The notes under the pieces were generated by a model. The model was not told where the DNA came from, made no database searches, and saw nothing but the letters and a program-made list of their open reading frames with translations. Below, piece after piece: positions 1 through 14,132 of a stretch of 14,132 nt of DNA. The translations under genes were made by a program, and so were the position numbers. Source of the stretch: a virus. Its lineage: Duplodnaviria; Heunggongvirae; Uroviricota; Caudoviricetes. How positions within the stretch are numbered: position 1 is the first letter of the stretch; each line of letters starts with the position of its first letter. The DNA is taken from IMG/VR virus record IMGVR_UViG_2534682295_000006. One strand, 5' to 3'.

Positions 1-33
1 GCTGACCGTTTTCATCGCAGCTGCCGACTAACG

Positions 34-786
34 TTAAATCGACATCGCGCTGAATGCCGCAGACGTCGACTTACGCCCTGGATAACGTTTATCCCAGTCA
101 CGCAACATGTCAGCAATCACCTGACGTTGCAGGTTAGGCTGTGAACCGCACAGGTTGCACGGAATAATCGGGAACGCTTTTGCATCGGCAAATCGCTGAA
201 TATCTTTCTCGCGGCAGTAGGCCAGCGGACGAATAACGATATGTTTGCCATCATCGCTCATCAGTTTCGGAGGCATACCTTTCATCTTGCCGCCGTAGAA
301 CATATTTAAGAACAACGTTTGCAGGATATCGTCACGATGGTGGCCCAACGCGATCTTCGTCGCCCCCAGTTCCGTTGCGGTGCGATAAAGGATACCGCGA
401 CGTAGCCGAGAACACAGTGAGCAAGTGGTTTTGCCCTCTGGAATCTTCTCTTTCACGATACCGTAAGTGTTCTCTTCAACAATCTTGTACTCAACGCCCA
501 GCTTTTCAAGATACTCGGGCAGAACGTGTTCCGGGAAGCCCGGTTGCTTTTGATCGAGGTTAACAGCCACCAGCGAAAAATTGATTGGCGCGCTTTGCTG
601 CAAATTGCGCAGAATCTCCAGCATGGTATAGCTGTCTTTACCCCCGGAGAGGCAAACCATGATGCGATCGCCTTCTTCAATCATATTGAAGTCAGCAATG
701 GCTTCGCCCACGTTACGACGCAGGCGTTTTTGTAATTTGTTCAGGTTGTATTGTTCTTTCTTTGTAATTTGTTGATTTTCTTGCAT
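34..786 (-). CDS. ttcA: tRNA 2-thiocytidine synthase TtcA, 250-aa ORF; C-terminal tail appears divergent and short relative to the roughly 311-aa K-12 protein as I recall it
   Basis: Track ORF. PP-loop motif SGGKDS and two CxxC motifs (CSLC, CNLC) present. First ~230 aa match my recollection of K-12 TtcA, after which the sequence differs and stops. Confidence 0.85.
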
Positions 787-837
787 TATTTCAGTTCTCT
801 GGTACTAAATGGGGCAAATTGGGGGCAAACTTTGCAA

Positions 838-2073
838 CTATGATAACCGCGCATTCAACATGGCTACCTGTTCGTCGTTCATGTCATCAATCCACATACC
901 GTAAATTTCATACACCATCTGCGCAGTTTCATGCCCCATTTGGCTGGCTATAAATGCCGGGTTCGCTCCTGCCGTCAACAGCCAGCAGGCAAAAGTATGC
1001 CGCGTATGGTACGGATTACGGCGGCGAATACCAGCACGTTTTACTGCTGCATTCCACCTTGCCCCCAAACTGCTTACCGAGTAATAAGGTTTTTGTTTTC
1101 CGTTACACACCCTGGGCATGAAAACAAAATGCAGTTTTTGCTTTTCGGTTCTGCCGTACTCCCGATGATAAAAGGTGATTTCGCTTTTGCGATGATGCCC
1201 GGTCAGTTTGTATTGCTCCTTCAGTGCTTCAAGAGCAGGCTGCAGTAGTGTTACCGTCCGGATCCCCGCATTTGTTTTTGGGGGACCGAACATATCCAGT
1301 ATCGTCAGGTTTCTTCTGACATTCACAACTCCCTTCTCGAAATCCACATCCTCCCACGCCAGAGCAGCCAGTTCCCCGTGACGAAGCCCGGAGTATACGG
1401 CAAATTTCCACAAGTTCTGGCTCTGTCCTTTTTCACTTTCCATTAATGCATTGAATTCTGTTTTAGATAACGGGTCAGGCTTTATTCTGTTTCTCTGTAA
1501 TTTCTTTACTCCTTCAAATGGTTTGGTTGATATAAATCCCGACTGATACGCAAAACGTAACAACGAACAGAGCAGGGCGATATAGTTATCAACTGTGCGC
1601 ACGGTTCTTCCTTTTTTGTTGGATCTTGGATTATCCAGGTAAAGCGTTTCTCCATGCAGCAGTTCATTCCGGTAGTTTAAGATATCGCTATAACGAATAT
1701 GCGATATCGGAGTACTCTCACAAATTATTATCCTGAGTGTTTTTAATTGTGATTTCGTTTTCTTCATTGTGTTTGTTGTTAACTCTGTTTCTTTAATTTT
1801 TGTCCAGATATCACAAAGCTCCCCGAACGTTTTTATGACCCTCGTTGTCACCATTTTTGCCCCAGTGCTGGACTGGGGAAAACGTCTTAAATACTCAAAC
1901 TCACCGGAATTGATTTCATGAACTATCAACGCTCTTAAATTCCCGGCTTTTTTAATGTTACTGTTAGTAACCTCCCAGCCTTTCAATGTTTCCCGACATC
2001 GTTTTCCTCGAAACATGAACCAGATGCGAATGTATTTACCTCGAATCTCGACACCTGTTGGTAATTTAGACAT
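838..2073 (-). CDS. intR: Rac prophage integrase, tyrosine recombinase, 411 aa
   Basis: Track ORF of 411 aa, matching recalled K-12 IntR length and N-terminus MSKLPTGVEIRGKYIRIWF. C-terminal HTRHT box and downstream conserved Tyr. Located next to ttcA and an excisionase gene. Confidence 0.93.
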   Translation of the reverse strand: MSKLPTGVEIRGKYIRIWFMFRGKRCRETLKGWEVTNSNIKKAGNLRALIVHEINSGEFEYLRRFPQSSTGAKMVTTRVIKTFGELCDIWTKIKETELTTNTMKKTKSQLKTLRIIICESTPISHIRYSDILNYRNELLHGETLYLDNPRSNKKGRTVRTVDNYIALLCSLLRFAYQSGFISTKPFEGVKKLQRNRIKPDPLSKTEFNALMESEKGQSQNLWKFAVYSGLRHGELAALAWEDVDFEKGVVNVRRNLTILDMFGPPKTNAGIRTVTLLQPALEALKEQYKLTGHHRKSEITFYHREYGRTEKQKLHFVFMPRVCNGKQKPYYSVSSLGARWNAAVKRAGIRRRNPYHTRHTFACWLLTAGANPAFIASQMGHETAQMVYEIYGMWIDDMNDEQVAMLNARLS

Positions 2074-2074
2074 A

Positions 2075-2290
2075 TCATGAGTCTTTGATAAACTGATTTA
2101 TCTTTGGATAGTTATACCAGATAATCCCTCGCTTACTGTCTGGCTTCCCTAAAGGAGATACTCGTTTGAAGTGGAAGCCTTCCACCCAACAGTTCTGGCG
2201 GTATGCTTCAATTTGTCTGGCCCCCAGACCAGTGCGAAGCATCAGGCCGTATTCAACCATCCACTCTTCATTAAAGATTACTTGTGCCAT
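2075..2290 (-). CDS. xisR: Rac excisionase, 71 aa from ATG at 2290; the track ORF extends 8 codons further upstream to 2314
   Basis: Translation [71 protein letters not shown] matches recalled YdaQ. Its stop at 2075-2077 lies 1 nt from the intR start codon. Confidence 0.85.
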
Positions 2291-2389
2291 CGCATCACCT
2301 CTGGCAGGCGCCAATGTTAGACTTAAATTGACGCCCGATGTTGATTATTAATAATCAGCTATGAAGTTTTAATTTGAATACAATGCAAT

Positions 2390-2590
2390 TCACGAGGACT
2401 GAAGTTTCTCGCAATTAAAATTTATCAGTTTTACTTTCTGCTCTCTGGAAACGCCTGCTTCTTTTTTACCTGAGAGCATTTTTTCGCATTCTGATTTCGT
2501 TAGTTTAGATTTTGAATATCTTGTCCAGTTAGTAGGAGTGCCACCTTCCTTTTCAATAGTGGCGGTAATTTTATACATGAACACCTCCAT
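2390..2590 (-). CDS. ydaC: Rac prophage small protein YdaC, 66 aa from MEVFMYK; alternative upstream start at 2650
   Basis: Track ORF 2390..2650. An internal ATG at 2590 gives the N-terminus MEVFMYKITATIEKEGG that I recall for YdaC. The 5' end overlaps the ralR 3' end. Confidence 0.75.
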   Translation of the reverse strand: MEVFMYKITATIEKEGGTPTNWTRYSKSKLTKSECEKMLSGKKEAGVSREQKVKLINFNCEKLQSS

Positions 2591-2765
2591 TATTATTTCC
2601 AGTGGTTCGTTTATTTCATCGTTCGAGTGCTTCTTTTTCACTTCCACCATAACCGGTTCGGGATTCGCATCCGTTACACTTCGCTCGGTAATATCCTGAA
2701 ATGGCTTTCACCGTTACTGATGGACAACCACAAAATGGACATGGTTTAACATTGTCATATCTCAT
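2571..2765 (-). pseudogene. ralR: ralR (lar) restriction-alleviation / type I toxin gene interrupted by an in-frame TGA at 2616-2618 (codon 50)
   Basis: Minus-strand translation from ATG 2765: MRYDNVKPCPFCGCPSVTVKAISGYYRAKCNGCESRTGYGGSEKEALER-stop-NKRTTGNNNGGVHV-TAA. Recalled K-12 Lar is 64 aa with Trp at the stop position. The track has no ORF of 60 aa or more here. Confidence 0.7.
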
Positions 2766-2793
2766 AATTTTTCTCATAAAAATATTTCAAGTT

Positions 2794-2812
2794 GGCGGTG
2801 CATTACACCGCC
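2794..2812 (-). terminator. GC-rich stem-loop GGCGGTG-CATTA-CACCGCC between recT and ralR; weak intrinsic-terminator candidate for leftward transcripts
   Basis: Perfect 7-bp inverted repeat with 5-nt loop read directly. On the minus strand it is followed by a moderately U-rich stretch (AACUUGAAAUAUUUUUAUG). Confidence 0.3.
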
Positions 2813-2820
2813 AGGCTGAA

Positions 2821-3630
2821 TTATTCCTCTGAATTATCGATTACACTGTATTCCCCGGTTAATACAGAGGAATCTGCAGGATCGATTGTCAGTGGTTCCT
2901 TTTCATCCATTGATACTGCACGCTGGATCTCAATTGATACGGGCAGATATTTGAACAGGCGACGAATAGCCGTTTTCTTTGCCATTTCTTCCCAGTGAGT
3001 TACCCACGGCCCGTTATTACCAGCTTTACTCTGGCTGCGCACCAGCTCAATCTGTTTGCGCGTCATAACTTCAAACTGAGTACCTCCGTCTTTCAGTCTT
3101 GCGACAGCATAGACGTGGGTAACAGGGGCATCTTCGTTTTCTCCTGGGCGGTGTATTAACTTTTCATCAAGGCCAAATTCGAAATTAAACTCGTCACCTT
3201 CACGGACAACACGGGCTGACAAGCTGGCGATTTGACCTGAACGGCGAGCCAGATCAATCATGCCTCGATAGCCAATGATTAGCTGAACGTTTTTTTTACC
3301 GCTCTTTTCGTTTTTATTACCAAAAGGCAGTAAATATGCATGACCGAGGGCGCTACCGGGCTCAAGTCCGAGCTGTGAACACTGTACGATTGCACTGACA
3401 AAACTCATAGTGTCACAGTTTCCTAACGCCGGAACTTTACGAATTTCTGTGGTGGCGATACGGATCATACGTTCAGCCGTCATATGGCGTGGAAGAGCTG
3501 CTGCCAGTTGCTCTTTCATTGATGGCTGGTTAATAAAACTAATCACGTCGTTATTTTTAATTGCTGCTGGTGCACGGTTTCCCTGAGTTTTTTGCAGATC
3601 GGCTTTTGCGATTGGTGGTTGCTTAGTCAT
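2821..3630 (-). CDS. recT: RecT single-strand annealing protein, 269 aa from ATG at 3630; the track ORF starts 19 codons upstream
   Basis: Translation from [29 protein letters not shown] matches recalled K-12 RecT. Its start overlaps the recE 3' end by 8 nt. Confidence 0.93.
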
Positions 3631-6223
3631 TTGCATATTCCTTAGCCCAGCGGGGCAGTGATAACGTCTTAATAGCTGGCCATTCATCGGTATTGAGGCA
3701 GTCAGCCAGGGTTCGCAGATTGCGGTGATATTCCAGCTGACCTGCCAGTTTTGCTTCTTCGCCCATCATGAAAATTTCAACCGGATAACGTCCGCATTCA
3801 ATAGTTGTGCTGGCAACCAGAAAAACGAAAGTTGGCTGCACTCCAAACTGTGCTTCATAACCGTCACTGTAGAATGCATCCTGAACGTGATAGCGGTAGT
3901 CGTAATAAGCGGTTTTGAATCGTTGAATATCCGCCGTAGTTTTCACGTCCATGATCCAGTGAAATTCAGGGATAATTTTGTCCGGACGGCACCGACACAA
4001 AATTGCTGTTTCAGGATCTTCCCAGTAAATTGATGATTCAGCGTGTCCGGCGCTTTCAACAAGCCATTGCCCCAGCGGCAAAGCCATAACGCTCTGATAC
4101 ATGAGTTCAATTTTCCGGCCTTCTTCGGCAGTGATAACCGTTTTTCCTGTGCTTGCGCATTCCCTCAGAAACGCTTTCTCTTCTTCTTTTCCGGAGTTTG
4201 TCCGGCGGTTAAATTCAGGTGCTACGATAAAGCGGTTACTGAATTCTTCCGGCTCAAGTACCCGGCAGTGGAAAGCGGTTCCTAAATCGAGCGTTTTTGT
4301 CTTTGTGGTGTCCACGGGGGCATTTTTACGCCACAAATACAGTGCCGGAGTATCAGCAATGTCATCGAGCTGAGACTTACTGACACCGGGACCCGCGTGG
4401 TAATTCTCATTCGAAATTCCGTAATAAATACCTGGCTCTATGTCTTCTACGATTACGGGATCTGCGACTTCGCCAGTTTCATCACTGCAATCGCGATGCG
4501 GATCGCTGCCAGCATTCTCATTGTGCGGATGTTCAGCGCCTTCCATTTCCTCCGGATCATTTTCCTTAGCTTCAACCTGACTCTCTTCATCGAATGTTTC
4601 CTGGTATGTTGCGTCGCCCATCACCGCACCACAGTCAGGGCAGTTATCCCCGCCAGTCTGGCCGCAGGCATTGCAGGCTATTTCCGGTTCCTGTTGCACT
4701 ACTGGCTCAGGTTGATTCATATCCGGGCTGGTTTTTTCCGTTTCTGGCTGGTTCTGGTACACACAATCGCGAGTCTGGATCCCCTTTACCCATTTCGGAT
4801 CGTTCGGGTCGCTAATTCCGTCAACAAATTCACCACGTGATGCAGCAAGCAATTTATCGGCATCGACAGGATTTTTTGATGGAATGTTTTTCCGGGCTTC
4901 ATGGAGTTCTGCCCGCAGTTCCTGATATTTCGCATCAACAGAATTTACCTGTGACTGAGCATCCAGCGGCTGCGTGTCCTGATGATGTTCAGTTGCGTCC
5001 GGTTCCATTGTTTCAGCCTCTCCCTGTTCAACTGCCGTTGTTCCAGATGGTTGCGGTTTTTCTTCATCATCCTGTTTTCCTTCTTCTGTTACTCGCTGCG
5101 GCATCGGGGCAGAGGAGCGACCGCAGGCAATATCCACGATTTCCGGATCAGGGTTGGCATGATCGGTTTCAGTCAGTACTTTGTTCAGATATTCAGTGAC
5201 GTGCGCGGGGATGACCTCGATCCCAATTGGTGCTTCTTTTACGGACGCAACCACGATGGCGCGGGAATAATCCAGCCCGCCAGGCATGGTGATGAATTTG
5301 TCGCGGAAAACAGAAAAGGGCGGTTTATTTTCAGCGATAATTTCCTCAATGCGTTTAGCGTGTGCCGGATGAAGGTTATAGATGTCCAGATCCATTGAAC
5401 GGGCCAGTACGCCAGTGGCTACGTCGCGCGCCAGTGACGTCAGATCGTGTACGAAACCTTCGCCGCGATCGGTGAGGTTTCCGCCGCCAGCATTAGCACC
5501 GGAAGCCGTGCGAGTGATGTGTGAAACACGATTACCCTTCATCCACTCTTTTGTCAGCAGTCCTCGATCGGTGTAGTCAGCGTTCAGGTATGCTTCGAAA
5601 AAAGCAGTTATCAGTCCCAGGTTTGAATTACCAGGATTAGGGAAAACTTTGTCAGTGTCACGAACCAGTTTGTGGAGTTCGCGAATTTCCAGCGGGTCGA
5701 GCAGGCTGGTTTTGTGGGAAACAGCCAGGGCAGTAACAGCCGGTAGTTCTTCAGCCCGAGCAATGTGTAATGCCTGGAGTCCGTCGCGTGAAACGTGCGT
5801 TACCGGTTTTTCGCTGCCGTGTTGAGCAAGCCAACGAATGGGCAGTTCCTGGCCAGAAATTGGGAGTAGCATATTCTCCTCAATCTCAGTCATGTCTTCG
5901 CCGTTGACGTTGGTATTGCCTTGATAGTGAGCGTTGTCTGGTGCTGCTCCCGGTTTTAGTTCCCATGTCATGGAGTCTTTGCTGAGTTGATAGCGTTCAC
6001 TCCAGGTAAAATCGATCTCACCTTCAGCGGGCAGGTCATTAACGACAGGAAAATTCGTGGCAACAGCTTTAAAATAGCTGCTCAGTTTTTTACCTGACTT
6101 AACGATCAGGTAGTCCAGAGTGGCACAGGTCGATTCAAAATCGTTGCTTGCCCACAGGACGACGTCAGGTTCACCGGATGATTTTTTCGCTTTCCGTAAC
6201 AGGAAGAGTGGTTTTGTGCTCAT
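3623..6223 (-). CDS. recE: RecE exonuclease VIII, 866 aa
   Basis: Track ORF of 866 aa; N-terminus [32 protein letters not shown] and length match recalled K-12 RecE. Immediately upstream of recT. Confidence 0.93.
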
Positions 6224-6296
6224 TGTTTTTTAACCTCAACTCAGATTAAAATTCGTTTTGTTCAGTGAATGATCTTGCCGGATACACACTGTTCAT

Positions 6297-6317
6297 AGCC
6301 TGCGCCATACGCAGGCT
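6297..6317. other. Perfect 8-bp stem-loop AGCCTGCG-CCATA-CGCAGGCT between the racC stop and recE start
   Basis: Inverted repeat read directly. On the plus strand it is followed by a T-rich run (ATTTCTTTCAGATTT); on the minus strand it lies 8 nt after the racC stop with no U-run. Confidence 0.35.
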
Positions 6318-6324
6318 ATTTCTT

Positions 6325-6600
6325 TCAGATTTCACCTTTTAATTTCATTGCAATTAGAGTTGCCAGAAATTCGGCTTTTTTTTCTGTGGGCAGATTCTTT
6401 CCGATATGCACCAGGCACATTTTTTTGACACCTTCATCAAGTGTTTTTACGTTGCCTGATGGACCATCGATATCAACCACAGTGAATGGGGTTTCTTTAT
6501 TTTCTGTTTTAATTACGTAGCCAATGCGCTTTCCTTCCAGATTCACCTCGTGAACAATGTCATCGGTAGTTACAACAGTGGCTTCATAATTGGTAATCAT
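6325..6600 (-). CDS. racC: Rac prophage protein RacC, 91 aa from ATG at 6600
   Basis: Translation MITNYEATVVTTDDIVHEVNLEGKRIGYVIKTENKETPF matches recalled RacC. Shine-Dalgarno AAGGAG lies 6 nt upstream of the ATG. Confidence 0.85.
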   Translation of the reverse strand: MITNYEATVVTTDDIVHEVNLEGKRIGYVIKTENKETPFTVVDIDGPSGNVKTLDEGVKKMCLVHIGKNLPTEKKAEFLATLIAMKLKGEI

Positions 6601-6674
6601 GTTTTTCTCCTTAATTAAGGTTGAGCGAATACCTGCCATTTCTGGCATAAATTCAGTTTCGAATAGTCAATTAA

Positions 6675-6845
6675 TTAAAGTTCATGTGCCATCTGGTCTT
6701 TTTCGGCACAAGCTTCACTGCAATATTTTCTCGGTTCGTCTTTTGATAAAATCCCGTGCATGAAGTGAAGCATTCTTTCAATAGCTTTGCTTTCTTCAAC
6801 GTCTTTTTTGCAAAGGTGGTAAGCACATTTTATTTTCTTAGTCAT
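6675..6845 (-). CDS. ydaE: Rac prophage small Cys-rich protein YdaE, 56 aa
   Basis: Manual minus-strand translation: [56 protein letters not shown]. Not in the ORF track because it is under 60 aa. Its start overlaps the kilR stop (TGATG). Confidence 0.82.
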   Translation of the reverse strand: MTKKIKCAYHLCKKDVEESKAIERMLHFMHGILSKDEPRKYCSEACAEKDQMAHEL

Positions 6846-7066
6846 CACCATGACTCCGCCTTTACAGGTAAACCATCACGACCGAGGAAGACTTTAATCA
6901 TGCGGTCAGTAATGCATGTTTTTGTGGTCAGGTTACGAATATATAGTTTTCGCTTTTTAATATTGTTTGCCGAGGCAATATATGTCCGGCCTTCATGAAG
7001 AACATAATCGCCAGGAGTCACACACTGACGTGGTATTTCATCAGTTCCGAAGTGATGTGCAATCAT
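6845..7066 (-). CDS. kilR: KilR cell-division inhibitor, 73 aa from ATG at 7066
   Basis: Translation [73 protein letters not shown] matches recalled KilR. GGAG Shine-Dalgarno upstream. Confidence 0.88.
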
Positions 7067-7246
7067 AATTATCTCCATTTTTACAAATGAACTTTGTTGA
7101 TGCGGTGCCTGGTGCCTCCAGGTGACTGCAACCAGTTAACAATTACAGTCGGCTTTCCCACCCAAACCAATAAGGACTAACATGACTTTTAACTGTGCCA
7201 CGTGCGCTTAGCCGCATTCACCGCATCACAAAATTCACTTTAAAAA

Positions 7247-7289
7247 GGGCGGACATCAGCCGAACTTCAAGAAAAAAACTGATGCCGCC
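7247..7289 (-). terminator. Candidate intrinsic terminator for leftward transcription in the kilR-sieB spacer
   Basis: Plus-strand arms GGCGGACATCAG (7248-7259) and CTGATGCCGCC (7279-7289) pair with one bulge around a 19-nt loop. On the minus strand the stem is followed by CUUUUUAAAGUGAAUUUU. Confidence 0.3.
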
Positions 7290-7507
7290 AGGACTACACA
7301 CAGCAATGTCGTTATTTACAACCGGAGGCGCACTCCCACCATTTAAATTTAACAGACAAGACCGACTCTTTATGGATATCGGAAATGCGCCTTCGTGTTG
7401 TGCCCGGTTTTATTTCACCACCTCCGGGCTTCGGTGGTCTCGGCTATACCCCTACAGCGAGAGCTTGTGTTAACATTTCAATACCCTTACAGTTGAGAGT
7501 TATTGAT

Positions 7508-7996
7508 ATGTTGGATGTATTTACTCCATTGTTGAAACTTTTTGCTAACGAGCCACTCGAAAGACTTATGTATACGATTATCATTTTTGGTCTCACTCTC
7601 TGGCTGATACCGAAAGAGTTTACTGTCGCATTCAATGCTTATACTGAAATACCTTGGCTCTTTCAGATTATCGTTTTTGCCTTTTCTTTCGTGGTCGCCA
7701 TTTCCTTCTCAAGATTGCGAGCACATATTCAAAAGCATTATTCATTACTACCAGAGCAACGAGTATTGCTTCGTTTATCTGAGAAAGAAATCGCTGTATT
7801 TAAAGATTTCCTTAAAACAGGAAATCTTATTATCACTTCTCCTTGCCGTAACCCGGTTATGAAAAAATTAGAACGGAAGGGCATCATTCAACATCAGAGT
7901 GATAGCGCAAACTGTTCTTATTATCTCGTCACCGAAAAATACTCCCATTTTATGAAGTTATTCTGGAACAGCAGGAGTAGACGTTTTAATCGTTAG
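7508..7996 (+). CDS. sieB: Superinfection exclusion protein SieB, 162 aa from ATG at 7508; the track ORF extends upstream to 7385
   Basis: Translation MLDVFTPLLKLFANEPLERLMYTIIIFGLTLWLIPKEF matches recalled SieB. Hydrophobic N-terminal segments. Opposite orientation to the surrounding operon. Confidence 0.88.
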   Translation: MLDVFTPLLKLFANEPLERLMYTIIIFGLTLWLIPKEFTVAFNAYTEIPWLFQIIVFAFSFVVAISFSRLRAHIQKHYSLLPEQRVLLRLSEKEIAVFKDFLKTGNLIITSPCRNPVMKKLERKGIIQHQSDSANCSYYLVTEKYSHFMKLFWNSRSRRFNR

Positions 7997-8148
7997 CTTA
8001 CTGTGTGCTTCTCCAACCATCGGCGCGCACCAGTTTCGGTTTTAAATGTTTTGCTTTTGGTATACGTCATGGCAGTGAACGTTCCATCCTGGTTGGGGAA
8101 CACGCCGCACACCAGGGATTCGTTGTTGCCGAGGTCGATTTTTTGCAT
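7993..8148 (-). CDS. ydaF: Rac prophage small protein YdaF, 51 aa
   Basis: Manual minus-strand translation: MQKIDLGNNESLVCGVFPNQDGTFTAMTYTKSKTFKTETGARRWLEKHTVS. Under 60 aa so absent from the track. Convergent with sieB, stop codons overlapping. Confidence 0.78.
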   Translation of the reverse strand: MQKIDLGNNESLVCGVFPNQDGTFTAMTYTKSKTFKTETGARRWLEKHTVS

Positions 8149-8158
8149 TTTGCGAATC

Positions 8159-8293
8159 TCACATCTTGTTGCTACGTATAGCGACTTCTGCCTGCCAGAG
8201 ATCCCAGTCGTTGCTGCGTAAAGCCTGCACAGCCTGGTTGTAAGTGATACCGCAACAATCCATCAAATACTGAACTACTTCGTAATGCACCAT
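8159..8293 (-). CDS. ydaG: Rac prophage small protein YdaG, 44 aa
   Basis: Manual minus-strand translation: MVHYEVVQYLMDCCGITYNQAVQALRSNDWDLWQAEVAIRSNKM, matching recalled YdaG. First gene downstream of the putative leftward promoter. Confidence 0.78.
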   Translation of the reverse strand: MVHYEVVQYLMDCCGITYNQAVQALRSNDWDLWQAEVAIRSNKM

Positions 8294-8454
8294 CTTATCT
8301 ATCCCCTTAACGCCGGGTGGCGGAACTAACTGCTGCACTGCAAAATTTGAATCCCGCCGTCATGTTCATACGCCTCGGGCTGGCTACTTAACCCCTGACC
8401 ACTGCCTGGTAACTCGAAGTATTGCCCGGCGTTCTGTGGGGCGGGGTGGGTTGG

Positions 8455-8520
8455 TAGGTATATAATGTACTTTGTGTTCATCATTGTAAAGTACTTTAAG
8501 TACATTTTATGTATAAAAAA
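8455..8520 (-). promoter_or_regulatory. Putative leftward early promoter/operator region upstream of ydaG
   Basis: AT-rich tract with palindrome AAGTACTT (8489-8496) and an inverted pair ATGTACT (8465-8471) / AGTACAT (8499-8505). Minus-strand TTTACA (8490-8485) with AT-rich -10 candidates 17-19 nt downstream. Confidence 0.4.
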
Positions 8521-8580
8521 ATGAGACGGGATAAAGTGAAGCACAAACCCGGAGGGGGACGCTACCGGATTTATGCTGGT

Positions 8581-9000
8581 TTAAGAGGCTTTTTGTTTTT
8601 TCTTTCGTGCTAACTCTTCGTAAATTGCATTGTACTTCTGTTTTTTCTCCTCAAGAGTTTTTAAAAGTTCATCTGTCTCACTGTCAGGGAGCTCGTCCAG
8701 AAGGTCAATGATGATTTTTTGTCTTGGATTTAACTCCTGATAGAAACGTATCTGTCCACTTTCTTCTGTATCCTCTCCCAAAAGATAGGTTGGTGTTGTT
8801 CCAATGAGTGTTGCTAATTCCCTTAATTTCTCTCGGCGAGGAATTGTTTCACCATTAAACCATTTGCTAACCGCTTTTGGTGTTAATTTCATTCGACGGG
8901 CAATTTCTGCCTGCCTTCCATGTTGTTCATAACCAGCGTTTTCACAGGCTAGCGCAAGCCTACTGGCGAACTCTTTACGCGCTTTATCTTCATGAACCAT
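8581..9000 (-). CDS. racR: Rac prophage repressor RacR, XRE-family HTH regulator, 139-aa ORF
   Basis: Track ORF. HTH-like segment GRQAEIARRMKLTPKAVSKWFNGETIPRREKLRELATLIG. Divergent from ydaS-ydaT. Confidence 0.88.
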   Translation of the reverse strand: MVHEDKARKEFASRLALACENAGYEQHGRQAEIARRMKLTPKAVSKWFNGETIPRREKLRELATLIGTTPTYLLGEDTEESGQIRFYQELNPRQKIIIDLLDELPDSETDELLKTLEEKKQKYNAIYEELARKKKQKAS

Positions 9001-9079
9001 AAGTTCAATGATATTCGCTCTTGAATGTACTGTCAGTTCTGTTATAGCATGTACTCAAAGTTCACATTGTGAGGGTGAT
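9001..9079. promoter_or_regulatory. Divergent racR / ydaS promoter-operator region
   Basis: Two direct copies of ATGTACT (9025-9031, 9049-9055) flank a plus-strand promoter candidate: -35 TTGAAT 9021-9026, -10 TATAGC 9043-9048. GAGGGTGAT Shine-Dalgarno precedes the ydaS ATG at 9080. Confidence 0.5.
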
Positions 9080-9334
9080 ATGAACCAGAAAACACTTGAA
9101 GATGTAATCAAAACTGTTCGCGTTTCTGTTGTGGCCGACGTTTGTGGTGTCAGCCAAAGAGCAATCTACAAATGGATGGATAACGGTAAATTGCCTCGCA
9201 CAGAATATACCGGCGAAACAAATTACGCTGAAAAAATCGCTCATGCATCAAACGGATTATTTTCTGCCGATGCAATTTTAACTATTGGCAGAAATAAAAC
9301 TACTACGAAAAAGCTGATGGGAGTTGATTCATGA
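9080..9334 (+). CDS. ydaS: YdaS, Cro-like HTH protein, 84 aa from ATG at 9080; the track ORF starts at 9008
   Basis: Strong Shine-Dalgarno GAGGG before ATG 9080. Using 9008 would leave only 7 bp between the divergent genes. Stop overlaps the ydaT start (ATGA). Confidence 0.82.
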   Translation: MNQKTLEDVIKTVRVSVVADVCGVSQRAIYKWMDNGKLPRTEYTGETNYAEKIAHASNGLFSADAILTIGRNKTTTKKLMGVDS

Positions 9335-9753
9335 AAATCAAGCATGAGCACATCGAATCAGTGTTGTTAGCCCTGGCAGCCGAAAAAGGGCAGGCGTGGG
9401 TCGCTAACGCAATTACTGAAGAATATCTGCGCCAGGGGGGCGGCGAATTGCCCCTGGTACCAGGCAAGGACTGGAACAATCAGCAGAATATCTATCATCG
9501 TTGGTTGAAAGGTGAAACGAATGCGCAAAGGGAAAAAATTCAGAAACTGATCCCTGCGGTTCTGGCAATTCTTCCTCGCGAGCTGCGTCACCGACTCTGC
9601 ATCTTCGATACCCTGGAACGCCGTGCATTACTGGCGGCACAGGATGCACTGAGTACGGCAATTGATGCGCATGATGATGCAGTCCAGGCCGTTTACCGTA
9701 AAGCACATTTCAGCGGCGGCGGTTCTCCTAGCGATTCTGTCGTAGTGCATTGA
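9331..9753 (+). CDS. ydaT: YdaT, Rac prophage toxic protein, 140 aa
   Basis: Track ORF of 140 aa starting MKIKHEHIESVLLALAAEKGQ, matching recalled YdaT length. Translationally coupled to ydaS. Confidence 0.88.
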   Translation: MKIKHEHIESVLLALAAEKGQAWVANAITEEYLRQGGGELPLVPGKDWNNQQNIYHRWLKGETNAQREKIQKLIPAVLAILPRELRHRLCIFDTLERRALLAAQDALSTAIDAHDDAVQAVYRKAHFSGGGSPSDSVVVH

Positions 9754-9766
9754 TTGAAATTAATCG

Positions 9767-9788
9767 TACCGAACTGTTTTGTTCGGTA
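9767..9788 (+). other. Stem-loop TACCGAAC-TGTTTT-GTTCGGTA after the ydaT stop
   Basis: Perfect 8-bp inverted repeat with 6-nt loop read directly. Sits 14 nt after the ydaT stop and just upstream of the first GTAACGC dyad. Confidence 0.3.
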
Positions 9789-9798
9789 TCAGTTAAAT

Positions 9799-9817
9799 GT
9801 AACGCTGCGAGCGTTAC
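9799..9817. repeat. Dyad repeat 1, GTAACGCT-GCG-AGCGTTAC, just upstream of the ydaU start
   Basis: 19-bp element with perfect 8-bp arms read directly. Same core as the two copies inside ydaU. Confidence 0.6.
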
Positions 9818-9830
9818 AAGGTGAAAACAA

Positions 9831-10619
9831 ATGGCTTCAAACTGGATAAAGCTCGAAGTTATTACGCCGGATAAGCCGGAAATATTCAGGCTTGCTGAGA
9901 TTCTGAATATTGATCCAGATGCCGCATTAGGGAAAGTCATTCGCTTCTGGGCATGGGCGGATCAACAAATGATAGACGGTAACGCAGAGTGTAACGCTCG
10001 CGGCGTTACAAAAAGTGCAATAGATCGCATCACTTTTATGGCTGGTTTTGCTGATGCGTTAATTCAGGTTGGATGGCTGGTCGAAACTAATGGTGTGTTG
10101 TCGCTTCCTAACTTTGAGCGCCATAACGGGAAAAGCTCTAAAAAACGGGCGGTTACAAACGAGAGAGTAACAAAAATACGAGAACTGAAACGAAAAGGTA
10201 ACGCTGCCAGCGTTACAAAAACGGATCAAAAAGCGTTACCAGAGGAAGAGAAAGAGGAAGATATAAATACTTATCTCCCCCTAAATCCCCCTCGCCAAAA
10301 ACGAGCGTCTAAAAAATTCGAACCGGAGGCTATCGAGCTGCCTGACTGGTTGCCGGAAACACTCTGGCATGAGTGGGTTCAGTTCAGGCAGGCATTGCGA
10401 AAACCGATTCGAACGGAGCAGGGCGCTAACGGGGCGATACGGGAGCTGGAAAAATTCCGCCAGCAGGGTTTTTCACCTGAGCAGGTGATTCGACACAGCA
10501 TCGCCAATGAATACCAGGGCTTGTTCGCGCCGAAAGGTGTTCGGCCAGAGACGTTGCTCCGACAGATTAACACCGTCTCGTTTCCGGACAGTGCGATCCC
10601 GCCAGGCTTCAGGGGGTAA
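9831..10619 (+). CDS. ydaU: YdaU, putative lambda O-like replication initiator, 262 aa
   Basis: Track ORF; an in-frame stop sits 2 codons upstream of the ATG. Directly upstream of the DnaC-like ydaV. Contains dyad repeats and an AT-rich linker. Confidence 0.85.
   Translation: MASNWIKLEVITPDKPEIFRLAEILNIDPDAALGKVIRFWAWADQQMIDGNAECNARGVTKSAIDRITFMAGFADALIQVGWLVETNGVLSLPNFERHNGKSSKKRAVTNERVTKIRELKRKGNAASVTKTDQKALPEEEKEEDINTYLPLNPPRQKRASKKFEPEAIELPDWLPETLWHEWVQFRQALRKPIRTEQGANGAIRELEKFRQQGFSPEQVIRHSIANEYQGLFAPKGVRPETLLRQINTVSFPDSAIPPGFRG
9991..10009. repeat. Dyad repeat 2, GTAACGC-TCGCG-GCGTTAC, inside ydaU, with an extra half-site GGTAACGC at 9978-9985
   Basis: Read directly. Encodes the NARGVTK peptide segment. 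Confidence 0.6.
10198..10216. repeat. Dyad repeat 3, GTAACGCTG-C-CAGCGTTAC, inside ydaU
   Basis: Perfect 9-bp arms read directly. Further half-sites at 10151-10157 (GGTTAC), 10167-10172 (GTAACA) and 10233-10239 (GCGTTAC). Confidence 0.6.
10241..10290. other. 20-nt all-purine tract, then an AT-rich segment and two C5 runs; candidate DNA-unwinding element of the origin
   Basis: AGAGGAAGAGAAAGAGGAAG (10241-10260), ATATAAATACTTATCT (10261-10276), CCCCCTAAATCCCCCT. Lies immediately after the dyad cluster, as in lambda ori. Confidence 0.45.
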
Positions 10620-10625
10620 CAGACC

Positions 10626-11372
10626 ATGAAAAATATTGCGACAGGCGGCGTTCTGGAACGTATCCGCAGACTGGCCCCGCCACATGTAACCGCGCCATTC
10701 AGGACGGTGGCGGAGTGGCGCGAGTGGCAACTTGCAGAAGGCCAGAAACGTTGTGAGGAGATCAACCGTCAGAATCGTCAGTTGCGGGTGGAAAAAATCC
10801 TGAATCGCTCCGGCATACAGCCGTTGCACCGCAAATGCTCGTTTGCGAATTACCAGGTGCAGAACGACGGCCAGCGATACGCGTTGAGTCAGGCGAAATC
10901 TATCGCTGACGAACTGGTTACCGGATGCACAAATTTCGCGTTCAGCGGAAAACCTGGTACCGGAAAAAACCATCTGGCGGCGGCTATCGGGAATCGCCTG
11001 CTGAAAGATGGCCAGACAGTGATTGTGGTTACCGTGGCTGATGTTATGAGCGCCCTGCACGCCAGCTATGACGACGGGCAGTCAGGCGAAAAATTTTTGC
11101 GGGAACTGTGCGAAGTTGATCTGCTGGTTCTTGATGAAATTGGTATTCAGCGCGAGACGAAAAACGAGCAGGTGGTACTGCACCAGATTGTTGATCGCCG
11201 GACAGCGTCAATGCGCAGCGTGGGGATGCTGACAAACCTGAACTATGAGGCCATGAAAACATTGCTCGGCGAGCGGATTATGGATCGCATGACCATGAAC
11301 GGCGGGCGCTGGGTGAATTTTAACTGGGAGAGCTGGCGCCCGAATGTTGGTCAGCCAGGTATTGAGAAGTAA
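10626..11372 (+). CDS. ydaV: YdaV, DnaC/IstB-like AAA+ helicase loader, 248 aa
   Basis: Track ORF. Walker [11 protein letters not shown] and Walker B LLVLDEIG. Length matches recalled YdaV. Confidence 0.9.
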
Positions 11373-11394
11373 TTTTTACCGGGAGGAAATTTTA

Positions 11395-12156
11395 ATGGAG
11401 ACCGTTTTTGACGCACTGAAAGCGATGGGAAAAGCCACGTCGGTAGAACTGGCTACGCGACTTGATATCAGTCGAGAAGAAGTGCTGAACGAGCTGTGGG
11501 AACTGAAAAAGGCTGGCTTCGTTGATAAAAGCGTATACACCTGGCGCGTGGCTGATAACAACGTTCAGCAGGAACAGCCAGCGCCGGCAGAGCTGCCGGA
11601 AGAAACCACCATGGCAACAGTAGCGAAAATCTCAGAGTGCGATTTAACCGCGACGATTGAACAACGTGGCCCACAAACGGCGGATGAGTTGGCTACATTG
11701 TTCGGTACCACATCACGCAAAGTAGCTTCAACGCTGGCAATGGCTATCAGCAAAGGACGCCTGATTCGCGTAAACCAGAACGGTAAATTTCGTTACTGCA
11801 TACCGGGCGATAATTTACCAGCAGAGCCGAAAGCAGCATCGGTAGCGGAAACTGATGGTAAGGCCTTTCCTCAGCCCACAGGTGTTGCGTTACCAGTACA
11901 GGAGGCTGCAACACAGGAAGATATTAAAACAGAAACGGTGGCGGACATTGTGCAGTCGCTGCCATCGTTTACTGAAACGCGAGCGGATGACCTGGTTTTA
12001 CCATCGCTGCATATGGCAAACCGCGAACTGCGTCGGGCGAAAAATCATGTCCAGAAGTGGGAGCGAGTCTGCGCCGCGCTGCGGGAGCTGAACAAGCACC
12101 GGGATATTGTTCGACAGATTTTCGATTCCTCCAGTCGTATTGTGTCGGAAAAGTGA
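11395..12156 (+). CDS. ydaW: YdaW-like protein with two tandem winged-helix-like segments, apparently full length at 253 aa
   Basis: Shine-Dalgarno GGGAGG 11381-11386 precedes ATG 11395. The track ORF starts at 11344, inside ydaV. K-12 ydaW is a truncated pseudogene as I recall. Confidence 0.75.
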
Positions 12157-12171
12157 TTGCCGGAGGCACCT

Positions 12172-12594
12172 ATGGCAAAAGTATTTACACCAGAAGAGCG
12201 GGAAAAAATTAAAGGGCAGGTTGTTGAACTTGTACGTCTGAGCGGTCGCGAGACGTTACGGGCTCTGGAGGCTAAAACCGGTGCATCAAGGTATTACATA
12301 AGCACTCTCGCCAGAGAACTGGTCGCCAGTGGTGATGTTTACAATTCAGGCTACGGATTATTCCCGTCTGAGCAGGCGCGTAAAGACTGGCAAAACGCCC
12401 GCAAAAAACTATCAAGGGCAAAGGTGAAGAAACCGGTTGTGGTTGATCCGGATCTTATCTGGTCATTACCAGACGGAGAAATACGCCGCTACGACAGGCG
12501 TCTGAACATAATCTGTAGCGAGTGCCGGAAGAGCGAAGCTATGCAGCGTGTACTGGCTTTCTATCAGGGTAATTTTCAGAAGGTGCTGTTGTGA
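12172..12594 (+). CDS. Hypothetical phage protein, 140 aa, possible HTH near the N-terminus
   Basis: Shine-Dalgarno GGAGG 12162-12166 precedes ATG 12172 (MAKVFTPEEREKIKG). The track ORF uses a TTG at 12157. Not recognised. Confidence 0.65.
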   Translation: MAKVFTPEEREKIKGQVVELVRLSGRETLRALEAKTGASRYYISTLARELVASGDVYNSGYGLFPSEQARKDWQNARKKLSRAKVKKPVVVDPDLIWSLPDGEIRRYDRRLNIICSECRKSEAMQRVLAFYQGNFQKVLL

Positions 12595-12699
12595 GCCAAA
12601 TTAACAATCGGAACTTCGTGAAGAGAAAGCATAATCCAAATCTGAATAATTAAGTTCAGCACTGTAAATAAAATTTAATCCTTAACTGGAGGTATATTT

Positions 12700-12912
12700 A
12701 TGTTAAATACACAGAAAGCCATTAATGCGGAAAAATATAACGAGTGGGCAAGAAAATTCTCTGAGCAGATTTTTAAAATTACTGGCGATGAGAATGCGGC
12801 AAAAAATGAATTAGAACCGTGGACGCCTGAAGGAGCCGACCCAAATTATTGCTGGAGGGAGGTTGATCCAGTTGATGCTGCAAATGAAGCTATGAGTTAT
12901 CACAACGATTAA
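12700..12912 (+). CDS. Hypothetical small acidic protein, 70 aa, in an AT-richer segment
   Basis: Shine-Dalgarno GGAGG 12687-12691 precedes ATG 12700. 14 Asp/Glu versus 7 Lys/Arg. Hand-counted GC is about 40 percent (85 of 213 nt). Confidence 0.6.
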   Translation: MLNTQKAINAEKYNEWARKFSEQIFKITGDENAAKNELEPWTPEGADPNYCWREVDPVDAANEAMSYHND

Positions 12913-12921
12913 TGTCAGGAG

Positions 12922-12937
12922 GCCGCCCGAAAGGGCG
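12922..12937 (+). terminator. Short GC stem-loop CCGCCC-GAAA-GGGCGG after the 70-aa gene
   Basis: 6-bp GC stem with GAAA tetraloop read directly. The downstream U-tract is weak (UAAUGAAUGG), so terminator function is uncertain. Confidence 0.3.
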
Positions 12938-13024
12938 GTAATGAATGGTCACATTATTTAGAAAAAATATCCGCGAAAGAGTAGAACAACAGAATTTCTG
13001 TTTCTCATTCTGTTTATCGTGTTG

Positions 13025-13162
13025 ATGATACCGATATCCCCGTTAATCCTAGTCTGGATAATCGGAAAAATAATTGAGCCAGTTATTGAATTGTATAACG
13101 ACGTGGTATGGGCGTCATTCAACACACTGCACAATAAAATTAATCCGTATAAGGAAAACTGA
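13025..13162 (+). CDS. Candidate small hydrophobic protein of about 45 aa (MIPISPLILVWIIGKIIEPVIELYNDVVWASFNTLHNKINPYKEN)
   Basis: Manual translation. The frame is open from 12962 and encodes FLFLILFIVL before the ATG, so GTG 13019 or TTG 13022 are alternative starts. Stop overlaps the next ATG (TGATATG). Confidence 0.35.
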   Translation: MIPISPLILVWIIGKIIEPVIELYNDVVWASFNTLHNKINPYKEN

Positions 13163-13163
13163 T

Positions 13164-13427
13164 ATGGCAACTTTGACAAAAAAAGAACGGGCATGGTTGA
13201 ACGAATTACAGGAAGTTCTTGATCGCTGTCCATCACCGAAAAAAATTGGCTTTTACACCATTGGCGATAAAAGCATTTACCTGTATGACCTACGCCGCAT
13301 GGATGAAATCATGGAGGCTCTTGATAATCGTTCGTCGATGGATTGGTGTGTTGCTGTTCATGATATGAATGCAGGGTTTGATGAAAAGATTTTGTTCCCC
13401 TCATCAGTTGAAAGCACTGCGGGTTAA
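13164..13427 (+). CDS. Hypothetical phage protein, 87 aa (MATLTKKERAWLNELQEVLDRCPSPKK...)
   Basis: Shine-Dalgarno AAGGAAAA 13151-13158 precedes ATG 13164. The track ORF 13074..13427 is the same frame extended upstream. Not recognised. Confidence 0.65.
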   Translation: MATLTKKERAWLNELQEVLDRCPSPKKIGFYTIGDKSIYLYDLRRMDEIMEALDNRSSMDWCVAVHDMNAGFDEKILFPSSVESTAG

Positions 13428-13437
13428 GGAGTAACAC

Positions 13438-13599
13438 ATGACCACTATTACCAAAGAACGTATTGAATTGTTCATTAAAAATCCGGTTGAAAACGGGCTT
13501 ACCCGTGGTGAACAAATGGAACTGGCACGGATTGCGCTGGCATCGCTGGAAGCAGAGCCAGTTGGTGATTTTTATGAATACAAACCGGATGACTGGTAG
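13438..13599 (+). CDS. Hypothetical 53-aa ORF ending at a TAG that is in frame with the next ORF
   Basis: Shine-Dalgarno AGGAG 13427-13431 precedes ATG 13438: MTTITKERIELFIKNPVENGLTRGEQMELARIALASLEAEPVGDFYEYKPDDW. Under 60 aa, so absent from the track. Confidence 0.55.
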   Translation: MTTITKERIELFIKNPVENGLTRGEQMELARIALASLEAEPVGDFYEYKPDDW

Positions 13600-13665
13600 C
13601 AGCGTTCGGCTGGAGATAAAGCGCCAAAATGGACGCCACCCTATGCCGTTTTTCCAGCGCCCGTA

Positions 13666-13923
13666 GTGCCGGAAGAAATGGATTTGCTTACATGCCATCT
13701 CGATGGTGTAACTGAAACATATGCTGAGGGATGGAACGCTTGCCGCGCTGCCCTGCTTCAGGGCAAAGGGGAGCCCGGGAAACAAGTTCGCGAATTGACA
13801 ATGCTGGTTAAACAATTGGTTAGTCAACTGAAGAAAGCGAAACCGGGCTGCAAATTGCCGGATAAAGTGATGGACTACCTGGAGCGAAGCGGACTTATAA
13901 GCGTGGAGGATGTTTCACGATGA
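13666..13923 (+). CDS. Hypothetical ORF in the same frame as 13438..13599, with a weak own start (GTG 13666 or ATG 13678)
   Basis: Track ORF. No stop codon between the TAG at 13597-13599 and 13666; no convincing Shine-Dalgarno. Confidence 0.45.
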   Translation: MPEEMDLLTCHLDGVTETYAEGWNACRAALLQGKGEPGKQVRELTMLVKQLVSQLKKAKPGCKLPDKVMDYLERSGLISVEDVSR

Positions 13924-14003
13924 CCTGGCCTGAAGCATTCACAACGGTAGGAATTGCGATGGCGGTGGCGCTGGTTGTGTATTCGATTTGCCGCTGGGGA
14001 TAA
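13920..14003 (+). CDS. Candidate 27-aa single-helix hydrophobic peptide (MTWPEAFTTVGIAMAVALVVYSICRWG)
   Basis: Manual translation. Its ATG overlaps the upstream stop (ATGA). One predicted transmembrane-like stretch. Too short to call confidently. Confidence 0.3.
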   Translation: MTWPEAFTTVGIAMAVALVVYSICRWG

Positions 14004-14132
14004 AAACGGTTTGCGGGAAAAGGATAGTTAAGTAGAATTGCTGCGGGTGCTTGAGGCTATCTGCCTCGGGCATGCCACCGTAAGGCAGACAGAGAAAAGC
14101 CCCAGTTAACATTACGCGTCCTGCAAGACGCC

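Follow-up and report, generated by a model that had tools for sequence, protein, structure and literature searches.

The window, that is the whole stretch of 14,132 nucleotides analysed here (IMG/VR virus record IMGVR_UViG_2534682295_000006, Caudoviricetes), carries ralR (lar), the toxin gene of RalR/RalA, the Rac toxin-antitoxin pair of type I, with an in-frame opal codon. The question raised by this locus is whether the codon belongs to a genuine allele and, if so, what it leaves of the toxin, of the antitoxin and of the neighbouring gene rcbA (ydaC). Translation of positions 2571-2765 (minus strand) from the ATG at 2765 gives MRYDNVKPCPFCGCPSVTVKAISGYYRAKCNGCESRTGYGGSEKEALER, a stop, NKRTTGNNNGGVHV and a second stop. 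The first stop, TGA at 2616-2618 (minus strand), is RalR codon 50, and the product has 49 residues instead of 64; the program-made list of open reading frames also closes the ralR frame at 2616. RalR translated from the genome of a K-12 MG1655 derivative is the same protein of 64 amino acids, with W at the position of the stop. A first-pass annotation, made from the letters alone, had recognised the Lar/RalR sequence on both sides of the TGA, and this was borne out by 100% amino acid identity to K-12 on either side. It had also placed the end of the frame at the TAA 2571-2573, at the start of ydaC, which is correct by translation, and given Trp (TGG) at codon 50 of K-12, which was seen both in the K-12 alignment and in the translation. 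The features of the ralR region are the following:

2616..2765, minus strand: truncated ralR (lar) coding sequence, 49 codons and the premature TGA, equal to RefSeq WP_001443846.1 as annotated in EDL933.
2616..2618, minus strand: TGA, an early opal stop in place of RalR codon 50, which is ancestrally TGG (Trp50), as in K-12 and the diverged alleles examined.
2619..2621, minus strand: codon 49, CGA (Arg), AGA in K-12, synonymous; coupled to the stop in 310 of 310 carrier genomes.
2571..2615, minus strand: untranslated ralR 3' remnant, codons 51-64 (NKRTTGNNNGGVHV) and the ancestral TAA, identical to K-12.
2778..2782, minus strand: T5 run just upstream of ralR (T6 in the K-12 alignment), a polymorphic 1-nt indel beside an alternative in-frame ATG at 2775-2777.

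The ancestral TAA overlaps the ydaC/rcbA start (ATG 2576-2578) in the string ATGTATAA, and the Shine-Dalgarno sequence of rcbA, GGAGGTG (2583-2589), sits inside the ralR 3' remnant. Alignment of window positions 2380-2900 with K-12 revealed four differences in 521-522 columns. These are the single G>A that converts TGG to TGA in ralR codon 50 (window 2616), the synonymous AGA>CGA in codon 49 (window 2621), 5 nt upstream of the stop change, the T run upstream of ralR, and rcbA codon 63 (window 2390-2392), which is TGA here and AGA in K-12. A chance match is of no concern, since the amino acid identity is 100% on both sides of the stop and the nucleotide identity is 99.2% over 521 nt. The "single G-to-A change" proposed by the first-pass annotation thus describes the nonsense codon itself and not the allele, which differs from K-12 at all four of these sites; the Trp50 nonsense allele is a small haplotype, consisting of the stop, the linked synonymous change and the upstream indel, and not a lone SNP.

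The TGA is the derived state, because K-12, all diverged E. coli alleles examined and the homologs of Salmonella and Citrobacter keep Trp or TGG at this position. Codon 50 is TGG in 9/9 full-length ralR alleles from other genomes, some of which depart from the window sequence at 10-14 of the 195 coding positions and have another RecT family recombinase as their neighbour, and the Salmonella and Citrobacter homologs (66-81% identity) have R-W-N-(K/R)-R in the codon 50 region. The alignment of 2571-2765 to K-12 ralR likewise has TGG in the reference, so the stop is not a feature that the reference shares. From position 72 to about 14008 every base of the window agrees with O157:H7 Sakai (prophage Sp10) and with EDL933 (CP-933R). 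Allele frequencies were counted in 5,426 complete E. coli genomes with 50-nt megablast queries that carry the linked SNPs at positions 23 and 28, where a mismatch at either one leaves no 28-nt seed. For codons 49-50 the counts were:

CGA-TGA (the type of the window): 310 genomes of 5,426.
AGA-TGG (the type of K-12): 1518 genomes of 5,426.
CGA-TGG: 127 genomes of 5,426.
AGA-TGA: 0 genomes of 5,426.

The survey of other E. coli alleles, which the first-pass annotation had suggested, therefore finds the same nonsense change in many finished genomes, and about 16% of the complete genomes that carry ralR encode just the 49-residue fragment. Carriers of CGA-TGA include O157:H7, O55:H7, O111:H8, O26 and O103 as well as unlabelled human and environmental isolates; the nonsense allele is the standard allele of O157:H7 and O55:H7 and occurs also in O26, O103, O111 and other lineages. 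The exact 49-residue protein is found on at least 1000 contigs under the RefSeq name "MULTISPECIES ... RalR". The TGA is both derived and present in independent assemblies, which is what is expected of a heritable allele.

All 310 CGA-TGA copies are 100% identical over the 50 nt. This identity, together with the full linkage of the stop to CGA, argues for a single origin, and we infer from these sequence comparisons that the nonsense allele probably arose once on the CGA-49 background and then spread by descent and by prophage or recombinational exchange. A stepwise path from AGA-TGG through CGA-TGG to CGA-TGA was considered and dropped, as in 4/4 sampled CGA-TGG genomes the haplotype is the diverged 'MRYEK' one and RecT is a different one; none of these four had the K-12-like sequence with CGA-TGG expected of the direct parent. 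The changes in codons 49 and 50 could have arisen in one mutational event, by a conversion patch and a mutation, or in two steps. The genes ECs1931, ECs1932 and ECs1933 (window 2390-3630) are among the most SNV-dense genes of O157:H7 feedlot isolates (PMC6112667). The O157:H7 strain 17B6-2 has a Rac-like haplotype of about 94% identity with an intact ralR, and the SNV density fits the coexistence of Sakai-type and such intact-ralR haplotypes in O157:H7.

What the stop removes can be estimated from the conservation of the family. A phmmer search of 1.84 billion cluster representatives returned 1690 Lar-family proteins at E <= 1e-3, and nearly all alignments reach query positions 52-57. In an alignment of 55 short single-domain Lar representatives, 33-62% identical to RalR, the sole invariant columns are C9, P10, F11, C12, C30, C33, W50 and N51. 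W50 and N51 are thus present in 55/55 members and R53 in 54/55, with R or K at position 52 in 43/55; all 55 proteins reach this W-N-(R/K)-R motif. The 49-residue product keeps all four of the zinc-ribbon cysteines (C9-x2-C12 ... C30-x2-C33), which are invariant in the family (55/55), and lacks the W50-N51-(K/R)52-R53 motif and full-length coverage of the family models. It scores 126.9 bits against NCBIfam NF007260 (cut-off 113; model positions 1-49 of 64), 40.3 bits against TIGR03655 (cut-off 39.6) and 39.0 bits against Pfam PF14354 (cut-off 28.6; model positions 2-52 of 58), the last being a drop of 14.5 bits from 53.5 on the loss of the last six model positions. Many of the Lar-family matches hold 2-5 tandem Lar domains, for example P0050 (322 aa, 4 stretches) and P0055 (295 aa, 5 stretches); unlike these, RalR is a single Lar domain.

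The AlphaFold2 model of RalR, which is of moderate confidence (mean pLDDT 71), contains strands at 17-22, 25-30 and 36-40 and a single helix at 43-58. The stop cuts this predicted helix after seven residues, so that over half of it is lost and the three strands are kept. A search for a solved structure of a RalR homolog gave just spurious CbpD matches (E = 0.002-0.016). Substitutions in RalR at positions 14, 37, 39, 49, 51 and 52 reduce toxicity, and purified RalR K52Q has no DNase activity and leaves DNA uncleaved (Guo et al. 2014, PMC4041452). The 49-residue product is very probably non-toxic because the required residues 51 and 52 lie past the stop, and it would very probably be without DNase activity as well. 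The loss of the toxin that the first-pass annotation had proposed agrees with the invariance of W50 and N51 and with the published mutants at 49, 51 and 52, which lose toxicity.

The second half of the module, the antitoxin RNA, overlaps rcbA on the opposite strand. The features of this part of the locus are the following:

2394-2572, plus strand: RalA antitoxin sRNA, full length, antisense to rcbA; matched by Rfam RF02694 over the whole model (positions 1-179 of 179) at 225.1 bits, against a gathering score of 170.
2456..2471, plus strand: 16-nt repeat in RalA, complementary to the ralR mRNA site, unchanged from K-12 (PMC4041452).
2628..2643, minus strand: 16-nt repeat in the ralR mRNA (AAGTGAAAAAGAAGCA), the RalA pairing site, unchanged from K-12 (PMC4041452).
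2390..2578, minus strand: rcbA/ydaC, coding for 62 aa (DUF1187) behind a strong Shine-Dalgarno sequence of its own; Pfam PF06688, 132 bits.

RalA pairs with the ralR mRNA through the two 16-nt repeats (Guo et al. 2014, PMC4041452), and the RalA span 2394-2572 shows zero differences from K-12. The locus thus has RalA, the 16-nt complementarity and the Rac context at ttcA of the type I module, and lacks an intact toxin reading frame. The best-matching O157:H7 genomes FORC_044 and CDC#03-98 contain one ralR-like locus each; since the toxin frame is broken and this locus is single in the best-matching genomes, RalA appears to be an orphan antitoxin in the O157:H7 lineage. It may persist simply through lying antisense to the rcbA coding sequence.

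The first-pass annotation held the overlapping ydaC frame to be unaffected, and indeed its coding part begins 38 nt downstream of the SNP. Damage to ydaC in the nonsense allele was considered in view of its length (62 aa here, 69 aa in K-12) and rejected: the stop at codon 63 is found in 7/9 other alleles examined, so the 62-residue form is common and the 69-residue form of K-12 is exceptional. The codon 63 SNP (2390-2392) is also close to RalA, whose 5' end (2394) it precedes by 2 nt, at about -2 of the mapped transcription start, and it could affect RalA expression as well. Upstream of its start the rcbA frame stays open as far as an ATG at 2650, within ralR, and forms a mechanical ORF of 86 aa (window 2390-2650, minus strand) in which the TGG>TGA change is Gly>Glu; as a strong Shine-Dalgarno sequence precedes rcbA itself, this ORF probably has no meaning. 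A scan of 2300-2900 for promoters and terminators gave consensus-level matches only, none of which bears on the nonsense allele.

The known system with which the locus can be compared is RalR/RalA of the K-12 Rac prophage (Guo et al. 2014, PMC4041452; Lar of King and Murray 1995), which occupies the same locus, recE-recT-ralR-rcbA-xisR-intR beside ttcA. RalR residues 1-49, the RalA sRNA and both 16-nt repeats are identical in the two, whereas the window has TGA at codon 50 and has lost residues 50-64, including W50, N51, K52 and R53. It also has CGA at codon 49, a T run shorter by one base and the shorter RcbA. It is very likely that the Trp50 nonsense allele is a heritable loss-of-function allele of the Rac toxin gene ralR, which leaves a toxin-null type I module with an orphaned antitoxin. 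The G>A change turned the codon of an invariant Trp into UGA and translation would end after residue 49, giving a zinc-ribbon fragment that keeps C9, C12, C30 and C33. Deprived of over half of the helix 43-58 and of the motif from W50 to R53, this fragment is predicted to be non-toxic, and the unchanged RalA, both pairing sites and the downstream rcbA would then remain as a module without its toxin.

Other explanations keep some function at the codon or in the fragment. UGA is the leakiest stop codon, tRNA-Trp is its usual near-cognate reader in E. coli, and the context here, UGA-A, is not the strongest terminator context. The ancestral codon being one for Trp, read-through of UGA-50 by near-cognate tRNA-Trp would restore exactly the wild-type RalR at a low dose, so that the stop would act as an attenuator of a weakened module in which RalA is still needed; the identity of RalA, of the pairing site and of the 3' remnant to K-12 would suit such a role. 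This is nevertheless unlikely. Wild-type E. coli typically reads through UGA at a basal rate of less than about 1%, RalR toxicity was demonstrated solely on overexpression, and a fold of the 75 nt around and after the UGA shows no stimulatory structure behind the stop (MFE -6.4 kcal/mol, z = +0.81). Moreover, the retention of RalA needs no toxin-based reason, given its position antisense to the rcbA coding sequence, and perfect conservation of the remnant is also expected of a young allele. That the opal codon is a dosage valve, with a level of read-through RalR that could depend on stress or on RF2 activity, is improbable; if it were true, STEC would keep a strongly attenuated DNase toxin policed by RalA, and the intactness of the RalA pairing site and of the 3' remnant would be explained.

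A restriction-alleviation activity was historically attributed to Lar, and the 49-residue zinc-ribbon fragment might keep or gain a non-DNase function of this kind, or a dominant-negative or DNA-binding one, and be maintained for it. It retains the four Cys ligands and the three predicted beta-strands, still passes the Pfam, TIGR03655 and NCBIfam cut-offs, and belongs to a widespread allele. However, throughout the Lar family the missing WN(R/K)R motif matches the cysteines in conservation, so any ancestral function of the family probably needs it, and the absence of a member ending before the motif among the 55 representatives points the same way; the prevalence of the allele is explained by descent within successful STEC lineages. 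Maintenance of the fragment for such a function is accordingly very improbable. The probability is close to nil for an error of sequencing or assembly, as for programmed recoding of the UGA as selenocysteine. The source assembly seems imperfect, as the left edge of the window looks like a chimeric join (the hypC fragment at 1-71), but Sakai, EDL933 and the other carriers, 310 genomes finished independently of one another, have the same base, and the concern about a sequencing error voiced in the first-pass annotation is thereby excluded. Selenocysteine or other structured recoding was rejected for want of a hairpin next to the UGA: no SECIS-like stem-loop was found in the 75-nt fold, 152 of 200 shuffled sequences fold as well or better, and the replaced residue is an invariant Trp and not Cys.

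With loss of function of ralR as the preferred reading, the next point is whether the loss was selected. One mutation that spread with successful lineages or by prophage exchange fits the data equally well as a selected loss of the toxin. Neutral fixation with hitch-hiking is at least as likely as selection for toxin loss, because in K-12 the deletion of ralR slightly lowers fitness under fosfomycin, and RalR has to be overproduced to be toxic. The ralR 3' remnant, free of further mutations, offers no positive evidence of decay, although this may just reflect the youth of the allele. Independent disruptions of the RalR C-terminus are rare and comprise W50S, two RalR-RcbA deletion fusions, one frameshift and one rearranged tail. 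The W50S variant (P0002) has 26 member sequences. In one of the fusions (P0012) RalR ...SEKEA continues as RcbA GVSREQ..., with the junction placed precisely at the two 16-nt direct repeats, which implies a repeat-mediated deletion of the ralR 3' end and of most of rcbA and RalA; the second fusion (P0015) is a different one.

The Trp50 nonsense allele is an ordinary, already catalogued one, and its place is in the decay of prophage genes. WP_001443846.1, or Sakai ECs1932 (EDL933_RS11365), is exactly the same 49-residue protein and the same DNA, and ECs1932 has been annotated in this short form (49 aa) since the original annotation of Sakai. Its name implies an active toxin, although the missing conserved C-terminus makes activity unlikely; the annotation pipeline PGAP calls the fragment 'endodeoxyribonuclease toxin RalR' because it clears the cut-off of NF007260. 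The annotation is inconsistent, as the curated Sakai RefSeq record NC_002695.2 jumps from ECs_1931 to ECs_1933 and has no ralR coding sequence (window 2579-2820; 2708-2949 in the Sakai locus), whereas PGAP records call the 49-residue toxin on the same DNA. In the literature on O157 no paper commenting on the truncated ralR was found, just gene lists citing ECs1932 at length 149, and the EcoSal review on restriction-modification makes no mention of Lar or RalR. The locus resembles chromosomal type I toxins that have decayed, among them the hok-like loci of K-12, which are inactive (PMC4041452); in both cases the toxin is mutated and the antisense RNA region persists. The hok-like loci were, however, inactivated by IS insertion or rearrangement and ralR by one nonsense codon, and, unlike them, RalA is protected here by its overlap with rcbA on the opposite strand.

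The activity of K-12 RalR/RalA should thus not be assumed in O157:H7, in O55:H7 or in many O26, O103 and O111 strains. Censuses of toxin-antitoxin systems that go by name over-count active toxins, since the fragment is still named as one. The natural genotype, toxin-null with an intact antitoxin, could be used to ask about the roles of RalA or RcbA in the absence of RalR. The practical value is small, and no new biological question is opened.

The edges of the window differ from its interior. Positions 1-71 match hypC at 100%; this core gene is located about 1.8 Mb from ttcA in complete genomes. At the 71/72 junction hypC passes directly into the interior of ttcA, and neither a repeat nor an IS marks the join. 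This hypC-ttcA junction was absent from the complete E. coli genomes among the best matches, and it appears to be either the chimeric edge of a contig or a rearrangement in the source. At the right end (14009-14132) the match to Sakai and EDL933 breaks down, first through scattered SNPs that begin at 14009 and then, past about 14102, completely; the source is thus identical to neither of these strains. Within the identical part, another decayed prophage gene lies at 12945-13162 (plus strand; 13074-13291 in the EDL933 locus), where the EDL933 sequence, which is identical, carries a DUF4014 pseudogene that PGAP marks as frameshifted.

Follow-up and report, generated by a model that had tools for sequence, protein, structure and literature searches.

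Phage lambda carries three 17-bp left operator sites, depends on N/nutL antitermination, encodes a repressor of the S24 type and has rexAB between cI and OL. Its OL/pL region resembles the locus described here in that one repressor gene is placed between two operator clusters, which overlap divergent early promoters, and in that the whole forms an exchangeable immunity region, but the two loci are without sequence homology. For phage HK022, cooperative binding of CI at OL and OR has been reported and looping between the two has been shown (PMC8053113), and HK022 pL is an active promoter in vitro (PMC9378689). In the cryptic prophage CP-933P of Escherichia coli O157:H7, the left promoter PL933P is repressed ~100-fold by PaaR2 and by the Cro-like protein YdaS, and PaaR2 forms octamers (PMC8630535). 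In E. coli K-12, depletion or silencing of RacR derepresses ydaG, ydaF, kilR, ydaE and racC, and according to one study recET as well (PMC11014345, a 2026 preprint). The RacR consensus, WTAGGC-N3-GCCTAW, was derived from footprints (PMC9638921); the RacR literature that was consulted footprints the racR-ydaS (right-hand) side only, and a left pL of K-12 Rac is unmentioned there.

The DNA analyzed here, referred to as the window (the whole stretch of 14,132 nucleotides), represents a Rac-type prophage located beside ttcA and contains intR, xisR, ralR/RalA, recT, recE, kilR, sieB, ydaF, ydaG, ydaT and ydaV. Across window positions 7900–9400, E. coli E2863 is 100% identical, ~3,800 E. coli genomes show any match, and the K-12 strains reach a coverage of 42% only. 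Several matches to RNA families were also observed elsewhere in the window. The RalA antitoxin sRNA is matched over its full length at 2394–2572 on the plus strand (225 bits), and a partial sok-like match, just sub-threshold, is located at the right end of the window (14045–14103, plus strand). Upstream of kilR, the minus strand carries a DicF-like match at 7247–7302 (sub-threshold, scoring 39 bits where the gathering score is 48) and a sub-threshold STnc100-like match at 7059–7245; these sub-threshold matches suggest that the left arm is organized like the Qin dicB operon, with a DUF1391 gene, DicF and a division inhibitor.

We propose that positions 8462–8504 of the window are the OL/pL of an HK022-type immunity cassette that was recombined into a Rac-type prophage, and that one repressor would silence both arms; the probability that we attach to this reading is about 0.85. 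The cassette was delimited by a gap in homology to K-12. The window and K-12 Rac are 99.5% identical up to position 8456 and 92.5% identical from position 9325, and the segment in between (8457–9324), which comprises the predicted pL/oL, a hairpin, the repressor gene, the oR sites and cro, is unrelated. The homology to HK022 begins at 8461, next to the point at which the K-12 homology ends (8456): positions 8461–8519 show 80% identity to the HK022 pL/oL region (E 5e-10), and comparison with a phage collection revealed ~70% DNA identity to HK022, HK75 and O276 in the 5′ half of the repressor gene, the divergent promoter region and the cro-like gene. The window aligns nearly gap-free with the annotated pL -10, oL1, pL -35 and oL2 of HK022 and HK75, and its right side aligns with the oR3, oR2 and oR1 of the same phages. 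The cassette was found in ~645 complete E. coli genomes, and three deposited phage genomes carry it at 99.9% identity.

At the other end of the cassette, a perfect YdaT box (TTGATT-N6-AATCAA) was observed at 9324–9341, over the start codon of ydaT. This is the site described for YdaT of CP-933P and of K-12, and since the K-12 homology resumes at 9325, the box sits exactly at the right cassette junction.

The sequence-only reading of this DNA had drawn attention to an inverted pair in the spacer between the repressor gene and ydaG, and all of its elements were recovered: ATGTACT at 8465–8471, AAGTACTT at 8489–8496 and AGTACAT at 8499–8505. The geometry that it had assigned to them was not, as the pair is centered at 8485 and AAGTACTT, on which the pair was said to be centered, at 8492.5. 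Four exact copies of the heptamer ATGTACT are present in the 14,132 bases, where shuffles predict 1.0, and all four (8465, 8499, 9025 and 9049) lie in the intergenic regions that border the repressor gene on its two sides, in agreement with the earlier observation that the spacer and the divergent repressor region have a motif in common. The predicted operator has the form of a 15-bp dyad, TGWAC-N5-GTWCA, for which the window contains six matches with at most one mismatch; five of the six lie in the two regions flanking the repressor gene, which corresponds to a binomial P of ~7e-10 for at least five of six matches falling in 144 bp. ATGTACT is thus best described as a putative operator half-site plus one flanking base, and AAGTACTT as the left half of the putative oL2; the units predicted here are two adjacent 15-bp dyads rather than one large palindrome.

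Predicted oL1 (TGTACTTTGTGTTCA, 8466–8480) matches the dyad with no mismatch and aligns with the annotated HK022 oL site at 2201–2215 and with HK75 oL1, whereas predicted oL2 (AGTACTTTAAGTACA, 8490–8504) has one mismatch and aligns with the HK022 oL site at 2225–2239 and with HK75 oL2; in the HK022 record (X16093), the oL sites are labeled as “potential” binding sites. The start-to-start spacing of oL1 and oL2 is exactly 24 bp, as in six other phages. On the right side, as in HK022, three sites are present. The oR3 equivalent (TGAACCATAAGTTCA, 8993–9007), which overlaps the ATG of the repressor gene (9000–8998), is identical to the HK022 oR site at 3000–3014, and the equivalents of oR2 (TGTACTGTCAGTTCT, 9026–9040) and oR1 (TGTACTCAAAGTTCA, 9050–9064) align with the HK022 oR sites at 3033–3047 and 3057–3071, respectively; they start 33 and 57 bp from the first right-hand site, as in other phages. 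HK022 additionally has OL3 and OFR, for which the window is without counterparts: at the corresponding positions no further site was found with at most one mismatch (the one match in the window outside the five sites lies elsewhere), and matches with two mismatches occur in the window at chance level, with none at a position equivalent to OL3 or OFR.

The left sites are embedded in an AT-rich tract, 8457–8530, with a G+C content of 27% compared with 46% for the whole window. In a promoter scan of the spacer, the minus strand gave TTTACA-17-CATTAT as its sole promoter-like match, so that both the AT-richness and the minus-strand hexamers pointed out from the sequence alone hold good. The -35 hexamer TTTACA (8490–8485) is located at the position of the annotated -35 of HK022 pL, and the -10 hexamer CATTAT (8467–8462) aligns with the HK022 pL -10 (CATCAT). 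The match reaches 9 of the 12 consensus positions only, and its -10 is weak. From the position of the hexamers, leftward transcription would start at ~8455 (8453–8457), which falls at the left junction of the immunity cassette; position 8455 itself is polymorphic (A/G) and is a purine either way. Relative to this predicted start, oL1 would extend from approximately -11 to -25, overlapping the -10 hexamer and the promoter spacer, and oL2 from approximately -35 to -49, abutting the -35 hexamer. The window thus has in common with the pL-oL1-oL2 of HK022 and HK75 homologous DNA, the 15-bp TGWAC-N5-GTWCA, the 24-bp spacing and the register of the -35 (TTTACA) and -10.

The same layout, with the left pair 24 bp apart and the right trio at 0, +33 and +57, is found in HK022, HK75, Tritos, Klebsiella phage 2 LV-2017, Citrobacter phage Omnitron and Salmonella phage S9-5, the last of which is P22-like, and it spans phages of four genera. 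An alignment across genera has its invariant columns in the four half-sites, the -35 and the -10, and the N5 centers and the flanks drift; the -35, which reads TGTAAA on the plus strand, is invariant in seven phages of the four genera. A leftward early promoter just downstream of the repressor gene, sharing its operator motif with the divergent repressor/cro region, is supported by the homology to HK022 and HK75, by this layout, by the pattern of polymorphism and by the exchange of the cassette as a module, and the pL-like promoter suggested by the sequence-only reading gains its backing from the same observations.

The polymorphism was examined in 80 viral contigs or loci with a repressor at least 99% identical, which yielded 55 distinct versions of the left region; all 80 repressors being at least 99% identical, with no distant homologues among them, they were used for an analysis of polymorphism only. 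Within 8457–8520, common variants affect 0 of the 29 half-site or hexamer positions and 12 of the 35 other positions (Fisher P = 2.7e-4 for the 55 versions, a value that is only indicative, since the versions are related to each other and the test overstates their independence). The -10 CATTAT is free of common polymorphism. Eight of the 10 positions in the N5 centers vary, and in oL1 three of the five center positions vary and the half-sites show two single-sequence changes only.

This pattern bears on the reading that the locus is a decayed relic, in which a cryptic prophage retains a promoter and operators that are no longer functional. The weak -10 hexamer and the missing equivalents of OL3 and OFR are consistent with decay, and Rac-type prophages are often defective. 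However, it is precisely the half-sites and the hexamers that are spared by the polymorphism, an indication of ongoing selection, and the cassette is preserved at 99.9% identity in the deposited phage genomes and occurs in 645 E. coli genomes. We consider decay unlikely, with a small residual chance.

Downstream of the predicted start, the left operon would begin with a 155-nt 5′ leader (8302–8456, minus strand), which belongs to the left-arm module rather than to the immunity cassette. HK022 has putL where the leader begins at the predicted pL start, and its putL and nun are replaced in the window by the Rac-type leader and ydaG/ydaF. Of the ~3,800 E. coli genomes with a match to window 7900–9400, most carry the leader at 86–100% identity, and it adjoins three immunity modules: that of the window, the RacR module of K-12 and the PaaR2–toxin-antitoxin module of O157. 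Its 5′ end is very C-rich, and polymorphism in the first ~100 nt is much lower than at the non-contact positions of the adjacent operator region. A covariance model (R1) built from putL and putR recovered the put sites of HK022 and HK75 as well as the S9-5 putL, which was not used for training (63–92 bits), and detected no put-like RNA in the leaders of the window, K-12, O157 or Tritos, even at E values up to 10. A search of Rfam at E values up to 10 likewise returned nothing in 8250–8620, and neither covariation nor a conserved ORF was found in the leader among the variants. Two candidates in the leader were rejected: a long-range stem (8309–8317 with 8425–8433), which is broken by common variants without compensation and has a z of only -1.8, and a small ORF (MNMTAGFKF...), whose first ATG is replaced by AAG in the majority of variants and whose length is unconserved. 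It is conceivable, though in our view doubtful, that the leader acts in cis on the left operon as an RNA or DNA element not described so far, such as one for Rho loading or anti-termination, and that it accompanies Rac-, CP-933P- and Tritos-type prophages whatever their cassette.

The first gene of the left operon is ydaG (8159–8293, minus strand, ATG at 8293), which encodes 44 aa that match phrog_14709 from position 1 to 44 of 44, and the K-12 annotation carries the same 44-aa ydaG. The RefSeq CDS at this position is 59 aa long (8159–8338, minus strand) and uses a GTG start at 8338; its 5′ extension crosses the indel-rich 3′ part of the leader. The RefSeq start is probably an over-extension, the 44-aa version being better supported. 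The spacer of 287 bp that had been described upstream of ydaG is intact with the shorter gene, although the RefSeq CDS would reach into it as far as 8338.

On the other side of the operators, a hairpin (8577–8540 as read on the minus strand; fold z = -4.0) directly follows the stop codon of the repressor gene (8583–8581) and constitutes a difference from HK022. All 55 variants keep the 13 bp of its lower stem paired, and the common variation falls only on 8556, 8557 and 8559, which are in the apical loop. The U-tract is imperfect and a terminator scan made no call. The repressor transcript probably terminates at this hairpin, which would thereby insulate pL.

The proposed mechanism is as follows. 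A sigma-70 promoter on the minus strand would start transcription at ~8455 and read through the 155-nt leader into the left arm, beginning with ydaG and ydaF. In a lysogen, dimers of the 139-aa repressor on oL1 and oL2 would block RNA polymerase; the three sites of the same type that separate its gene from cro would be occupied by this repressor as well, so that it would silence both arms. The Cro-like protein probably uses the same sites, and the C-terminal tail of the repressor may provide cooperativity or looping between OL and OR, at a distance of ~520 bp. The logic attributed to the locus from its sequence, namely that one repressor governs both arms as lambda CI does, is supported in this form by homology, conservation and the module swap, whereas the RacR identity and the motif geometry that went with it are not retained.

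It could be asked whether the left sites, instead of controlling a leftward promoter, chiefly take part in looping and thereby tune the repressor/cro promoters, or else belong to a terminator or insulator. HK022 CI does loop between OL and OR, PaaR2 forms octamers and the conserved hairpin adjoins the sites. Against this, the sites bracket a conserved -35/-10 in the register of HK022 pL, a promoter that is active in vitro (PMC9378689), and an unrelated cassette in K-12 has the same geometry; looping and promoter occlusion can, moreover, coexist. A role confined to looping or insulation is very improbable in our view.

The repressor gene of the HK022-type cassette proposed here (8581–9000, minus strand) encodes 139 aa. 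Residues 1 to ~75 resemble the N-terminal domain of HK022 CI (46 of 99 residues identical over the N-terminal part, E 9e-32), and the recognition helix, TPKAVSKWFNGE, is nearly identical to that of HK022 CI, TPKAISKWFNGE; the repressors of the Klebsiella and Citrobacter phages have a recognition helix identical to that of the window repressor. The remainder of the protein differs. The C-terminal half is unrelated to that of HK022 CI, and Pfam detected in the window repressor only HTH families (HTH_3) and no Peptidase_S24, the domain that mediates cooperativity, which is present only in HK022 CI of the two (2.6e-19). The window protein matches a paaR2-type regulator of O157, encoded beside a RelB/ParE pair, over most of its length (28% identity, residues 30–138), and its residues 27–139 match positions 19–133 of the 133-position profile phrog_5736. 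Among solved structures, the N-terminal domain of P22 C2 alone was matched (E 0.006). Judged from these matches, the repressor is a domain chimera in which an HK022-CI-like HTH DNA-binding domain is joined to a short PaaR2-like C-terminal tail. As it lacks Peptidase_S24, RecA-mediated self-cleavage seems unlikely, and for the same reason what is known of occupancy and cooperativity at HK022 sites 24 bp apart is not simply transferable to this protein. The more modest reading is that an S24-less chimeric repressor would confer an HK022-type immunity that RecA cannot switch off.

The divergent gene (9080–9334, plus strand), which is labeled in RefSeq as an HTH transcriptional regulator, encodes 84 aa with 62% identity to HK022 Cro (E 1e-34), so that the homologous repressor DNA-binding domain and Cro are both held in common with HK022. 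A promoter-like sequence, CTGACA-17-TATCAT (10 of 12 consensus positions), was observed on the minus strand at 9008–9036. It ends 8 nt upstream of the repressor ATG at 9000, a position that implies a repressor mRNA that would be leaderless or nearly so. Leaderless or nearly leaderless mRNAs have been reported for lambda cI and for K-12 racR (PracR3).

CP-933P offers the nearest counterpart to the second half of this chimera. PL933P is likewise served by a repressor composed of an HTH and a short helical tail (the 28% identity over residues 30–138 noted above), an architecture that PaaR2-type short prophage repressors accommodate in about 130–140 aa; pL is followed by the conserved leader and a DUF1391 gene, and a YdaT partner is present. 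The operators of CP-933P differ, being 18-bp palindromes of the GTTTAGTAA type; a paaA2-parE2 toxin-antitoxin pair is inserted between the repressor and pL, and three left operators (OL1–3) have been reported, compared with two in the window.

In the sequence-only reading, the genes flanking the spacer had been taken for racR and ydaS, with K-12-type RacR binding the motif and controlling a Rac pL. The backbone is indeed of the Rac type (ttcA, intR, recET, kilR, sieB, ydaF and ydaG), and depletion of RacR in K-12 does derepress the left arm. Yet no K-12 homology exists across 8457–9324, so that the genes called racR and ydaS are different alleles in one slot, and the divergent gene is not the ydaS of K-12. 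The window repressor has only a 33-residue local match to K-12 RacR (12 of 33 identical, in the HTH region), and the RacR consensus WTAGGC-N3-GCCTAW has four matches in the K-12 locus and none in the window with at most one mismatch; conversely, the HK022-type operator pattern was not found in the K-12 immunity region. Control of this promoter by RacR is already refuted by the sequence and retains hardly any credibility; since the repressor is not RacR, RacR would be the wrong protein for a binding assay on 8440–8530.

The HK022-type cassette of the window and the K-12 racR-ydaS module nevertheless occupy the same chromosomal slot with the same junctions. In both, two 15-bp dyads are present on the left, one over the -10 and one abutting the -35, and the leftward promoter lies 6–8 nt from the junction, whereas the repressor and operator sequences are unrelated. 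Two of the four RacR-consensus matches in K-12 are located in the ydaG-racR spacer, where they flank a minus-strand TTGACA-17-TATAGT in the same register as in the window. Between the window and K-12, the exchange of the cassette goes along with an exchange of the motif on both sides together. In K-12 RV308, the sites ATAGGTAATGCCTAA (at 3567) and ATAGGCTATGCCTAA (at 3592) were observed within 3564–3606 of the locus (L002), in the ydaG-racR spacer, and the TTGACA-17-TATAGT of this spacer agrees with the promoter consensus at 11 of 12 positions. It is likely that the ydaG-racR spacer of K-12 Rac holds a pL that is controlled by RacR.

A chance origin of the motif cluster in AT-rich DNA has a negligible probability, and so has an origin from repeated codons in the ORF at 8326–8544 on the minus strand (72 aa, or 60 aa from the ATG), which spans the sites and in which the motif coincides with recurring TAC (tyrosine) codons that follow K or M. 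The clustering P is ~7e-10, and this ORF is without a Pfam match, crosses the cassette junction and would be shifted in frame by a 1-nt deletion at 8452 carried by 30 of the 55 variants.

Judged by its sequence, the locus is a usual representative of a familiar class of phage switches, namely a predicted HK022-type OL/pL set in a Rac-type backbone and served by an S24-less chimeric repressor, and the accepted picture of lambdoid switches is unchanged by it. Its consequences concern first the annotation of the ~645 complete E. coli genomes that carry the HK022-like immunity region of Rac-type prophages, to which findings on the RacR sites of K-12 should not be transferred. Cross-immunity is predicted between these prophages and phages of HK022 immunity. 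The immunity module is exchangeable, and its exact boundaries are the predicted pL start and, at the opposite end, the YdaT box. For K-12 Rac itself, the pL that is likely to be controlled by RacR would account for the reports that kilR and recET are derepressed on loss of RacR.

Follow-up and report, generated by a model that had tools for sequence, protein, structure and literature searches.

Regulatory spacers between divergent repressor genes of prophages raise the question of which protein acts on the repeats that they contain. In the Rac-type prophage studied here, two copies of the heptamer ATGTACT lie on the + strand between two divergent genes for HTH proteins (9025–9031 and 9049–9055, 24 bp start to start). 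The first copy overlaps the hexamer TTGAAT (9021–9026) by 2 nt, and the second stands directly 3′ of the hexamer TATAGC (9043–9048). The original prediction took the two genes for racR and ydaS, the hexamers for the ydaS promoter and the heptamers for operator half-sites of RacR. A motif search bore out the positions of both copies relative to the −35 and −10 hexamers. The window, meaning the entire 14,132-bp stretch analyzed, matches chromosomes of O111 strains and of further STEC strains at 100% identity, and corresponds to a Rac-type prophage adjoining ttcA. Its genes run in the order intR, xisR, ralR, recT, recE, racC-like, ydaE, kilR, sieB, ydaF, ydaG-like, HTH repressor, HTH gene, ydaT and replication genes, which matches the gene order of K-12 Rac.

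To evaluate the repeat itself, ATGTACT was counted on both strands of the window. Four copies were found against 1.0 expected, and at least four were reached in 5 of 200 shuffles. The two further copies are located at 8465–8471 (+) and 8499–8505 (−), just past the 3′ end of the repressor gene. The enrichment of the bare heptamer that the original prediction called for checking was thus modest; yet all four copies fall in two regulatory spacers. Extending the motif gave a much stronger signal. ATGTACT-N3-AGTTC matches perfectly at 9025–9039 and 9049–9063, so the repeat exceeds seven bases, and allowing up to 2 mismatches it has 7 matches in the window (0.83 expected), a number reached in 0 of 200 shuffles. 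The dyad TGWAC-N5-GTWCA with at most 1 mismatch occurs 6 times against 1.5 expected. Apart from 1 stray match, these occurrences form two clusters, one at 8466–8480 and 8490–8504 and the other at 8993–9007, 9026–9040 and 9050–9064. The unit is therefore not a 7-bp direct repeat, as had been proposed, but a 15-bp pseudo-palindrome, TG(T/A)AC-N5-GT(T/A)CA, of which each heptamer is the left half.

This dyad was scored with a symmetrised matrix built solely from the five operator sites annotated in the HK022 record X16093, where they carry the label "pot. repressor binding site". That record gives the oR sites as TGAACCATAAGTTCA, TGTACTATCAGTTCC and TGAACCATAAGTTCA with a pR of TTGACT and CATAAT, and the oL sites as TGTACTTAAAGTTCA and AGTACCAATAGTACA with a pL of TTTACA and CATCAT. 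At a threshold of at least 12 bits, the matrix returned exactly five matches in the window (13.2–20.0 bits), all of them at the two regulatory spacers. The next best match reached 9.8 bits, and Markov-random sequences gave a mean of 0.40 matches with a maximum of 3. Across 14 kb of K-12 Rac, no match of at least 11 bits was obtained. Applied to HK022 itself, the matrix also recovered OL3 (53 bp from OL2) and a far-right operator about 300 bp past OR, and we consider it validated because both are reported in PMC8053113, citing Carlson & Little. The same scan returned neither an OL3 nor a far-right operator in the window. When the OR and OL DNA was compared directly with HK022, the alignment ran without internal gaps at 74–78% column identity and included the annotated pR and pL hexamers.

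Three of the predicted operators lie at the divergent spacer. The OR1-equivalent TGTACTCAAAGTTCA (9050–9064, 17.1 bits) holds the core of the second heptamer, begins one base past the −10 and spans the expected PR transcription start; its position matches that of an HK022 oR site, TGAACCATAAGTTCA. The OR2-equivalent TGTACTGTCAGTTCT (9026–9040, 14.6 bits), 24 bp from OR1, holds the core of the first heptamer, has one base in common with the PR −35 and occupies the promoter spacer. HK022 has its OR2, TGTACTATCAGTTCC, at the equivalent position. The OR3-equivalent TGAACCATAAGTTCA (8993–9007, 20.0 bits) is centered on the initial A of the repressor start codon (ATG, minus strand, 9000–8998), and it is identical to HK022 OR3, which likewise spans the cI ATG.

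The promoter-like hexamers around these sites also have counterparts in HK022. The candidate PR −35 TTGAAT (9021–9026, + strand) matches the HK022 pR −35 TTGACT by position, and its CTTG is kept in all relatives. The candidate PR −10 TATAGC (9043–9048, + strand), placed after a 16-bp spacer, matches CATAAT by position. The hexamers chosen in the original prediction therefore remain the candidates, although the gene downstream of them is not ydaS. TATAGC is without the final T that is usually essential and that most relatives have (CATAAT), and a promoter scan of the window did not call this candidate. A TG at 9040–9041 provides an extended −10. An alternative −10, TAGCAT (9045–9050), follows an 18-bp spacer. 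PR may be weak or may use TAGCAT, and the TG at 9040–9041 may compensate. On the opposite strand, the promoter scan identified a candidate PRM-like promoter, CTGACA-17 bp-TATCAT (9008–9036, minus strand, 10/12 matches), with its −35 (9036–9031) within OR2. The HK022 record X16093 has CTGATA-17-TATAGT at the equivalent place. The PRM −10 ends 7 nt upstream of the repressor ATG, and therefore a leaderless repressor mRNA is predicted, for which lambda cI and CP-933P paaR2 are precedents (PMC8630535). Positive autoregulation should not be assumed, because the PRM −35 sits inside an OR2 at −33, a geometry unlike that of lambda.

The remaining two predicted operators lie past the 3′ end of the repressor gene. 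The OL1-equivalent TGTACTTTGTGTTCA (8466–8480, 13.2 bits) overlaps the PL −10 and aligns with the HK022 oL site TGTACTTAAAGTTCA. The OL2-equivalent AGTACTTTAAGTACA (8490–8504, 17.2 bits), 24 bp from OL1, aligns with AGTACCAATAGTACA, is a perfect 13-bp dyad and has one base in common with the PL −35. The PL-like promoter TTTACA-17 bp-CATTAT (8462–8490, minus strand) was found by promoter scan with 9/12 matches, and HK022 pL, TTTACA-17-CATCAT, is at the equivalent place. It is directed at the ydaG-like ORF, ydaF, kilR, racC, recE and recT. A scan for an intrinsic terminator between the repressor gene and OL found none. An ORF overlapping OL (8326–8544, minus strand, 72 aa) has no Pfam match, is absent from the RefSeq annotation and was treated as spurious. 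Both of the sites first noticed are thus real, while the set to which they belong comprises five, including one over the repressor start codon and a PL-like pair about 560 bp away.

If these sites are functional, they should be retained in related phages. Relatives were taken as loci encoding the repressor DNA-binding-domain family, obtained from contig searches by encoded protein and from the phage collection. The loci examined were from E. coli phage vB_EcoS-673R7, Shigella, two Salmonella prophages (repressors 62–65% identical to that of the window), Klebsiella phage 2b, Salmonella phage S9-5, a Raoultella prophage and two metagenome contigs. The repressor search of genome contigs contributed only one locus, a near-identical one from Shigella. 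In every locus examined, the HK022 matrix placed the OR sites with centers at 0 (OR3), −33 (OR2) and −57 (OR1) from the repressor ATG, and the OL pair was 24 bp apart wherever the fetched DNA reaches OL. This layout is independent of the repressor tail, whether S24 or short, and of the cargo between the repressor gene and OL, such as a HigB-like pair or an AAA ATPase. Comparison between genera shows little or no change in the TG(T/A)AC and GTTC halves or in the −35 CTTG, while the central operator bases vary. In the close relative L010, whose repressor is 89% identical, all 9 substitutions in the 79-bp OR spacer lie outside its 37 operator bases (P = 0.002), and OR1 is unchanged. In the OL spacer of L010, 2 of 20 substitutions are in operator bases, both in the center of OL1, giving a combined hypergeometric P of 5e-4 for OR and OL. 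Position 9049 is substituted in L010 while the OR 15-mers are not, which puts the leading A of the heptamer outside the conserved unit.

These results bear on two simpler readings of the repeats. Chance repetition in an AT-rich spacer, with no function, would suit the modest count of the bare heptamer. It does not suit the strong enrichment of the extended motif and of the HK022 matrix matches, which is restricted to two spacers, or the maintenance of site positions across genera with substitutions that avoid the sites; the probability that we give this reading is practically negligible. The heptamers could instead be true direct-repeat sites, bound by a monomer or head to tail as in iteron- or Xis-type arrangements, rather than halves of a dyad. 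OR1 and OR2, which are 24 bp apart, do have the better half (TGTACT) on the same side, and the CP-933P study raised the use of both direct and inverted repeats in a related switch (PMC8630535). Against this, every heptamer is paired with an inverted partner at a constant N3/N5 distance, one copy lies on the opposite strand, and OL2 has the perfect dyad noted above. The left half of OR2 reads TGAACT in the Salmonella and Klebsiella relatives, so the exact direct repetition of ATGTACT is lineage-specific, and what the relatives keep is the dyad. A repressor of the same type, that of 933W, binds its 15-bp symmetric site as a dimer (PMC3317979). Direct-repeat recognition is therefore highly improbable, and the inverted 15-mer is retained as the operator unit.

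The identity of the protein that would bind these operators depends on the two flanking genes. The leftward gene (8581–9000, minus strand) encodes an immunity repressor of 139 aa. An N-terminal XRE-type HTH like that of HK022 and 933W CI (Pfam HTH_3, E = 1.8e-9) is followed by a short helical C-terminal part. By tblastn against phage genomes, it is 46.5% identical to HK022 CI over residues 4–102 and 50.7% identical to the 933W/phi24B-type CI over residues 1–73, and the isolated phage vB_EcoS-673R7 encodes an identical repressor. Its recognition helix, TPKAVSKWF, differs from that of HK022 CI, TPKAISKWF, by one conservative change, and K42 and K46, the recognition-helix residues that set specificity in the 933W repressor (PMC3317979), are conserved. 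The alignment stops short of the S24 region of HK022 and phi24B CI, and Pfam detected no Peptidase_S24 in the protein, which sets it apart from the S24 self-cleaving CI proteins of lambda, HK022 and 933W. RecA-stimulated self-cleavage is not expected, because the repressor is without this domain. An AF2 model placed the HTH domain at residues 2–74, a disordered linker at 77–86 and helices at 83–88, 92–103 and 106–138, with helices only beyond residue 83. A fold search of this model against the PDB gave generic XRE-HTH matches alone, none with E ≤ 0.001, and the sole match in a PDB sequence search was the P22 C2 N-terminal domain (E = 0.006). The last 67 aa of the repressor are also found C-terminally in about 37 clusters of further short proteins, of which several have HTH domains. 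A MAFFT alignment hinted at a RacR-like C-terminal domain; BLASTP of these 67 aa against RacR found nothing, and the idea was dropped.

The rightward gene (9080–9334, + strand, 84 aa) occupies the position that ydaS has in K-12. Over 73 aa, its product shares 62% identity with HK022 Cro (E = 1e-34); identity to the phi24B/933W-type Cro is 47%, and there is no meaningful similarity to K-12 YdaS. The naming of this pair as racR and ydaS, our initial assumption, was ruled out by protein and DNA comparisons with K-12. The repressor shares only 12 of 33 residues with RacR, confined to the HTH, and is not its orthologue, nor is the Cro-like protein an orthologue of YdaS. RacR of K-12 binds its own intergenic region at three repeats, of which one covers the racR ATG (PMC5700373, PMC9638921), with the operator motif (T/A)TAGGC-N3-GCCTA(T/A) (PMC9638921). 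In K-12 Rac this motif has 5 matches, solely the three copies in the racR–ydaS spacer and two beyond racR; with up to 2 mismatches allowed, it has 0 matches in the window. That the heptamers are half-sites for a K-12-type RacR repressing ydaS–ydaT was a natural assumption, since the gene order is that of K-12 Rac, with a divergent repressor/HTH gene pair followed by ydaT, and RacR binding to its own spacer follows a parallel logic. With the proteins and the motif both different, this assumption has become exceedingly improbable. Published RacR binding data do not transfer to this locus, because its genes are not racR and ydaS orthologues.

DNA comparison with K-12 Rac delimited the region that differs. 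By blastn, the window is 98.9% identical to K-12 Rac over 72–8456, has no match over 8457–9324 and is 92.5% identical over 9325–9751. An 868-bp cassette (8457–9324) has therefore been exchanged between matching flanks. Its left limit coincides with PL/OL and its right limit with the end of cro, and the junction with K-12-like DNA at 8456/8457 is close to the predicted PL transcript start. A segment with a leftward promoter, a repressor, a divergent spacer and a cro-like gene is the classical definition of an immunity region. Among 5426 complete E. coli genomes, this cassette occurs in 1047 and the K-12 racR–ydaS cassette in 1085 (about 19–20% each). Our literature search found no paper on an HK022-type Rac cassette, and no HK022-type heteroimmune variant appears in Jobling's letter on Rac-like prophages (PMC5917428).

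Taken together, the two ATGTACT copies are very probably the promoter-distal halves of OR2 and OR1, within a five-operator HK022-type lambdoid switch that replaces the racR–ydaS module in a Rac-type prophage. The suggestion that they are operator half-sites is thus very probably correct, with the divergently encoded repressor as the predicted binder. Alternatively, the Cro-like protein or the cII-like YdaT might be the main user of the sites. In lambdoid phages, Cro and the repressor have their operators in common, and K-12 YdaT, to which the YdaT of the window is 94% identical, binds operators in the racR–ydaS spacer as well as a YdaT-box (PMC11879457). However, the motif accompanies the repressor DNA-binding-domain family in different genera, and is kept in loci such as L007/L008 and L014, where no ydaT-type gene was called in the DNA fetched. 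The YdaT-box TTGATT-N6-AATCAA, perfectly matched at 9324–9341, is also unrelated in sequence to the sites. Predominant use by either protein is accordingly very unlikely, while shared use of the sites by Cro is compatible with, and part of, the explanation by an HK022-type switch.

In this switch, dimers of the 139-aa repressor would bind each 15-mer through the HTH and its recognition helix. Occupancy of OR1 and OR2 would cover the edge of the PR −35, the spacer and the start site, and blocking PR would keep the cro-like gene, ydaT and the replication genes off. At the other end of the cassette, occupancy of OL1 and OL2 would cover the PL −35, spacer and −10, and the ydaG-like ORF, ydaF, kilR, racC, recE and recT would be silent. 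OR3, centered on the repressor ATG and on the predicted leaderless start, would let the repressor shut down its own gene when its level is high. The same sites are probably used by the Cro-like protein as well.

The five predicted sites provide a precise operator map of a switch that presumably silences recET, kilR and the replication genes. Our findings also point to two or more heteroimmune forms of Rac-type prophage, the two described here being of similar frequency. K-12 results on RacR, including its essentiality, its operators and its cross-talk with C-proteins, are therefore not transferable by gene position to the STEC/O111-type element. Strains reported to have ydaT without racR (PMC5700373) are explained by the alternative heteroimmune cassette that Rac-type prophages carry. 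More tentatively, and with less than even likelihood in our judgment, the repressor may recognize HK022-type operators in trans. About one in five E. coli genomes would then be immune to HK022-immunity phages, and an HK022-like CI or Cro from an incoming or co-resident phage could cross-regulate recET, kilR and ydaT. In that case, the helical C-terminal module would serve in oligomerization or induction, for example as the target of an anti-repressor, and would uncouple the switch from RecA-mediated cleavage. The original prediction was right in kind, having recognized operator half-sites at the promoter of the rightward gene; it erred on the proteins, on the size and symmetry of the sites and on the extent of the set.

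Comparison with known systems places this switch among the lambdoid immunity regions. K-12 Rac is built on the same prophage backbone at the same attachment site, with ydaT and the YdaT-box downstream. It also shares the 2 + 3 layout of dyad operators, one of them over the repressor ATG, and a short repressor without S24. In contrast, the K-12 operator sequence, the repressor and the protein in the cro position are all unrelated to those of the window. The two cassettes are predicted to be heteroimmune alleles of one locus. The PaaR2/YdaS/YdaT system of CP-933P (PMC8630535, PMC9986795) is likewise part of a cryptic lambdoid prophage, with a non-S24 repressor encoded by a leaderless gene, operators in OR and OL that lie over PR, PRM and PL, and a cII analogue of the YdaT type with the box TTGATT-N6-AATCAA. 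Unlike the window, CP-933P has four sites in its OR region and a toxin–antitoxin pair downstream of the repressor. Its operator consensus, GTTTAGTAA, also differs, with 0 matches in the window at up to 1 mismatch.

The 933W/phi24B switch, as annotated in EF517298, is closer. It has an OR3 over the cI ATG and two OL sites, and the site of the repressor dimer is 15 bp long and symmetric about the central base pair, with the half-site n-G-(A/T)-A-C-(T/C) (PMC3317979), which the sites described here match. The 933W operators, however, favor GTAC(G) ends; the HK022 matrix scored them lower, giving 12.2–12.3 bits for two of the three annotated OR sites and less than the 11-bit listing threshold for the third. 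The 933W recognition helix has S41 where the window repressor has P41, and 933W CI has an S24 domain. The 933W repressor is reported to be non-cooperative at adjacent sites (PMC3317979). HK022 CI is reported to bind neighboring operators cooperatively within OR and OL and to form a loop between OL and OR (PMC8053113, citing Carlson & Little 1993). The repressor described here may lack such cooperativity and looping, since its C-terminal part bears no relation to the S24 domain of HK022 CI.

HK022 itself is the nearest counterpart. It shares with the window the operator consensus, the OR3 TGAACCATAAGTTCA over the repressor ATG, the spacings of 33 and 24 bp in OR and 24 bp in OL, and the placement of the operators relative to the pR and pL hexamers. 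The differences are that HK022 CI has an S24 (LexA-like) domain where the window repressor ends in a short helical part, that the downstream regulator of HK022 is a lambda-type cII and not YdaT-type, that the −10 of PR is weaker in the window (TATAGC against CATAAT), and that the surrounding phage is Rac-type, with recET, kilR and sieB. At the sequence level, the dyad, the three-site OR and OL layout, the promoter overlap and the homologous repressor and Cro of the HK022/933W type were all found. The proposed mechanism is textbook lambdoid repression, making the HK022-type Rac cassette a further example of a well-understood type of element.

The HK022-type cassette of the window was also found in an isolated phage, vB_EcoS-673R7 (ON470616, 37.8 kb), which carries a Rac-like early region with recE, racC, kilR, sieB and ydaT. 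Within positions 2937-3535 of this phage, the repressor is identical to that of the window and the same five operators are present. Therefore, not every element with this cassette is cryptic. Comparison of the promoter hexamers between the window and its relatives suggested a possibly weaker PR in the Rac-type copies. The candidate PR -10 in the window, at 9043-9048, reads TATAGC, and the corresponding position in the relative with the 89% identical repressor reads TGTATG/TATGTT. HK022 and the Salmonella, Klebsiella and Raoultella relatives possess CATAAT-like hexamers.

The 139-aa repressor lacks an S24 peptidase domain. Its C-terminal part (residues 73-139, 8581-8784, minus strand) is modeled as helical, with a long helix predicted at residues 106-138. 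This part matched no solved structure or Pfam family. Short proteins in about 37 clusters, defined at the 50% identity level, end in the same C-terminal part, and several of these clusters have HTH_3 N-terminal domains. A likeness to the C-terminus of RacR was considered and was not supported.

At the right-hand end of the cassette, a YdaT-box, TTGATTCATGAAAATCAA, spans the ydaT ATG at 9324-9341 and perfectly matches the CP-933P consensus TTGATT-N6-AATCAA, whereas the K-12 box begins with ATGATT. On this side, the swapped cassette stops exactly at the box, and K-12 homology restarts at 9325. K-12 has a YdaT-dependent reverse promoter within ydaS, the gene that is replaced in the window element. 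A second mosaic patch without similarity to K-12 Rac lies at 9752-10245, comprising the intergenic DNA 3' of ydaT together with the N-terminal coding portion of the ORF at the ydaU position (9831-10619). From 10246 to 11844, the window is 91.8% identical to K-12 Rac.

Relatives carry cargo genes in the interval that separates the repressor gene from OL, where lambda has rexAB. This cargo is a HigB-toxin/HTH pair in two Salmonella prophages (L007, 3053-3720; L008, 3088-3755) and a 480-aa AAA-type ATPase in a Raoultella prophage (L014, 3308-4750). The window has no gene in this interval. A 72-aa ORF with a GTG start (8326-8544, minus strand) overlaps OL and PL, and it is probably not a gene because it has no Pfam match and is unannotated in RefSeq. 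The first annotated leftward gene is a 59-aa ydaG-like ORF (8159-8338, phrog_14709). In K-12 MG1655 Rac (L002), the RacR operator motif occurs twice at 9630-9669, as ATAGGTAATGCCTAA and ATAGGCTATGCCTAA with a spacing of 25 bp, on the 3' side of racR and the 5' side of ydaG. This OL-like pair mirrors the OL pair of the window.

On the minus strand, a -10-like TATCAT (9008-9013) ends 7 nt 5' of the repressor ATG (8998-9000), and no Shine-Dalgarno sequence precedes this start codon. Based on these two sequence features, the repressor mRNA is predicted to be leaderless, like the mRNAs of lambda cI and CP-933P paaR2.

Follow-up and report, generated by a model that had tools for sequence, protein, structure and literature searches.

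The elements between positions 9799 and 10276 of the window (the whole 14,132-nucleotide stretch of viral DNA that was analysed) quite probably form, judging from their sequence, the replication origin of a Rac-like prophage, lying in and just before the gene for its initiator. The layout is lambda-like in logic, and yet it is a new and widespread variant. The core idea of the initial annotation, that initiator-binding sites and an unwinding element reside within an initiator gene with a DnaC-like loader gene downstream, appears after comparative sequence testing to be the best supported reading, although several of its specifics turned out to be wrong or incomplete. The features are as follows.

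9752 to about 10245, + strand: specificity cassette (spacer, N-domain coding part and dyads), between a Rac-like ydaT and the YdaU-type C-terminal part
9799-9817: dyad 0, GTAACGCTGCGAGCGTTAC = GTAACGCT-GCG-AGCGTTAC, non-coding, 14 nt 5' of the ATG
9831-10619, + strand: replication initiator gene, 262 aa, with a predicted winged-helix N-domain, a basic helix, a disordered acidic linker and a YdaU-type C-terminal domain
9831-10115, + strand: part coding for the predicted N-terminal winged-helix domain (aa 1-95), the presumed DNA-binding module reading the dyads
9979-9985, + strand: auxiliary left half-site GTAACGC, 12 bp before dyad 1 (-12)
9991-10009: dyad 1, GTAACGCTCGCGGCGTTAC = GTAACGC-TCGCG-GCGTTAC, within the N-domain coding part
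10198-10216: dyad 2, GTAACGCTGCCAGCGTTAC = GTAACGCTG-C-CAGCGTTAC, in the linker-coding part, the site closest to the candidate unwinding element
10233-10239, - strand: auxiliary right half-site, GCGTTAC on the + strand, 35 bp from the left edge of dyad 2
10241-10261, + strand: homopurine tract, 21 nt, AGAGGAAGAGAAAGAGGAAGA, coding for EEEKEED
10245-10619, + strand: part coding for the YdaU-type C-terminal domain (aa 139-262), the presumed loader contact
10262-10276: AT patch, 15 nt, TATAAATACTTATCT, 87% AT; with the purine tract, the candidate DNA-unwinding element
10277-10291: C-rich element, CCCCCTAAATCCCCC (K-12 ydaU counterpart CCCCCCCTAAATCCCCCC), the right junction of the cassette
10626-11372, + strand: ydaV, a DnaC/IstB-like helicase loader gene directly downstream of the initiator gene

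Dyads and candidate unwinding element in the window

The three dyads have the consensus GTAACGC-N5-GCGTTAC, each 19 bp long with arms of 7-9 bp, and they lie exactly where the initial annotation had placed them; the extra half-sites that it mentioned could be located at 9979-9985 and 10233-10239. When the window was searched for the dyad pattern with up to three mismatches allowed, four matches were found against 0.43 expected, and none of the 200 shuffles used as a control reached four. All ten GTAACGC heptamers of the 14 kb window (1.44 expected window-wide) were mapped, and eight of them fall inside 9799-10239; the remaining two, at 5797 and 11887, are isolated half-sites outside the module with no dyad. 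Comparison of 46 E. coli alleles revealed that 4 of 42 arm columns are variable versus 9 of 15 spacer columns (p = 2e-4), and dyad 0 likewise has almost invariant arms and a variable spacer across these alleles.

Dyad 0 is located within the 77-bp spacer 3' of ydaT, abutting the Shine-Dalgarno sequence AGGTGA on its 5' side, and is a candidate for either an extra initiator site or an autoregulatory operator. The open reading frame starts only at 9831, and so the earlier placement of the repeats inside the gene is accurate for dyads 1 and 2 but not for dyad 0. The related proposal that the repeats encode an inter-domain linker applies to dyad 2 and the purine/AT tract; dyad 1 belongs to the N-domain, where it codes for C-N-A-R-G-V-T, the loop joining helices 2 and 3, and dyad 0 is non-coding. 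The three copies share one reading frame, and N-A-x-x-V-T-K is encoded by two of them; the peptide segments CNARGVTK, RAVTNERVTK and NAASVTKT that had been pointed out are indeed present. The half-site at 9979-9985 arose, according to the alignment, by a 12-bp tandem duplication (9974-9985, 9986-9997) that added 4 aa. It is not conserved in E. coli, reading GTAATGC in 28 of the 46 alleles, which counts against the origin reading.

The last half-site runs into the purine tract as GCGTTAC-C-AGAGGAAGAGAAAGAGGAAGA. This tract is the longest homopurine or homopyrimidine run of the window (21 nt, not the 20 counted at first), it is the local form of a (GAGAA)n tract found throughout the family (see below), and it carries a 6-bp indel polymorphism among E. 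coli alleles. In a nearest-neighbour calculation, no 20-30 bp duplex of the replication module is less stable than 10246-10277, which places among the top 0.2-0.5% of the window; within 9000-11400, the least stable 20-mer begins at 10257 and the least stable 30-mer at 10246. The AT-rich stretch previously assigned to 10241-10290 does include this least stable duplex, but the AT patch proper is only 15 nt long and the GC content of 10230-10289 is still 0.40, a weakness in the case for an origin.

Several other observations weigh against an origin: no DnaA box is present in 9700-10350 with up to one mismatch, no enrichment of GATC was found, the dyads are spaced 192 and 207 bp apart (start to start) and do not form a tandem array, and every one of them is able to fold as an RNA hairpin. 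A search for IHF sites gave one weak IHF-like match, outside the region, and consensus scans for promoters and terminators gave no excess over the shuffled expectation. An origin of the iteron-plasmid type, in which a DnaA box accompanies 17-22 bp direct repeats, was rejected because the sites are inverted and the DnaA box is absent. A neighbouring hairpin at 9767-9788, unlike the dyads, has wobble-type substitutions among the E. coli alleles.

The initiator protein and the exchanged cassette

The initiator gene is annotated at NCBI as 'hypothetical protein', and the allele of the window is carried by 678 of 5,426 complete E. coli genomes. The predicted structure of the N-domain has pLDDT values of 88-96 over most of aa 11-90, with helices at 16-25, 29-46, 61-68 and 73-80 followed by a hairpin at 84-91, and its best compact structural matches are the winged-helix domains of CRP/FNR and MCM proteins. 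On this structural model, the N-domain has a winged-helix fold. No model of Pfam (E up to 10) or NCBIfam matches the N-domain, and a profile search against PDB sequences found nothing for the initiator. Because the N-domain is without any Pfam-A match, it has none to the N-terminal domain family of lambda O. The C-terminal part matches PHROG 6451 'primosomal protein' and PHROG 678 'O-like', the latter match spanning aa 76-236, and in homologues the YdaU-type C-terminal domain is swapped for DnaT-like or other domains. The product of ydaV matches Pfam IstB_IS21 (2e-20) and PHROG 50 'DnaC-like helicase loader' (1e-85), in agreement with its earlier assignment as DnaC-like.

Comparison with the Rac prophage of K-12 reveals the borders of the cassette. 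By blastn, 9325-9751 is 92.8% identical to K-12 Rac, 10246-10291 is 80% identical and 10362-11400 is 94.4% identical, with no homology over 9752-10245. The window is not K-12 Rac. At the protein level, BLASTP finds that only aa 139-262 (124 aa) are shared with K-12 YdaU, at 79% identity to YdaU aa 162-285. The N-terminal 138 aa are unrelated to K-12 YdaU, and hhalign detected no similarity between the family profile and the N-terminal part of K-12 YdaU (probability 0.2%). The gene at 9831-10619 had been named ydaU, and this must be withdrawn: with only the C-terminal 124 aa matching, it is not an orthologue of K-12 ydaU. The N-domain of K-12 YdaU is instead DUF1376, and K-12 ydaU carries repeats of its own, TGTTCAAACA, in three copies at the equivalent place, instead of GTAACGC dyads. 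Common to the two prophages are the position between ydaT and ydaV in a Rac-type prophage, the C-terminal initiator domain, the loader, and the C-rich element 3' of the repeats. Motifs of the form CCCC...CCCC resembling this element also occur in several other loci. The gene order repressor, cro-like gene, ydaT, initiator and ydaV is found in annotated regions of strain E2863 and a K-12 derivative.

The literature mentions oriJ, in passing, as an active origin of Rac. Because the cassette from 9752 to about 10245 is without homology in K-12 Rac, the element described here is not the same sequence as the genetically defined oriJ of K-12 and shares only its position with it. In K-12 itself, oriJ presumably corresponds to the ydaU repeats.

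Homologous loci and alternative readings of the sites

The window protein belongs to an initiator N-domain family with the motif PNF(E/D)RHNG (an alignment, 71 genome loci and 6437 cluster representatives), which comprises about 6,400 clusters at 50% identity. Family members occur in Stx-phage TL-2011b, Salmonella phage epsilon15, phages of Xanthomonas, Ralstonia and Pseudomonas, and prophages of Akkermansia and planctomycetes, and in phage records the homologues go by the names 'replication protein O', 'primosomal protein I' or 'replication initiation protein'. The gene downstream encodes a DnaC-like loader, a loader of the lambda-P family, a DnaB-like helicase or a primase-helicase. The module is also carried by a 41-kb circular phage-like replicon of Pusillimonas. 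Two matches in the plasmid database are phage-like circular elements rather than minimal replicons, and so they lend weak support.

At the level of sequence, the sites recur across phyla under selection as DNA, co-vary within each locus, and travel with the initiator next to helicase or loader genes. The comparative set consisted of 67 divergent genome loci (31-72% aa identity) from Enterobacterales, Pseudomonas, Burkholderiales, Planctomycetota and Verrucomicrobiota. Dyad density at +50 to +450 of the homologous genes is 83-fold that elsewhere in these loci; both dyads are present in 39 of the 67 and one dyad in 10. Recognisable dyads are absent from the other 18, mostly Verrucomicrobiota, which counts against the origin reading, and a de novo k-mer search of these 18 found no clear alternative repeats. 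The dyad architecture is therefore not universal in the family.

The counterpart of dyad 1 lies at +136 to +160 in 45 loci (+160 in the window) and always in the same frame, where the conserved loop G-N-A-x-S-V-T is coded as GGT AAC GCn nnn AGC GTT ACn. Its synonymous codons are fixed (GGT 29/29, AAC 34/34 and GTT 34/34), against background usage of 23%, 64% and 33%, respectively. The counterpart of dyad 2 lies at +328 to +391 in 48 loci (+367 in the window) and occurs in three reading frames, in 30, 11 and 7 loci, which code for the peptides xNAxSVT, VTxxALxK and SRxxRD. The fixed synonymous codons at site 1 and the three frames at site 2 argue, as far as sequence comparison goes, that the dyads are under selection at the level of DNA and not of peptide.

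The half-sites exist in a few variants, namely GTAACGC, GTCACGC (8 loci), GTTGCGC, CTAACGC and GTTACGC, and phage epsilon15 has GTCCGC-N7-GCGGAC. The two dyads in any one locus always carry the identical variant, GTAACGC for both in the window. A switch from A to C in the half-site is paired with a synonymous change from GTT to GTG, and replacement of Asn by His in the loop goes with a change from GTAACGC to GTCACGC at both sites. The shared variant within each locus and the matched A-to-C switch point to a reader encoded by the locus, and binding by the encoded initiator is the most likely source of the DNA-level selection. If the codons of the initiator's own loop hold its binding site, the protein sequence and the site specificity would be physically coupled.

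The surroundings of the dyads are also patterned. Auxiliary half-sites are convergent and phased 11-12 bp apart, at -12, -24 and -35 and at +23/24, +35 and +45, and a half-site in '-' orientation lies at +23/24 or +35 from the dyad 2 class in 38 of 43 loci. Nearly every locus, in genomes whose GC content ranges from 44 to 68%, has a purine tract adjoining the last half-site; the purine content of the tract over 24 nt is 0.88-1.0 in most loci and 0.75 at the lowest. Arg codons within the tract are AGA, a rare Arg codon, in 77 of 91 cases (85%) versus 40 of 785 (5%) elsewhere. An upstream dyad, at -32 to -44, is found in Enterobacterales loci only (the window, L003, L005, L006, L008 and L010). 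The window may represent an extensive and so far undescribed class of origins in phages and prophages in which the sites lie in the loop codons of the initiator and are repeated about 200 bp downstream beside a frame-independent (GAGAA)n tract, although this wider proposal falls somewhat short of an even chance. The sites themselves recur almost letter for letter in related genes of very distant bacteria, from E. coli to Planctomycetota. Among the papers that could be searched, none contains the exact dyad sequences.

Could the dyads instead be operators only, at which the initiator or another prophage regulator represses or roadblocks transcription or translation of the initiator gene, with the origin located elsewhere? 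Dyad 0 abuts the Shine-Dalgarno sequence, the sites sit in a transcribed gene, and the dyads are far apart and not arrayed; moreover, the inverted-repeat sites of iteron plasmids typically serve Rep autorepression and not initiation. However, it is the two intragenic clusters that are conserved, the upstream dyad being absent outside Enterobacterales, and site 2 never comes without a purine/AT tract under DNA-level selection, which would be superfluous for an operator. The phased arrays of half-sites likewise suggest the assembly of an oligomer. An exclusive operator function is therefore improbable, but operator and origin roles may be combined.

Palindromes of 16-20 bp are the usual type of site for parS and for many regulators, and so some other host or mobile-element protein might bind the dyads as a ParB-like centromere, a recombination site or a packaging signal. 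Yet the gene in which the sites lie is the only one found with them every time, whereas the downstream partner varies, and GTAACGC heptamers outside the module occur in the window only as isolated half-sites. In addition, the half-site variants differ from one locus to the next, and do so even in related hosts; this disfavours a conserved host factor and helps to make a foreign binder quite unlikely.

The palindromes could also act as stem-loops in mRNA, affecting its stability, processing or translational pausing, and not as DNA sites at all. Each dyad does fold stably (-11 to -16 kcal/mol, z -2.9 to -3.9), and pairing is maintained by symmetric changes in the arms. But it is the arm sequence, and not the pairing alone, that is conserved across phyla, in only about five variants, and it is identical at both sites of a locus. 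Mismatched arm pairs are G.U-compatible on the sense strand in only 5 of 59 cases, the mismatches fall at arm positions 1 and 7 with the core fixed, and the auxiliary half-sites are phased by helical turns. An Rfam scan yielded a single chance-level match (E 0.78), outside the region. A purely RNA-level role is accordingly very unlikely. Finally, the shared frame of the window copies, two of which encode N-A-x-x-V-T-K, and the 12-bp tandem duplication might suggest a functionless by-product of the NAxxVTK peptide motif or of recent duplication, but this is contradicted by a site 2 that encodes unrelated peptides in three frames and by synonymous positions fixed in genes 33-70% identical, and with a non-coding dyad 0 and a compensatory A-to-C with T-to-G switch also against it, it deserves almost no credence.

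Proposed initiation mechanism and known systems

From the arrangement of an origin in and before the initiator gene, we infer which protein would bind the sites, where melting would occur and that the origin would fire. The winged-helix N-domain of the 262-aa protein would bind the 19-bp GTAACGC-N5-GCGTTAC dyads as a dimer, and more protomers would spread onto the auxiliary half-sites phased 11-12 bp apart. The dyad 2 cluster (10198-10239) adjoins the homopurine tract and AT patch (10241-10276), which would be the site of duplex opening. The YdaU-type C-terminal domain would then recruit YdaV, the DnaC-like loader, together with DnaB helicase from the host. Dyads 0 and 1 could be additional origin sites, autoregulatory sites, or both.

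If confirmed, this model would provide a function and a precise cis-element for a gene annotated as a hypothetical protein, and would locate the origin used by a very widespread family of initiators. It would also be a clear example of dual coding, with a DNA site constraining the protein that probably binds there, and the natural A-, C-, TG- and CTA-type half-sites would be material on DNA reading by a winged-helix initiator. The dyad-plus-tract signature would be usable for calling prophage origins and for building compatible mini-replicons.

In the lambdoid O/ori system, the origin occupies the middle of O, and a 19-bp inverted-repeat iteron is the minimal O-binding unit; the system is described as modular, with the N-domain and its sites exchanged as a cassette between related phages (PMC7466680). 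The cassette of the window, in which the N-domain has been exchanged along with its sites, follows the same modular logic. As in lambda, the window has its putative initiator-binding sites and candidate unwinding region inside the initiator gene (dyads 1 and 2, the 10233 half-site and the tract), and the sites are 19-bp imperfect inverted repeats; a purine-biased region, predicted to melt easily, follows just 3' of the last site. The plan of the proteins is also presumed to be that of O and P, with an N-domain that reads the sites and a C-terminal part that contacts the loader, the product of the next gene. The lambda ori architecture claimed in the initial annotation thus survives with respect to initiator sites and an unwinding candidate within the gene, but lambda's tight array of four iterons has no counterpart. 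Instead of a close packing of 4-6 iterons, the window has two or three clusters spaced by about 200 bp, each made up of a central dyad with phased auxiliary half-sites, with one cluster in the part coding for the DNA-binding domain and one upstream of the gene. Its N-domain has only the 'O-like' match to PHROG 678 and none in Pfam-A, its loader is DnaC/IstB-like and so of a different family from lambda P, and its unwinding candidate is a (GAGAA)n-type purine tract with a short AT patch.

The initiator G38P of Bacillus phage SPP1 is another winged-helix protein with sites in its own gene beside an AT-rich stretch (oriL in gene 38), and its binding sites are direct repeats. Proteins named 'replisome organizer' are among the structural neighbours of the window N-domain, but no sequence-level similarity was detected between G38P and the window initiator family. 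The E. coli primosomal protein DnaT resembles the family in another respect, since many homologues have a DnaT-like C-terminal domain (PF17948/NF002770), whereas the match of the window protein is limited to its last 19 residues (E 0.004). We know of no sequence-specific origin sites for DnaT. The order of the initiator-ydaV gene pair mirrors that of dnaT-dnaC.

Dyads and adjoining tracts in the window

The three 19-bp dyads GTAACGC-N5-GCGTTAC described in the initial annotation are exact, and none of 200 dinucleotide-preserving shuffles matches the pattern as often as the window does. GTAACGC heptamers, of which 1.44 would be expected window-wide, number 10 in the 14-kb window, and 8 of these are packed into 441 bp.

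Features of the dyad region (window coordinates)
9799-9817: dyad 0, 19 bp, non-coding
9831-10619: initiator ORF, 262 aa
9979-9985: isolated half-site
9991-10009: dyad 1, 19 bp
10198-10216: dyad 2, 19 bp
10233-10239: isolated half-site
10241-10261: homopurine run, 21 nt, the longest such run in the window
10262-10276: AT patch, 15 nt, 87% AT
10277-10291: C-rich motif CCCCCTAAATCCCCC

The dyads had all been placed inside the gene, but dyad 0 is non-coding, because the ORF starts at 9831. It lies within the 77-bp spacer 3' of the ydaT stop codon and ends 2 bases before the Shine-Dalgarno sequence AGGTGA. A 12-bp tandem duplication at 9974-9997 (AGACGGTAACGC / AGAGTGTAACGC) gives the window gene 4 aa and one left half-site more than most homologues have; this half-site is mutated to GTAATGC in 28 of 46 E. 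coli alleles. Across the 46 distinct alleles from E. coli and Shigella, variation affects 4 of 42 arm columns (rare variants only) versus 9 of 15 spacer columns (p = 2.4e-4).

The order of elements 3' of the last half-site is homopurine run, AT patch, CCCCCTAAATCCCCC. The purine tract had been given as 20 nt and is one longer, and the AT-rich stretch is short, consisting of the 15-nt patch. The least stable duplex of the replication module begins at 10257 (20-bp window) or 10246 (30-bp window), ranking in the top 0.2-0.5% of the window for instability. Within E. coli the purine tract varies in length at 10240-10251: 6-bp AGAGGA units are gained or lost, and the Glu count of the linker changes with them.

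Conservation of the sites across species

Scanning the family alignment against one genome per species yielded 71 loci (31-93% identity) from Enterobacterales, Pseudomonas, Burkholderiales, Planctomycetota, Verrucomicrobiota and others. Dyads of the same type lie at +136 to +160 of the gene (site 1, matching dyad 1) and at +328 to +391 (site 2, matching dyad 2), and dyad density at these positions is 83 times that in the rest of the loci. Both sites are found in 39 of 67 distinct loci, one site in 10 and none in 18, counts that are not independent events because the loci are phylogenetically related. The homologous loci without recognizable dyads, about one quarter, are mostly from Verrucomicrobiota. 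Convergent auxiliary half-sites flank each dyad, at -12, -24 and -35 on the left and +23/24, +35 and +45 on the right.

On this comparative evidence, the sites are selected as nucleic acid. The site 1 peptide is always G-N-A-x-S-V-T, and its synonymous positions are frozen in genes long saturated at such positions: Gly is encoded by GGT in 29/29 cases (background use 23%), Asn by AAC in 34/34 (64%) and Val by GTT in 34/34 (33%). The DNA of site 2 is constant across frames, being read as xNAxSVT in frame 1 (30 loci), VTxxALxK in frame 0 (11 loci) and SRxxRD in frame 2 (7 loci). Each locus carries one half-site variant, common to both sites. Most have GTAACGC, 8 have GTCACGC, and single loci have GTTGCGC, CTAACGC or GTTACGC. 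Where site 1 is present in the GTCACGC loci, Asn is replaced by His and the Val codon by its synonym GTG; this C-type variant occurs on at least 2-3 different protein backgrounds.

In relatives, GCGTTACC(A/T)AGAGAAGAGAAGAGAAG..., a (GAGAA)n homopurine tract, comes after the last half-site with few exceptions, and a short AT patch comes next, across genomes of 44-68% GC. AGA, a rare codon, specifies Arg in 77 of 91 tract cases but in 40 of 785 at other positions of these genes. Because a 5-nt repeat gives the same peptide in every frame, the tract suits any frame.

A candidate origin and its initiator

From selected DNA sites we infer an initiator-bound origin: the region is quite probably a replication origin bound by the initiator that it encodes. 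This is the most economical reading of sites that are selected as nucleic acid and change in step at both positions of a locus. No gene accompanies them throughout except the winged-helix initiator in which they lie. A dimer of the N-domain would bind the dyads, and the bound protein would spread onto the phased half-sites and open the adjoining purine/AT tract; the variable C-domain would then recruit the module's own loader or helicase, here YdaV with host DnaB.

The initiator gene had been called ydaU, but it is not the K-12 orthologue: the match is limited to aa 139-262 (79% identity), and the K-12 N-domain is DUF1376. Profile comparison found no similarity between the N-domain family and the N-terminal part of K-12 YdaU. 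PHROG 2509, 'replication initiation protein', covers the full length of the window protein (3e-88); its N-domain, encoded at 9831-10196, has no Pfam-A or NCBIfam model, and the PGAP label is 'hypothetical protein'. AlphaFold2 modelling from 19 homologues is confident over most of aa 11-90, where four helices precede a beta-hairpin; beyond these the model places a basic helix (103-121), an acidic linker that is disordered (123-165) and a C-domain made of helices. Among its neighbours in viral structures are 'replisome organizer' and 'primosomal protein'. Clustered at 50%, the N-domain family comprises 6,437 representatives, of which 3,980 are below 1e-10. The adjacent ydaV does encode a DnaC/IstB-like loader, as first annotated. 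In relatives, the gene 3' of the initiator encodes a DnaC-like loader, a lambda-P family loader (for example in Stx phage TL-2011b), a DnaB-like helicase or a Toprim primase-helicase. Phage annotations of the homologues read 'replication protein O', 'primosomal protein I' or 'hypothetical protein', and include no origin features. The two plasmid-database matches are phage-like circles of 41-52 kb, not minimal replicons.

The dyads could instead be operators only, a role that dyad 0 may have and that dyad 1 might conceivably share; however, such a role leaves unexplained the constant coupling of site 2 to a purine tract selected as DNA. Every dyad folds as RNA and might act as a hairpin, but the evidence speaks against this: conservation extends beyond pairing to the sequence of the arms, only 5 of the 59 mismatches between arms would allow a wobble pair, the mismatches fall at positions 1 and 7 of the arm and leave the core between them invariant, and the dyads have no Rfam match. 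The variation of half-sites from locus to locus makes binding by a conserved host factor unlikely. A coding-repeat by-product is excluded by the frozen synonymous codons at site 1 and by site 2, whose occurrence in three frames rules out a peptide-driven repeat.

A separate hairpin, TACCGAAC-N6-GTTCGGTA, lies between ydaT and the initiator gene (9767-9788; RNA MFE -12.9 kcal/mol, z -4.8), with no U-tract 3' of it. A>G is found at 9768 and at 9772 in 38 of the 46 E. coli alleles, and C>T at 9774 in 26. Each of these three substitutions retains pairing, as G.U or U.G, for the + strand only, a pattern that suggests a stem functioning as RNA. These wobble-preserving substitutions belong to this hairpin rather than to the dyads.

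Relation to lambda, K-12 Rac and epsilon15

The lambda origin lies in the middle of gene O, where a 19-bp inverted-repeat iteron is the minimal O-binding unit; unwinding needs an AT-rich tract, and P comes after (PMC7466680). The early likening of the window region to lambda ori holds in its core idea but calls for correction on several points. Judged from sequence, the element follows the functional logic of the lambda origin outside the lambda O/ori family: the N-domain does not resemble that of lambda O, the compact four-iteron array is absent, one cluster lies inside the coding part of the DNA-binding domain, and the loader is DnaC-like. The dyad sequences were not found in the literature searched. 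Interest in the element grows through its cross-phylum, family-wide conservation and because the presumed reader domain carries the site within its own codons.

The window is a Rac-like E. coli prophage, identical (100%) over the queried 9300-11400 to strain E2863, whose gene order is a repressor-like HTH gene, a cro-like HTH gene, ydaT, 'hypothetical protein', ydaV and a DUF1627 gene. Its initiator allele is present in 678 of 5,426 complete E. coli genomes. DNA homology to K-12 Rac ends at 9751, is weak again from 10246 and full from 10362; the spacer, the N-domain coding part and all dyads thus form one exchanged cassette. The immunity region (8581-9334) is likewise unlike K-12: a 139-aa HTH repressor-like gene (- strand) and a cro-like HTH gene of 108 aa (84 aa in the PGAP annotation) replace racR and ydaS. 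At least two cassettes therefore separate this prophage from K-12 Rac.

The window sites occupy the position of the K-12 ydaU repeats without sharing their sequence. The K-12 ydaU linker (3834-3899 of the K-12 Rac locus, L002) holds three perfect copies of TGTTCAAACA within 66 bp, two direct and one inverted, with no further perfect copies elsewhere in 8 kb. Degenerate copies also occur, and an A-rich stretch and CCCCCCCTAAATCCCCCC lie directly 3'. The TGTTCAAACA repeats are the likely counterpart of the window sites and a candidate for oriJ, which the ydaU repeats are presumed to constitute; the accessible part of the literature on oriJ states merely that Rac has an active origin of that name.

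The initiator gene of phage epsilon15 (32% identity) carries GTCCGC-N7-GCGGAC at +65 and +344. At 3054-3100 and 3333-3380 of this locus (L154) is a very clean array of GTCCGC, the dyad and GCGGAC, with half-sites 11 bp apart; the left GTCCGC pair is present at both clusters and the distal GCGGAC is clear only at the second, after which come (AGAGA)n and ATATTAAACCCC. No loader or helicase gene adjoins this initiator, the next gene being a RuvC resolvase; sites for repressor and IHF are annotated in the phage record, but an origin is not.

The C-rich motif CCCCCTAAATCCCCC is common to both otherwise unrelated cassettes (window 10277-10291; L002 3956-3973), and CCCC...CCCC motifs recur 3' of the AT patch in several distant loci (L005, L009, L021, L033 and L046). 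The motif may be a recombination junction or part of the origin.

Follow-up and report, generated by a model that had tools for sequence, protein, structure and literature searches.

We analysed here a stretch of phage DNA of 14,132 nucleotides (the window) and identify its positions 12172-14003 as an already known and annotated accessory segment of the prophage Sp10/CP-933R, located in the rightward early operon and having the gene model given below; we put the probability of this reading at about three in four, a figure which covers mainly the identification and the gene model, the functional steps being far less certain. The block is made up, mosaic-like, of small-gene modules that can be exchanged independently, and is placed 3' of the replication genes (ydaU-like, ydaV and ydaW). 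With one Ren-like gene, three intact small genes and two broken ones, it represents ordinary phage mosaic DNA. The features referred to in the text are as follows.

11344-12156, plus strand: ydaW-like context gene (DUF1627) with an N-terminal winged-helix-like region; PGAP start at 11395
12172-12594, plus strand: gene A, Ren-like/DUF977/"LygF", 140 aa, basic (pI 9.8); ECs_1948, "phage exclusion protein"
12700-12912, plus strand: gene B, 70 aa, acidic (pI 4.5), phrog_4659; ECs_1949
12923-12938, plus strand: GC-rich hairpin CCGCCC-GAAA-GGGCGG, extended by a G-U pair (12922/12939)
12945-13162, plus strand: gene C, DUF4014 membrane-protein gene (phrog_1832) broken by a -1 frameshift
13164-13427, plus strand: gene D, 87 aa, acidic (pI 4.9), phrog_1714; ECs_1950
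13438-13923, plus strand: gene E/F, Eaa-like (phrog_660), split by an in-frame TAG at 13597-13599
13920-14003, plus strand: gene G, 27-aa hydrophobic peptide MTWPEAFTTVGIAMAVALVVYSICRWG, unannotated in RefSeq and in Sakai
14045-14132, plus strand: putative start of a hok/sok-type leader, outside 12172-14003 and cut by the window end

Identity and position of the block

In the alignment, positions 72-14102 of the window are 99.9% identical to prophage Sp10 of Escherichia coli O157:H7 Sakai, which in EDL933 is named CP-933R; this lambdoid prophage of the Rac family is inserted at ttcA. Positions 12100-14008 show no differences from strain E2863. Sequence not belonging to Sp10 is found at the window ends (the first ~71 and the last ~125 bases). 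Sp10 of Sakai has the same gene order, the same frameshift and the same amber codon as the window, and the 27-aa ORF was annotated neither there nor by PGAP. The ydaW-like gene preceding the block (a DUF1627 protein in E2863, ECs_1946 in Sakai) matches Pfam DUF1627 at E 4e-101, as well as several HTH families.

The first-pass annotation, made from the sequence, described the genes of the block as unrecognised; this does not hold, as the region carries the Sakai annotation ECs_1948-1951 at the above identity and the families DUF977/phrog_142 and DUF4014 were found in it. It was right in placing the block, within a Rac-like prophage, 3' of the replication genes, in noting its absence from the Rac remnant of K-12, where ydaW is followed by rzpR/rzoR/trkG, and in regarding the members as accessory genes without assigned function. 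The suggested correspondence to the nin region of lambda is correct for position, both being located past the replication genes and ahead of a Q-like antiterminator region, which in Sp10 comes at some distance. It does not extend to content: none of the NinB-NinI families appeared among the Pfam or PHROG matches of any ORF, and genes B to G are homologous to the early-left-operon "ea" genes of 933W, ArgO145 and P22-like phages.

The "ea" region (ST933Wp05-08 of 933W, ArgO145 and P22-like phages, with EaA, Ead/Ea22, DUF551 and DUF4014) gave DNA matches of 76-97% to gene B, the DUF4014 gene, the Eaa-like gene and the 27-aa module, and the order of a DUF4014 gene, a small gene and an EaA-like gene is repeated there. 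The 933W gene which follows DUF4014 is not a homologue of gene D. The two arrangements differ in location, since the "ea" genes are found between exo/bet and xis/int while the present block belongs to a rightward operon past the replication genes, and in the two members that are broken in the window. What we observe is "ea"-type modules moved to the lambda nin position, two of them decayed, a textbook case of lambdoid mosaicism whose importance beyond annotation hygiene is slight. The G+C content falls to 32-43% across 12500-13450, as compared with 51-55% in the flanks.

Intact and broken genes

PHROG family matches (E 1e-20 to 1e-51) were obtained for all listed ORFs except the 27-aa one. Judging by these matches and by the length-conserved homologues of the 87-aa and 70-aa proteins, the ORFs exceed chance. 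Neither NCBIfam, which gave zero matches among the small ORFs, nor PDB sequence searches, for which gene A and profiles of D, E/F and B served as queries and where nothing scored under E 0.07, added to the picture, and the papers found contained a functional report for none of the members. On the minus strand, the long ORF 13309-13827 belongs to no family; the ORF 12958-13236 does match phrog_20982, yet it is regarded as a shadow ORF because it is antisense to conserved plus-strand genes.

Six separate ORFs had been listed for the block. Four of them (12172-12594, 12700-12912, 13164-13427 and 13920-14003) stand as described, all with good Shine-Dalgarno sites (GGAGG or AAGGA), while the other two (13025-13162 and 13438-13923) are pieces of broken genes, the former having no such site. 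Tight spacing is seen at some junctions only, the gap between A and B being 105 nt and that between B and the DUF4014 start 32 nt. Several members were said to be very small or hydrophobic; two are hydrophobic.

Gene A, with GGAGG 5 nt ahead of its ATG, matches Pfam DUF977 over the whole model (98.2 bits, cutoff 22.1; positions 1-134 of 134) and phrog_142, "Ren-like exclusion protein", over positions 1-114 of 116 (E 1.5e-45). Lambda Ren hits the same PHROG family at E 1.6e-41 and shares with gene A the C-terminal motif CRxSxAMxRVLAxY (E 9e-7). Against Pfam DUF977 lambda Ren remained below reporting at E<=1, so the tie between the two proteins rests on the PHROG family and the C-terminal motif. 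As far as profile and motif comparison goes, gene A is a member of the lambda Ren family, a basic protein with a predicted HTH; both proteins have an N-terminal HTH-like region and are encoded in the rightward early operon past the replication genes. They differ in size (96 aa in Ren, 140 aa in gene A), their pairwise similarity covers only 20 residues, and lambda ren follows P, whereas Rac-like phages place ydaW between the helicase-loader gene and gene A. Position after ydaV and ydaW is the same in the window, Rac-SA53 and vB_EcoS-673R7 and is constant in Rac-like phages, the annotation "LygF" being given directly 3' of ydaW in Rac-SA53 and other phages. A search of the literature on "lygF" and "DUF977" returned no functional study; a link to lambda Ren can now be drawn for the DUF977/"LygF" proteins of Rac-like phages, a family still bearing a DUF number. 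The part played by Ren is itself ill defined. A two-hybrid interaction of lambda Ren with Rex proteins was described, and ren is viewed as likely involved in replication (preprint 10.1101/2021.04.19.439022).

Gene B (GGAGG 7 nt ahead of the ATG) is, by sequence comparison, an intact and conserved small gene, the homologues of which keep its length. An exhaustive profile search returned 13 matches in total; three of these, to proteins of exceptional length (1,885-3,770 aa, with E<1e-5 in two cases), we set aside as probably spurious. The hairpin at 12923-12938 begins 10 nt past the gene B stop and separates AGGAGG (12917-12922) from ATG 12945. It has a minimum free energy of -16.9 kcal/mol (z -3.1) and is unchanged in phiSTEC1589-Stx1c; it is not a classical terminator, because no T run comes after it.

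The ORF 13025-13162 constitutes the final 45 codons of gene C, a 72-codon gene starting with ATG 12945. It matches Pfam DUF4014 (53.8 bits, cutoff 23.2) at model positions 28-72 only, while the repaired homologue matches phrog_1832 over 1-72. DNA alignment located the lesion in a homopolymeric run, A6 at 12962-12967 in the window and A7 in the intact homologue (72 aa, at 2501-2719 of locus L007), i.e. one A was lost, and TAG at 12959-12961 shuts the downstream frame at its 5' side. Gene C, flagged by PGAP as "frameshifted", is therefore a DUF4014 pseudogene in which an intact frame of ~72 codons is absent. The 45-aa DUF4014 fragment could still be produced and active.

Gene D starts 1 nt past the preceding stop and has AAGGA upstream. 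Its homologues keep their length, and it is conserved across Enterobacterales with a confident, compact predicted fold.

The second broken gene is E/F, whose halves share one frame and match the N- and C-terminal ends of phrog_660. Intact homologues, of 159-167 aa and 82-99% identity, carry Gln or Tyr where the TAG stands. An amber codon inactivates this Eaa-like gene, whose modules are not in one polypeptide. In consequence, two "hypothetical proteins" of RefSeq, annotated as separate CDSs (ECs_1951, 53 aa, and an 81-aa PGAP CDS from 13678), are halves of a single nonsense-mutated gene. Both the N-terminal 53-aa and the C-terminal 81-aa fragments could still be produced and active.

The start of gene G overlaps the stop of E/F (ATGA), and GGAGG lies 10 nt upstream. 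The gene corresponds to an 84-bp module, with limits equal to those of the ORF, which recurs in 933W, BP-4795, phi467, ArgO145, pPE4 and POCJ13 with downstream neighbours differing between them. Each of the six copies has an ORF of unchanged length that starts within an ATGA overlap and is preceded by a GGAGG-like site; the frame is open in five, while that of POCJ13 is interrupted by TAG at codon 3. Of 5426 complete E. coli genomes, 1637 (30%) carry the module, in ~3,100 copies, and the exact peptide was called as a gene on 79 contigs. Annotation lacks this common ORF for a putative 27-aa membrane peptide. As non-synonymous changes exceed synonymous ones among the compared copies, the coding case is built on conservation of the ORF and its context and not on a substitution-rate test. 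A cluster grouping G with 121-aa DUF551 proteins was taken as an artefact; those proteins do not contain the peptide.

Past gene G, positions 14045-14103 matched the Rfam sok model RF01794 with 53.6 bits (E 1.7e-10; gathering score 59). Being cut by the window end, the match covers model positions 1-58 of 157, and there is no hok ORF inside the window. In 933W the equivalent of 14045-14132 is followed by sokW/mokW/hokW; in Sp10 itself only a remnant of the locus is present, hok being absent.

Expression and possible functions

A crude consensus scan detected no plus-strand sigma-70-like site in 11300-14132, and the counts from promoter and terminator scans were not above those in shuffled sequence. 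The absence of such a site is consistent with read-through transcription. Transcripts of ECs1949 and ECs1951 are listed in a published transcriptome network of O157 (PMC7286201). The spacing suggests that the genes of the block would be co-transcribed with the replication genes upon derepression, and that some of them may be translationally coupled. Gene A would then act as lambda Ren does, beside the replication machinery, guarding the phage from Rex-type abortive infection, while the small acidic and membrane proteins may be dispensable factors of the "ea" class that interact with the host; the two lesions would be a sign that selection is relaxed in this partly defective prophage. We further propose, tentatively and taking both parts jointly at somewhat below even odds, that G is a single-pass membrane micropeptide whose gene is paired with the Eaa-like/DUF551 gene ahead of it, the pair being conserved and translationally coupled in many lambdoid phages, and, separately, that D may represent a fold without solved relative and act as a phage inhibitor of a host factor.

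A reading of B and D (acidic, cytosolic), possibly together with G, as inhibitors serving anti-defence or host takeover, which would bind and block a factor of the host or of a competing phage, seems to us rather unlikely. The small size and acidity of B and D recall other small acidic phage early proteins, the modules are AT-rich and located in the accessory part of the early operon, they have homologues among the dispensable "ea" genes of Stx and P22-like phages, and gene D keeps its compact predicted fold across Enterobacterales; however, none of B, D and G matches a characterised inhibitor, a Pfam family or a solved structure, and the structure matches of gene B are generic helical bundles only. 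Such an activity would be compatible with the accessory segment of the early operon described above, as its refinement and not its replacement.

A reading of the entire segment as prophage DNA in decay, devoid of function and with the remaining ORFs as relics, is improbable. Two of the six reading frames are inactivated, both lesions are common to all genomes of at least 99% identity, and K-12 Rac has lost the block wholly, but Sp10 is otherwise nearly intact and mobile, its excision still occurring and its transfer being possible (PMC2669165). Moreover, A, B, D and G are intact and length-conserved, with Shine-Dalgarno sites, across many phages and species.

Lambda Ren shields the phage from Rex, allowing its growth when RexA/RexB are present, and is not known to exclude other phages, which counts against reading the old Sakai label of ECs_1948 as a sign of host defence. 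Least probable of all is a lysogen-expressed moron or defence cassette protecting the host by superinfection exclusion, an idea favoured by that label, by the phrog_142 category ("moron, auxiliary metabolic gene and host takeover"), by the insert-like low-G+C segment, by the putative hok/sok leader that comes next and by the ECs1949 and ECs1951 transcripts which a transcriptome network study detected in the O157 lysogen under ClO2 stress (PMC7286201), yet opposed by PADLOC, whose defence models at E<=0.01 gave zero matches among the seven small ORFs, and by genes unframed by a plus-strand promoter-like site or an intrinsic terminator.

Gene content and conservation of the block

The block of small plus-strand genes at 12172-14003, 3' of the ydaW-like gene, is part of a Rac-family prophage that is well known and already annotated: searched by megablast over its full length against complete E. 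coli genomes, the window is 99.9% identical at positions 72-14102 to many from O157:H7, including Sakai and EDL933, and positions 12100-14008 equal strain E2863 with no base differing. The Sakai record labels the matching stretch 'prophage Sp10, lambda-like phage'; this nearly intact prophage excises spontaneously and can move, at low frequency, into K-12 (PMC2669165). The annotated order (ttcA, intR, xisR, ralR, recT, recE, kilR, sieB, repressor, cro-like gene, ydaT, replication genes, the ydaW-like DUF1627 gene, block) bears out the first-pass annotation, which saw an accessory block 3' of the replication genes, and its absence from K-12 Rac, where rzpR, rzoR and trkG come after ydaW, was also correctly noted. 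The genes had been called unrecognised, which does not hold: the region is already annotated in Sp10, and members match the families DUF977, DUF4014, phrog_142 and phrog_660. The observation is partly confirmed and its interpretation partly supported; this is a genuine feature of an ordinary kind, known before. Four of the six ORFs proposed are real (genes A, B, D and G), and two were misread. Good Shine-Dalgarno sites, claimed for the cluster, were found as GGAGG in front of A and B and are missing from 13025-13162.

Features of the block
12172-12594, plus strand: gene A, genuine gene, GGAGG 5 nt upstream
12700-12912, plus strand: gene B, genuine gene, GGAGG 7 nt upstream
12923-12938: stable hairpin between a strong AGGAGG and the DUF4014 ATG (12917-12947), -16.9 kcal/mol, z -3.1
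13025-13162, plus strand: ORF of the first-pass annotation, no ribosome-binding site
13164-13427, plus strand: gene D, genuine gene, starting 1 nt past the preceding stop
13920-14003, plus strand: gene G, intact 27-codon ORF, its ATG overlapping the upstream stop (ATGA)

Gene A belongs to Pfam DUF977 (98.2 bits) and to phrog_142, 'Ren-like exclusion protein', which lambda Ren (NC_001416) also matches (E 1.6e-41); Ren did not reach DUF977 in Pfam. A C-terminal motif is common to both proteins (12/20 residues identical, E 9e-7), and this Ren link for DUF977 is one of the mildly new points. The counterpart in Rac-SA53 and related phages, named lygF, is always 3' of ydaW, and the position of gene A after ydaW mirrors that of lambda ren after P. 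According to a preprint on the proteins RexA and RexB, Rex proteins interact with O and Ren by two-hybrid, and ren likely takes part in replication (10.1101/2021.04.19.439022). The role of gene A would most likely be that of Ren, a replication-module accessory factor shielding the phage from Rex-type abortive infection. The ydaW-like DUF1627 protein itself (11344-12156, plus strand) has a winged-helix-like N-terminal region, and its residues 102-150 match phrog_142 weakly (E 2.7e-4), which hints at a domain common to ydaW and the Ren-like gene.

Genes B and D encode small acidic proteins. The 70-aa product of B was seen only in Escherichia/Shigella prophages; its profile, run against 1.84 billion representatives, gave 13 matches, among them a few small distant relatives sharing the motif DPVDAANEALSYY, and the model is a three-helix bundle with generic structural matches only. 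The 87-aa product of D is conserved at constant length, with seven invariant residues, in Salmonella, Klebsiella, Enterobacter, Edwardsiella, Pectobacterium and Serratia, with identity as low as 52%; in the viral structure set there is a single homologue, which is unnamed.

Gene G encodes a hydrophobic peptide, and this unannotated 27-aa ORF is another mildly new point: PGAP does not annotate it, while some submitters call it as a gene. An 84-bp module, its ends those of the ORF, recurs in 933W, BP-4795, phi467, ArgO145, pPE4 and POCJ13; of 5426 complete E. coli genomes 1637 carry it, with as many as seven copies in one genome. Downstream neighbours vary, and an Eaa-like or DUF551 gene is always 5'. 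The ATGA overlap, a GGAGG-like site, the 27 codons and the WPEAF...RWG ends are kept (RWR in 933W); the POCJ13 copy has a stop at codon 3. Since non-synonymous changes between copies outnumber synonymous ones, the coding case rests on conservation of frame and context, not on substitution rates. B, D and G would most likely be dispensable host-interaction factors, and an anti-defence role for them is plausible but conjectural; PADLOC defence models matched no member of the block.

Two lesions

The ORF at 13025-13162 is a frameshift fragment, covering only positions 28-72 of the 72-residue DUF4014 model. Alignment with the intact 72-codon homologue of phage phiSTEC1589-Stx1c places the true start of this gene, C, at ATG 12945 and reveals the loss of one A (A6 at 12962-12967, A7 in the homologue); PGAP likewise marks the CDS as frameshifted. 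The GC hairpin in its leader, with a GAAA loop, is kept in phiSTEC1589-Stx1c. When folded it could bring AGGAGG to about 6 nt from the start, i.e. normal spacing; an alternative role would be to shield the gene B message at its 3' end. On the minus strand, a 92-aa ORF (12958-13236) lying opposite the DUF4014 gene and gene D matches phrog_20982 (E 7e-28), probably a family of mis-called shadow ORFs.

The stretch 13438-13923 (E/F) is not one ORF, as it contains an in-frame TAG at 13597-13599. Its halves match N-terminal positions 3-60 and C-terminal positions 130-192 of phrog_660. We read E/F as an Eaa-like gene with a nonsense mutation, because intact proteins of 159-167 aa, 82-99% identical, have Gln or Tyr at the stop position. 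Sakai and PGAP each list the two pieces as hypothetical proteins in their own right; that these are halves of one pseudogene is also mildly new.

Mosaic structure and expression

G+C is 32-43% over 12500-13450 versus 51-55% in both flanks, and BLAST against phage genomes splits the block into modules, each with its own distribution.

Modules
gene A
12630-13175: gene B with DUF4014, about 90% identical in ArgO145 and Stx2 phages
12951-13175: DUF4014 alone, 91% in 933W
13160-13460: gene D
13423-13562: Eaa N-terminal part, 91% in P22-like phages
13519-13562: 44-bp core common to many DUF551/Eaa genes
gene G
hok leader

The core encodes ARIALASLEAEPV and is 93-98% identical across many DUF551/Eaa genes that otherwise differ, in Stx and Salmonella phages; it may serve in recombination as a linker joining N-terminal and variable modules. 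The early-left operon of 933W and ArgO145 carries these modules between exo/bet and xis/int, arranged as Ead/Ea22, small genes, DUF4014, small gene, EaA/DUF551. This location argues that the block is by descent 'ea'-type accessory DNA, sitting where lambda has nin genes. Likeness to nin by homology must be given up, as no ORF matched Nin families in Pfam or PHROGs.

Gene content, the two lesions, the mosaic make-up and the conservation of A, B, D and G are demonstrated; how the block works is inferred. No plus-strand promoter-like sites or intrinsic terminators beyond chance were found in 11300-14132, and all block genes point the same way as the replication genes; on the simplest reading, transcription from the early rightward promoter would run through the block once the prophage is derepressed. 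The 1-nt DUF4014/D junction and the E/F-G overlap would allow translational coupling. ECs1949 (gene B) and ECs1951 are present in an O157 transcriptome network (PMC7286201), so some signal from these two was at least picked up.

Window ends and neighbouring loci

The ends, 1-88 and 14009-14132, are foreign to Sp10. Positions 1-88 match hypC (95.5%), joined to ttcA via a 17-nt overlap (72-88), and the last ~125 bases are closer to a hok/sok leader from a different lambdoid prophage (98.6%) than to the copy in Sp10 itself, with its 10 differences over 14009-14099. This suggests a draft contig whose ends are chimeric at repeats. At 2394-2572 (plus strand) lies RalA sRNA (Rfam RF02694, 225 bits), which serves Rac-like prophages as antitoxin in the ralR type I toxin-antitoxin pair. 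At the right end, just 3' of the block, a probable hok/sok-type locus is represented by its 5' portion, 14045-14132 (plus strand; Rfam sok match of 53.6 bits, under the gathering score of 59), and a promoter-like pair, TTGCGG-16 nt-TAGAAT, was seen by eye at 14011-14038. The same leader precedes sokW/mokW/hokW in 933W. In Sp10 proper (14946-15070 of L001, a locus carrying Sp10 sequence beyond the window end) only a remnant of the hok/sok locus is left, with no hok ORF, and a DNA cytosine methyltransferase comes next. This Dcm-type gene, then a convergent O-methyltransferase and an ATP-binding protein (L001 15256-18755), may form a defence or modification island adjoining the block.

Follow-up and report, generated by a model that had tools for sequence, protein, structure and literature searches.

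ORF70, a small acidic gene of lambdoid prophages, is an optional occupant of a widespread boundary element between early genes

In the moron concept of Hendrix and Juhala, a gene is present or absent between conserved flanks; classic morons come with a promoter and a terminator of their own, and expression from the prophage is common. The exo-xis and nin regions of lambda and the Stx phages hold another kind of small gene (orf60a, orf61, orf63, orf73, ea8.5, and ea22), which are short, non-essential, and early, and which lie in variable regions. The small genes of the exo-xis region are early-expressed modulators that alter lysogenisation and induction (PMC8614690, PMC3824215). More broadly, the accessory regions of phages contain non-essential, horizontally exchanged genes, and are enriched for counter-defence or host-modifying genes (bioRxiv 10.1101/2023.04.06.535777). 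The gene that we describe here, ORF70, belongs to such a region and encodes a protein of 70 amino acids.

ORF70 is found in a 14,132-nucleotide stretch of viral DNA that we analysed as a whole (the window). Its sequence matches, with 100% identity, a Rac-type lambdoid prophage that lies beside ttcA in many EHEC genomes (O157:H7, O111, O121, and others). The prophage begins with intR, xisR, ralR, recT, recE, kilR, and sieB. These are followed by a cI-like repressor, a cro-like gene, ydaT, a replication initiator, ydaV, DUF1627, and DUF977 (Ren-like), and then by ORF70, a frameshifted DUF4014 gene, and three small hypothetical genes. In this prophage, ORF70 is part of the rightward early operon and comes after the replication genes. 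Table 1 lists the features that we will discuss.

Table 1. Positions of ORF70, its junction, and other features in the window and in related loci
Feature	Sequence	Position	Strand	Basis or remark
ralR	window	2394–2572	+	toxin-antitoxin pair, type I, with RalA
RalA	window	about 2616–2765	-	full-length Rfam match, 225 bits; adjoins annotated ralR
DUF977 / Ren-like gene, upstream flank	window	12172–12594	+	Pfam DUF977, 5e-28; phrog_142, 1.5e-45; outside cassette
AT-rich island	window	~12595–13677		41% GC
Conserved 5' leader	window	12633–12699	+	similarity to ArgO145, P1-like phage-plasmid, and Qin-type prophage begins here; sequence further upstream differs
Inverted repeat in leader	window	12642–12646 and 12655–12659		CTGAA / TTCAG
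Shine-Dalgarno sequence in leader	window	12688–12692	+	GGAGG, 7 nt 5' of ATG
ORF70 (ATG to TAA), optional cargo of junction	window	12700–12912	+	translation, phrog_4659, dN/dS, AlphaFold
Candidate Shine-Dalgarno sequence for gene after junction	window	12917–12922	+	AGGAGG, directly 5' of hairpin
GC hairpin, 3' junction boundary	window	12922–12939	+	GCCGCCC-GAAA-GGGCGGT; fold z = -3.7
DUF4014 pseudogene, follows junction here	window	12945–13162	+	RefSeq "DUF4014 family protein, frameshifted"
53-aa ORF	window	13438–13599		matches N-terminal part of phrog_660 (3–60)
81-aa ORF	window	13678–13923		matches C-terminal part of phrog_660 (130–192)
Three-gene island	L001 (same prophage)	15856–19355		just past right end of window; GC 32–37%
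Conserved junction (examples)	L012	3296–3382		
	L011	6230–6313		
DUF7167 gene	L012	3383–3565		60 aa
	L002 (ArgO145)	4314–4496		
phrog_519 gene	L012	3558–3734		58 aa
	L002 (ArgO145)	4489–4665		
phrog_1621 copies	L010	4606–4962		
	L009	4606–4965		
	L002 (ArgO145)	3661–4017		
	L011	5871–6227		
	L012	2876–3289		
ORF70 homologue and neighbours, Salmonella	L210	6115–7447		

Several of the other genes of this prophage deserve a comment. RalR and RalA form a type I toxin-antitoxin pair. Beyond the window's right end there is a very AT-rich island of three genes, annotated as a DNA cytosine methyltransferase, an O-methyltransferase, and an ATP-binding protein; this may be a defence or modification moron. 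Within the window, downstream of ORF70, two ORFs of 53 and 81 amino acids match different parts of phrog_660 and look like what is left of one disrupted gene. The accessory genes that follow ORF70 are decaying, and the prophage itself is probably decaying as well. (In strain THO-006, an intact DUF4014 gene follows the same junction.) Because DUF4014 is frameshifted and two ORFs look like the fragments of one gene, the window's copy of ORF70 may be inactive.

The original prediction, which was made from the sequence of the window, described a product of 70 residues with 14 acidic residues against 7 basic ones. Translation and a residue count agree with this (5 Asp and 9 Glu versus 5 Lys and 2 Arg). 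The product (MLNTQKAINAEKYNEWARKFSEQIFKITGDENAAKNELEPWTPEGADPNYCWREVDPVDAANEAMSYHND) has a pI of 4.51 and a net charge of about -7; its Asp/Glu content is 20%, and its C-terminal half has a net charge of -9. The other frames contain no overlapping ORF of 40 or more amino acids. By net charge per residue (-0.10), ORF70 nominally leads the prophage's 41 coding sequences in acidity, but its margin over the runner-up (the 53-aa neighbour, at -0.094) is slight. The acidity of ORF70 is real but modest.

The gene's GC content was given as about 40 percent by hand count, and we computed 39.9%, versus 46.4% for the window. It was also thought to be lower than that of the flanking genes. This is true of the five upstream genes (49–54%), but the genes downstream of ORF70 are equally AT-rich (35–44%), and the AT-rich island that had been proposed, although its GC content is indeed low, is wider than ORF70 alone (Table 1). 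Nor is the composition of ORF70 extreme: 16.5% of all 213-nt segments are as AT-rich, and ORF70 has the 9th lowest GC content among the 41 coding sequences. The strong Shine-Dalgarno sequence that had been noticed is present, within an AT-rich leader.

ORF70 is a real gene that selection maintains, and it encodes a compact three-helix protein. Its product is in RefSeq as WP_000935420.1, annotated as "hypothetical protein," and the exact sequence is present on about 1000 public contigs. Over residues 1–70, it matches positions 1–70 of the 70-position profile of phrog_4659 (E = 3.4e-50), whose function is unknown. Copies from other loci were intact in 40 of 40 cases. Among 15 distinct DNA alleles, the median pairwise dN/dS was about 0.16, and the numbers of variable sites at the first, second, and third codon positions were 8, 10, and 23. 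Because all of these copies are intact, dN/dS is low, and the changes are biased towards third positions, ORF70 is more than a chance ORF. And since it is under purifying selection, it must do something for the phage.

A word-indexed search with ORF70 found 121 clusters of proteins, all of them from Escherichia or Shigella, at least about 71% identical to ORF70, and none of them named. Against 1.84 billion representatives, an exhaustive HMM search contributed just three truly divergent short proteins. (Three giant proteins, P0121 with 2862 amino acids, P0126, and P0130, were rejected as relatives: they are artefacts of low-complexity acidic or Trp/Thr-rich repeats.) By iterating from the divergent members, we reached proteins of 61–97 amino acids from Klebsiella, Salmonella, and Serratia, at 34–54% identity. 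These homologues are all annotated as "hypothetical" and have no Pfam domain. We found the family solely in prophages of Enterobacterales, and a search of species-representative genomes found no relatives. Within a collection of cultured phages, ORF70 is in only 8 records, all with STEC hosts. It is present in 619–620 of 5426 complete genomes of E. coli (11%), with up to 5 copies each, and it occurs in prophages of EHEC O157, O111, and O145 and in Stx2a-converting phages.

We found no match for ORF70 in Pfam, NCBIfam, PADLOC, or the sequences in the PDB, whether we searched with the single protein or with the family profile. For the defence HMMs of PADLOC, there were 0 families at E values of up to 1. 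By these searches, ORF70 has no enzymatic, DNA-binding, or defence signature. Searching the literature with its accession, with peptide strings, and with the PHROG identifier found nothing, and sequence strings from ORF70 are absent from the 39 supplementary files of the counter-defence screen of Silas et al. The 58-aa protein phrog_519 looks similar by eye (KYN..EW..PVEA), so it was considered as a paralogue, but hhalign gives a probability of 0.3%. The original prediction would have been refuted by a clear match to a protein whose known function is unrelated, and none turned up. The family is catalogued but functionally undescribed, and ORF70 is an ordinary small early accessory gene of lambdoid phages.

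A structure prediction and a structural search had been suggested as checks. AlphaFold2 gave a confident answer, with the same compact three-helix fold from two different alignments (mean pLDDT of 84.4 and 86.7; pTM of 0.75), but the model had no significant match (Foldseek's best E values were 1.6 against the PDB and 0.43 against BFVD). This fold comparison was weak and does not amount to a clean negative. The predicted helices are at residues 2–28, 31–38, and 57–66, with a Trp/Pro-rich loop between. In an alignment of 20 representatives, W16, F20, T28, E37, W41, P57, and A61 are invariant, and Y13, W52, D56, V58, and A60 are nearly so. Most of the conserved positions are core aromatics or helix caps; D56 is at a helix N-cap.

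The most frequent top structural neighbour of the ORF70 models was the sigma-2 domain of ECF sigma factors, with scores below significance. So we considered that ORF70 might target RNA polymerase, either by mimicking sigma-2 at the beta-prime clamp helices or by using the DPVDAA at the start of a helix to bind in the secondary channel, as TraR, DksA, and Orf73 do. The hallmarks of those secondary-channel binders are DxxDxA, a C4 zinc-binding motif, and ExxRK (PMC8614690). The most conserved segment of ORF70, D56-P-V-D59-A-A61, fits DxxDxA, and DPVDAA is found in 12 of 16 representatives, but it is at helix 3 and not at the first helix. D-P-x-D is also a generic helix N-capping box, and DxxDxA appears in 3.7% of shuffles of ORF70. 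No family member has a CxxC or C4 zinc site (there are 0–2 cysteines in total), and ExxRK is found in just 3 of 16 members, at non-equivalent positions. We therefore rejected membership in the TraR/DksA family: there is no zinc site, and the motif can be explained as a capping box.

The similarity to sigma-2 fares no better. The structural scores (Z of at most 5.4) are level with those of unrelated helical proteins; the helices of ORF70, with lengths of 27, 8, and 10 residues, are unlike those of the ECF sigma-2 domain; and the family has no match to a PDB profile. Neither Sigma70_r2 (PF04542) nor zf-dskA_traR matched any of 16 members at E values of up to 5, and the NCBIfam sigma model scored ORF70 at 13 bits, versus a cut-off of 248. 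The resemblance recurs, but it is sub-threshold and has no sequence signal, so we do not consider ORF70 to be a homologue of ECF sigma-2. Overall, we think it quite improbable that RNA polymerase is the target.

The original prediction emphasised that small acidic phage proteins are frequently DNA mimics or inhibitors of host defence. As a DNA mimic or anti-restriction protein, ORF70 would use an array of surface carboxylates to block DNA-binding defence enzymes, as Ocr and ArdA do. ORF70 resembles those proteins in being small, acidic (pI 4.5), and encoded on a mobile element, in a variable accessory region. It also passes loose filters for DNA mimics (under 200 amino acids and at least 10 Asp/Glu), but these filters are non-specific, and the criteria also demand a DNA-like spatial array of charges (PMC3902945). 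In Ocr, 34 of 116 residues are acidic (29%), and about 15 acidic positions are conserved (PMC3439906). ORF70's charge density is lower, and its acidity is not conserved: across 16 representatives of the family, the net charge ranges from -7 to +2 and the pI from 4.5 to 8.9 (individual members have pIs of 8.9, 6.2, 6.0, and 5.9). E37 is the sole invariant acidic residue, with D56 nearly so. The predicted structure does not have the dimeric, elongated, DNA-like shape of Ocr or ArdA and has no structural match, and Ocr, ArdA, Arn, DinI, and UGI were all absent from the fold-search matches. Finally, two proteins that often follow the same junction, DUF7167 and phrog_519, have two to three times its acidity per residue. 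Because acidity is not a trait of the family, few acidic residues are conserved, and these neighbours are more acidic, DNA mimicry is disfavoured, and we consider it very unlikely.

The genes for DUF7167 and phrog_519 follow this junction in many other phages. The DUF7167 protein is 35% Asp/Glu, with a pI of 4.05 and a net charge of -0.27 per residue; for the phrog_519 protein, the values are 28%, 4.05, and -0.21. Judging by charge alone, these would be better candidates for DNA mimics than ORF70 is.

ORF70 is an optional occupant of a widespread boundary element between genes. We aligned the window with the corresponding regions of the Stx2a phage ArgO145, a P1-like phage-plasmid, a Qin-type prophage of O157, and a second Rac-type prophage. 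In these alignments, similarity sets in about 67 nt ahead of the ATG and stops 1–3 nt past a hairpin (at 12940 in the window), and the flanks beyond are unrelated. The hairpin is invariant across these contexts, while the coding sequence of ORF70 differs by 8–10%. The original prediction had noticed this GC stem-loop just after ORF70. It is real, with six G-C pairs, one G-U pair, and a GAAA loop, and it is more stable than shuffled sequences (z = -3.7), but it ends at 12939 instead of 12937.

When we searched viral contigs for the hairpin, we found at least 120 loci, and 90 of 127 instances lacked ORF70. The empty site consists of the leader (ending with AATCCTTAACCGGAGG), a 22-nt filler (GATTTCTGCACCCTCAGAACA), TCAGGAGG, and the hairpin. 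In the filled site, the 213 nt of ORF70 are in place of the filler, and filled and empty junctions align exactly. Two examples of the junction, with its invariant hairpin GCCGCCCGAAAGGGCGG, are included in Table 1; in the empty form, GGAGGG in the leader can pair with CCCTC in the filler. Among 142 non-identical junctions, 63 are filled and 79 are empty, with 10 classes of upstream flanks and 12 classes of downstream flanks. The major flank classes hold both states of the junction (for instance, upstream class 0 has 39 filled and 36 empty junctions). We considered that the empty site might be a simple deletion of ORF70, but the filler has no clear similarity to the ends of ORF70, so ORF70 and the filler are best regarded as alternative inserts. 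In complete genomes of E. coli, the empty junction, which is unannotated, is present in 1997 of 5426 (37%), as compared to 619 with the filled junction, and roughly 40–50% of the genomes have the junction in one form or the other.

Because the hairpin and the leader are widespread without ORF70, the stem-loop is not ORF70's own but belongs to the boundary element. In particular, it is not an intrinsic terminator for ORF70: no run of T follows the stem, a consensus scan for terminators did not call it, and it is also upstream of many genes in loci that lack ORF70. A known RNA family does not account for the junction either, as Rfam had no matches there, whether in the window (at the gathering threshold) or in three related loci (at E values of up to 1). 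Pas sRNAs show no more than a loose synteny with DUF1627, within 10 kb of it, and do not lie at the junction.

Instead, the hairpin may affect the translation of the next gene. Each of the 94 distinct junctions that we examined has CAGGAGG, or a sequence close to it, 5' of the stem (exactly CAGGAGG in 76), and in 69 of 76 cases, the next gene's start codon lies 6–9 nt beyond the stem. Folding of the hairpin would take about 18 nt out of the spacing of the Shine-Dalgarno sequence and the start codon, much as in the split ribosome-binding sites of genes 38 and 25 of phage T4. In both, a stable hairpin (a predicted one here) separates a strong Shine-Dalgarno sequence from the start of the gene. 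Unlike in T4, the 3' arm of the hairpin or another sequence could be the real ribosome-binding site, and the element is also a recombination boundary before many unrelated downstream genes. The junction element is a modest but genuine side-finding.

A bolder proposal would combine these observations: ORF70 would be an early protein with a new fold that disables a host factor, such as RNA polymerase or an immunity protein, and it would be one of several alternative cargoes of a previously undescribed plug-in junction, whose conserved leader and invariant hairpin would bring a Shine-Dalgarno sequence close to the start codon of any gene that comes next. The junction would serve as both a recombination adaptor, by which unrelated temperate phages swap accessory genes, and a portable signal for translation initiation. 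We consider this whole scenario to be unlikely, albeit less so than the idea that ORF70 targets RNA polymerase as a sigma-2 mimic or a secondary-channel binder.

Conversely, the protein might be irrelevant, and ORF70 might be a selfish or neutral filler that acts only on the translation or stability of the operon's mRNA at the junction. This would fit with the excess of empty junctions (1997 genomes versus 619) and with the leader and the hairpin being at least as well conserved as ORF70. However, it seems inconsistent with purifying selection on the amino acid sequence (dN/dS of 0.16, with mostly third-position changes), with all copies being intact, with 34–50% identity across Escherichia, Klebsiella, Salmonella, and Serratia, and with the confident prediction of a fold. 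We see very little chance that ORF70 is just filler.

The contexts of ORF70 vary. In Rac- and Qin-type prophages of E. coli and in lambdoid prophages of Klebsiella, it is read rightward, between the replication genes and NinB/NinG/Q or RusA/Q. In ArgO145 and in the Salmonella and Serratia phages, it is read leftward, between kil/recT/exo and xis/int. It is also found within a run of small early genes in a different type of phage, within an integrase/AlpA/PerC element, and within a P1-like phage-plasmid that carries phd/doc. Every one of these contexts is the early accessory region of a temperate element. No neighbouring gene is conserved across all of them. The candidate for a conserved partner was the 118-aa phrog_1621, which is the commonest gene directly upstream of the junction and takes the position of DUF977 in other ORF70 contexts, but it is absent from this window and from the Klebsiella, Salmonella, and Serratia contexts. 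(phrog_1621 has a weak signal for a TFIIB-type Zn-ribbon and a basic C-terminal tail.) In the Salmonella locus in Table 1, the ORF70 homologue belongs to the exo-xis region and comes shortly before xis/int. An MT-A70 methyltransferase and a 74-aa gene flank it on one side, a zf-dskA_traR (TraR/Orf73-like) gene flanks it on the other, and DUF1317 adjoins.

How is ORF70 expressed? A consensus scan of the + strand from 12100 to 14132 found no sigma-70-like promoter, so we rejected the idea that ORF70 has a promoter of its own. This bears on whether ORF70 might be a prophage defence or superinfection-exclusion factor, which would shield the lysogen from other phages. Defence genes are frequent in the accessory regions of prophages, and the same prophage has sieB, ralR/RalA, and the Ren-like DUF977 gene. 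But with no promoter detected and with the early operon under the control of the repressor, expression in the lysogen seems unlikely. Furthermore, PADLOC had no match, and a helical protein of 70 amino acids with no conserved partner gene would be atypical of known defence systems. A defence role thus seems highly improbable.

Our preferred explanation, in which our confidence is about even, is that ORF70 is an optional early accessory cassette whose product binds a host or phage protein. Temperate phages of Enterobacterales carry ORF70 as an optional cassette, and the conserved intergenic junction around it recurs between many pairs of genes in lambdoid prophages, Stx2a phages, and P1-like phage-plasmids. 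With neither a promoter nor a terminator of its own, ORF70 is read within delayed-early operons: rightward after the replication genes, as here, or leftward between the recombination genes and xis/int, as in the Stx2a, Salmonella, and Serratia phages. Because it lies within early operons and lacks these signals, we infer that ORF70 is made during lytic growth or induction and not in the repressed lysogen. The product would bind and modulate a protein of the host or of a rival phage, for host takeover, counter-defence, or developmental tuning. A role in binding protein is our default, because we found no catalytic, DNA-binding, or membrane signature. ORF70 is most likely a non-enzymatic protein binder that acts early in lytic growth, and a broader role in counter-defence or host takeover is compatible with the type of locus that it occupies.

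Alternatively, instead of countering host immunity, ORF70 could tune the decision between lysis and lysogeny or how efficiently the prophage is induced. In ArgO145, Salmonella, and Serratia, ORF70 is exo-xis/int-proximal, near DUF1317 and TraR-like genes, and genes of the exo-xis region do alter lysogenisation and induction (PMC3824215, PMC8614690). However, ORF70 is not related in sequence to any of the named exo-xis proteins (the PHROG and Pfam assignments differ), and a modelling paper on the exo-xis region does not include the sequence of ORF70. Also, in E. coli and Klebsiella, ORF70 is in a rightward, nin-type region instead. We view such tuning as a minor possibility, on a par with the plug-in scenario above, but it overlaps with our preferred explanation and is hard to separate from it.

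ORF70 is common in pathogenic E. coli (11% of complete genomes). If the binding protein that we prefer proves to be a true factor for counter-defence or host takeover, it would add a small inhibitor with a new fold to the toolbox, and it could bear on the induction of Stx prophages. The junction may be of wider interest than the protein: it is a very widespread example of lambdoid phages, P1-like plasmids, and satellites swapping single accessory genes at a short conserved boundary.

Among described families, only phrog_4659 (WP_000935420.1) is the same as ORF70, and it has no described function, structure, or name. Like a moron, ORF70 is present or absent between conserved flanks, and its GC content is below that of the genes upstream (39.9% versus 49–54%), but unlike the classic morons, it has neither a promoter nor an intrinsic terminator of its own, as judged by consensus scans. 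The small genes of the exo-xis and nin regions offer another comparison. ORF70 has no detectable sequence relationship to them and is absent from lambda, but its homologues occupy the same regions, from the recombination genes to xis/int or from the replication genes to Q.

Follow-up and report, generated by a model that had tools for sequence, protein, structure and literature searches.

An accessory gene of an Sp10-like lambdoid prophage, very probably inactivated by a single TAT-to-TAG mutation

The window analysed here (the whole stretch of 14,132 nt from IMG/VR record IMGVR_UViG_2534682295_000006, Caudoviricetes) matches an Sp10-like lambdoid prophage of E. coli O157:H7 in its early/replication region, and the match in Sakai falls in ‘prophage Sp10’. 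Just downstream of the replication genes lies a plus-strand frame that runs from ATG 13438-13440 through TAG 13597-13599 to TGA 13921-13923, that is, 53 codons, the stop, and 107 further codons (161 in all). Between the TAG and GTG 13666 there are 22 open codons (13600-13665) with the frame unchanged. The downstream ORF is called from GTG 13666, or from ATG 13678 by PGAP. A preliminary description of this DNA, made from the sequence, had placed ATG 13438, the amber codon, the 22 open codons, and an ORF at 13666-13923 in one frame, and these coordinates are exact. The features of the locus are collected in Table 1.

The two parts of the frame are ECs_1951/Z2391 and ECs1952/Z2390 of O157:H7. In the Sakai RefSeq record only the first ORF (ECs_1951) is annotated, the second being ECs1952/Z2390 in older numbering, and in all TAG genomes sampled PGAP annotates a pair of hypothetical proteins, the second of which begins at ATG 13678. 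Positions 13380-13980 are 100% identical to Sakai, EDL933, O111, and other isolates. Further along, the window has G instead of A at 14009 relative to Sakai Sp10 and its last ~60 nt (beyond ~14070) appear divergent, so it comes from a related prophage or strain. Literature searches on ECs1951/ECs1952, Z2390/Z2391, and EaA/DUF551 yielded a CGH table and a mention in a transcript network, neither with functional or translation data.

Table 1. Coordinates of the split gene, its parts, and adjoining features in the window
Feature	Position	Strand	Basis
Whole disrupted gene, internal TAG included, 161 codons	13438..13923	+	phrog_660 match; homologues continuous
Shine-Dalgarno TAAGGAG, spacer of 6 nt to ATG 13438	13425..13431	+	sequence; anti-SD -8.7 kcal/mol
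N-terminal fragment, 53 codons	13438..13596	+	PGAP and Sakai annotate a 53-aa CDS; phrog_660 3-60
Premature amber codon TAG, from TAT (Tyr) via T-to-G at 13599	13597..13599	+	homologues, genomes
Gene remainder past the stop, 107 codons and TGA, predicted untranslated	13600..13923	+	phrog_660 130-192; no SD
838-bp replacement segment, right junction inside the gene	12693..13530	+	pairwise BLAST, SNP 13536
Unannotated 27-codon hydrophobic ORF MTWPEAFTTVGIAMAVALVVYSICRWG	13920..14003	+	ATGA overlap with the split gene's stop

Several other features of the window deserve mention. The small hydrophobic ORF at 13920-14003 has a strong Shine-Dalgarno sequence of its own (GGAGG at 13905-13909, -9.3 kcal/mol) and is conserved beside the intact copies of the split gene, which have TAT in place of TAG, with some of the differences being synonymous. 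It gave no PHROG match, and may be the gene of a small membrane protein. At 2394-2572 (+) there is a full-length RalA sRNA, the RalR antitoxin (Rfam RF02694, 225 bits; gathering score 170), which suggests that the window prophage has a RalR/RalA type I toxin-antitoxin locus. Toward the right end, 14033-14130 is similar to the sequence that precedes a Hok/Gef gene in TAT-type prophages (L001 3666-3790), and the corresponding stretch of Sakai shows a sub-threshold sok match (50.2 bits; gathering score 59), with no intact hok ORF evident in the ORF listing there. The segment 14033-14130 is probably a degenerate hok/sok remnant.

The family to which the split gene belongs was identified from the two ORFs and from their conceptual fusion. 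The fusion matches phrog_660 over profile positions 3-192 of 193 (E 1.5e-44, 153 bits), with ORF1 by itself covering positions 3-60 and ORF2 by itself 130-192; ORF1 also matches phrog_60 at positions 116-168. Single continuous proteins run collinear with both ORFs and the 22 codons that link them. In a large protein collection, the nearest of these (P0002-P0007) are 162-167 aa long, with 82-86% identity and 100% query coverage, and more distant continuous relatives are 123-129 aa long; those at 57-70% identity keep the Tyr too. Tyr stands at the stop position in 12/12 aligned homologues that share the motif (YEYKPDDW-Y-QRSAGDKAPKW), and the C-terminal 107 residues are those of intact copies except for 1-2 residues. 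Alignment to homologues, which the preliminary description had proposed as a check, thus returns single continuous proteins (123-167 aa) with a sense codon at this place, and copies made up of two genes occur only within the near-identical TAG lineage rather than consistently across the family.

Scans against curated families were less informative. Pfam, NCBIfam, and PADLOC gave no meaningful match for either half or for the fusion, and in Pfam no family, PF04448 (DUF551) included, was returned for the two ORFs or the fusion even at E <= 1. Among relatives that share the N-terminal module, PF04448 is carried by some only, and many matches are named Eaa or DUF551. One database protein was tried as an intact homologue and rejected: P0001 (L004 971-1447, from Logan contig SRR27176603_314) is listed as 100% identical, with Gln in place of the stop, and its encoding DNA has TAG. 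The Gln therefore stems from a gene caller that read TAG as Gln on a contig of 1.4 kb, and the gene does not translate to the listed protein. Entries of this type, in which TAG is translated as Gln by an alternative code, are a database artefact that can pass for intact homologues.

A 61-nt probe centred on the codon matches 275 complete E. coli genomes, 173 of them exactly with TAG and the other 102 exactly with TAT, and no other allele occurs among them. The T-to-G change at 13599 is the sole difference between the two versions of the probe. Among the matches listed, TAG carriers include O157:H7, O111, and other unserotyped isolates, and TAT carriers include varied human, animal, and environmental isolates. 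In the TAT genomes the corresponding position, immediately downstream of the DUF977 gene, is filled by one annotated CDS of 167 aa (WP_000137958.1). Escherichia phage vB_EcoS-673R7 (ON470616) also has TAT for TAG, with only three other differences across 13536-13999. Because TAG is present in 173 independently assembled genomes and TAT in close relatives, the mutation is real and not a sequencing error.

Within the TAG lineage there is very little variation. Of the TAG-type rows sampled, 35/36 are 100% identical over 356 nt, so the allele is young and nearly clonal. TAG and TAT haplotypes lie 1-2 positions apart, and the intact haplotype closest to the window (L018) differs in 13600-13923 (324 bases) at 13916 alone. 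No second disabling lesion was seen in the 107 downstream codons of any TAG copy; since the lineage is nearly invariant, the missing of further lesions is uninformative on selection. As a separate observation, one TAT copy (L014, IMGVR_UViG_2563366939_000004) ends early with a divergent C-terminus, ...KPAANCRIK. Its pattern of mismatches fits a frameshift, and the gene seems to have been disrupted here independently, which hints that it may be dispensable.

Recombination has also shaped this locus. Our haplotype analysis, covering 19 IMG/VR contigs that carry the site together with other fetched loci, shows that the linked SNPs G 13837 and C 13916 are present in every TAG copy. The TAG itself is found behind two N-terminal modules, the 53-codon MTTITKERIELF... 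type of the window and a 59-codon MTELTKKQLIEE... type, the latter being present in all TAT copies. That the TAG stands behind a second N-terminal module indicates that it had a single origin and then survived recombination. In pairwise BLAST against the simpler arrangement, homology is lost at 12692 and regained at 13531, with the breakpoint bounded by SNP 13536. The 838 bp of 12693-13530 stand for ~165 bp of the simpler DUF977-to-gene arrangement in TAT-type prophages, and they bring ECs_1949, a frameshifted DUF4014 pseudogene, ECs_1950, and the new N-terminal module, from which the first 31 codons of the 53-codon fragment derive. The DUF4014 family pseudogene, flagged as frameshifted by PGAP (~12945-13162, +, two genes upstream), is a second decayed gene in this segment.

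The right junction of the exchange (13531-13536) falls in the segment encoding IALASLEAEP, which is common to family members and to Eaa-type N-terminal modules. Two loci (L013 and L019) combine the TAG with the older N-terminus and have the window's downstream flank in common up to 14102, and they are likely to represent the progenitor arrangement. The most economical history, as read from the haplotypes, is one nonsense mutation in the MTELTKKQ... background, followed by an upstream recombination that swapped the N-terminal module. The locus is a small and clean example of lambdoid mosaicism, with an intragenic junction and a dead allele carried through the exchange.

From these observations, we conclude that an accessory gene in the early region of an Sp10-like prophage was very probably inactivated by a single TAT-to-TAG point mutation. 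Close homologues are continuous and have a sense codon, and the stop is derived, confined to one lineage, and reached by one base change. In its ancestral form the gene encoded an unbroken protein of some 161-167 aa with Tyr at the stop position. The preliminary description had offered two accounts of the frame, one gene, some 161 codons long, that a nonsense mutation had interrupted, or a read-through arrangement. The first is borne out by the continuous homologues, by the Tyr at the stop position, and by the TAT of the 102 genomes and the phage. The split gene is very probably an ordinary nonsense pseudogene, recent, and not a read-through device, and there is no new translation biology here.

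How the split gene would behave in the cell can be outlined from its signals. When the early operon is transcribed, ribosomes would start at the strong Shine-Dalgarno sequence and ATG 13438, terminate at the UAG via RF1, and release a 53-aa fragment with an N-terminal helical hairpin, the sole portion of the split gene that is expected to be translated. With no ribosome-binding site of their own, the remaining 107 codons would be translated at most in trace amounts, by near-cognate read-through or by inefficient re-initiation, and the gene would be carried along with the prophage as a recent pseudogene. The TAG is followed by C, which is reportedly a comparatively weak termination context in E. 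coli, so some read-through is expected, and the 53-aa fragment might itself be active. Prophage early genes are repressed in lysogens, and the Sakai Ribo-seq supplements have no entry for the split-gene locus.

Gene fission, in which both halves are expressed as separate proteins and the second is made by re-initiation from ATG 13678 or GTG 13666, would be another way to read the two ORFs, and we consider it unlikely. The anti-SD duplex before ATG 13438 reaches -8.7 kcal/mol and ranks among the top 3.5% of positions. Before GTG 13666 it is +1.2 kcal/mol (97th percentile of all positions) and before ATG 13678 it is -3.5 kcal/mol (31st percentile of all positions), both of which are background, and the remark in the preliminary description that the downstream ORF has no convincing ribosome-binding site therefore holds. 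The two candidate starts lie 67 and 79 nt past the stop, which is far for bacterial re-initiation. In addition, 13600-13680 is identical in the intact TAT copies, so no start signal has evolved, and no plus-strand promoter-like site was found in 12600-14132. While the pair of PGAP proteins in every TAG genome sampled speaks for fission, as does the occurrence of the C-terminal module with other N-termini elsewhere (phrog_924, H61-H63), the absence of any start signal weighs against it.

Fission also draws some support from a predicted structure. An alignment of 45 sequences gave an AlphaFold2 model of P0007, an intact homologue, that is of low confidence (mean pLDDT 56.5, pTM 0.29), and within it only an N-terminal hairpin of two helices (6-22 and 30-44, block pLDDT 67-82) is moderately supported. 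The Tyr is residue 60 of this protein, just past the hairpin and at the start of a Pro-rich segment with pLDDT below 50. On this model the halves may hold whole modules, as fission would have it; however, the low mean pLDDT counts against leaning on the model. Because the stop lies just past the predicted hairpin, the 53-aa fragment would hold the N-terminal module roughly intact.

Another possibility is that the truncation is adaptive rather than neutral, with the 53-aa N-terminal helical module kept as a functional unit, possibly together with a trace of UAG-C read-through product. We consider an adaptive truncation decidedly unlikely. If it were true, the swap of the N-terminal module behind an existing stop would mean selection on the fragment, and the Eaa-type module would act alone, for example as an adaptor or competitor of the full-length Eaa-family proteins of co-resident prophages.

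Programmed or selected leaky read-through is the second of the two accounts in the preliminary description, and it is not supported. Here near-cognate Gln, Tyr, or Lys tRNA would decode part of the UAG, so that most of the product would be the 53-aa fragment and a minor share the full-length protein. All 107 downstream codons are in frame in every TAG copy seen, and the allele is widespread (173 genomes) and has survived recombination, both of which would suit such an arrangement; the intact downstream frame is explained, however, by the youth of a TAG lineage in which nearly all sampled copies are 100% identical. Homologues outside this one near-identical lineage all have Tyr, so the stop is not conserved, and it is UAG rather than the leakier UGA. 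The RNA past the stop is not structured beyond chance (MFE of 13590-13700 -32.1 kcal/mol against a shuffle mean of -30.4 kcal/mol, z = -0.46), and the window has no tRNA gene, hence no suppressor tRNA. Insertion of Q, Y, and K by near-cognate tRNAs at UAG has been described and becomes prominent when termination is weakened, but UAG is efficiently terminated in RF1+ E. coli (PMC4333366). We regard selected read-through as very improbable.

That the split is an artefact or a coincidence (a sequencing error, unrelated genes that happen to share a frame, or TAG used as a sense codon) has next to no probability, being refuted by homology, by the 173 independently assembled complete genomes, and by normal use of TAG as a stop, with the Gln of P0001, the one database protein in its favour, coming from an alternative-code gene call on DNA that has TAG. 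TAG terminates two other long ORFs of the window, 838-2073 (-) and 7385-7996 (+), so the standard code applies, and codon reassignment is not indicated, the ORFs considered having 13597-13599 as the one in-frame TAG examined. Chance alignment of frames had been put at roughly one in ten in the preliminary description, and as an estimate this was good, the computed prior of a same-frame neighbour with 22 open codons being 0.089, which means that the arrangement alone proves nothing. Chance as the actual cause falls with the homologues, to which both ORFs and the linker are collinear.

The main value of recognising this nonsense pseudogene is for annotation, in which it is currently missed. Well over 100 complete genomes have the halves entered in RefSeq/PGAP as ‘hypothetical proteins’ in their own right, WP_000208018.1 and WP_000365100.1. 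Since both halves are one gene with an internal stop, a pseudogene flag is due.

The known proteins closest to that of the window gene fall into two groups. The phrog_660 proteins WP_000137958.1 (167 aa, E. coli prophages) and URC10291.1 of vB_EcoS-673R7 are encoded at the same genomic position, with the replication, DUF1627, and DUF977 genes directly before them. Their DNA is ~99% identical to window 13531-13999, and the proteins are collinear from end to end. They differ from the window gene in being continuous, with TAT (Tyr) in place of the TAG, and in their N-terminal 37 residues, which are a different module (MTELTKKQ...). P22 EaA/‘Eaa protein’ and DUF551 proteins such as HK620 hkaE, on the other hand, have the N-terminal module MTTITKERIELFIKNP.ENGLTRGEQMELARIALASLEAEP in common with the window protein. 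By tblastn, similarity to proteins annotated EaA is limited to fusion residues 1-109 (56% identity) or 1-49 (80%), and it is on proteins so annotated that this likeness rests, as Pfam and NCBIfam hold no curated EaA model; residues 1-47 are 83% identical to hkaE. The window protein is without the DUF551 domain and its C-terminal part is a different module, and the likeness to EaA/DUF551 proteins probably reflects mosaic module sharing, not orthology.

As a phage gene with an in-frame stop between a short product and a longer open frame, the split gene also invites comparison with the coat/A1 gene of Qbeta. Qbeta uses a UGA that is conserved, and its extension is needed for function, whereas the stop of the window is a UAG, with no sign of a stimulatory context, that is found only in one near-clonal lineage.
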